Shown: piece after piece, positions 1 through 32,000 of the stretch
Numbering within the stretch: the stretch's first letter is position 1
Layout: the number at the start of each line of letters is the position of its first letter
Source of the DNA: Microcystis aeruginosa NIES-2549
GTDB taxonomy: Bacteria; Cyanobacteriota; Cyanobacteriia; Cyanobacteriales; Microcystaceae
Length of the DNA: 32,000 bases
NCBI RefSeq assembly: GCF_000981785.2
Contig: NZ_CP011304.1
Coordinates: 180,001 to 212,000, forward strand
Direction of reading: 5' to 3'
Made by a program: the position numbers and the translations under genes
The notes under the pieces: model-generated
Database searches by the model: none
The model's input: the letters and a program-made list of their open reading frames with translations, nothing else
What the model was told of the DNA's origin: nothing

Positions 1-649
1 GACTTTCGAGAACGCGATCGATTAATCCGTAGTCTTTCGCCTGTTGTGGGGTGAGATAGAAGGTGCGATCCATATCTTTCGCCAGTTTTTCGGTGGTTTG
101 ACCCGTATTTTTCGAGAAAATTTCCAACATCGTCTGTTTGTTGGCGATTACCTCCTTGGCACGAATCTGGATATCGGTGGCTTGTCCCTGGGCCCCGGTG
201 CGATTTTGGTTGAGAACAATGGTAGCGTGGGGTAAGGAGGCGCGAAAACCCTTGGTTCCTGCGGAAAGAATCATCGCGGCAGTTCCCATGGCCTGTCCGA
301 TACAGATAGTATGAACGGGAGGTTTAATGTAGTTGAGGGTGTCACAGATGGCGAAAGCTTCGGTTTCGTAGCCGATCGCGTCGCCAGTGTACCAGGATGT
401 GCCGGTAGAGTTGATATAGAAGAAAATCGGTTTTTCGGGATCGTCAAATTGCAGGTAGAGCAGTTGGGCGATAATTAATTCCGTCACGTCCACCCCGACA
501 TTGCGCTTGACATCATCGGAGGAAAATAAAGGCAACCCCAGATAGACAATTCTCTCTTTGAGCAGGAGAGATTCTAAGTCTGGTGGTGGTGTCCGATAGG
601 CTGCATCCCCATAATAGGCAGTTTGTACCGCTTTAATCACTGAGTTCAT
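1..649 (-). CDS. clpR: ClpR, catalytically inactive ClpP-like Clp protease subunit (3' end runs off the window)
   Basis: Hand translation of the minus strand from the ATG at 649 gives MNSVIKAVQTAYYGDAAYRTPPPDLESLLLKERIVYLGLPLFSSDD...FYINSTGTSWYTGDAIGYETEAFAICDTLNYIKPPVHTICIGQAMGTAAMILSAG...ATIVLNQN. The fold is ClpP-like, but the active-site Ser motif reads GQAMGTAAM and the His position reads LNQN, which is the ClpR pattern. It is absent from the ORF track because no stop lies in the window. Confidence 0.85.
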   Translation of the reverse strand, partial: MNSVIKAVQTAYYGDAAYRTPPPDLESLLLKERIVYLGLPLFSSDDVKRNVGVDVTELIIAQLLYLQFDDPEKPIFFYINSTGTSWYTGDAIGYETEAFAICDTLNYIKPPVHTICIGQAMGTAAMILSAGTKGFRASLPHATIVLNQNRTGAQGQATDIQIRAKEVIANKQTMLEIFSKNTGQTTEKLAKDMDRTFYLTPQQAKDYGLIDRVLES

Positions 650-788
650 CGAGTTTTTCCGTCATACACAGTATCCTGCTTTTGATTTTAACGTAATCAG
701 GTTGACCGATCGGCAAAAGTGTAGCGGTGGTTTGCCTTCTCCCTGCTTTAACAACTTCTGCTGTTCACCAGTAGTAACAAGCAGATTT

Positions 789-1775
789 CTAGTCGATAAT
801 TAGGGCAATTTTCCCCGTCACCGAACCAGTTTCTAGCAATTGATGGGCGCTGATAGCTGCCGCTAAAGGGAAGGTTTGGGAGAGATGAATGGTTAACTTT
901 TTCTCGTCAATTAAACGCGCCCCTTGTCTGAGAATTTCTGTTTGATATTTTTGCGCTTCTGGCAGTCCCATCAAAGCCGGGGTTAACATTAATTCTAAAC
1001 TAATCCGCAAATTGCGATCGCGGGCTTCCTTCCAGCTGCCCGTAGGTTCCAAAATCGTCACCATATCGCCGTACACTCGCACCGCTCGGCAAGTTTGCCT
1101 AAAAGTTTCCCCTCCCACCGTATCAAAAGCGATATCTACTCCTTTCCCTGCGGTTTCTTGAAGTATCGCCGCGACAAAATCGGTTTGTTTGTATAAAATC
1201 GGGTAATCTGCCCCTAATTGCCGCACTAAACGCTCTTTATCGCTATTTCCCACCGTTGTATAAACTTTAGCCCCTTTCAGTTTCGCCAATTGAATCGCAA
1301 CATGACCAACACCCCCGGCCCCGCCATGGATAAGTACGCTTTGTCCCGACTGAAGACGGGCGCGATCGTAGAGTGCTTCCCAAGCGGTGATTAAAACCAA
1401 AGGTACAGCGGCCGCCTCAGCAAAAGAAAGAGATTTCGGCTTGTGAGCCAGATAATCCGCCTCGATTAGGGCATATTCAGCATAATTTCCCGTGCCAGCC
1501 CTGCCCAGTCCGCCGCTACAAAAGTACACTTCATCCCCGGGGCGAAAATCCTGCACCGCCGACCCAACGGCCTCGACAATTCCCGCCCCGTCACAGCCCA
1601 AAATGGCTGGCATTTGCTCGGGGTAAAAAGTGCCGCGTTTACGAATTTTTGTATCAATAGGGTTGACACCAGCCGCTTTTAATGCTACTAAAACCTGATG
1701 CGGTTGACTAATTTTCGGGGTGGGGACTTGCTGAAGTTGCAGCACATCCACGGCGGTCATGAGGATAGCTTTCAT
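789..1775 (-). CDS. NADPH:quinone oxidoreductase / zinc-type alcohol dehydrogenase family (MDR superfamily)
   Basis: 328-aa ORF with a GCDGAGIVEAVG substrate-domain motif and a HGGAGGVGHVAIQLAK Rossmann motif, typical of Qor-like MDR enzymes. Confidence 0.8.
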   Translation of the reverse strand: MKAILMTAVDVLQLQQVPTPKISQPHQVLVALKAAGVNPIDTKIRKRGTFYPEQMPAILGCDGAGIVEAVGSAVQDFRPGDEVYFCSGGLGRAGTGNYAEYALIEADYLAHKPKSLSFAEAAAVPLVLITAWEALYDRARLQSGQSVLIHGGAGGVGHVAIQLAKLKGAKVYTTVGNSDKERLVRQLGADYPILYKQTDFVAAILQETAGKGVDIAFDTVGGETFRQTCRAVRVYGDMVTILEPTGSWKEARDRNLRISLELMLTPALMGLPEAQKYQTEILRQGARLIDEKKLTIHLSQTFPLAAAISAHQLLETGSVTGKIALIID

Positions 1776-1780
1776 TCTAT

Positions 1781-2296
1781 CTATTCGGGATTAACCCACA
1801 TTAACGTCTGGCCAAATTCTACCGGTTCACCGTTAGCGACGGCGATTTCGACGATTTGCCCGGCCACTTCCGCTTCGATTTCGTTCATCAACTTCATCGC
1901 TTCGATGATACAGACCGTTTGTCCGACCCGGACTCGATCGTTTTTTTCCACGAAAGAGGGTTCATCGGGAGCGGGAGCGCGATAAAAAGTGCCGACCATG
2001 GGAGAGGTAATCGCCAGCCATTTTTTATCAATAGCGGCGGCCGCGGGTTCGGGAGTGGGGGTTTCTGGGGCCGGGGTGGGACTGGCGGCTACCACTGGAG
2101 GGGCGACCGGGGCCGTCACCACCGGCAAGGGAGCGGGGAGAGGCCCAAGGGCAGTATTAACGGTTTCTTTGCGGATATTTAGCTCCAAATCTGCACTTTT
2201 TAGGCTAAATTCACTGATATCCGTTGCTGCCAATGTTTTGATCAGTTCTCGAATTTCGTTGTAATCAATAGTCACCGCTCTGAAATCCCCTCGCAA
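1781..2296 (-). CDS. accB: Acetyl-CoA carboxylase biotin carboxyl carrier protein
   Basis: Has the biotinyl-lysine motif CIIEAMKLMNEIEAE, a Pro/Ala-rich linker and an N-terminal DYNEIRELIKTL. The track ORF begins at a TTG. A GTG at 2275 (giving MTIDYNEIREL) is an equally plausible true start. Confidence 0.9.
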   Translation of the reverse strand: MRGDFRAVTIDYNEIRELIKTLAATDISEFSLKSADLELNIRKETVNTALGPLPAPLPVVTAPVAPPVVAASPTPAPETPTPEPAAAAIDKKWLAITSPMVGTFYRAPAPDEPSFVEKNDRVRVGQTVCIIEAMKLMNEIEAEVAGQIVEIAVANGEPVEFGQTLMWVNPE

Positions 2297-2441
2297 ATAA
2301 AAAGCAACAAATCCAAATTCGCACCCACCAAACCGCCGATTTTTCCCATCTAGCGGCTAAGTTTTGGGAAACAGGCTCAGAAACACTGGCTTTAGTCCTA
2401 AACCCGTCCCTAAGCCCTCATTTCTGGGCTTCTCATCACAA

Positions 2442-2999
2442 TTATTCCCGTCCCAGATAGGAACCATCCCTGGTATCCACTTTAATCCTTTCACCGATGG
2501 AAATAAACAGGGGAACCATCACCTGCGCTCCCGTTTCTACGATCGCCGGTTTCGTGCCACCGGTGGCCGTATCTCCCTTGACTCCCGGATCCGTATCGGT
2601 GATTTCCAAGATTACCGAGGTGGGCAATTCCACATCTAACACTTGCTCATTCCAAAAGAGAATATTAACTTCCATTCCCTCTTTCAGATACTTGGCTTGA
2701 TCGCCCATCTGTGCCGGGGTGAGAGTTGCTTCCTCAAAAGTCTCCATGTCCATAAAGACAAACTGATCGCCTTCTTTGTAGGTGTGCTGCATGGTGCGCT
2801 TTTCGATCGTGGCTGAGGGCAAGGTTTCCCCCGCCCGGAACGTCCGTTCTACCACGTTGCCGGTCTGGACATTTTTTAACTTGGTTCGCACGAAGGCCGA
2901 TCCCTTACCCGGTTTGACGTGCAGGAATTCCACCACCCGCCAGACAGAGCCATCGATCTGGATGGTTGTGCCACTCCGAAAGTCGTTACTCGAAATCAT
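2442..2999 (-). CDS. efp: Translation elongation factor P
   Basis: 185 aa, starting [43 protein letters not shown]. This is a full-length EF-P signature, and the efp-accB pairing is common in cyanobacteria. Confidence 0.95.
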
Positions 3000-3175
3000 G
3001 AAATGCTGTTTAGGCCAAGAAAGATCAACATTCCATTTTACATACTCGCCGTACCGAAAAAAACTTTTTTATGGGAATTTGTCTGAATTGAAGCGCGGTG
3101 GACTAACCTAGGGGCAGCAGCTAAAAGTAAGTTAGAATTAATTGACTGACTGACATCTGAGAAGCGATATCAACC

Positions 3176-3493
3176 ATGACGGGTGTGGACTTACAGCAAT
3201 TATTACTAGAAAAATGGGGTCGTTCCTACGATATCCAGCTACGACGCATCAAAGATAAGGTTCATGTCCAGGTAATGTGGAAATATCTCGAACAAGCTTC
3301 TTTTCCCCTCTCCGAGTCTGAATATCTGGAACATCTCAATGCGATCGCTAATTATCTCCACGAATGGGGTGGTGTTAGTCAATTTCAAGCTTTTATCCGC
3401 GAAACCCGCGAGCGTCCCCGTCTCGGTAAAGCGGTTAGTCTGCCCCTAGACCTAGGTGAAAGGGCATCGGAATGGCTGCTCAGTGATCAGTGA
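3176..3493 (+). CDS. Conserved cyanobacterial/plastid-lineage protein, DUF3067-like
   Basis: 105 aa. From memory, LLEKWGRSYDIQLRR...VMWKYLEQASFPLSE...RPRLGKAVSLPL matches the DUF3067 consensus. Confidence 0.6.
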   Translation: MTGVDLQQLLLEKWGRSYDIQLRRIKDKVHVQVMWKYLEQASFPLSESEYLEHLNAIANYLHEWGGVSQFQAFIRETRERPRLGKAVSLPLDLGERASEWLLSDQ

Positions 3494-3549
3494 TCAGTTA
3501 TTACAATTACATCATCGAAATTTGTGGGTATTATTCAAATATACTAGCA

Positions 3550-3798
3550 TTACTGGGATGATTGGATTTTACTAACATTGAGAATACTTAAACCAATGAT
3601 CTTATCCGCTTGATAACGAATAATCACATCATTATCTGTTAATTCGCTATCATCCGCAGGTAAAGATGGTTGATAAAAATTAATATACAAAATATCTGCT
3701 TTTGCATCATAAGCTGTCCAAAAATCTTGCTGAGGCAGAGCGTGAATCATCTTGGCGAAGTTAAGATAAGATTGAATATTAATGCTAGTTATGGCCAT
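3550..3798 (-). CDS. DUF2283-family small protein (putative antitoxin-like partner)
   Basis: 82 aa. YDAKADILYINF...DNDVIIRYQADKIIGLSILNVSK fits the DUF2283 pattern (YD.eaD.lyi ... G.ei). It overlaps the upstream 100-aa ORF by 10 nt. Confidence 0.6.
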   Translation of the reverse strand: MAITSINIQSYLNFAKMIHALPQQDFWTAYDAKADILYINFYQPSLPADDSELTDNDVIIRYQADKIIGLSILNVSKIQSSQ

Positions 3799-4091
3799 AT
3801 TTGTTTCCTCTTGGTTAATTCACAAAGAAGACGGGTTAAATAAGCAGTAATAATAAATCCCTCATCTAATAATTCTCGATAAACAACGATTAGATATTTT
3901 CCAGAAACTATTTGTTTAACTGCCAACAATTCCTGCTGGTTTCCTACTAGGATTTTCTCAGGATAGCGGATGGTTTCCAATATCTCCGCTTGATACGATA
4001 CTAATTCACTATGTCCACTGATAATGTGTTTCCATCTCTCCTCTGTCAGACGAATTAAAACCCCATTCTGAGAAGTTGTATGGAGATTCAT
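3789..4091 (-). CDS. Small conserved hypothetical protein, putative toxin-like partner of the DUF2283 gene (DUF4258/BECR-like; family uncertain)
   Basis: 100 aa containing LTEERWKHIISGHSEL...KYLIVVYRELLDEGFIITAYLT. It is AT-rich and translationally overlapped with the downstream DUF2283 ORF. Confidence 0.5.
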   Translation of the reverse strand: MNLHTTSQNGVLIRLTEERWKHIISGHSELVSYQAEILETIRYPEKILVGNQQELLAVKQIVSGKYLIVVYRELLDEGFIITAYLTRLLCELTKRKQIWP

Positions 4092-4146
4092 AGGTTCCGA
4101 TTTAGTGCAAATAGACCTTTAAACCACACTTTCAACCTGATGAACC

Positions 4147-6048
4147 TTATTCCACCGTGACACTTTTGGCTAAATTGCGCGGCTGATCCACGTCTAAACC
4201 GCGACGAGCCGCGATATGATAGGAGAGCAATTGTAGGGGAATTACCGTTAAAATTGGCGATAATAATTCCTCAACTTCTGGCACATACAACAAATCATTA
4301 AAGACTTTTGGTGCTTCCGTATCGCTATCGGCAACTACTCCCAATAATCGCGCATCCCTTGCTTTTGCTTCCTGTGCATTGGAGAGAACTTTATCATAAA
4401 CTACCCCCGGCATCGCAATCGCTACTACGGGAACTTTTGCATCTAAAAGCGCGATTGGTCCGTGTTTCATTTCTCCGGCTGGATAGCCTTCGGCATGAAT
4501 ATAACTGATTTCTTTGAGTTTTAAGGCCCCTTCTAAGGCAATGGGGAAATTAATCCCCCGTCCCAAGAAAATAAAGTCTTGGGTGTCATTAAATTCATGG
4601 GCCAATTCTTCGATCGCTTTTTCCTGTTTTTCTAAGACAGTTTCGATCAACCTTGGCAGCGATCGCATTTGATTAATAATTTGCTCGATTCTCTCTAAAG
4701 ACAAAGTTTGACGACGATAGGATAAATCCAAAGCTAAGAGATAAAAACCCAATAACTGGGCGGTAAAACTCTTAGTTGCGGCCACCCCGATTTCGATCCC
4801 CGCTTGGGTATTAATAATCTGATCGACCATTTGTGCTAGGGTACTTTCGGGGCGATTAGTAATCCCGATAATCCGGGCCTGATATTTTTTTCCTAATCCT
4901 AAACGACGCTGTTTTTCTGTTTCCAACGCCGCTAAAGTGTCGGCTGTTTCCCCCGATTGCGTCACCCCGATGGTTAAAGTATTGGGCATCAGGGGGGTGG
5001 GTGCATAGCGAAATTCCGAGGCGTACTGTACTCTTGTGGGAATACCTGCCAACTGCTCAATCAAGTATTTACCGACTAAACTGGCGTGCCAACTGGTTCC
5101 ACAGGCTAAAATCTGAATATGTTCTAAATTATCGTAAATTTCTTCAGAAAAATTAATATTTATCGGGTTGACATTATCCCCATTTTGTGCTGTCCAATGG
5201 GGATGCAGATAGGTCCCTAAACAGTCGCGCACCACTCCTGGTTGTTCGTAGATTTCCTTGAGCATGAAGTGACGATAACCCTGTTTTTCTACGGTGGTCG
5301 GACTCCAATCGAGGACTCTGGGGCTTTTACGGACTCTTTTTCCCTCAAAATTATAAATTTCTACTCCCAAGGGTGTTAAGCGAGCGATTTCGCCATTATC
5401 CAAGGACAGCACCGCCCGGGTATGGGGAACCAAAGCACTGACATCGGAGGCACAGAAAAACTCCCCCTGACCAAAACCGATGATTAAAGGGGCGTGTTGC
5501 CGCACGACAATCAATTCATCGGGATAATCGGGACTAATTACCGCTAGGGCAAAAGCACCCTCTAAACGTTCAATTGCCTTTAAAACTGCCTTGAGGAAAG
5601 GACTCACCCCCAAGTCTTCTTCATCGCTAGGTTTGGGTAAATAACTGGCGATTAGATGGGGAATAACTTCTGTGTCGGTTTCTGAGTCAAATATACAGCC
5701 TTTTTCCTTTAATTCTGTTCTTAATGCCTGAAAGTTTTCGATAATGCCATTCTGTACCACTGCCACCCGTTGACTGTTATCGGTGTGGGGATGGGCATTA
5801 CTTTCTACGGGTTTGCCGTGGGTTGCCCAACGGGTGTGACCGATGCCAATTTGGGAGGGATTAACTTCCTGTTCTAATTTTTCCCGCAGATTGTAGAGTT
5901 TTCCCTGGGCGCGGACTCGATGTAATTCACCTTCGAGAATTGTGGCAATCCCTGCCGAATCATAACCCCGATATTCCAAACGTTCCAAACCAGCTAGGAG
6001 AATATCGATCGCTGTTTGGGTTCCGATATAGCCAACAATTCCGCACAT
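4147..6048 (-). CDS. glmS: Glutamine--fructose-6-phosphate aminotransferase (isomerizing)
   Basis: MCGIVGYIG N-terminal nucleophile motif, two SIS domains and a C-terminal LAKSVTVE. The track ORF starts 4 codons upstream (MSERM), but GlmS needs Cys as residue 2, so the start is set at 6048. Confidence 0.95.
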   Translation of the reverse strand: MCGIVGYIGTQTAIDILLAGLERLEYRGYDSAGIATILEGELHRVRAQGKLYNLREKLEQEVNPSQIGIGHTRWATHGKPVESNAHPHTDNSQRVAVVQNGIIENFQALRTELKEKGCIFDSETDTEVIPHLIASYLPKPSDEEDLGVSPFLKAVLKAIERLEGAFALAVISPDYPDELIVVRQHAPLIIGFGQGEFFCASDVSALVPHTRAVLSLDNGEIARLTPLGVEIYNFEGKRVRKSPRVLDWSPTTVEKQGYRHFMLKEIYEQPGVVRDCLGTYLHPHWTAQNGDNVNPININFSEEIYDNLEHIQILACGTSWHASLVGKYLIEQLAGIPTRVQYASEFRYAPTPLMPNTLTIGVTQSGETADTLAALETEKQRRLGLGKKYQARIIGITNRPESTLAQMVDQIINTQAGIEIGVAATKSFTAQLLGFYLLALDLSYRRQTLSLERIEQIINQMRSLPRLIETVLEKQEKAIEELAHEFNDTQDFIFLGRGINFPIALEGALKLKEISYIHAEGYPAGEMKHGPIALLDAKVPVVAIAMPGVVYDKVLSNAQEAKARDARLLGVVADSDTEAPKVFNDLLYVPEVEELLSPILTVIPLQLLSYHIAARRGLDVDQPRNLAKSVTVE

Positions 6049-6204
6049 TCTTTCGCTCACCCCATTTAGGCTAAGTCCGATCTATTCTATCGCAAGCGTG
6101 GCGCTTGTTTGCTTAGAGCCTAAAGACGCAGGGGTAAGGGTAAAGTTTCCCCTATAGGAGAGTGGGGTGTGGGGAGAATAAATAAAAGCAATATAGATCA
6201 CTCA

Positions 6205-6567
6205 GCAGCACACTTTGTTCTTTTTGTCAAAAAAACTTTCTCTTTGCAACAAAACTACACAATTAATTGATCAACGGGTTGGCTTAAAAAAGGCTCTTTA
6301 ACTGCCATTTATTGCTGTTGCTGAATAGGTGAGTGTAGATTTAGCAAGGGTTTTCAGGATCACCAGACAGCTAAAAACCCTAAAAAGCACAGAAAAACCC
6401 ATCATTTCATACCGCGAAATTATACCATAATCGCTGGAAGTATTGCAACCTCGTAAACAAATGAGAATTATTTTCAATAAATTCTTAAGAAAAGGTAAAT
6501 ATTGCGAAATGTAAATTCAAATATTCTCAACTATTAACGCTTGTTTGATATAAAAAACTTATAAAAG
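6205..6567 (+). repeat. Direct repeat copy 1 (~363 bp, AT-rich), left flank of the nuclease-methyltransferase cassette
   Basis: Collinear with 9035-9399. By eye there are roughly 14 substitutions plus one or two 1-nt indels, about 95% identity. Confidence 0.95.
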
Positions 6568-6612
6568 ATAATTAAGTAGGTGGGTGGAATTAAATATAAG
6601 ATGAACGTAGAA

Positions 6613-6678
6613 CGTAGGTTGGGTTGAAGCATGAAACCCAACCCCCGCACGGGTTACGCTACCGCTAACCCATCCTAC
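6613..6678. repeat. Nested palindromic element (GTAGGTTGGGTT...AACCCATCCTAC type)
   Basis: The outer arms are GTAGGTTGGGTT and AACCCATCCTAC (11 of 12 complementary). Inner hairpin 1 is GTTGGGTT-gaagcatga-AACCCAAC and inner hairpin 2 is GGGTTA-cgctaccgc-TAACCC. A related arm sequence occurs at 17792-17856. Confidence 0.7.
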
Positions 6679-6800
6679 AAATAATTGTGCCTACCTACCC
6701 AACTTCACGGCAGGTTAATGGTAAGTATTCAAAGTTAATCGGTCTGATTTTCCCCTGAGTAAGGAAGATTTATCGAAACTATCACAAACAGTGCTAACCC

Positions 6801-9026
6801 ATGAATCATATTTTTTCTGCTATTGATTTTCAGGCAATTAAAAATCACCCTAACTTTAAGGAAGACAGCGTTAGAGAAGTGATTATTTTACCTCTTTTAA
6901 CAAGTTTGGGCTACCAAGAGGATAATATCGAAAGAAGTAAAACCCTACGGCATCCCTTTTTAAAGGTTGGCAGTAAAAAACGTCCGATAAATTTAATTCC
7001 TGACTATGTTCTCAAAGTTAATCAAAGTTATGCTTGGGTATTAGAGGCTAAAAAACCAACGGAAAATATCTACGAAGGTGATTCAGTAGAACAGGTCTAT
7101 AGTTATGCCACTCATCCTGAAATCAGAAGTAATTATTTTGCTCTTTGTAATGGCCTAGAATTTAGTTTATTTAAGACCCTCGATACCAGTACACCTATCT
7201 TATATTTTTCTCTTGATGCAATTGCCGATAGTTGGCAAGAGTTGACCCAGTATTTAGCCCCAGATAGATTTCAAGTGGGGAAAAGTTTTAGTTATCAAAG
7301 CCATTCCCCAATCAGTCGCAAAACTTTTGACTACTCAAGTCGTCCCTTATTAGAACCAATTGAGGTAAAAAAACAACAAGCTAAAAGACATTTTGGTGTT
7401 CATGGATATTTTACTAAACAAGCATGGAATGTGGTGGCAGAATATATTAAAAACTTTAGTCAACCGGGAGATGTCATTCTTGATCCTTTTGGCGGTAGTG
7501 GAGTGACGGCAATTGAAGCTTTAATGAATAACCGCAAAGCGATTAGTATTGATATTAACCCTCTGGCTATTTTTCTTGTTAATTCTTTAATTAGTCCCGT
7601 TGATTTTGATGATTTAAGTCAGGCTTTTGAACGAGTTAAATTAGCCTACCAAGAGCGAGAACCGCAAACCAAAGAGGAAATAACAAAGATTCTCAATACC
7701 TATCCTTATCCCCAAGGTTTGAAACTGCCTAAAGGTTCTGATGTGGCTACTGTTGAACAGTTATTTAGTAACAAACAATTAGCTCAACTAAGTTTATTAA
7801 AACATTTGATTAAACAAGAACTAAACGAGAATGTTAGAGAGTCTTTATTGTTAGTTTTTTCCAGTACAATCAATAAGTATAATTTGACTTTTCATTACAC
7901 AAGAAGTGCGGCGGGGGGTGATAGTTCTGTATTTAGATATTATCGCTATAGAATTGCTCATGAACCTGGAGAAATGCCCTTAATAAAAATTTATGAAACT
8001 AAATTTAAAAAACTTGTTGCAGCTAAACAAGAAATGGAGTTTTATGTTAATAAAAACACCATCAACTATGCCAAAATTGTTAAAGGAACAGCGACAGACT
8101 TAAATTTTATTGAAAATGAAAGCGTTGATTATATTTATACCGATCCTCCCTACGGAAAGAAAATTCCCTACTTAGATTTATCAATAATGTGGAATGCTTG
8201 GTTAGATTTAGAAGTGACGGAAAAGGACTATCAATTAGAAGCTATTGAAGGTGGAACAATCCAAAAAAGTAAACAGGAATATAATCAATTAATTGCCCAA
8301 AGTATTCGAGAAATGTATCGGGTTTTAAAATTTGAGCGATGGTTATCCTTTGTCTTTGCTCACAAAGATCCTGAGTTTTGGCATTTAATTTTAGATACGG
8401 CAGAAAGTTGCGGATTTGAGTATGTGGGAGCAGTGCCACAAAAAAATGGACAAACGAGCTTTAAAAAGCGGCAAAATCCCTTTACAGTTTTATCAGGACA
8501 GTTAATTATTAATTTTCGGAAAGTTCCCACTCCCAAAGCGGTAATGAAAGCTAACTTAGGCATGGATATCACCGAGATTGTCATGCAAACTGTTGAAGGA
8601 ATTATTGCTAAAAATGATGGGGCAACCCTAGAACAAATTAACGATGAATTGATTATTAAAGGTTTGGAATTAGGGTTTTTAGATTTACTAGCCAAGGAGT
8701 ATTCAGACTTGACTCCAATTTTGTTAGATAATTTTGATTATGAGGAAAAGACTGAATTATATACCATCAAAAAAGATAGTAAGTTTAAGTCAAAAATCGA
8801 TGTTAAATTGAGAATTAAATACTATTTGATTAGCTATTTGAGAAGGATGGAAAGAGATAATAAAAGCTCTAGTTTTGATGATATTGTTTTTAATATATTA
8901 CCTCTGTTAAAAAATGGCACAACTCCCGAAAATCAGACGATTCTAAGCGTCCTCGAAGATATTGCCCAGAGAGTTGGTGATGATAACTGGCGCTTAAAAC
9001 AAGAAGGACAATTGAGTTTATTTTAA
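6801..9026 (+). CDS. Fusion protein: N-terminal HsdR_N-like PD-(D/E)xK nuclease domain + DPPY-type DNA (probably N6-adenine) methyltransferase + ~200-aa C-terminal region of unknown function
   Basis: 741 aa. The N-terminus reads KEDSVREVIILPLLTSLGY...LIPDYVLKVNQSYAWVLEAKKP...YFALCNGLEFSLF, giving a D-x13-ExK spacing and an HSDR_N-like layout. SAM motif I is ILDPFGGSGVTAIEA (~aa 226). Catalytic motif IV is DYIYTDPPYGKKIPYLDLSIMWNAWL (~aa 443). GC is roughly 33%, well below the neighbouring genes. Confidence 0.75.
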   Translation: MNHIFSAIDFQAIKNHPNFKEDSVREVIILPLLTSLGYQEDNIERSKTLRHPFLKVGSKKRPINLIPDYVLKVNQSYAWVLEAKKPTENIYEGDSVEQVYSYATHPEIRSNYFALCNGLEFSLFKTLDTSTPILYFSLDAIADSWQELTQYLAPDRFQVGKSFSYQSHSPISRKTFDYSSRPLLEPIEVKKQQAKRHFGVHGYFTKQAWNVVAEYIKNFSQPGDVILDPFGGSGVTAIEALMNNRKAISIDINPLAIFLVNSLISPVDFDDLSQAFERVKLAYQEREPQTKEEITKILNTYPYPQGLKLPKGSDVATVEQLFSNKQLAQLSLLKHLIKQELNENVRESLLLVFSSTINKYNLTFHYTRSAAGGDSSVFRYYRYRIAHEPGEMPLIKIYETKFKKLVAAKQEMEFYVNKNTINYAKIVKGTATDLNFIENESVDYIYTDPPYGKKIPYLDLSIMWNAWLDLEVTEKDYQLEAIEGGTIQKSKQEYNQLIAQSIREMYRVLKFERWLSFVFAHKDPEFWHLILDTAESCGFEYVGAVPQKNGQTSFKKRQNPFTVLSGQLIINFRKVPTPKAVMKANLGMDITEIVMQTVEGIIAKNDGATLEQINDELIIKGLELGFLDLLAKEYSDLTPILLDNFDYEEKTELYTIKKDSKFKSKIDVKLRIKYYLISYLRRMERDNKSSSFDDIVFNILPLLKNGTTPENQTILSVLEDIAQRVGDDNWRLKQEGQLSLF

Positions 9027-9034
9027 ATCCAGTG

Positions 9035-9399
9035 GCAGCACACTTTTTTCTTTTTGTCAAAAAAACTTTCTCTTTGCAACAAAACTACACAATTAATTGA
9101 TCAACGGGTTGGCTTAAAAAAGGCTCTTTAACTGCCAGTTGTTGCTGTTGCTGAATAGGTGAGTGTAGATTTAGCAAGGGTTTTCAGGATCACCAGACAG
9201 CTAAAAAGCCAAAAAAGCACAGAACATACCATCACTTCATACTGCGAAATTATACCATAATCGCTGGAAGTATTGCAACCTCGTAAACAAATGAGAATTA
9301 TTTTCAATAAATTCTTAAGACAAAGATAAATATTGCGAAATGTAAATTTAAATATGCTCAACTATTAACGCTTGTTTGATATAAAAAACTTATAAAAAG
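9035..9399 (+). repeat. Direct repeat copy 2, right flank of the cassette
   Basis: Begins 8 nt after the stop of the 741-aa ORF and is collinear with 6205-6567. Confidence 0.95.
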
Positions 9400-9441
9400 T
9401 GGTAATTTTTACTGACTGATAACTGATTACTGAGACAAACT

Positions 9442-10008
9442 TTACACAGGAATGACAACTGCTGTTAAAGCGGCAGTAACCGCGTCCATCGGTTGATTAC
9501 CGTCGATATGGTTAAGAGTCCCCTTTTGACCGTAATAATCTAAAACGGGGGCAGTTTGGTCGATATAAACCTGTAGGCGACGGGCGATGGTTTCTTTAGT
9601 ATCATCTTGACGACCCCGTTGCATGAGACGCTCAATTAAGACCGTATCTGGTACAGCCAAATTAACCACAAATGTGTAACTATCGGCCAATTCTTCCAGT
9701 AATGCGTCTAAAAAGCTCGCCTGTGCCACCGTGCGGGGAAACCCATCAAGAATCCAACCCTTAGCACTGTCAGGCTGTTTTAAACGTTCCTGAATTAAAC
9801 CTAATAACAACTCATCGGGGACTAATTCGCCCTTTTCCACATAAGCTTGTGCTTGTTGACCAAGTTCTGTCTTCTCTGTAATTGCTTGACGTAAAATTTC
9901 ACCGGTAGAAATATGGGGAATCGTCAGAGATTCCGCTAATTTTGCCGCTTGGGTACCTTTTCCCGATCCGGGCGGTCCCAAAAATATCACACCGATCCGT
10001 TTGCTCAT
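9442..10008 (-). CDS. adk: Adenylate kinase
   Basis: 188 aa with P-loop GPPGSGKGTQA. It lacks the zinc-lid cysteines (short lid) and sits directly after secY. Confidence 0.95.
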   Translation of the reverse strand: MSKRIGVIFLGPPGSGKGTQAAKLAESLTIPHISTGEILRQAITEKTELGQQAQAYVEKGELVPDELLLGLIQERLKQPDSAKGWILDGFPRTVAQASFLDALLEELADSYTFVVNLAVPDTVLIERLMQRGRQDDTKETIARRLQVYIDQTAPVLDYYGQKGTLNHIDGNQPMDAVTAALTAVVIPV

Positions 10009-10079
10009 GGGATTAAATATAGGGTTTTAAGGGAAAAAATAACCAGTAACCGCTAAAAGGTCACTGGCTAACTATCTAA

Positions 10080-11399
10080 CTACTGTTTAATCATGCCCTC
10101 ATAGCGTTGAGAGATGACATAGGTTTGAATTTGTTTCGCCGTATCGATCGCCACCCCCACCAGAATTAACAGGGAAGTTGCCCCCAAACCGCGAAAAGTG
10201 GTGACACCGGTGGCGCTTTCTACTACAGTCGGCACAGTAGCCACCAAACTTAAAAAGAGAGCGCCCAAAAGGGTGAGACGATTCAGCACCCCTTCCAGAT
10301 AATTAGTAGTAGCGGTCCCCGGTCGAATCCCCGGAATACTGGTCCCCATTTTTTTCAGGTTTTGGGACATATCCTTGGGGTTAACGATCAGGGAAGCGTA
10401 GAAGAAACTAAAACCGAGAATTAGTAAGCTATAAAAAGCCACATAACCCCAACTATCGGGACGCAGGGCATTAACCAACTGAACTAAAACCTGACCGACC
10501 GGGTTATCCGTGGGTAAAGCTTGCACCAATTGGAAAGGTAAGACCAACACTGCCGAGGCGAAAATAATCGGCATCACGCCCCCTTGATTGAGTCGTAGGG
10601 GTAGATAACTGGTTCTTTCCCGATAGAGACGACGACCCACCTGACGACGGGCAGAAACAATAGGAATCCGACGGGTTCCTTCCTGAACAAAAACAATGCC
10701 GATAATCATCACCAAGAAAACCAGCAAGAGAATCACCACTTGAGCGATCGCTTGTCGGCCACCCTGTTGGGCAAAAGTAATTGTATCACCGAGGGTTTTT
10801 GGTAAAACAGCGACAATGTTGACAAAAATCAGCAAAGATGCTCCATTTCCCAGACCGCGTTCTGTGATCAGTTCCGAAATCCACATCACGAACATAGAAC
10901 CCGCCACTAAAGCGAGAACCGTAGCAGCGATCGAGGGTAAAGTTCCGGCCACAACGCCGTTAGCCACCAATAAACCGAGAGTAATACCGATACTTTGAAT
11001 AATTGACCAACCAAAGGCAATATAACGGGTAATTTGGGCAATTTTTCGCCGTCCTGCCTCTCCTTCATTTTTCTGTAAATCTTCCAAAGAAGGAAGGGCA
11101 GCGGTGAGCAGTTGCACGATAATTGAGGCGTTGATATAGGGAAGAATGCCGAGGGCAAAAATCCCTAACGTCGATAATCCTCCCCCGGTGAACAGGTCAA
11201 GGATTCCCAAAGCGGCGTTACTTTGAATAATTTCTGCTAATCTTGCCCGATCCAAACCGGGTATCGGTACAAACATCCCAAAACGGAGCAGAATCAGTAA
11301 ACCCAATGTAATCAACAAGCGACCGCGTAAACCGGCCGCCTGTGCCATTTGCATAAACGTTTCCTGTGCCGTGGGAGCCTTATCACGACTAACGACCAT
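10080..11399 (-). CDS. secY: Preprotein translocase subunit SecY
   Basis: 439-aa polytopic membrane protein with the motifs GILPYINASIIVQLL and RRIPIVSARR, at the expected operon position after rplO. Confidence 0.95.
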   Translation of the reverse strand: MVVSRDKAPTAQETFMQMAQAAGLRGRLLITLGLLILLRFGMFVPIPGLDRARLAEIIQSNAALGILDLFTGGGLSTLGIFALGILPYINASIIVQLLTAALPSLEDLQKNEGEAGRRKIAQITRYIAFGWSIIQSIGITLGLLVANGVVAGTLPSIAATVLALVAGSMFVMWISELITERGLGNGASLLIFVNIVAVLPKTLGDTITFAQQGGRQAIAQVVILLLVFLVMIIGIVFVQEGTRRIPIVSARRQVGRRLYRERTSYLPLRLNQGGVMPIIFASAVLVLPFQLVQALPTDNPVGQVLVQLVNALRPDSWGYVAFYSLLILGFSFFYASLIVNPKDMSQNLKKMGTSIPGIRPGTATTNYLEGVLNRLTLLGALFLSLVATVPTVVESATGVTTFRGLGATSLLILVGVAIDTAKQIQTYVISQRYEGMIKQ

Positions 11400-11511
11400 T
11401 AACAGTTACCTCTAGTGCAGTTTTTTTATGGGAAAAAGTAATCGAGGGGGAAAACTTTCTCGATTTTTTTAAGATTTCCCCTGTGTTTATTATGATATAG
11501 CAATCCGGTCT

Positions 11512-11586
11512 TGGGGATTGGGTGTTAGGGGTTGGGTGTAGGGTGTAGGGTGTGGGGTGTAGGGTGTGGGGTGTAGGGTGTGGGGA
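11512..11586 (+). repeat. G-run tandem array (GGGTGTA/GGGGTGT units), a candidate G-quadruplex on the plus strand and a C-rich tract in the operon mRNA
   Basis: Eleven runs of GGG or GGGG separated by 2-5-nt loops, with a 15-nt period GGGTGTGGGGTGTAG repeated about 3 times. Confidence 0.9.
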
Positions 11587-11597
11587 GAACAAAGCTG

Positions 11598-11646
11598 CCC
11601 TTTACCTTTTGCCTTTTGCCTTTTGCCTTTTGCCTTTTGCCTTTTA
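11598..11646 (+). repeat. Heptanucleotide tandem repeat (CCTTTTG)5 with degenerate flanking units
   Basis: Five perfect units at 11605-11639, directly downstream of the rplO stop. It reads (CAAAAGG)n in the mRNA sense. Confidence 0.95.
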
Positions 11647-11659
11647 TCTCCTGTCTCCG

Positions 11660-12103
11660 TTAAATTTCTTCCCAAGTACCTTGAGCGGCGGTAATTTTCT
11701 CTTTAGCACTATTGCTAAAAGCGGCGGCCTTCACCTTGAGGGGAACGGTAATTTCACCATCACCCAAAACTTTTAAAGGACCGTCGTTGCTGGTGAGAAT
11801 GTTAGCTTTTAGCAGACTTTCTAGGGTAACTTCCGTATTAGCGGGTAAAGAAGCTAATTTTTTCAGATTAACAATCGTGTATTGACGGGGGTTAACCAAA
11901 GGAAAATGCTTTAATTTGGGAACCCGACGATAGAGGGGCATTTGTCCCCCCTCAAAACCGGGACGAGTCCCCGTCCCAGAGCGAGATTTTTGTCCGCGCA
12001 TTCCCAGACCGCAACTAGCGCCCTGGCCGGCCGAGACACCCCGTCCCACACGACGACGGCGTTTAGTGGACCCCGGTTGGGGGGCGATTTCGTGGAGTTT
12101 CAT
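11660..12103 (-). CDS. rplO: 50S ribosomal protein L15
   Basis: [28 protein letters not shown]..., located between rpsE and secY. Confidence 0.95.
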
Positions 12104-12113
12104 GGTGATTTCT

Positions 12114-12635
12114 TTATGTGTACAAATGTTCTACAGATACGCCTCGATCCTTGGCCACTTCCGAGAAAGTGCGGAGAGTTTCCAGGGCGTTAACGGCGGC
12201 TCTAGCGTTATTGAGGGGGTTATCGCTACCGAGTTGTTTAGCGAGGATATTTTTCACCCCAGCTAATTCTAAAACGGTACGGACAGCACCCCCGGCAATA
12301 ACCCCAGTCCCCGGAGCCGCCGGACGCATAAGCACCTGAGCGCCACCGGAAGCGCCCCGGGTGAGGTGAGTGATGGAACTAGCCTTAGTTAAGGAGACTT
12401 CAATTAGTTGTTTTTTACCATCGGCCACGCCTTTACGGACGGCCCCGATAACGTCTCCTGCTTTGCCGACTCCCACTCCCACCTGGCCGTTTTCATTACC
12501 GACCACGACGATGGCCCGGAAGCTGAGTTTTTTACCACCCTTAACCACTTTACTAACCCGGCGGATCTGGATGACCCGCTCTTGCCAAGTGGTTTCTTTT
12601 TCTTTTTCGCGGTTGCCTTTGCGACGTTTTGCCAT
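12114..12635 (-). CDS. rpsE: 30S ribosomal protein S5
   Basis: [30 protein letters not shown] and [11 protein letters not shown] motifs. Confidence 0.95.
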
Positions 12636-12661
12636 AGTTTTATCAGTGTTGAAAGGATATT

Positions 12662-13024
12662 TTAGAAGTTTAAGCCGGCTGACCGAGCCGCTTCTGCTAA
12701 GGCTTTGACGCGACCGTGATAGAGATTGCCACCGCGATCAAAAACCACTTGTTCGATGCCTCTTTCTAGGGCCCGTTGGGCCACCAGTTTACCCACGGCA
12801 GCCGAGGCTTCTTGGGTAGCGGTGGATTCCAATTCCCCGCGCAAGGTGGCCTCTAGGGTAGAAGCGGCCGCGAGGGTGTGTTGGGCTACGTCGTCGATAA
12901 TTTGGGCGTAGATGTGGTTATTAGAACGAAATACGGATAAACGCGGCCGTTCAGCAGTGCCATTAATTTTGCGACGCACACGCTGGTGACGACGACGGAC
13001 TGATTCTTTGCGACTAAGTTTCAT
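12662..13024 (-). CDS. rplR: 50S ribosomal protein L18
   Basis: [20 protein letters not shown]...[22 protein letters not shown]. Confidence 0.95.
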
Positions 13025-13027
13025 GGT

Positions 13028-13597
13028 TTATTTTTTACCTCCTTTACCGCCTTTAGCGCCTTTACCGCCAGCTTTACCAACTTTGCGACGGACAACTTCA
13101 CCAAGATAGCGAATCCCTTTTCCTTTATAAGGTTCGGGGGGACGAACTTCGCGGATTTTAGCGGCAATGTTACCGACGGCTTCTTTGTCGATGCCACTGA
13201 CGATAACTTGGGTGTTGTTTTCTACGGCGACGGAAACACCATCGGGCATCTCCATTTCCACCTGTTTACTGTAACCAACAGTAAGAACTAATTTACTACC
13301 CTGCGCTTGGGCGCGGTAGCCCACCCCTTGGATATCGAGGCGTTTTTGAAAGCCAGTCGCGACTCCTTCTACCATGTTGGCCACTAGAGTTCTACAGAGT
13401 CCGTGGCGTTCTCTGGCAGTACGCGAATCGTCTTGACGGGTAACGAGCAGGGTTTCGCCATCTTTATCGATGGCGACGGCGGTGGGTAGGGTTCTCTGGA
13501 GAGTTCCTTTAGGCCCCTTCACCGTCACGGTAGCACCATCGATATCGACGGTGACTTTATTGGGAATAGGGATCGGGCGTTTGCCAATACGAGACAT
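13028..13597 (-). CDS. rplF: 50S ribosomal protein L6 (with Gly/Lys-rich C-terminal tail)
   Basis: [21 protein letters not shown]...[10 protein letters not shown]. The C-terminus is [16 protein letters not shown]. Confidence 0.95.
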
Positions 13598-13599
13598 AA

Positions 13600-13630
13600 C
13601 AGTTATCAGTTATCAGTTATCAGTTATCAG
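13600..13630 (-). repeat. Heptamer tandem repeat, (CAGTTAT)4.4 on the plus strand = (CUGAUAA)n in the operon transcript
   Basis: Perfect units at 13600-13630, with degenerate copies to about 13658, in the rplF-rpsH spacer. Confidence 0.95.
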
Positions 13631-13701
13631 GGAAGAGTTATCAGTGGGTCAGCTATCGGGTTTAAACTTGGAAAGGCTGACGGCTGATAGCTTATCCTTG
13701 T

Positions 13702-14103
13702 TTACCAGATGTAGCAAAGGACTTCGCCGCCAACGTTTTGTTTACGGGCCTCGCGATCGGTCATAATGCCTTTAGAGGTGGAAACAATGGCGATGCCAAT
13801 GCCACCGAGGACGCGAGGTAAGTCTTTACTATTGGAATAAACTCGCAGGCCCGGTTTACTGACTCTGGTGAGGGTAGTAATGATCGGTTGACGGTTTTTG
13901 CCTTTATATTTGAGGGAAAGCACTAATTGAGATTTAATCCCCTCACCCACTTCCTCAAAGTCAGCAATAAAGCCTTCGTCTTTGAGAACTTGGGCAATAC
14001 TGCGCGTCATCCGCGTGGTGGGGATTTGAGTAGTGGTCTGCCGAACCGCGCAAGCGTTACGGATGCGGGTCAGCATATCCGAGATGGTATCGTTAGCAGA
14101 CAT
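13702..14103 (-). CDS. rpsH: 30S ribosomal protein S8
   Basis: [13 protein letters not shown]...GGEVLCYIW. Confidence 0.95.
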
Positions 14104-14139
14104 GAATTACCTGTTTTTCTCCTAAATTGGGATCAACAT

Positions 14140-14178
14140 CAGTGGTCAGTTATCAGTTATCAGTGGGTCAGTTATCAG
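14140..14178 (-). repeat. Heptamer tandem repeat of the CAGTTAT/CAGTGGT family
   Basis: cagtggt cagttat cagttat cagtgggt cagttat cag, in the rpsH-rplE spacer. Confidence 0.9.
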
Positions 14179-14236
14179 ATTTGAGTATTAAGTGAGTAGT
14201 ATTAAATAGCAGGTTCCTGCTGTCTTTTCACTCAAT

Positions 14237-14297
14237 CACTGTTTACTGTTTACTGTTGACTGTTCACTGTTCACTTATTTACCGGTCACTGTTTACT
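14237..14297 (-). repeat. Heptamer tandem repeat of the NACTGTT family (minus strand AACAGTN, resembling STRR3 CAACAGT)
   Basis: cactgtt tactgtt tactgtt gactgtt cactgtt cacttat, plus a further cactgtttact at 14287-14297. Confidence 0.9.
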
Positions 14298-14312
14298 TTT
14301 CTCTTGATTGAT

Positions 14313-14852
14313 TTATCTAAAGGGCATTCCCATCTCTTTGAGGAGGGCGCGTCCTTCTTCGTCGTTTTTAGCGGTGGTGATGATTGAGATGTCCATCCCG
14401 CGAATTTGATCGATTTTGTCGTATTCAATTTCAGGGAAGATCAACTGTTCACGAATGCCTAAACTGTAGTTACCACGACCATCAAAACTGTTACCACTGA
14501 TACCGCGAAAGTCGCGAATGCGTGGTAAGGCCAGATTAATGAGACGGTCTAAAAAAGCGTACATTCGATCGCCGCGCAATGTCACCATGACACCCACGGG
14601 CATTCCTTCGCGAATTTTGAAGCCAGCGATCGCTTTTTTAGCTCTAGTCACTACCGGTTGTTGTCCGGTGATGGTGGACAGTTCTTCCTTGGAAGACTCC
14701 AAAGCTTTGGCATTTTGTGAAGCTTCCCCAAGACCGCGGTTAACAGTAATTTTGATAACTTTAGGTACTTGGTGGATATTGGTATAACCAAATTGTTCTT
14801 TCAGTTTCGGAACAATGGTTTCTTGATAGGTGGTTTTTAGTCTTTGGCTCAT
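14313..14852 (-). CDS. rplE: 50S ribosomal protein L5
   Basis: [15 protein letters not shown]...[12 protein letters not shown]. Confidence 0.95.
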
Positions 14853-14906
14853 AGTTTTGCTGCTTACTTTTCCTGGGCTTGGTCAGGAACTAGAATTGAT
14901 GGGAAA

Positions 14907-15260
14907 CTAATCGATAATTTCGCCAGTTTTCTTCAGTATCCGCACTTTCCGACCGTCTTCGGTAAAGGTATAACCCACCCGACTGGCGATTTTTTTCTTC
15001 TCGGAATAGAGCATCACTTTGGAACTGTGAATCGGTGCTTCGTAGGTAACGATTTGACCCGATTCCCCTTCCTGTTGGGGTTTAGTATGTTTGGTGCGGA
15101 TATTAACTCCCTTGACCACCACGGTGCTTTCTTGGGGTAGGGCCCGTAAAATTTCGCCCACTTTGCCCTTATCGGAACCAGCGATTACCTGAACCACATC
15201 CCCTTTTTTAACGTGCATTTTTTGCCTTTGGGGCGGGGTTTGAATGTTTTTCTTACTCAT
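14907..15260 (-). CDS. rplX: 50S ribosomal protein L24
   Basis: [27 protein letters not shown] motif. The track ORF starts at a TTG (15275). An ATG at 15260 (MSKKNIQ) preceded by GAGG is preferred. Confidence 0.9.
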
Positions 15261-15332
15261 TTTTTTTGACCTCAAAGTGTGAAAAGTTTTAGACTAGCCA
15301 TCAGCCAATTGCCTTGGTTCTTTTCACTTTGA

Positions 15333-15701
15333 TCAGAGAACTTCTGGGGCTAAGGAAACAATTTTGGTGTAATTTTTATCGCGCAATTCCCGAGCGACCG
15401 GACCAAAAACCCGCGTACCTTTGGGATTACCGTCATTATTAATAATCACGGCGGCGTTATCATCAAAACGGATGCTCATACCGCTATCGCGACGGACAGT
15501 TTGACGGGTCCGCACGATCACCGCAGTGACCACATCGGATTTTTTCACGGGCATATTGGGGATAGCGTCCTTAACCACGGCGATAATTTTGTCACCGATG
15601 CCACCGTAGGTACAGTTACCTGTTCCCAGAACCCGCAGACACATCAGTTTCCGCGCCCCGCTATTGTCAGCGACATTTAAGTAGGTTTGTTGTTGAATCA
15701 C
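15333..15701 (-). CDS. rplN: 50S ribosomal protein L14
   Basis: [26 protein letters not shown]... Confidence 0.95.
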
Positions 15702-15721
15702 GGTTTTTACCTAGGTGAAAT

Positions 15722-15964
15722 TTAATTATCGGTTAATATTTCCGCCACTTGCCAACGTTTGGTTTTACTGAGGGGGCGGGTTTCACGAATACGAACTCGA
15801 TCGCCTTGTTTGGCTTGATTTTCTGGGTCGTGAGCCTTAAATTTCTGGGTTTTCACGACGATTTTGCCGTATTTAGGGTGAGGAGAGCGGTTTTCAATGG
15901 CTACCACTACGGTTTTATCCATTTTGTCGCTGACTACTACCCCAACTCTTTCTTTAACTGCCAT
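15722..15964 (-). CDS. rpsQ: 30S ribosomal protein S17
   Basis: [31 protein letters not shown]. Confidence 0.95.
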
Positions 15965-15970
15965 AGCGGG

Positions 15971-16189
15971 TTATGCCTCCGGGGTGGACTGGGCTAGTTG
16001 GCGCTCCCGTTCTACGGTCAATAATTGGCCGAGACGGTGGCGGGTGTGTTTAAATTCGTGGGTTTTTTCCAAGCGGCGGGTGGCCTGCTGCAAACGCAAT
16101 TCAAACAGTTTCTTTTTGGCATTGAGGATAGCATCGGCGATTTCCTCATCGCTCATCTTCCTGACTTCGGCGATTTTTGGTAGAGCCAT
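15971..16189 (-). CDS. rpmC: 50S ribosomal protein L29
   Basis: 72 aa with ELRLQQATRRLEKTHEFKHTRHRL. Its start overlaps the rplP stop by 1 nt (TAATG). Confidence 0.9.
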   Translation of the reverse strand: MALPKIAEVRKMSDEEIADAILNAKKKLFELRLQQATRRLEKTHEFKHTRHRLGQLLTVERERQLAQSTPEA

Positions 16190-16608
16190 TAGACAAAATC
16201 CTCCTCGCGAGTGATAAATTTGGTCTTAATTGGTAATTTTTGAGCCGCTAGGCGCATTGCTTCCCGGGCTACCGGTTCGGCTACCCCGGCAATTTCAAAC
16301 ATAATGAACCCCGGTTTAACCACGGCTACCCAGAATTCGGGGGAACCTTTCCCTGAACCCATCCGAGTTTCTGCAGCCCTTTGGGTGACGGGTTTATCGG
16401 GAAAAACGCGAATCCAGATTTTGCCACCCCGACGGATATAACGAGTCATTGCCCGTCTGGCGGCTTCGATTTGACGGGAAGTAATCCAACAGGGTTCGGT
16501 GGCTTGCAGGGCGAAATCGCCGAAATTAATCGTATTTCCGCCAGTGGCCAGCCCGCGCATCCGTCCGCGCTGTTGTTTGCGGAATTTTGTTCTTTTGGGA
16601 CTTAACAT
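16189..16608 (-). CDS. rplP: 50S ribosomal protein L16
   Basis: [19 protein letters not shown]...[19 protein letters not shown]. Confidence 0.95.
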
Positions 16609-16638
16609 GAGCTATTTAGCGATGATAAATATGAGGGA

Positions 16639-17367
16639 TCAGCCTTCGCTGGAGCGATCTTCAAACTGTTGACGGCGACGCTGTTGACGGCGCGGTGCTT
16701 GAGCGGGAACGGCGGCGGCAATTTCTTCTTGGCCGGGGATAATTTCGCCCTTAAAGATCCAAACTTTCACGCCTAGAATCCCGTAGATGGTGCTGGCGGT
16801 TTTGTAGGAGTAATCGATATCGGCCCGCAGGGTATGCAGGGGAACTCGTCCTTCCCGCACCCATTCAGTCCGAGCGATTTCTGCCCCGTTGAGACGGCCG
16901 CTAACTTGAATTTTGATCCCTTTGACTTCGGCCCTTTGCGCCCGTTGGATGGCCTGGCGGACCACACGACGGAAGGAAACCCGTCTTTCTAGTTGTTGGG
17001 CGATGTATTCGGCGATCAGGTTGGCATCGGCATCAACGCGAGCCACTTCGATGACGTTAATGCGAATTTGACGCTGGCCACCGAGGGCTTTTTGTAAACC
17101 TAGGCGCAGCTGTTCGATTCCCGTGCCACCACGACCGACGACGACCCCGGGGCGAGCGGTGTGGATGGAAATATCTACTTGATCGGCCTTGCGTTCGATG
17201 CGAATATCGGCGATACCGGCATTAGCGAGGTTTTTTTCGACGTATTCACGAATGCGGCGATCTTCTTGCACTAATTCGGGGTAACGTTTCGCGTCGGCAT
17301 ACCAGCAAGATTTATGATCTTTGATAACGCCGAGACGAAAACCGAGGGGATGGATTTTTTGTCCCAT
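16639..17367 (-). CDS. rpsC: 30S ribosomal protein S3
   Basis: [13 protein letters not shown]...KH domain...[13 protein letters not shown], with an Arg/Gln-rich C-terminal extension. Confidence 0.95.
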
Positions 17368-17390
17368 TGTGGTTTTTTTAGTTAAGGTGA

Positions 17391-17750
17391 TTAGTCTTTG
17401 TTGCTAGGAGCGACGGCGACGGTGATATGACAGGTGGGTTTGCGAATTTGGTAGGCGCGGCCTTGGGCCCGGGGTCGAAAACGTTTTAGGGTCGGTCCGC
17501 CATCGGCAAAGGCTTGGCTAACCACCAAAGTGGCGGGATCGAGTCCTTCGTTATTTTCGGCGTTGGCAACGGCGGAACGCAGGACCTTCAGGATCGGGTC
17601 ACAGGCCCGGTAGGGCATGAATTCGAGAATAATTAGGGCTTCCCGATAGGAGCGACCGCGGATCTGATCGAGTACCCGTCTGACTTTCAGGGGTGACATC
17701 CGAATATAGCGGGCGATCGCTTTGACTTCGTTAGAGGTATCGATGGTCAT
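17391..17750 (-). CDS. rplV: 50S ribosomal protein L22
   Basis: [23 protein letters not shown]...[18 protein letters not shown]. Confidence 0.95.
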
Positions 17751-17752
17751 TT

Positions 17753-17786
17753 CAGTTATCAGTTATCAGTTATCAGTTATCAGTTA
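17753..17786 (-). repeat. Heptamer tandem repeat, (CAGTTAT)4.9 on the plus strand = (CUGAUAA)n in the transcript
   Basis: Starts 2 nt upstream of the rplV start codon in the rpsS-rplV spacer. Confidence 0.95.
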
Positions 17787-17791
17787 GGTAG

Positions 17792-17856
17792 GGTGGGTTA
17801 GGCGACGACAACTTATAAGACTTAGTTATTAATTTATCTAGTCGCCGTAACCCACC
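17792..17856. repeat. Imperfect inverted repeat / hairpin element (GGTGGGTTAGGCGAC ... GTCGCCGTAACCCACC)
   Basis: 15/16-nt arms separated by an AT-rich loop of about 33 nt. The arm sequence is related to the GGGTTACG...TAACCCA element at 6651-6671. Confidence 0.7.
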
Positions 17857-17917
17857 ATCTCATGGTTATCTGAACGCTGACCGGGGGCTGACGGTTTTAA
17901 GATAACCGCCCACCGAT

Positions 17918-18199
17918 CTATTTCCGTCCTGCTTTTTTATCGCTCTTGGCGTGGCCGCGGAAGGTGCGGGTGGGAGCGAATTCACCGAGTTTATGACCGA
18001 CCATCTGCTCGGAAACGTAGACGGGAACGTGCTGTTTGCCGTTGTGAACGGCGATCGTGTGACCGACCATATCGGGAATGATTGTCGAGGCCCGGGACCA
18101 AGTTTTAATCACTTGTTTACTGCCCTGGGCGTTGAGTTTTTCGATTTTTTCCATCAGGTGGCCAGCGACAAATGGCCCCTTTTTCAGTGAACGACCCAT
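17918..18199 (-). CDS. rpsS: 30S ribosomal protein S19
   Basis: [11 protein letters not shown]...[17 protein letters not shown]...[13 protein letters not shown]. Confidence 0.95.
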
Positions 18200-18229
18200 A
18201 ATTTTCAGTCAAAAGTAAAGTAATAATTT

Positions 18230-19063
18230 CTAACCCTGGTTACGACGGCGCACGATCAGATCGCTACTGCGTTTTTTCTTGTTGCGAGTTTTGCGACCGA
18301 GGGCGGGTTTACCCCAGGGAGTCATCGGGCCGGAACGTCCGATGGGAGCGCGACCCTCTCCACCTCCATGCGGGTGATCCACTGGGTTCATGACGCTACC
18401 CCGAACATGAGGCCGTTGACCGCGGTGACGGGTACGGCCGGCTTTACCGAGACTGATGTTTCTCGCTTCGGCGTTACCGACTTTTCCGATGGTGGCGTAG
18501 CATTCACGCCGGATCATGCGGACTTCTTTGGAGGGGAGGCGGATGGTAACATAATCGCCTTCTTTGGCTACCACTTGGGCGAAACCACCAGCGGCCCGCA
18601 CCATTTGACCACCGCGACCGGGGACGAGTTCGATGTTATGAACTTCTGTCCCTAGGGGGATGCGACTTAAAGGGAGGGCATTACCCACCTCGAAAGGAGC
18701 GTTTTCTCCGGCGATGACGGTATCACCAACGCCTAAACCGGCGGGGGCGATGATGTAGCGTTTTTCCCCGTCTTTGTAGAAAAGCAGGGCAATGCGGGCG
18801 TTACGGTTAGGATCGTACTCGATCGCCGCTACTGTGGCGGGAATATCCCGTTTATCGCGACGAAAATCGATCATCCGGTAGAGGCGCTTATGGCCGCCGC
18901 CCCGGTGACGACTGGTGACGACACCGCGATTATTACGCCCCTGTTGACTGTGTTTGTGGTAAGTTAGGGACTTTTCCGGTTCGGTTTTGGTGATCTCTTT
19001 AAAGTCGGAGATGGCCGCCTGCCTTGTCCCGGGGGTTAAAGGTCTAAAAGAACGAATACCCAT
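18230..19063 (-). CDS. rplB: 50S ribosomal protein L2
   Basis: 277 aa with [19 protein letters not shown]...[13 protein letters not shown]. Confidence 0.95.
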
Positions 19064-19096
19064 AGTTTAGTTTTCCGTTATCGGGTTTCTTGGTGG

Positions 19097-19402
19097 TTAT
19101 ACGTCGGGATAGAGAGCGATCGAGTCGCCTGCTGCCAGGGTGACGATCGCGCGTTTGTATTGGGGTTTGTAACCGAGGAAACGGCCGACGCGTTTTTTCT
19201 GACGAGAGGGGCGGCTGGTGTTCACTTTCGTTACTTTCACGTCAAACAGCAGTTCGATCGCCGCTTGAATTTCCGGCTTGGTCGCTTTCAAGGCGACATC
19301 GAAGACGTATTTATTTTGTTCTAGGAGCAGGGTGGCTTTCTCGGTCACGATCGGCTTTAGGATCAGATCGGCGAGTTGCCTGGCTTCAGTTTTAAGCACC
19401 AT
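19097..19402 (-). CDS. rplW: 50S ribosomal protein L23
   Basis: [24 protein letters not shown]. The track ORF begins at a TTG (19414). The ATG at 19402 sits behind a GAGGAGG Shine-Dalgarno and overlaps the rplD 3' end by 11 nt. Confidence 0.9.
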
Positions 19403-20024
19403 AGACCTCCTCAATTTTGGCTAGGGCTGCGGCGGTGGCGATAACTCGATCGGCTAGGATGACATCATAGACGTTGAGACTATCGGCGCGAATAATTTTG
19501 AGATTGCAGATATTACGTCCCGATAAATAGACATTTTCGGGAATTTCCGTCAGAATCAGCAGAATTTTTTCCTCTGGACTGGCTCCCCAGCGAGCTAAGG
19601 CAGCGGTGAGTTCTTTGGTTTTGGGTTGGGAGAATTGTTCGGCGAAGCTTTCCACCACAATAAAGTTATCGGCCTGGCCGATCAAAGCGGTTCTCAGGGC
19701 TAATCTTTTCTCCTTGCGGTTGACCTTAACTTCAAAATCTCTGGGTTTTGGTCCGAAGATGACACCGCCACCACGCCAGAGGGGAGAACGGATCGAACCA
19801 GCCCGGGCCCGACCGGTGCCTTTTTGCCGCCAGGGTTTGCGACCACCGCCGCGCACTTCCGAGCGGGTTTTGGTGGAGGCGTTACCTTGACGGGCCGCCG
19901 CTAGATGGCTGATGACGACGCGGTGAATTAGGTGTTTGGCGGTTTCGGGTTTAGCGGTTTTCAGTTCCAGTGTGCCTGTTCCCGCTTCTTCCCCTTGCCA
20001 ATTTTTGACTGTGTAGTTAACCAT
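19392..20024 (-). CDS. rplD: 50S ribosomal protein L4
   Basis: [38 protein letters not shown]. Confidence 0.95.
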
Positions 20025-20044
20025 GGCTTTAATCTTTCCTTGCC

Positions 20045-20683
20045 CTATTTACCAAACTTCTTGGCGGGGGTGATGTTTAACAGGGTTCCTGGTTTACCCG
20101 GGACGGCTCCTTTGATCAGGATCAGGTTGCGTTCGCTATCGATTTTGACCACGGACAATTTGCGGATGGTCACTTGGGTGGATCCGTATTGTCCAGCCAT
20201 TCTCTTACCCGGGAAAACCCGGCCAGGGGTAGTACCGGCACCGGTGGAACCGGGGAGACGGTGGTTTTTGGAACCGTGGGTCATGTTACCGCGTTTGAAG
20301 TTATGACGTTTTTGATAGCCGGAGAAACCTCGTCCGATGGTGGTTCCAGCCACATCGACCAAATCGCCTTCCTGGAAGATGGCGGCGGTAATTTCTTGGC
20401 CTAAAGTGTAAGCGGATGCGTCCTCAAGGCGGTATTCGATTAAATGCCGCAGGGGGGAGACTCCAGCTTTGGCTAAATGACCGAGCAGCGGTTTATTGAG
20501 GGCTTTTTCTTTGACGGTTTTGTATCCCACTTGGATGGATTCATAACCGTCGGTTTTTTTAGTTTTGACTTGGGTGACGGGACAGGGACCGGCCTGAACG
20601 ACGGTGACGGGAATGGCGACTCCCGTTTTGTTGTCGAAGATTTGGGTCATGCCCAGTTTTGTACCGAGGATACCGATAGACAC
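20045..20683 (-). CDS. rplC: 50S ribosomal protein L3
   Basis: [16 protein letters not shown]...[28 protein letters not shown]. It is the first gene of the cluster. Confidence 0.95.
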
Positions 20684-21253
20684 GGATTGTTCTCTTTATC
20701 TTTACTAGACGACAATCAAAAATAACGTGGCCGTGGCTATAGGAGCGGAAAATATTTTTCCCGCTTTATCAGCCTGCCCAACTTGAATGACTTTTTTGGA
20801 GTTATTTAAGCTGGCATCCCGTTAAATTCGTAAGTAAGACTAGACAGGGTTGCTGGTTCTGCCTAGATTGTTGCTGGTCTTTGTTTCTTGAGGACTTAAA
20901 GGGTTTATCTTCAGTATCCCGGCGAAGACCGATTGACCAAGGCGGTTCTGCTGGGCAGTGCCTTCAGCACCACCTAAAACCGATTTTGGCCACAATCAAA
21001 CATCATATAATATTTATGACTTTTTAGGCAAGAGGTTTTTTCAGTCACCAGAAATGATAATATCTAGTCTGGTCAAATTACCTGTGAGCGGTCTTCCGCA
21101 GCGATGGGGGCAGACCGAGCCAAGAGCCAATAGGTTTAATTATGGTGATTATCTTAATGGTGAGGTAGAAAGTTTTGGTTTTGGGGAATCGGTCGTTGGT
21201 GGTCGATAGCAAATTAGGTTACGCTTATTGAGGGGAAATACCGTCAATGGGGG

Positions 21254-21280
21254 GGGATGACAGCAGGGTACTATCATCCC
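21254..21280 (-). terminator. Hairpin 12 nt downstream of the glnB stop (possible terminator; the tail is C-rich, not U-rich)
   Basis: GGGATGACAG-cagggta-CTATCATCCC, a 10-bp stem with one mismatch. Confidence 0.3.
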
Positions 21281-21291
21281 TTGTTTGGAGG

Positions 21292-21672
<381 letters not shown>

Positions 21673-21775
21673 TTAACTGTTAATTCTAAACGCAGAATCC
21701 CGACAATAGCGCTTAAAGTCATGATTTCTTCAATTATTGGCCTTGGCCAAAGTCTTCCGTCATGAAAAATCTCCA

Positions 21776-21795
21776 GGGTGGGAATTAGCCCACCC
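21776..21795 (-). terminator. Stem-loop about 20 nt downstream of the DUF4079 gene stop
   Basis: GGGTGGG-aattag-CCCACCC, a perfect 7-bp stem. In the minus sense it is followed by tggagaTTTTT. Confidence 0.45.
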
Positions 21796-21814
21796 GAAGC
21801 CATAAATAAACCAA

Positions 21815-22300
21815 CTAGAGAGATAATCCTAACTGAAGACCGAAAACACCGTGAACTAGCAGTAAAATCAGGGCAATACTGCCGATATAGGCGTGAATAG
21901 TCCGGAAAAGTTCTTTTTTACCGCCAGCGAAGCCCGTGAGGGACAATAATCCATTGAAAGCTAATAAACCAATCGCGATCGATCCTGTCCAGAAATGGCT
22001 GCTTTCGAGGATCGGATGTTTCTGCATGACTAGGGATAAAATACCGCCGGTGTAACCGAGAGCGATAAATAAAAACAGCCAAGGGGCGAGTTTGCGGTGA
22101 TCAGCCCGATTTTTGTCCACTACTTCCCCATCTTGGCTTAAACGGCTTTGCCAACCGGCATAGGCAGTATAACTACCCATAACTAAAACCACGATCCCCA
22201 TCATGACTGGATGTCCCCAATGAACGATTGGTTCGGGAGTTCCGAGACTGCGAAAGGCAGCGGCGATCGGCTCTAGCGCATCACTTAAACTTTGATTCAT
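21815..22300 (-). CDS. DUF4079-family integral membrane protein
   Basis: 161 aa with four predicted TM helices. HWGHPVMMGIVVLVMG and HAYIGSIALILLLVHG histidine-bearing helices are typical of the cyanobacterial/plant DUF4079 family (assignment from memory). Confidence 0.6.
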   Translation of the reverse strand: MNQSLSDALEPIAAAFRSLGTPEPIVHWGHPVMMGIVVLVMGSYTAYAGWQSRLSQDGEVVDKNRADHRKLAPWLFLFIALGYTGGILSLVMQKHPILESSHFWTGSIAIGLLAFNGLLSLTGFAGGKKELFRTIHAYIGSIALILLLVHGVFGLQLGLSL

Positions 22301-22498
22301 CTTTGTTACCTAACTTTACAAAACCCTTTTGCCTAAGATTTTAGCCGATCTCCGACCCGGAAAAACTGCGGTTAGCCGAAAAAATGTCAAGCCTTTGCTA
22401 AATTTCTTAACATTTCAGCTAGAGATGAGCCGAGAAATATAGAATAAAGGCAGGGGAAACTAGGGATCCCCACGGGGATTAACCCCTAGGAGGGCATT

Positions 22499-23158
22499 AT
22501 GACTTATCTGCTCAAAGATCGACGATCGGCTGGGAGACTATTAGCTAGTTACTTGACAGAATATACCAATAGTGCTAGGGCGCTAGTGTTGGCTTTGCCC
22601 CGGGGCGGGGTTCCGATCGCCTTTGAAATTGCCCAAAGGTTACATTTACCCCTAGATCTGTGTTTAGTGCGAAAATTAGGTGTACCTGGGCAAAAAGAGT
22701 TAGCTTTTGGCGCGATCGGTCAGAATGGTGTGCGGGTAATCAATGAAGGTATCGTTGAAGACTTGCACCTATCGCAGGCGATGATGGAACGGGTAGCAAA
22801 GGAAGAAAAGATCGAATTAGAGCGACGCAATCGCTTGTATCGAGGGGAGCGGCCCTTTCCTGGCTTGACGGGAAAAACGATTATTCTAGTAGATGATGGT
22901 ATCGCTACGGGAGCAACGATTAAAGCGGCGATTCTGACCCTTAAAGCTAGAAATCCCGCTGCTATTATTATTGCTGTTCCTATTGCCCCAGTGGAAGTCT
23001 GTGATCAATTAGAAAAATTAGTCGATCGAGTAATTTGCCTACATAAACCCTACGAATTGAGATCGATTTCTCTGTGGTACGAGGACTTTTCCCAAACCAG
23101 TGATGAGGAAGTGCAAACACTTTTGGCCAGCGTCGATAGTTCTTTGATTCCAGTTTAG
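22499..23158 (+). CDS. Phosphoribosyltransferase-family protein (COG1926-like)
   Basis: 219 aa with LALPRGGVPIAFEIA and the PRPP-binding loop TIILVDDGIATGATIKAA. Confidence 0.75.
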   Translation: MTYLLKDRRSAGRLLASYLTEYTNSARALVLALPRGGVPIAFEIAQRLHLPLDLCLVRKLGVPGQKELAFGAIGQNGVRVINEGIVEDLHLSQAMMERVAKEEKIELERRNRLYRGERPFPGLTGKTIILVDDGIATGATIKAAILTLKARNPAAIIIAVPIAPVEVCDQLEKLVDRVICLHKPYELRSISLWYEDFSQTSDEEVQTLLASVDSSLIPV

Positions 23159-23178
23159 GGAAGAGGGGAGAGGGAATC

Positions 23179-23201
23179 ATGAATTATGAATTATGAATTA
23201 G
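23179..23201 (+). repeat. Heptamer tandem repeat (TGAATTA)3
   Basis: catgaattatgaattatgaattag, just after the PRTase stop. Confidence 0.85.
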
Positions 23202-23278
23202 GAAGTGGGGAAAAGGGAGACCACTTCGTGCGCGTTGCGGGGGGAGAATAAATAAAAGTAATCTCCTAAATTCTGAAT

Positions 23279-23575
23279 TCATAATTCCACAGCATCGGTA
23301 TCAACGGTATTGGTTGGGGAAGAAACTTCGGTTTGATTATTTACTTTCCCGGGACGGCGATTGCGATAATCAAGAACTAATCGTGATAATTCCGTGGTTA
23401 AAAGGGTGAGGACAATACCATCATCAATCCAACCAATAATCGGGAAAACGTCGGGAGAAATATCGAGGGGACTAAAAAGATAAACCATAGTTCCCAGAAT
23501 GATAATCCAACGATATTGGGGGTGAGTGATTTTGCTGCTGTACCAGTTGTAAAAAGATTCAACAATCGGTTTCAT
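23279..23575 (-). CDS. DUF1232 (YkvA-like) small membrane protein
   Basis: 98 aa. YLFSPLDISPDVFPIIGWIDDGIVL is the characteristic DUF1232 motif. Confidence 0.7.
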   Translation of the reverse strand: MKPIVESFYNWYSSKITHPQYRWIIILGTMVYLFSPLDISPDVFPIIGWIDDGIVLTLLTTELSRLVLDYRNRRPGKVNNQTEVSSPTNTVDTDAVEL

Positions 23576-23681
23576 TAATTTTTCCTCGTTGACTGGGATA
23601 ATTTAATTTTGTCAGGTTCTCCTTGGGGCTGATAGTGGGGTTTTACCCCCCATTATGTAGGGTTATCCCCGCTAATTAATC

Positions 23682-23716
23682 AAAAAAAATGCCCCGAAGA
23701 AAATTCACCTTTAGGG
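23682..23716 (-). terminator. Possible intrinsic terminator downstream of the NADAR-fusion gene
   Basis: In the minus sense, CCCTAAAG-gtgaatttt-CTTCGGGG forms an imperfect 8-bp stem followed by CATTTTTTTT. Confidence 0.35.
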
Positions 23717-23803
23717 ATGAGCCTGAAGTATTATTACTGGATGATTAAGAAGGGAGATAGGGGCATCTTTTCCCGTCCAGGCGTTGGTTAGCTCGCCAGT
23801 CAT

Positions 23804-24811
23804 CTACTGGCCGCTGGAAAAATTGTAACGTATTCGTTCACGGGTTTCCATTAATAGCTGACCGAGCATATTCAATCCAGTTCCATCTCCACCATCACCC
23901 CAGTATCTATCATTTTTTGTATGCTCAATCAGCGTTAGATCACCGGTTGAAAGTATCTTTTCAGTTAAGTCAGGATGTTGTGTAAATTTGGCATATAGAG
24001 CCTCTCGCATCACATCATCTTTTATGATTTCCCAATCTCGACGCAGTGGTCTGCGACGATCCCGTCCCATCTCGGCCGCTTCTCGTGCTGTTTTGGCTTG
24101 TCGAATTTCTTCTTCATGAGGAGTATTAACAAACTTCTGAGCCTGAAAGTAATGTTCTGAGGTAGGCCATATTCTATCTTTTAGATGGATTGGGTATGGT
24201 GCAAAGTTCGAGAAAAACCCGTAAGGCTTATTTAAATGGTAAAACTTAATAGGCTCACTCAGAGCGTCGCTTGTATAGTCGATAGCATACTTCGCTAGAG
24301 TTGTTTGGATAAGTGTATTAATTTCCCGAGGAAGTGTTGCAATACCTCCGCCAATTGCATAACCTGGTATTGAGCTTTGATTTTGCCATCCTAAAACATC
24401 CCATCCCTGATCAAGCAGAAACTTTATATATTCCAAGTCAGATTCAACAACTTGTTGGTGAGTACGTCCGCCATAATCACTGTAAGTCATTGTAGTAATG
24501 GGAGCAATTTGCAAACGCCTTTGTAATGTGGAGTATTTACCTCCCATCAGAGACTCCATCGCTTGCATGACCGCTGCTTGATTGGCTCCTGATGTATTAG
24601 TATTCCAATGACCGGATTCATAGGTCTGGTGAATTGTGACAGTTTGAGCATAGTTAGCCGAGTAGGTGATAGCAACACCAGGGGATCCTATACTGATCAG
24701 CTTTTGTGCTTCAGCAATAATAGCGAGAGCTTGATCAAATGCGGAAAGATTGTTTCCGCTTTCGTCTTTGTAAGGCAAGTAAAAATTGAATAAACTTCCC
24801 ATGATAAGCAC
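23804..24811 (-). CDS. Two-domain protein: unassigned N-terminal domain (~185 aa) + C-terminal NADAR (YbiA/DUF1768) domain
   Basis: The C-terminal half reads FYHLNKPYGFFSNFAPYPIHLKDRIWPTSEHYFQAQKF...RDWEIIKDDVMREALYAKFTQHPDLTEKILSTGDLTLIEHTKNDRYWGDGGDGTGLNMLGQLLMETRE, which matches the NADAR/PF08719 consensus. The start is either the GTG at 24811 or the ATG at 24802. Confidence 0.8.
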   Translation of the reverse strand: MLIMGSLFNFYLPYKDESGNNLSAFDQALAIIAEAQKLISIGSPGVAITYSANYAQTVTIHQTYESGHWNTNTSGANQAAVMQAMESLMGGKYSTLQRRLQIAPITTMTYSDYGGRTHQQVVESDLEYIKFLLDQGWDVLGWQNQSSIPGYAIGGGIATLPREINTLIQTTLAKYAIDYTSDALSEPIKFYHLNKPYGFFSNFAPYPIHLKDRIWPTSEHYFQAQKFVNTPHEEEIRQAKTAREAAEMGRDRRRPLRRDWEIIKDDVMREALYAKFTQHPDLTEKILSTGDLTLIEHTKNDRYWGDGGDGTGLNMLGQLLMETRERIRYNFSSGQ

Positions 24812-25230
24812 TTTGATTGAACTGACAAGCGATCAAACAGAGATGAATGCCGATTATGGCGGTCTTCATATTTATAAACTAAAGGATGCGGGAAACTGGT
24901 AATTATTGGGACCACGAATGTATGGAAACGTATCAATCAGGCGAAAGTTCAACCATAGGTTTTTAAGCTCCACAAGAAGATATAGTGAGTGGCTAAGATA
25001 AGCTGTAAAGAATGGAACAGTCAAACTAGAGGCCGCGAGAGGTGAAAGTCTAACCCACGGGTCTGAATGGGAGGGGATGAAGGCGACATTCCCGACCCGT
25101 AATAGATGAAGTGTAACTTAATTTGGTATCGAGGACTGACTCCCCAAAAGGAAAACTTCCTATCTCACTATTAAGATAACTGCTATAACTGGGTATTCTA
25201 GGAAAGTGATCGGATTTCAGCCTTGAATCT

Positions 25231-26040
25231 ATGGAAACCCTCTTTCATCTAGTTACTTTTGCCTTTGTCTTCGCTTTTGGTGCCTCGGTGGGCAGTTTTT
25301 TAAACGTGGTCATCTATAGATTACCGAAAGGGATATCTCTAGTTTATCCCCCTTCCCACTGTCCGAAATGTCACCACAGGTTAGGTAAAAGCGAGAATAT
25401 ACCCGTTTTAGGCTGGTTATGGCTAGGGGGTCGCTGTCGCTGGTGCAAAACCCCGATTTCTGTCCGTTATCCAGCGGTCGAAACTTTTACCGGTTTATTA
25501 TTTTGTCTGGTTTTAGGAGATTTTAGCTTTTCTTGGCAGACCCTCGGCCATTGGATTCTGCTAAGTTGGTTATTAGCTTTAGCTTTGATCGATTTTGACA
25601 CGATGACGCTTCCTAACTCCCTCACCCAATCGGGATTAGTTTTAGGGATAGTTTTTCAGACTCTCTTGGGTTGGCAAAATAATCAAACTGTTATCTATCT
25701 CTTTTCAGCGATCGCTAGTGCGGTTTTAGGAGTCTGGTTATTTGATCTGACGCGGTGGGGGGGAAGTTTTGCCCTCAGACAGCAGGCCATGGGGGGAGGA
25801 GACGCGAAATTAGCGGCCATGATCGGTGCTTGGTTAGGATGGCAAGCATTATTAGTCACCGCTTTTCTGGCCTGTGCTATCGGGGCGGTGATCGGTATGA
25901 CGGGCATTTTTCTCGGTAAAATGGGAAAAAGACAAGCTATACCCTTCGGGCCATTTCTTGCCCTCGGCGCTCTGATGAGTGTCTTTTGGAGTGATAAGAT
26001 CATCTCAGCCTATCAAACCATTTTTTTGCCTTTGTTGTAA
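25231..26040 (+). CDS. pilD: Type IV prepilin leader peptidase / N-methyltransferase (A24 family)
   Basis: 269 aa with the Cys-rich motif CPKCHHRL...GGRCRWCKTPIS and the GGGDAKLAAMIGAWLG aspartyl-protease motif. Confidence 0.9.
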   Translation: METLFHLVTFAFVFAFGASVGSFLNVVIYRLPKGISLVYPPSHCPKCHHRLGKSENIPVLGWLWLGGRCRWCKTPISVRYPAVETFTGLLFCLVLGDFSFSWQTLGHWILLSWLLALALIDFDTMTLPNSLTQSGLVLGIVFQTLLGWQNNQTVIYLFSAIASAVLGVWLFDLTRWGGSFALRQQAMGGGDAKLAAMIGAWLGWQALLVTAFLACAIGAVIGMTGIFLGKMGKRQAIPFGPFLALGALMSVFWSDKIISAYQTIFLPLL

Positions 26041-26310
26041 AAAAGCTATCTTGTAATTAAATCTTGATACAATAGTCTTCTGTGTCTTGGATCACCATTA
26101 GAACAACCCCCAGTCTAGGGTAAGCCGATTGGCTACAGGAAATGCTCAAAGCTCAGGACATCCCCAGTCACGTTATCGCTATTGGCCTTGGTATTTATTG
26201 CGGCCAGGGGCATCAGGCCGCCCTACAAGTGCGTCCCCAAGATCGCTGGACAGCACTTTTGTTATTAAGTCCTCTAGAGGAAAGTCTATAAATTGTCTTT
26301 ATTTTAAACT

Positions 26311-27261
26311 ATGTCTCTATTTGATTGGTTTGCAAATCGCCAAAAAACAGAACCCAAGGTTCAACAACAACAGGAACGAGAAATAGCCGATGGTTTGTGG
26401 ACAAAATGCCCAAATTGCGGCGTTTTGGCCTATACGAAGGATTTATTAGCTAATCAATTGGTTTGTCTCGATTGCGGTCATCATAATCGGGTGGAAAGTG
26501 AAGAAAGAATTCGCCAGTTAGTGGATGCTAATACTTGGACTTGCCTCGATGAACAGATTCGACCGACGGATCCGCTCAAATTTCGCGATCGGAAAAGTTA
26601 TAGCGATCGCCTGCGGGAAACCCAAGAAAAAACGGGTCTGACGGATGCTGTCCGAACGGGAACGGGGACAATCGATGGTTTACCCGTAGCTTTAGGGGTG
26701 ATGGACTTCCGTTTTATGGGGGGTAGCATGGGATCGGTGGTGGGAGAAAAACTCTGTCGTTTGACGGAACACGCTACCGATGAACGTTTACCCCTCGTGA
26801 TCATCTGCGCTTCCGGTGGGGCGAGAATGCAGGAAGGAATGTTAAGTTTAATGCAGATGGCCAAGATTTCTGGCGCTCTTAACCGGCATCGGGAAGCAAA
26901 ATTACTCTATATTCCTGTCTTGACTAATCCCACCACGGGGGGAGTCACGGCCAGTTTTGCCATGTTGGGAGATATTATTATCGCTGAACCGAAGGCTACT
27001 ATCGGTTTTGCTGGTAAACGGGTAATTGAACAGACTTTGCGCGAGAAATTGCCGGAAGGTTTCCAAACATCGGAATATTTGTTAAAACATGGGTTTGTCG
27101 ATGCGATCATTCCTCGTCCCCATCTCAAGAAAACCCTGGCCCAATTAATTAGTTTACATCAGCCCTTTTTCCCCTTGTTATCCCCCCTCAACAGTCATCA
27201 TCACTACAGTCAGCCGGAGTTAATCCCTGTGAAAACAGCCCAAGGTCAAACAACAGTTTAA
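26311..27261 (+). CDS. accD: Acetyl-CoA carboxylase carboxyltransferase beta subunit
   Basis: Zinc ribbon CPNCGVLAY...CLDCGHHNR followed by [11 protein letters not shown] and SGGARMQEG. Confidence 0.95.
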
Positions 27262-27400
27262 TCTTTGTAGGACGGCGCTGGAGTTGGCAGGGCTGGAGTT
27301 GAGAGTCTGAGCATTTGTACTAAATTGACTCAATAGACAGTTTAAATGTAGTGCATCCCACACCCCACACCAAGGCAAAGCTTTTTGCCGCCAACCCTAC

Positions 27401-27784
27401 TTAACCGGGTTGACAGCGATCGCAAAGTCCAAAAAATTCGAGAGTATGGTAATAAACCTTGAATTGGTGGGATTTTTCGAGTTTTTCTTCCAATTCATGA
27501 ACGGGACACTCATTAAAGACGATAGACCGGCCGCAATGAATACAGGTAAGATGGTGTTGGTCCTGCTGAACGGAACTGTAGAGGGATTCTCCTGTGGCTA
27601 GGGTTCTCACCTGCACCGCACCCTGTAGCTTTAGGGATTCTAGGGCGCGGTAAACAGTGGCTAACCCCATATTTTGGTCACGCTGACGGAGTTCCACAAA
27701 CAATTCTTGAGCGGATACTGCCCGATTTAAGGTTTTGAGTAAGTGGATAATGCGCTCTTGCGATCGGGTGCGTTGGGATTTCAT
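27401..27784 (-). CDS. zur: Fur-family metalloregulator, FurB/Zur-like
   Basis: RTRSQERIIHLLKTL...MGLATVYRALESLKLQGAVQVR...HHLTCIHCGRSI...HQFKVYYHTLEFFGLCDRCQ resembles cyanobacterial FurB/Zur (from memory). The track ORF begins at a TTG (27805), and the ATG at 27784 is preferred. Confidence 0.7.
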   Translation of the reverse strand: MKSQRTRSQERIIHLLKTLNRAVSAQELFVELRQRDQNMGLATVYRALESLKLQGAVQVRTLATGESLYSSVQQDQHHLTCIHCGRSIVFNECPVHELEEKLEKSHQFKVYYHTLEFFGLCDRCQPG

Positions 27785-27815
27785 ATCAAAAAGGTCAGCG
27801 ATCAAATTTAATTCT

Positions 27816-28073
27816 ATGCCAAAAAATTATCAGTGCTTTATTTATGTTACCCTGCGCCCTTCGGTTCTCGATCCGGCGGGTACGGCGGTAGAGTCGGGAT
27901 TAAAGCAATTAGGTTATGATACTGTAGCCGGGGTGCGAATTGGTAAGTATATTGAGCTTACCGTGGCAGCAGAGGATGAAACCAGCGCCCGCGCACAATT
28001 GGATCAAATGTGCGATCAACTATTGGCTAATCCTGTAATTGAAAATTATCGCTTTGATTTGCATTGTCAGTAG
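27816..28073 (+). CDS. purS: Phosphoribosylformylglycinamidine synthase subunit PurS
   Basis: The sequence from the internal Met, MPKNYQCFIYVTLRPSVLDPAGTAVESGLKQLGY..., is a complete ~85-aa PurS. The 5' extension in the track ORF overlaps zur and is judged spurious. Confidence 0.9.
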   Translation: MPKNYQCFIYVTLRPSVLDPAGTAVESGLKQLGYDTVAGVRIGKYIELTVAAEDETSARAQLDQMCDQLLANPVIENYRFDLHCQ

Positions 28074-28106
28074 ACAGAAGTCAGGAGTCAGGAGACGGGA
28101 GGTAGG
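28072..28106 (+). repeat. Degenerate heptamer repeat of the AGNCNGG family (agacaga agtcagg agtcagg agacggg aggtagg)
   Basis: Overlaps the purS stop and the purS-purQ spacer. Confidence 0.75.
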
Positions 28107-28165
28107 GCAAATAATTAAAATTTGCCTGTCACCTTCTGCTAAAAAACTTAATTAAGTTAAAAATT

Positions 28166-28849
28166 ATGAAGTTTGGGATTATTGTTTTCCCCGGATCGAA
28201 TTGCGATCGAGATGTGGCAACGGTGACGGAGGGGATTTTTCAGCAACCTACCCGCTATGTTTGGCATCAAGAGACGGATCTAGGGGATGTGGATGTGATT
28301 GTGGTGCCGGGGGGATTTAGTTACGGCGATTATTTGCGCTGTGGTGCGATCGCTCGATTTTCACCAGCAATGAAAACTGTCCGAGAAGAAGCCGAAAAAG
28401 GTAAATTAGTTTTAGGCATCTGTAACGGTTTTCAGGTATTAACGGAAATTGGACTGCTACCCGGTGCGTTAATTCGCAATCGGGATTTACATTTTATCTG
28501 CGATCGAGTGCCAGTAAAAGTGGAAAATAATCAATCTGTCTGGACGCGAGGCTATCAACCACAACAGGTGCTTAATTTGCCCATTGCTCACGGGGAAGGG
28601 CGTTATTATGCCGCAGAAGATACGTTAAAATCTCTGGAGGATAACGGTCAAATTCTCTTTCGTTACTGCACTCCCACAGGAGAGGTAAATGAGTCAGGAA
28701 ATCCCAACGGATCGTTAAATAATATTGCGGGAATTACCAATAAAGCAGGAAATGTGCTAGGAATGATGCCTCATCCCGAACGGGCCGCCGATCCGCTGCT
28801 CAATTTGACCGATGGTAGTCTATTATTTCGGGAGTTGATCAATTGTTGA
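28166..28849 (+). CDS. purQ: Phosphoribosylformylglycinamidine synthase subunit PurQ (glutaminase)
   Basis: MKFGIIVFPGSNCDRD...GICNGFQVL...MMPHPER, a class I glutamine amidotransferase triad. Confidence 0.95.
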   Translation: MKFGIIVFPGSNCDRDVATVTEGIFQQPTRYVWHQETDLGDVDVIVVPGGFSYGDYLRCGAIARFSPAMKTVREEAEKGKLVLGICNGFQVLTEIGLLPGALIRNRDLHFICDRVPVKVENNQSVWTRGYQPQQVLNLPIAHGEGRYYAAEDTLKSLEDNGQILFRYCTPTGEVNESGNPNGSLNNIAGITNKAGNVLGMMPHPERAADPLLNLTDGSLLFRELINC

Positions 28850-28887
28850 TGACCAGACCTCTTGCAAAAATCAAAAATTGTTGTTAG

Positions 28888-28924
28888 GGTCAGGAGTCAG
28901 TAGCCAGTAGTCAGTAGTCAGGAG
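28888..28924 (+). repeat. Heptamer tandem repeat of the AGTCAGT/AGTCAGG family
   Basis: ggtcagg agtcagt agccagt agtcagt agtcagg, downstream of purQ. Confidence 0.9.
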
Positions 28925-29048
28925 AATTAAAAATGAATAATAATCAATTAAATGGTCTATTTACAGATTTTATGCAATTTAATCCTTATTTTTGCCGTTT
29001 TTAAACCCTCAAATAGTTGGGTTTTTTGGGGTTTTAGTTAAAATTTCC

Positions 29049-29090
29049 CTGATAACTGATAACTGATAACTGATAACTGATAACTGATAA
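29049..29090 (+). repeat. Perfect heptamer tandem repeat (CTGATAA)6
   Basis: Six perfect units ending 4 nt before the predicted GTG start of the CDF transporter. It is the same repeat family as the arrays in the r-protein operon, in the same orientation relative to transcription. Confidence 0.95.
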
Positions 29091-29094
29091 TCCT

Positions 29095-30021
29095 GTGGCT
29101 GTTTTAAGAGATAATCGGGCTACCGTCCAAAAGGTTCTTTGGATCACCCTGCTGCTGAACATTTTGGTTATGGCGATCAAAGCGGGGTTGGGTTTGAGGA
29201 TTGGTGCTTTAAGTCTGCAAGCGGATGCTCTCCATAGTGTCACCGATAGTGCGAATAATGTCTTGGGATTGGTAGCGATGCGGTTTTCTTCTCCCTATCC
29301 CGATCGAGATCATCCCTACGGACATCTGAAATACGAAGCGATCGGAGCTTTAGCGATCGCCGCCTTTTTGGGGATTGCCTGTTTTGAAATCTTGCAAGGG
29401 GCGGTCATGCGTATTATCAAAGGAGGAAAACCCGTCGAGATTGCCGGTCCTGAGTTATGGCTATTAATTATCGTTTTAGGGGTGAATATTTTTGTCACCT
29501 ATTATGAAAGATCCGTGGGGCAGCGTGTCGGTAGTGCGATTTTGATTGCCGATGCTCGTCATACCATGAGTGATGTGTGGGTGACAATTACGGTTTTATT
29601 GGGTTTAGTCGGGGTTTGGGTGGGCAATACGGCTAATATTCCCCAATTACAATGGTTAGATGTGATTTTGTCCTTTCCCGTCGCTTTTTTGGTGTTTAGC
29701 AGTGGTTGGAAAGTCCTGATGGAGAATTTACCTTTGTTAGTGGATGAAATGGCGATCGCTCCTGAAGTGATTCATCAAATTGTCATGGGGGTGCCGGGGG
29801 TGCTTAATTGTCATGCGATCGCATCTCGGGGAGTGGTGGGAAGACAGGTATTTATAGAAATGCACCTAGTTGTCTCCGCTCAAGATGTGGAAACTGCTCA
29901 CAGGATCACGGAAGCGGTAGAAGCAAGATTAACCCAACAATTTAGCCCTGTGAGAATTTTAATTCACGTTGAACCGCCGGATTATCGCTCCGATCAGATC
30001 ACTTTCGAGCAGGAATTGTAA
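29095..30021 (+). CDS. Cation diffusion facilitator (CDF) family divalent-metal efflux transporter
   Basis: 308 aa with six TM helices, [13 protein letters not shown] (TM2 metal site), DARHTMSDV (TM5) and a C-terminal cytoplasmic domain. The start is a GTG. Confidence 0.85.
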
Positions 30022-30067
30022 GGCAAAAAGGCCTAGAATAAGTAGCGAACTTTTGCTAGAGGTGGCC

Positions 30068-31144
30068 ATGGCGACAGAAAATCAAGCTAGAAACATAGTA
30101 ATTACTGGTGGAGCAGGATTTATCGGCTCGAATTTTGTTCATCATTGGTGCGAGAATTATCCCGAGGATCGTGTCATTGTTCTCGATGCTCTTACCTACG
30201 CAGGCAATTTGAATAATTTAGCGACACTGAAAGATAGAAAGAATTTCCGTTTTCTGCAAGGGGATATCTGCGATCGAGCGTTAGTTGATCAATTATTTGC
30301 CGGTGAAAATATCGATACAGTTGCCCATTTTGCCGCCGAATCCCATGTGGATCGATCGATTCTCGGTCCTGGGGCTTTTGTGCAGACTAATGTGGTGGGA
30401 ACTTTTACTCTATTAGAAAGTTTTCGGCAACATTGGTTAAGTAATCATCAACCGGATAACTATCGTTTTCTGCACGTTTCCACCGATGAGGTTTATGGCA
30501 GTTTAGGAGTAGATGATCCGGCTTTTACCGAAACTACTCCCTATGCTCCTAATAGTCCCTATTCTGCCTCAAAAGCGGGGAGTGATCATCTAGCGAGAGC
30601 TTATTTTCACACCTACGGAATGCCGACAATTATTACTAATTGCTCTAATAATTATGGTTCCTATCATTTTCCCGAAAAGTTAATTCCTTTGATGTGTATT
30701 AATATTCTTTTGGGGAAACCTTTACCCGTTTATGGTGATGGTCAAAATGTTCGAGATTGGTTATATGTGCGTGATCATTGTCAAGCTTTAGATACAGTTA
30801 TTCACAAGGGAAAAGTGGGAGAAACCTATAATATTGGCGGCAATAACGAGGTAAAAAATATCGATTTAGTCAGGATGTTATGTGAGTTAATGGATGAATT
30901 GGCCCCCGATTTACCCGTGCAACCCGCTCAGAATTTAATTACTTTTGTTAAGGATCGTCCCGGACATGATCGCCGGTATGCTATTGATGCCACTAAAATT
31001 CGCACCGAATTAGGTTGGCAACCTCAAGAAACCGTAGAGGGGGGATTAAGAAAAACCATTCAATGGTATCTCGATCATCGGGATTGGTGGCAACCTTTGT
31101 TATCCAAAGAATATCAAGAGTATTATGGGAAAGTTTACGGTTAG
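30068..31144 (+). CDS. rfbB: dTDP-glucose 4,6-dehydratase
   Basis: [24 protein letters not shown]...STDEVYG...[11 protein letters not shown]...[11 protein letters not shown]. The upstream 33 codons of the track ORF overlap the CDF gene and are judged spurious. Confidence 0.9.
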
Positions 31145-31175
31145 AGAGGGGTAAAAACTTTAATCTTAATTTTGG

Positions 31176-31199
31176 GTGTGTTAGTTTTTGCTAACACAC
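31176..31199 (+). terminator. Stem-loop downstream of rfbB (likely intrinsic terminator)
   Basis: GTGTGTTAG-tttttg-CTAACACAC, a perfect 9-bp stem followed by ttattacttt. Confidence 0.55.
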
Positions 31200-31492
31200 T
31201 TATTACTTTAGCTAGATTAATATTTGGCTCTCCCAGGTTTGGTGGGTAAAATGTATTCTAAGATACAGTCTTGCGGGCGAGGGAGTGGAACGAACCACTC
31301 CAGACAGAAAGGACACAAAGATTGATCGCTACTATATAAGTTAAACTTATGACACAAAGAATAAGAGAGCCAATATTTTAATTGTCAGTAATTAAGATCA
31401 CAGGAAAATCTCAAAAAAATAGTTAGCGTTGAGAGATAATAGGAGCAGAGCAGACTAAGACTGGCAATCTTTACTTTTTATTAGCAGCAACT

Positions 31493-32000
31493 ATGGCTTA
31501 TAAAAGAAATTATCGCCGCCGCAAGAATCGGCAATCGGGAAGGACAATTCCAGGGATTTTCATCTTTTTAGTTTTAATCTCCTTTGGGATGGCATTTAAA
31601 AACCAAAGTTCTCAACTGCTCAGGAATTTTCAATCATTTAAACCGGCAAATGACTTAATTTATAATACTAATAATCTGCAACTTTCTCAGCCAATTATTC
31701 CGGGGAATGATCCCCAAGTTAGACAGGGAAATTATCAAAACATTGATCCTCTAGCTCGCAGCATCAATTATTCAGGGAATTCTCTATCAGAATTAGCAAC
31801 AATTCTATCTAAATATGCCAAAACAGAAGCAGAAAAAGCCCGCATTATTTACGTTTGGATAACCCATAATATTACCTACGATGTGGCAAGTTTTTTCAGG
31901 GGTAATTACGGTGATGCTAGTGCTTATACTGTCCTCAAAAATCGTTTAGCTGTCTGTTCAGGTTATGCCAATCTTTATCAAGCTTTAGCAGAAAAAATGG
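31493..32000 (+). CDS. Transglutaminase-like domain membrane-anchored protein (5' part; runs off the window)
   Basis: Hand translation gives MAYKRNYRRRKNRQSGRTIPGIFIFLVLISFGMAF... (basic N-terminus plus one TM helix), then ...ARIIYVWITHNITYD...LKNRLAVCSGYANLYQALAEKM. The Cys-containing motif is typical of the transglutaminase-like core. Confidence 0.6.
   Translation, partial: MAYKRNYRRRKNRQSGRTIPGIFIFLVLISFGMAFKNQSSQLLRNFQSFKPANDLIYNTNNLQLSQPIIPGNDPQVRQGNYQNIDPLARSINYSGNSLSELATILSKYAKTEAEKARIIYVWITHNITYDVASFFRGNYGDASAYTVLKNRLAVCSGYANLYQALAEKM

What the first reader, a model, noticed from the sequence alone, without database searches (positions are those of the whole stretch)
6205..9399. Single-gene low-GC cassette bracketed by ~363-bp direct repeats, between glmS and adk
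Directly visible: 6205-6567 and 9035-9399 are collinear direct repeats. They differ by roughly 14 substitutions and one or two 1-nt indels, about 95% identity. Between them lie only a palindromic element (6613-6678) and one 741-aa ORF, whose stop is 8 nt from repeat 2. The window contains no integrase or transposase, and the repeat unit has no terminal inverted repeats. A 363-bp repeat is far too long for a transposition target-site duplication.

Inference: the pattern fits Campbell-type single-crossover integration of a circular molecule carrying a homologue of the adk-glmS spacer, or duplication-mediated gene capture. Direct repeats of this length predict RecA-dependent precise loss of the gene. 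That would make presence or absence of the nuclease-methyltransferase switchable within a population. The ~5% divergence suggests the two copies came from different donors, or that the event is old.
Basis: partly seen in the sequence, partly recalled or inferred. Interest (0 to 1): 0.75.

Follow-up and report, generated by a model that had tools for sequence, protein, structure and literature searches.

The report
Restriction-modification gene flanked by duplicated spacer
A foreign DNA-methylase/nuclease gene sits in the adk-glmS spacer of a Microcystis chromosome with the 363-bp core of that spacer duplicated on both sides; related strains carry the empty one-copy site, so this is a clear new example of a known way restriction-modification genes enter genomes.

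Summary
Window 6205-6567 and 9035-9398 are direct repeats (349/363 identical, one 1-nt indel). They bracket one low-GC 741-aa ORF and a MITE-like palindrome.

The repeat (REP) is the native adk-glmS spacer core of Microcystis. It occurs once or twice per genome, only in this genus, and not on the phages or plasmids searched.

- Eleven related loci show the predicted empty site (adk-REP-glmS, one copy).
- Seven loci, including the window, show REP-gene-REP.

REP carries a near-consensus promoter facing glmS and a 65-nt nearly invariant block.

In M. wesenbergii the duplication extends about 45 nt and 22-75 nt beyond the core. The 363-bp edges are therefore erosion endpoints, not att sites.

The same spacer is also duplicated, without the gene, in a second genome architecture.

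[quoted passage not shown] Campbell integration and RecA-mediated switching stay unproven. I found no circle, amplification junction or clean recombinant allele. One locus lost the gene by an illegitimate deletion instead.

Verdict: real, well supported, and a new member of a known kind. Interest is moderate to low.

The parts
4147..6048 (-). glmS (633 aa; the start codon gives MCGIVGY)
   Evidence: Pfam SIS and GATase_6/7 domains. Called as a 633-aa gene in related assemblies. Start codon read from the sequence.
6049..6204 (-). Unique glmS-proximal 5' flank ('g5'). It contains a CCCCACA-type microsatellite.
   Evidence: Collinear with empty sites but only 83-93% conserved, with indels. The microsatellite is expanded in L006.
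6205..6567 (-). REP1, the glmS-side copy of the 363-bp spacer core
   Evidence: It is 100% identical to the L002 copy and 99% identical to the single copy of empty locus L033.
6419..6448 (-). Promoter-like site in REP1 (TTGCAA, 18-nt spacer, TATAAT preceded by TG), pointing towards glmS
   Evidence: Joint top score (10 of 12, shared with two plus-strand sites) and the only site type with a TG before the second hexamer in the scan of 5900-9600. Almost invariant across 33 distinct REP sequences. Function not tested.
6218..6282 (-). Nearly invariant 65-nt block within REP1 (CCAACCCGTTGATCAATTAATTGTGTAGTTTTGTTGCAAAGAGAAAGTTTTTTTGACAAAAAGAA)
   Evidence: Nearly invariant in 33 distinct copies, while the rest of REP varies. 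RNAalifold found no covariation (covariation term -0.41).
6568..6695 (.). Filler holding a MITE-like palindromic element (about 6576-6698). In this lineage it replaces a roughly 370-nt MITE filler plus 45 nt of adk-3'-like flank.
   Evidence: Fold z = -4.15. Copies sit at other positions in L012, L013, L020, L024, L026, L028 and L034. It also hits Microcystis phages and cyanobacterial plasmids.
6696..6800 (+). 5' region of the cassette, shared by every locus in which the 5' end of the gene is held
   Evidence: Homology with L009, L013, L014 and L020 ends at window 6696.
6801..9026 (+). Cargo ORF of 741 aa. N-terminal PD-(D/E)xK (HSDR_N) domain fused to an N6/N4 DNA methyltransferase (motif I FGGSG, motif IV DPPY) and a conserved C-terminal region.
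   Evidence: Pfam PF04313 and PF01555, both above the curated cut-offs. PADLOC PglXI and MTase_II. Invariant P67-D68...[E/D]82-A-K84, FGGSG and DPPY in 12 homologues from several phyla. GC 33.9%.
9027..9034 (.). 8-nt junction (ATCCAGTG) between the stop codon and REP2. Nearly all M. aeruginosa gene-bearing loci share it (L020 and L027 have 1-2 changes). M. wesenbergii has about 165 nt here instead.
   Evidence: A 9-nt remnant of this junction marks the deletion scar in L028.
9035..9398 (-). REP2, the adk-side copy of the spacer core
   Evidence: It is 99.4-100% identical among the occupied loci L002, L004 and L005.
9249..9278 (-). The same promoter-like site in REP2, here pointing antisense into the 3' end of the cargo ORF
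   Evidence: Antisense transcription is an inference only.
9399..9441 (-). adk 3' flank holding heptamer (ACTGATA / TCAGTAA-type) repeats of variable copy number
9442..10008 (-). adk (188 aa), the last gene of the secY-adk ribosomal-protein operon
   Evidence: Pfam ADK.

Best explanation
The locus is an insertion of a restriction-modification-type gene with a long target duplication.

The event (inferred). In an ancestor within Microcystis, a compositionally foreign, self-contained single-gene cassette entered the adk-glmS intergenic spacer. The cassette encodes a PD-(D/E)xK nuclease-like domain fused to an N6/N4 DNA methyltransferase. Nearly the whole spacer ended up on both sides of the gene, at least about 430-500 bp originally.

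Why a 363-bp core survives (inferred). The core (REP) stays recognisable because it is functionally constrained. It carries a near-consensus promoter with an extended -10 that faces glmS, plus a 65-nt nearly invariant block. The outer parts of the duplication drifted. In the window's lineage they were also trimmed, by a deletion next to the stop codon and by MITE turnover at the gene's 5' side. After the event adk keeps its native 3' flank and glmS keeps its native upstream region, which would explain why the arrangement is tolerated.

What is shown:
- the repeats;
- their identity with a single-copy, genus-specific spacer;
- the empty and occupied alleles;
- the longer duplication in M. wesenbergii;
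- a shared junction that points to a single origin.

The step that made the duplication (inferred). I think a one-step break-repair insertion is the most likely, at roughly 0.4. The foreign fragment would be joined between two breakpoints about 0.5 kb apart on sister or homologous chromosome copies. This needs only the two illegitimate joints that any model requires.

Later history (inferred). The allele then spread and was reshuffled by the frequent homologous recombination of Microcystis. It can be lost by REP x REP recombination (predicted, not shown) or by illegitimate deletion (shown once).
For: 1. Repeats confirmed.
2. REP is unique, not dispersed. The 27-mer scan found 12 stretches, all in Microcystis, one or two per genome, and one in each of two complete chromosomes. 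There were none in viral contigs, and no REP or cassette hit in the phage or plasmid collections.
3. Eleven empty sites have one REP that is collinear with both outer flanks: L001, L003, L006, L007, L017, L021, L022, L023, L029, L031 and L033. Seven loci are occupied with two REPs: the window, L002, L004, L005, L025, L014+L015 and L036. No locus of this architecture has two REPs without the gene, or the gene with only one REP.
4. Single origin. In all 14 gene-bearing loci the gene's 3' end faces adk-REP. Most M. aeruginosa loci share the identical junction GCTGC|CACTGG.
5. In M. wesenbergii both copies share at least 45 nt more on the adk side and 22-75 nt more on the glmS side, and the gene has its own 165-nt 3' flank. 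L002, L004, L005 and L025 keep the 45-nt adk-like flank next to REP1. The 363-bp edges are therefore secondary.
6. The cargo is foreign: GC 33.9% against 45.5%. Homologues at 68-77% identity occur in Nostocales, Bacteroidota and Nitrospirae as solitary genes.
7. Promoter-like site and nearly invariant block in REP.
8. The class is documented. Furuta, Abe and Kobayashi 2010 (PMC2853133) list RM insertions with target duplications of 30 to 423 bp, including one in Microcystis NIES-843, with no mobility genes.
Against: - The spacer is also duplicated without the gene in a second architecture: adk-REP-clpR, and separately ADH-REP-glmS. That architecture carries the same flank alleles, so the duplication may predate the gene or be independent of it.
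- The step that generated the duplication leaves no diagnostic trace. The junction on the gene's 5' side is overwritten by MITEs.
- Promoter activity, nuclease activity and methylation specificity are untested.
- No direct evidence for REP x REP loss. None of the 9 distinct empty alleles tested is a clean REP2-to-REP1 chimera. The REP2-specific 27-mer had no hit in the JGI metagenomes.
Confidence: 0.6

Rival explanations
1. Campbell-type origin and cycling. A circular molecule carrying the gene plus one copy of the spacer integrated by a single homologous crossover into the resident spacer, which produced REP-gene-REP. The reverse reaction excises it. REP would then act as a species-wide homology landing pad, and presence or absence would switch within populations.
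For: - The repeats are direct, 363 bp or longer, with no terminal inverted repeats, no short target-site duplication and no recombinase.
- REP is conserved in every Microcystis locus examined, so any strain offers a target.
- In M. aeruginosa occupied loci, REP1's outer flank is the M. wesenbergii-type adk 3' allele, while REP2's flank is the local allele.
- REP2 is nearly invariant among the occupied loci L002, L004 and L005, while REP1 varies and matches an empty-site allele, L033.
Against: - It needs more events than the one-step model: a prior simple insertion, a circularisation, then the crossover. The predicted one-REP intermediate was not seen among 14 gene-bearing loci.
- No REP or cassette on phages, plasmids or viral contigs.
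- None of about 40 REP copies has the circle or tandem junction, meaning the gene's 5' filler on its left and the gene's 3' end on its right.
- In M. wesenbergii both copies carry the same flank allele type, as expected for an intragenomic duplication.
- The divergence between the copies equals ordinary allelic diversity.
- The occupied loci are close relatives across the whole locus, which fits vertical descent.
Confidence: 0.2
2. Pre-existing repeats, a by-product of a larger rearrangement. The spacer was duplicated by an older rearrangement that separated adk from glmS (architecture B). The gene merely sits next to the adk-side copy. Later MITE- or microsatellite-mediated rearrangement brought the two copies back to within 2.5 kb of each other.
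For: - Architecture B has two REP copies far apart, with the gene (T1-4) or without it (L016, L019, L032, L034, L037).
- The glmS-side copy has the same adk-3'-like flank in architecture B and in all occupied loci except the window itself, where the MITE-like element replaces it. The adk-side copy has the same 22-nt glmS-flank allele in architecture B and in M. wesenbergii.
- The two architecture-B copies are the most diverged pair, at 89%.
- Related MITE copies and (CCCCACA)n arrays sit at the novel junctions.
- The gene's 5' side is a recurrent breakpoint at window 6696, with five different neighbours.
Against: - In architecture A, REP duplication and gene presence co-occur perfectly: 7 loci have both and 11 have neither.
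- Architecture B cannot be turned into architecture A by one inversion or deletion, because the 5.4-kb glmS..ADH block is circularly permuted. The route back to REP-gene-REP would therefore need several precise steps.
- The ADH-clpR spacer of architecture A carries no REP or MITE remnant.
Confidence: 0.2

Closest known systems
RM gene insertion with long target duplication (Nobusato et al. 2000, Gene 259:99; Furuta, Abe and Kobayashi 2010, NAR 38:2428, PMC2853133)
   Same: - The cargo is restriction-modification-type and has a lower GC than the host.
- The flanking direct repeats equal a sequence that is single-copy in related genomes without the insert.
- The repeats are unique in the genome.
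- There is no integrase or transposase.
- The repeat length falls in the reported range. Table 3 of the paper lists 417/423, 384/412 and 388/397 bp cases.
   Different: - The cargo is one fused nuclease-methyltransferase ORF, not a separate R and M gene pair.
- Almost the whole intergenic spacer, including a promoter-like site facing an essential gene, is duplicated.
- The event is old. The two copies are as diverged as alleles, and the inner edges are eroded by deletion and MITEs.
- The same duplicated spacer also exists split across a large rearrangement without the gene.
Microcystis aeruginosa NIES-843 Type II RM flanked by an 88-bp target duplication (Furuta 2010, Table 3)
   Same: Same genus, same class of event, and detected in the same way, by comparison with a strain that lacks the insert.
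   Different: The repeat there is much shorter (88/88 bp, identical copies). I did not check whether it is the same locus or cargo. Here the repeat is 363 bp at 96% identity, and several allelic states are sampled across the population.
Campbell-type single-crossover integration, and amplifiable RM units flanked by long direct repeats (BamHI in Bacillus subtilis; Sadykov et al. 2003, cited in PMC2853133)
   Same: The architecture repeat-cargo-repeat is the one that homologous recombination can create, delete or amplify.
   Different: No circular form, tandem amplification or recombinant deletion allele was found here.
Site-specific genomic islands and IS/transposon insertions
   Same: A strain-variable defence gene bracketed by direct repeats at a conserved chromosomal position.
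   Different: - No integrase, transposase, tRNA target, terminal inverted repeats or short target duplication.
- The repeat boundaries differ between lineages.

Membership tests
[quoted passage not shown] 2010) | The inserted segment contains restriction and modification gene homologues | tested here: met
   A single ORF carries HSDR_N (PD-(D/E)xK; 28.3 bits against a cut-off of 25.1) and N6_N4_Mtase (63.7 bits against 26.7). The catalytic motifs are invariant in homologues. The test is met at the homology level only. Activities are untested, and the two functions are fused rather than encoded by two genes.
[quoted passage not shown] 2010) | The insert is shorter than 20 kb, and the flanking direct repeat is longer than 30 bp | tested here: met
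   2,467 bp lie between the repeats. The repeats are 363 and 364 bp.
[quoted passage not shown] 2010) | Both repeats align to one single-copy sequence in a related genome that lacks the insert | tested here: met
   Eleven empty loci have one REP that is collinear with both outer flanks.
[quoted passage not shown] 2010) | No mobility gene nearby, and the repeat is not a multicopy element | tested here: met
   No integrase or transposase among the window ORFs scanned. The REP 27-mer occurs once or twice per genome. Caveat: non-autonomous MITEs abut the gene's 5' side.
Campbell-type integrated circular element | A free or circular form exists that carries the cargo plus one copy of the homology region | tested here: inconclusive
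   None was found in 2.9 million viral contigs, 50,697 phage records or 72,556 plasmid records. No circle junction was seen among about 40 REP copies. Absence from assemblies does not exclude rare circles.
Campbell-type integrated circular element | The two repeat copies are reciprocal chimeras of the resident and donor alleles | tested here: inconclusive
   The breakpoint scan of 9 distinct empty alleles against 5 occupied pairs gave no clean pattern. L033 is close to REP1, and L029 is close to the M. wesenbergii REP2. Rampant allele mosaicism obscures any signal.
Integrase-mediated genomic island | An integrase gene and a short, identical att core at fixed positions, often in a tRNA gene | tested here: not met
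   No integrase and no tRNA in the window. The repeats are 363 bp and 4% diverged, and their edges differ between lineages.
Transposon / IS / MITE (for the cassette or for REP itself) | Terminal inverted repeats, a short target-site duplication, and multiple dispersed copies | tested here: not met
   There are no terminal inverted repeats on REP or the cassette. REP is found next to adk or glmS in every copy whose flank is readable.
Type IIG-like single-chain restriction-modification enzyme (the cargo) | Nuclease and methyltransferase domains in one polypeptide, with an intact PD-(D/E)xK motif, SAM motif I and catalytic motif IV | tested here: met
   P67-D68...[E/D]82-A-K84, FGGSG (230-234) and DPPY (448-451) are invariant in the 12-sequence alignment.
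Type IIG-like single-chain restriction-modification enzyme (the cargo) | Demonstrated sequence-specific cleavage and methylation | not testable with these tools
   No solved relative exists beyond the methyltransferase motif-I region of M.RsrI, CcrM and MboIIA. The AlphaFold model was poor (pLDDT 49.8), so no fold search was run.

The most novel reading that the evidence does not exclude
REP-gene-REP may be an active, self-renewing module. REP x REP recombination would release a circle holding the gene plus one REP. Every Microcystis strain carries REP, so the circle could re-enter any empty strain by a Campbell crossover. This would be the invasion-amplification-release 'life cycle' that Kobayashi proposed for RM genes, here using a conserved promoter-bearing spacer as a homology-based att site. 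In addition, the REP2 copy of the glmS-type promoter would fire antisense into the gene and tune expression of the nuclease-methylase.
Probability: 0.12. Interest if true: 0.65.

Novelty: new member of a known kind. Interest (0 to 1): 0.35.

Why it matters
Microcystis carries unusually many restriction-modification systems (PMC8262939, abstract seen), and how they are gained and lost is poorly documented.

This locus is a well-sampled natural series. The public assemblies contain several states:
- empty and occupied sites in each of two genome architectures;
- a third genomic context for the gene (L009, L020);
- a deletion scar;
- an older, longer form of the duplication in M. wesenbergii.

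The series shows three things. A long target duplication can persist and erode. The conserved core of the duplication coincides with a promoter-bearing, highly constrained spacer. And the gene's 5' side has become a breakpoint for MITE-associated rearrangement.

The locus also gives a concrete place to measure repeat-mediated loss, amplification or circle formation of a defence gene, and to test whether such insertions survive only when they duplicate cis-elements needed by both neighbours. It does not reveal a new kind of mobile element.

Tried and rejected
- Rfam at gathering and E-value thresholds, and a tRNA scan: nothing relevant. REP is not a known RNA, and the site is not a tRNA att site.
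- Folding of the glmS leader: no better than shuffles, z = -0.64. RNAalifold on 33 distinct REP halves: no covariation. A structured RNA in REP is not supported.
- Metagenome scan with a REP2-specific 27-mer, meant to catch deletion alleles: zero hits, so uninformative.
- Single-breakpoint chimera test of empty alleles against occupied pairs: no clean recombinant.
- Search for REP or the cassette on phages, plasmids and viral contigs: only the MITE-like element matched.
- Flanking direct repeats around homologues in Sphingobacteriales and Dolichospermum: none bracket the gene. The repeats are therefore not a property of the cargo family.
- PDB sequence and profile searches: only methyltransferase motif-I matches.
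- AlphaFold model from a 12-sequence alignment: pLDDT 49.8, so no fold search was attempted.
- Deriving architecture B from A by a single inversion, deletion or REP x REP event: none fits, because the glmS..ADH block is circularly permuted.
- Dispersed-repeat, integrase-island and transposon readings were all rejected (see the membership tests).


Full report
**1. The observation.** Window 6205-6567 (REP1) and 9035-9398 (REP2) are collinear direct repeats, 96.1% identical over 363 columns with one 1-nt indel. Between them lie a 128-nt filler holding a hairpin-rich element (DNA fold z = -4.15) and a single ORF at 6801-9026. The ORF's stop codon is 8 nt from REP2. The neighbours are glmS (4147-6048, minus strand) and adk (9442-10008, minus strand), the last gene of the secY-adk ribosomal-protein operon. 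No integrase or transposase domain was found among the ORFs scanned; the other large ORFs correspond to the ribosomal-protein operon of related loci. The ORF has GC 33.9% (GC3 27%) against 45.5% for the window.

**2. Source and what REP is.** The adk protein is identical in many Microcystis assemblies.

An exact 27-mer from REP, scanned against one genome for each of 185,579 species, hit only Microcystis. It gave 12 stretches in 9 genomes, one or two per genome, and one in each of two complete chromosomes. It had no hit in viral contigs. Neither REP nor the cassette matched any phage or plasmid record. REP is therefore a unique, genus-specific intergenic sequence and not a dispersed repeat.

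On the minus strand REP carries a site of the form TTGCAA, 18-nt spacer, TATAAT with a preceding TG. It has the joint top score (10 of 12) in the scanned region and is the only site type there with the TG. It lies at 6448 to 6419 in REP1 and at 9278 to 9249 in REP2. In REP1 it faces glmS. In REP2 it faces the 3' end of the inserted ORF.

Across 33 distinct REP sequences the promoter-like boxes are almost invariant. A 65-nt block (6218-6282 and its REP2 counterpart) is nearly invariant, while the rest of REP varies. There is no Rfam match and no covariation support for an RNA structure. REP is conserved at 93-97% between strains, like the flanking genes. The adjacent unique spacer parts are only 83-93% conserved, with indels. 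This argues that REP is under constraint. Promoter function is an inference.

**3. Empty and occupied sites.** The exact adk protein, the genome scan and a metagenome scan together retrieved 37 related loci.

- Eleven have adk-REP-glmS with one REP, collinear with the window's adk-side flank plus REP2 and with REP1 plus the glmS-side flank: L001, L003, L006, L007, L017, L021, L022, L023, L029, L031 and L033.
- Seven, counting the window, have REP-gene-REP: L002, L004, L005, L025, L036 and M. wesenbergii L014+L015.
- In this architecture, two REPs and the gene always go together.

**4. Single origin and eroded edges.** In all 14 gene-bearing loci the gene's 3' end faces adk-REP. The M. aeruginosa loci share essentially the same junction, GCTGC|CACTGG.

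In M. wesenbergii the gene keeps a 165-nt 3' flank of its own. There the adk-side copy continues 22-75 nt into glmS-flank-like sequence, and both copies share at least 45 nt of adk 3' flank. T1-4 keeps about 72 nt of that flank next to its glmS-side copy.

The other M. aeruginosa occupied loci keep the 45-nt adk-like flank, plus a roughly 370-nt MITE filler, next to REP1. In the window that stretch is replaced by the 128-nt palindromic element.

The original duplication was therefore at least 430-500 bp, which is most of the spacer. The 363-bp boundaries seen in the window are secondary. This argues against any site-specific (att-like) mechanism.

**5. Divergence of the copies.** Within-genome copy identity is 94.5-95.9% in M. 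aeruginosa, 92.3% in M. wesenbergii and 89% in T1-4. Empty-site alleles from different strains have a median identity of 95.0% (range 93.1-100). The alleles are visibly mosaic. The 4% difference is what two alleles drawn from this recombining population would show. It does not by itself indicate different donors. It fits an old event followed by independent recombination of each copy with the population.

**6. Evidence on Campbell integration and repeat-mediated loss.**

- No extrachromosomal carrier was found.
- No REP copy has the gene's 5' filler on one side and the gene's 3' end on the other, which would mark a circle or tandem junction.
- No one-REP gene-bearing intermediate was found.
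- A breakpoint scan found no clean REP2-to-REP1 chimera among the empty alleles.
- The scan for a REP2-specific marker in metagenomes was empty.
- The occupied M. aeruginosa loci are close relatives across the whole locus and share a glmS-flank allele that the empty sites lack. This fits descent from one event.

The one demonstrable loss is L028. There the gene and its filler are gone, but 9 nt of the stop-codon/REP junction remain, followed by a 58-nt hairpin. That is an illegitimate deletion. Precise REP x REP loss remains a reasonable prediction, not a finding.

**7. A second architecture.** T1-4, S464, LSC13-02 and several metagenome contigs have two separate loci:

- adk-REP followed by about 22-50 nt of glmS-flank-like sequence, then clpR-clpP. 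This locus occurs with the gene (T1-4) or without it.
- Elsewhere, efp-accB-ADH-(CCCCACA)n/MITE-(adk 3' flank)-REP-glmS.

Compared with the window, the 5.4-kb glmS..ADH block is moved and circularly permuted, and the spacer is duplicated even when the gene is absent. The flank alleles of the two copies match those of the occupied loci. One old spacer duplication therefore seems to underlie both states. I could not determine whether the gene's insertion or a rearrangement created that duplication, and this is the main uncertainty.

The gene's 5' boundary (window 6696) is a recurrent breakpoint with five different neighbours, and MITE ends abut it.

**8. The cargo.** The 741-aa protein has an HSDR_N-type PD-(D/E)xK domain and an N6/N4 methyltransferase with the motif order I...IV. 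It matches PADLOC PglXI and MTase_II models. P-D...[E/D]-x-K, FGGSG and DPPY are invariant in homologues.

Homologues at 68-77% identity occur in Nostocales, Bacteroidota, Nitrospirae and Ignavibacteria. Where I checked, they are solitary genes among housekeeping genes, with no flanking long repeats. The protein is a predicted single-chain restriction-modification enzyme; its activity is untested. No informative solved relative exists, and the structure model was too poor to use.

**9. Comparison with what is known.** Furuta, Abe and Kobayashi 2010 (PMC2853133), following Nobusato et al. [quoted passage not shown] The defining features are an RM cargo, an insert shorter than 20 kb, a duplication longer than 30 bp that aligns to a single-copy target in a related genome, no mobility genes, and low repeat copy number. 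Reported repeats reach 417/423 bp, and one case is in Microcystis NIES-843 (88 bp). The mechanism is unknown; the authors suggest double-strand breakage and note that such units can amplify.

Every criterion I could test is met here (see the membership table). The finding is a new member of a known kind. Its useful extras are population-level sampling of several states, evidence that the duplicated core is a constrained, promoter-bearing module, and erosion of the duplication edges.

**10. Verdict.**
- Observation: confirmed.
- Interpretation: partly supported.
- Most likely explanation: an old, single insertion with long target duplication. I favour a one-step break-repair origin over a Campbell origin, because it needs only the two illegitimate joints that every model requires.
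- Rivals: a Campbell circle (0.2) and pre-existing repeats from a larger rearrangement (0.2).
- Interest: 0.35.

Noticed in passing
window 6576-6698; also L012:288-406, L013:7259-7339, L020:5194-5278, L024:12080-12161, L026:2122-2203, L028:3235-3316, L034:10750-10831: The 'palindromic element' is a MITE-like unit with paired termini and two internal hairpins. In other strains it sits in the opposite orientation between adk and REP. Similar copies occur in Microcystis phages (Ma-LMM01 18147-18267, the MaMV-DC group) and on plasmids of Kovacikia, Nostoc and Cylindrospermopsis.
   Followed up: partly
L012, L013, L016, L018, L019, L028, L030, L032, L034, L035, L037 (compare window 1-6204): There is a second genome architecture. 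adk-REP is joined to clpR-clpP, and a circularly permuted block efp-accB-ADH-REP-glmS lies elsewhere. In MAG S464 the two REP copies are inverted relative to each other on one contig. REP is duplicated here even without the methylase gene. No single inversion or deletion explains it.
   Followed up: partly
L028:3806-3873: The methylase gene is deleted, leaving a 9-nt remnant of the stop-codon/REP junction (CACTGGATT). A 58-nt perfect-terminus hairpin (AACTTAGTGTCA...TGACACTAAGTT) follows, directly upstream of a slightly truncated clpR leader.
   Followed up: partly
window ORF 6801-9026, aa ~353-425; L009:2217-4451; M. wesenbergii (L014+L015, P0002): One segment between methyltransferase motifs I and IV comes in two sharply different forms. 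Both forms occur in Microcystis and also across other phyla. This looks like swapping of a target-recognition module, and so probably two specificities.
   Followed up: partly
window 9399-9441 and 6049-6204; L006:10006-10651: The adk 3' flank holds heptamer repeats (ACTGATA / TCAGTAA type). The glmS 5' flank holds a CCCCACA-type microsatellite. Both vary in copy number between strains and are strongly expanded in L006. CCCCACA arrays also sit at the rearrangement junctions of the second architecture.
   Followed up: no
window 6218-6282 and 9048-9112: A 65-nt block of REP is nearly invariant in 33 distinct copies. It contains the overlapping palindromes TTGATCAA and CAATTAATTG and an imperfect palindrome GTTTTTTTGACAAAAAGAAC. 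It may be a protein-binding site; its function is unknown.
   Followed up: no
L003:8729-9910, L007:43-1230: In some strains an IS605-family OrfB/TnpB gene is inserted between secY and adk, inside the ribosomal-protein operon.
   Followed up: no
L001:13102-20567, L002:16179-20396, L003:13125-20567, L007:4445-11887 (compare window 3550-4091): The region downstream of glmS is another variable defence spot. Some strains carry a Type I hsdM/hsdS/hsdR system with nucleotidyltransferase/HEPN pairs, and most of those also have a ParE-type toxin pair. The window has only a DUF2283 pair.
   Followed up: no
L002:10752-10974, L005:10752-10974 (the REP2 copies): In these two occupied loci the -10 box of the REP2 copy reads TACAAT instead of TATAAT. 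This is the copy that faces the methylase gene. The glmS-side copies keep TATAAT.
   Followed up: no
L025:2307-2430: An extra insertion of about 105 nt (with CCCCCCTTATCAAGGGGGG hairpins) lies in the 5' region of the methylase gene in this metagenome contig. It is another small mobile element at the same hotspot.
   Followed up: no

Follow-up and report, generated by a model that had tools for sequence, protein, structure and literature searches.

The 32,000-nucleotide stretch of the Microcystis aeruginosa NIES-2549 genome analysed here (the window) contains a gene whose product, labelled simply "DNA methyltransferase" in public sources, appears to join a nuclease to a methyltransferase in one polypeptide, which raises the question of whether a single protein could act as a complete restriction-modification (R-M) system. 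In the ORF list and its translation, the gene is an ATG-initiated open reading frame of 741 codons plus stop. Full-length homologues of the protein share 63 to 98% identity with it, and more than 120 of them, at 67 to 97% identity, are among the matches listed; the ORF is a genuine conserved gene and not a chance reading frame. Its product is arranged in the order nuclease, methyltransferase motifs I and II, an insert of about 170 amino acids, motifs III and IV with the remaining catalytic half, and a helical tail (Table 1). A first-pass annotation made from the sequence alone had named a PD...ExK motif and methyltransferase motifs I and IV, all of which were found at the positions it gave; the spacing between motifs I and IV, put there at about 215 amino acids, measures 211.

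Table 1. Features of the gene and of its insertion site, with positions in the window
Feature	Position	Strand	Basis or detail
Direct repeat, left copy (duplicated target)	6205..6566	.	362 bp, 96% identity to right copy
Inserted DNA, 2468 bp (234 bp upstream plus gene)	6567..9034	+	Comparison with empty sites L094, L091 and L093
Complete gene: nuclease, methyltransferase with internal insert, helical C terminus	6801..9026	+	ORF list; homologues
PD-(D/E)xK nuclease domain, HsdR_N/MmeI_N type, aa 1-160	6801..7280	+	Pfam, PADLOC, predicted structure
Catalytic motif PD...(D/E)xK, P67 D68 ... E82 A83 K84, in PDYVLKVNQSYAWVLEAK (aa 67-84)	6999..7052	+	Conservation
QxxxY motif, Q98...Y102	7092..7106	+	Q98 in 201/201, Y102 in 200/201
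Linker between nuclease and methyltransferase, aa 161-190	7281..7370	+	pLDDT <50 at aa 163-173
AdoMet-binding half: strand 1, motif I LDPFGGSGVT (aa 227-236, nt 7479-7508), strand 2 with D251	7371..7559	+	Pfam, PDB profiles
Insert subdomain between core strands 2 and 3, aa 254-423, putative target-recognition domain	7560..8069	+	Predicted structure
Exchangeable cassette, aa 352-404, VFSSTINKYNLTFHYT...FRYYRYRIAHEPGEMPLIKIYETKFKK, putative specificity loop	7854..8012	+	Mosaic identity
Catalytic half, aa 424-575: strands 3 and 4, motif IV TDPPY (aa 447-451, nt 8139-8153), strands 5-7	8070..8525	+	PglXI, predicted structure
Conserved helical region, aa 576-741, two winged-helix-like units (pattern)	8526..9023	+	Predicted structure
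Direct repeat, right copy	9035..9397	.	Starts 8 nt past stop codon

The N-terminal PD...ExK domain had been likened to the nuclease domain of type I R subunits, and this likeness was confirmed, with HSDR_N above its cut-off and near-invariant catalytic residues. The Pfam model HSDR_N (PF04313; cut-off, 25.1 bits) matches amino acids 65 to 128, in the same ORF as N6_N4_Mtase, scoring 28.3 bits with the whole protein and 33.3 bits when the domain is searched by itself. When the nuclease domains of 16 family members were searched on their own, HSDR_N matched all of them, HSDR_N_2 matched 11 and MmeI_N matched 5. The Pfam search that had been suggested as a check thus returned HSDR_N, HSDR_N_2 and N6_N4_Mtase, and no match to DUF1156. 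The PADLOC model REase_MTase_IIG also matches the nuclease domain alone (E = 1.9e-7), and the predicted structure of the domain follows an alpha-beta-beta-beta-alpha-beta pattern. Sequence matches of the domain to PDB entries are weak overall (E = 0.05 to 0.4), and the alignments of its catalytic motif with those of BpuSI and McrC are likewise weak (E = 0.2 to 0.4).

Conservation of the putative active site is close to complete. D68 and K84 occur in 201/201 homologues, as does an acidic residue (D or E) at position 82, and the full set of E21, D68, D/E82, K84, Q98 and Y102 is present in 198 to 201 of the 201 close homologues and in 50/50 sequences including relatives at 37 to 41% identity. QxxxY is the third nuclease motif in type I HsdR subunits. 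If the methyltransferase motifs FGGSG and DPPY are considered together with D68, D/E82, K84, Q98 and Y102, each is found in 193 to 201 of the 201 sequences. The linker that follows the domain carries large insertions or deletions in the Geminocystis and Cyanobacterium homologues.

We then compared the methyltransferase part with known families. Pfam N6_N4_Mtase (PF01555) matches with 63.7 bits over the half of the model that contains motif I and no further (positions 144 to 213 of 221), and PDB profile matches around motif I are to RsrI, MboIIA and CcrM. D228, G231, G232 and D251 are invariant, and DPPY is kept in 200 to 201 of the 201 homologues. PADLOC PglXI matches amino acids 314 to 573 (E = 2.9e-42), REBASE-type MTase_II models match the protein with a best E-value of 1.6e-36, and NCBIfam DUF1156_antiphage (NF042963) matches amino acids 320 to 606 with E = 1.5e-7 and 30 bits, where the cut-off is 1000. 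By the PglXI and below-cut-off DUF1156_antiphage matches, the resemblance to COG1743/DUF1156 methylases, which the first-pass annotation had pointed out, is real; the N-terminal DUF1156 domain itself is absent in the Pfam scan of the protein. The methyltransferase is related to the BREX type 3 PglXI/BrxXI and DUF1156 enzymes, yet falls outside both by their membership tests, and it does not belong to the gamma class, the class that defines type IIG.

The structure model used was built from 63 sequences including relatives at 37 to 48% identity (pLDDT, 84.6); an earlier model from 25 close homologues was discarded (pLDDT, 58.7). Its best Foldseek match is the alpha-class enzyme Dam of E. coli, with Trm11 (tRNA m2G methyltransferases) at nearly the same E-value. 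Whole-model searches retrieved only generic methyltransferase cores, no solved structure matches end to end (TM-score normalised to the query, ≤0.21), and neither does any of the REBASE-derived PADLOC models.

In the model, strand 2 (amino acids 246 to 251) and strand 3 (424 to 428) of the core are separated by the insert, which on its own matches PglXI (E = 2e-4) and REBASE-type MTase_II models (E = 8.8e-6) and is among the least conserved regions of the protein. Inside it lies a cassette in which the homologues show a bimodal distribution of identity to the protein encoded in the window; one of them, P0002, is 49% identical inside the cassette and 96% outside. At least 15 cassette alleles are exchanged independently of the remaining protein, and the positions that discriminate them all fall within amino acids 352 to 401. 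Among Microcystis strains, the DNA tract at about 7821 to 8060 is 58 to 77% identical and the rest of the gene 87 to 100%. Two genome bins contain the gene twice, and in each of them the two copies have different alleles, although these are metagenome bins and possibly chimeric. Judged from these sequence patterns, target specificity seems to be set by a small exchangeable cassette.

The C-terminal region had been proposed as the target-recognition or winged-helix module. Its column conservation is mostly 0.75 to 0.96, among the highest in the protein, and it is shared with relatives that have no N-terminal nuclease. High conservation here argues against a role as the specificity determinant, for which the insert with its mosaic cassette is the better candidate. 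The winged-helix part of the proposal is reflected in the model, where the helices and strands follow the pattern of two such units, a pattern only and not a fold match. No motif had been recognised in the last ~200 amino acids, and sequence searches of Pfam, PADLOC and the PDB gave no match to amino acids 576 to 741.

Neighbouring genes in the window are glmS, adk, secY and those for ribosomal proteins, and the insertion lies between glmS and adk. Microcystis contigs with an empty site exist, so that the gene is present or absent within Microcystis, and the flanking direct repeat is single-copy in the empty site L094. The inserted DNA has a GC content of 33 to 38%, compared with 44 to 55% in the flanking genes, and in 32 of 36 loci the GC content of the gene is below that of its flanks. 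More than 12 phyla are represented among the 427 species genomes that contain relatives at 63% identity or more, and homologous genes lie in three unrelated genomic contexts. The gene is horizontally acquired and mobile. Carriage by a phage or plasmid was considered and rejected, as neither a match in phages nor a plasmid match over the full length was obtained.

The description of the gene as solitary was borne out by these neighbours and by 70 homologous loci, where every neighbouring family is confined to 8 loci or fewer. The ORFs scanned in the window revealed no further gene for restriction or defence, and the 234 bp upstream contain no plus-strand ORF of at least 25 amino acids that could encode a partner or controller. 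Rfam, tRNA and terminator scans in and around the gene cassette gave no matches, so the direct repeat is not a tRNA-type integration site, and promoter-like sites around it are no more common than in shuffled sequence. Insertion of R-M genes accompanied by duplication of a long target, also in Microcystis, has been described (Furuta 2010, PMC2853133; Nobusato 2000 cited therein). The present insertion resembles these cases in its low GC content, the lack of another mobility gene and direct repeats that are single in the empty site, but differs in length, with 362 bp compared with 26 to 103 bp in the table rows considered.

The most likely reading of the sequence is a predicted R-M enzyme of uncharacterised type. 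More specifically, we consider it probable, if by no means assured, that the protein is a self-sufficient single-chain R-M enzyme with type IIG/IIC-like function on a different methyltransferase scaffold. Among the roles suggested earlier, the atypical type IIG/IIC-like enzyme is best supported, by the identity of the nuclease, the conserved motifs and the lack of any end-to-end model or structure match; nothing was found in favour of a methylation-dependent or self-regulating nuclease. In such an enzyme, the insert and the C-terminal helical units would together read a specific DNA sequence. The methyltransferase would mark the host sites, probably by N6-adenine methylation given its DPPY motif, and the shared recognition module would position the N-terminal nuclease to cut nearby unmodified foreign DNA. 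Since each chain has one catalytic site, double-strand cutting would probably require two molecules to come together. A swap of the cassette would change specificity, and the gene may spread as a selfish or defensive unit, having presumably arrived by "insertion with long target duplication" that left the glmS and adk flanks intact. Nuclease fusion appears from the sequences to be recurrent in this methyltransferase clade.

With the type IIG/IIC enzymes (including type IIL; BpuSI, MmeI and Eco57I), the protein shares the single chain with an N-terminal PD-(D/E)xK domain, an amino-methyltransferase and recognition elements without a helicase, and the nuclease domain is homologous by the MmeI_N and PADLOC type IIG models and the BpuSI alignment. 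The catalytic residues of both domains appear intact, and like MmeI, the gene can stand alone. Type IIG enzymes are gamma-class methyltransferases with an N-terminal cleavage domain, in which motif X, motifs I to VIII and then a C-terminal target-recognition domain or a separate S subunit follow each other (PMC3874165). In contrast, the methyltransferase of the present protein is of the PF01555 family, its putative recognition insert separates strand 2 from strand 3, and the tail behind it is helical and conserved; type IIG models and structures gave no match beyond the nuclease domain. The resemblance to HsdR consists of the HSDR_N and HSDR_N_2 matches and the conserved D...(D/E)xK...QxxxY series, but the SF2 helicase/translocase is missing and the nuclease is fused directly to the methyltransferase. 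Accordingly, no helicase family was found in the protein by Pfam and no hsdM or hsdS gene in the window.

In BrxXI, core strands 2 and 3 are separated by a large insert, and the core is followed by helical domains that resemble DNA-binding ones (PMC12839542). The predicted position of the insert and the PglXI match of the core agree with this arrangement. The modelled tail follows the pattern of two winged-helix-like units, and no sequence match points to homology. However, only positions 375 to 621 of the 919 in the PglXI profile are matched, the tail comprises about 165 amino acids instead of 280 to 300, an N-terminal nuclease is present, and the 4-Cys zinc finger is absent because C116 and C537, both outside the insert, are the only cysteines present. 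The genes of the PglXI/BrxXI operon (BrxC, PglZ, BrxHII, BrxF and BrxA) are not among the neighbours, which in the window are glmS and adk and in 70 loci include no conserved family. The DUF1156 (COG1743) methyltransferases of DUF499-centred BREX-related systems belong to the same clade and share the extended motif IV region, but the protein scores below the NF042963 cut-off and has neither the DUF1156 domain nor DUF499 or Snf2 helicase-nuclease neighbours. In the literature searched, no description was found of an HSDR_N plus N6_N4_Mtase (PF04313 plus PF01555) or COG1743 fusion architecture.

Several observations count against the R-M reading: restriction enzymes seldom show end-to-end identity as high as the 63 to 77% seen here between phyla, the C-terminal region scarcely varies, protection of both strands by one methyltransferase would need explaining if the site is asymmetric, and the structural E-value of Trm11 almost equals that of Dam. 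It is rather unlikely, however, that the protein is an orphan or regulatory DNA methyltransferase whose nuclease-like domain serves DNA binding, dimerisation or site selection without cutting. The existing annotation would fit such a role, as would the lack of both a partner and a second methyltransferase and the strong cross-phylum conservation, which is more orphan-like than typical of diversifying restriction enzymes. But inactive domains normally lose their catalytic residues, and here all are kept (198 to 201 of 201, and in relatives at 37 to 41% identity); patchy distribution, presence or absence in Microcystis and low GC content point to an accessory gene and not a housekeeping regulator. 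An RsmD/Trm11-type RNA methyltransferase, as given in several JGI annotations, is very improbable. Trm11 structures rank near the top of the structural matches, two Pfam models, Cons_hypoth95 (33.9 bits) and UPF0020 (36.7 bits), exceed their cut-offs, and DPPY also occurs in m2G RNA methyltransferases. These two Pfam matches are limited to the generic motif-I region (amino acids 221 to 320), though, and DNA methyltransferase models score far higher; a restriction-type nuclease fusion, patchiness and horizontal transfer would ill suit an enzyme of the translation apparatus.

There is a slim chance that the nuclease serves the mobility or maintenance of its own gene, either by inserting in a homing-like manner or by post-segregational killing, the host being shielded by methylation. 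This would account for the minimal insert, with the right repeat 8 nt past the stop codon, the 362-bp duplication, the empty sites in the population and the reach of more than 12 phyla without a recognisable vehicle (no phage and no full-length plasmid match), and such movement is proposed for R-M genes (PMC2853133). Insertion sites differ wholly between lineages, so there is no homing target, and the idea overlaps with the R-M reading, as selfishness is known in ordinary R-M systems and the same two activities are needed. Slimmer still is the chance of a component of a dispersed BREX type 3 or DUF499/DUF1156 "BR" system with its ATPase, helicase or PglZ encoded elsewhere. The genes of BREX and BR systems form tight clusters (PMC12839542), whereas 70 loci show no conserved neighbour and the inserted DNA in the window comprises this gene alone; moreover, with its fused nuclease the protein already has an effector of its own. 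The homology of the core and part of the insert to PglXI and DUF1156 enzymes, and the placement of the insert between strands 2 and 3 as in BrxXI (PMC12839542), would favour such a component, against the partial PglXI profile coverage (375 to 621 of 919) and the missing 4-Cys zinc finger.

Returning to the single-chain R-M enzyme, we propose only tentatively, and with less than even confidence, that it is the first example of a class not recognised before, with a BrxXI/DUF1156-type scaffold, an internal recognition insert and specificity held in a self-contained, exchanged cassette of about 50 amino acids. Such a class would form an evolutionary link between classical R-M enzymes and BREX-type methyltransferases and a compact scaffold for re-targeting. 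The one-protein combination of nuclease and methyltransferase would then have arisen on a second scaffold, beyond gamma-class type IIG (PMC3874165), and the methyltransferases of BREX type 3 and BR systems would gain a simple stand-alone relative; a recent survey found the insert domain to have no homologues outside BREX (PMC12839542). The combination of a near-invariant body of 740 amino acids with a small hypervariable cassette of at least 15 natural alleles recalls the MmeI family, whose usefulness for specificity prediction and engineering stems from this same property. For Microcystis, the gene would be a further predicted accessory restriction gene, present or absent between bloom populations.

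Other members of the methyltransferase clade carry additional domains at the opposite end. The sister family has a C-terminal domain listed under PF27126, and a PDB profile search with this domain gave no match at all. Relatives of about 780 amino acids have a C-terminal domain with an invariant D...ExE, and P0193, from the same clade, has a C-terminal type II restriction endonuclease match (E = 7e-12).

Profile searches with the fusion protein agreed with the two domains proposed in the first-pass annotation, returning Pfam HSDR_N (28.3 bits; cut-off, 25.1) and N6_N4_Mtase (63.7 bits, with the match confined to the motif-I end of the model). The motifs named there were found as claimed, with the nuclease motif PDYVLKVNQSYAWVLEAK at aa 67 to 84, motif I (LDPFGGSGVT) at aa 227 to 236, and motif IV as TDPPY at aa 447 to 451, 211 aa beyond motif I. 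Also, the proposed likeness to COG1743/DUF1156 methylases is real: the PADLOC model for PglXI, the BREX type 3 methyltransferase, matches aa 314 to 573 (E = 2.9e-42). An NCBIfam search found no curated model covering the fusion protein. Homologues are annotated in their sources as "DNA methyltransferase" or [quoted passage not shown]; an RsmD/Trm11 annotation in some sources was judged wrong for this family. We classify the gene as a member of a widespread family of putative type IIG-like restriction-modification (R-M) fusions on a BrxXI/DUF1156-type methyltransferase scaffold, and this unusual scaffold makes it noteworthy.

The nuclease domain alone (aa 1 to 160) matched HSDR_N in 16/16 family members, HSDR_N_2 in 11/16, and MmeI_N in 5/16, and it also matched the PADLOC type IIG REase-MTase model (E = 1.9e-7). 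In a PDB profile search, its PD, (D/E)xK, and QxxxY motifs lined up with their counterparts in McrC and the type IIG enzyme BpuSI, although the matches were weak (E = 0.05 to 0.4). The order of secondary-structure elements in the model follows the PD-(D/E)xK pattern. Residues E21, D68, D/E82, K84, Q98, and Y102 are invariant in 50 of 50 sequences, including relatives at 37 to 41% identity, and are kept in 198 to 201 of 201 close homologues. The nuclease predicted at first pass thus has its catalytic residues present and retained, with HSDR_N scoring above cut-off. Proteins of 291 to 307 aa from the Nostoc plasmid pNPM4 (L098:4328-5203) and an Acidithiobacillus caldus megaplasmid (L099:5028-5951) carry a nuclease domain with 43 to 46% identity to that of the fusion protein and all catalytic motifs, attached to an unrelated C-terminal part of ~140 aa and without a methyltransferase. 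The nuclease module also occurs separately.

Positions of the fusion gene, its protein segments, and the insertion site (window or locus coordinates in nucleotides; protein positions in aa)
Feature	Position	Strand	Remarks
Fusion gene	6801-9026	+	ATG ORF, 741 aa
Nuclease domain	aa 1-160		Model: helix 21-36, strands 69-73 and 76-83, helix 94-103, further strands
Linker	aa 161-190		Low model confidence; indels in some homologues
Strand 1	aa 225-228		Followed by motif I, DPFGGSG (model)
Strand 2	aa 246-251		Terminates in invariant D251 (model)
Insert	aa 254-423		Mainly helical (model)
Strand 3	aa 424-428		Model
Strand 4	aa 442-447		Followed by DPPY, then strands 5-7 (model)
C-terminal region	aa 576-741		Two helix-helix-helix-hairpin units, winged-helix-like pattern (model)
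glmS	4147-6060	-	
Left repeat	6205-6566		
Right repeat	9035-9397		Starts 8 nt past the stop codon of the fusion gene
adk	9442-10008	-	
Single 362-bp copy in empty site	L094:6036-6397		

A structure model built from 63 sequences (mean pLDDT, 84.6; pTM, 0.81) places the AdoMet-binding half of the methyltransferase first, followed by the insert and the catalytic half. Ordinary PF01555 (beta-class) enzymes have a different arrangement, of which this predicted order is a permutation; hence the N6_N4_Mtase model matches only in its C-terminal part. In a structure search with the whole model, the top match was E. coli Dam, which is of the alpha class and has its recognition domain inside the methyltransferase, nearly equaled by tRNA m2G methyltransferases; no target extended past the methyltransferase core (TM-score normalized to the query, ≤0.21). 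The C-terminal region is very conserved among homologues. The winged-helix module suggested for it is reflected in the pattern of the model; sequence searches of Pfam, PADLOC, and PDB returned no match to the region.

Conservation along the protein is lowest in the insert, inside which aa 352 to 404 behave as a mosaic segment. The Microcystis wesenbergii homologue (P0002) shows 49% identity to the window protein inside this cassette and 96% outside it. At the DNA level, the tract at ~7821 to 8060 is 58 to 77% identical among Microcystis strains at the same locus, versus 87 to 100% for the remaining gene. At least 15 alleles occur among 201 sequences, the two major ones having 93 and 58 members, and all positions separating these two lie within aa 352 to 401. 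Identity outside the cassette is the same within alleles (0.764) as between them (0.754), so the cassette is swapped independently of the remaining protein. Its ends are invariant (N361, T363, H365, and Y381-R-Y-R384), and the intervening loop differs in both sequence and length. One Desulfococcaceae bin (L050 and L066) and one Prevotellaceae bin (L073 and L074), of a kind that can be chimeric, each carry two copies of the gene with different cassette alleles. Such behavior is that expected of a specificity determinant, a role the cassette may have; extreme conservation alongside so small an exchangeable segment is a further noteworthy feature.

Among the matches listed, more than 120 full-length homologues share 67 to 97% identity. 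When one genome per species was scanned, 427 species had a relative, the best 80 of which show 63 to 98% identity over the whole length. Hosts include Cyanobacteria, Bacteroidota, Ignavibacteria, Chlorobi-group bacteria, Nitrospirae, Planctomycetes, Desulfobacterota, Alpha- and Gammaproteobacteria, Dehalococcoidia, Endomicrobia, Leptospiraceae, Acidobacteria, Armatimonadota, Caldisericales, and WOR-3. The GC content of the gene is below that of its flanks in 32 of 36 loci (means, 35% versus 40%), and in the window it is 33 to 38% versus 44 to 55% in flanking genes. No full-length copy was found in phage or plasmid records.

In the window, the gene lies between direct repeats that are 96% identical. 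Three Microcystis contigs from a metagenome scan (L094, L091, and L093) carry glmS, one copy of the 362-bp segment, and adk contiguously, and both outer junctions of this empty site are collinear with the window; in other Microcystis genomes (L005 and L097), the site is filled and shows this duplication as well. The gene therefore arrived by "insertion with long target duplication," of which this is a noteworthy, clean case, and it is present or absent between Microcystis populations. By this mode, R-M genes move without a transposase or integrase, and it is described for Microcystis too (PMC2853133). RNA-family and tRNA scans ruled out that the repeat is a tRNA or known RNA.

The gene was rightly called solitary. 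When all ORFs of ≥70 aa lying ≤4 kb from it were clustered in 70 genome loci, the commonest neighbor family occurred in only 8, and its surroundings in Geminocystis, Microcystis, and a Sphingobacteriales genome share nothing. Its flanks in the window are housekeeping genes, with secY and ribosomal protein genes following adk. DUF3067 and the nearest homologues assign the window to Microcystis. The 234 bp upstream contain no plus-strand ORF of ≥25 aa, and none of 10 ORFs scanned at 21 to 31 kb of the window is a restriction or defense gene.

Type IIG enzymes are described as having a methyltransferase of the gamma class, a cleavage domain at the N terminus, and a specificity module that is either C-terminal or separate (PMC3874165); the fusion protein is predicted to work alike but fails one defining feature, the gamma-class methyltransferase. 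Like BrxXI/PglXI, it has its insert between strands 2 and 3, and the helical pattern of its tail may be a further likeness (PMC12839542). It has neither the zinc finger nor the operon, its tail is not long, and most of the profile is unmatched. Compared with DUF1156 methyltransferases, it falls below the family cut-off (NCBIfam DUF1156_antiphage at aa 320 to 606, 30 bits versus 1000). A survey of BREX diversity reported that the insert lacks homologues outside BREX (PMC12839542). Searched by itself, the insert hits both PglXI (E = 2e-4) and type II methyltransferase models of REBASE type (E = 8.8e-6), so stand-alone relatives exist. No end-to-end match was present among PADLOC's REBASE-derived models, and we found no description of this architecture in the literature searched.

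Among database representatives clustered at 50% identity, 396 proteins matched at E ≤1e-30. Within this set and additional homologues, some proteins consist of methyltransferase, insert, and tail alone, with no added domain (P0154, 581 aa), and others have a second methyltransferase fused (P0173 and P0194). A sister family of ~780 aa (P0136, P0140, P0143, and P0290 to P0362) has methyltransferase, insert, and tail without the N-terminal nuclease and ends in a domain of ~190 aa (listed as PF27126) whose invariant residues are H, G...E, D, and FExE; it had no match in Pfam and PDB searches, and our guess is a BamHI-like D...ExE nuclease. In the more distant P0193 (816 aa), residues 649 to 793 match a PADLOC model for type II restriction endonucleases (E = 7e-12), which makes it a second, independent methyltransferase-nuclease fusion in the clade. 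On at least two occasions, then, the clade has acquired nuclease-type modules, at one end or the other, which supports the window protein as an R-M fusion.

With both active sites conserved and the type IIG model matching the nuclease, the earlier reading of an atypical type IIG/IIC-like enzyme gains support, and we consider it probable that the protein is a one-chain R-M enzyme. A DNA sequence would be recognized by the insert, perhaps together with the C-terminal helical units, and marked by the methyltransferase, with DPPY suggesting N6-adenine; the tethered nuclease would cut near the site on unmodified DNA. Since each chain has a single active site, cleavage would require two cooperating molecules, a proposal also made for type IIG enzymes (PMC3874165). 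The invariant catalytic residues of the nuclease, together with the accessory distribution of a gene that is present or absent, make it rather unlikely that the protein is an orphan methyltransferase whose nuclease domain is dead.

That the nuclease serves the gene's own mobility or addiction, a reading that overlaps with the R-M one, is quite improbable; homing is disfavored, as no insertion site is shared. That the protein belongs to a dispersed BREX-like system looks very doubtful, as expected neighbors are missing, the profile match is partial, and the effector is already fused. Generic motif-I matches and Trm11 structural neighbors would fit an RNA methyltransferase, but support is limited to these, and we give this reading hardly any credence.

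Several minor observations concern the surroundings of the R-M candidate. Window positions 23804 to 24811 (minus strand) encode a 335-aa protein with a C-terminal NADAR domain and an unassigned N-terminal part of ~190 aa. Beside glmS, two overlapping small genes (3550-3798 and 3789-4091, minus strand), one DUF2283 and one of 100 aa without a family, form a pair that is also conserved in M. wesenbergii (L005) and may be toxin-antitoxin-like. In that genome, a type I restriction system with HsdR and HsdS fragments (L005:1-1628) lies ~6 kb beyond glmS; the matching window stretch holds EF-P and a zinc-type dehydrogenase without hsd genes. Both repeats contain a promoter-like site (TTGCAA, 18 nt, TATAAT, upstream TG; 6448-6419 and 9278-9249, minus strand), the left copy pointing towards glmS and the right one, its duplicate, pointing into the methyltransferase gene at its 3' end in antisense direction; across the region, such sites are not more frequent than in shuffled sequence. 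Finally, the upstream part of the inserted DNA carries an ~85-bp element (6614-6698) with a GTTGGGTT...AACCCAAC hairpin, which occurs in opposite orientation downstream of the right repeat in other Microcystis (L008, L009, L088, L090, and L095) and looks like a small mobile repeat.
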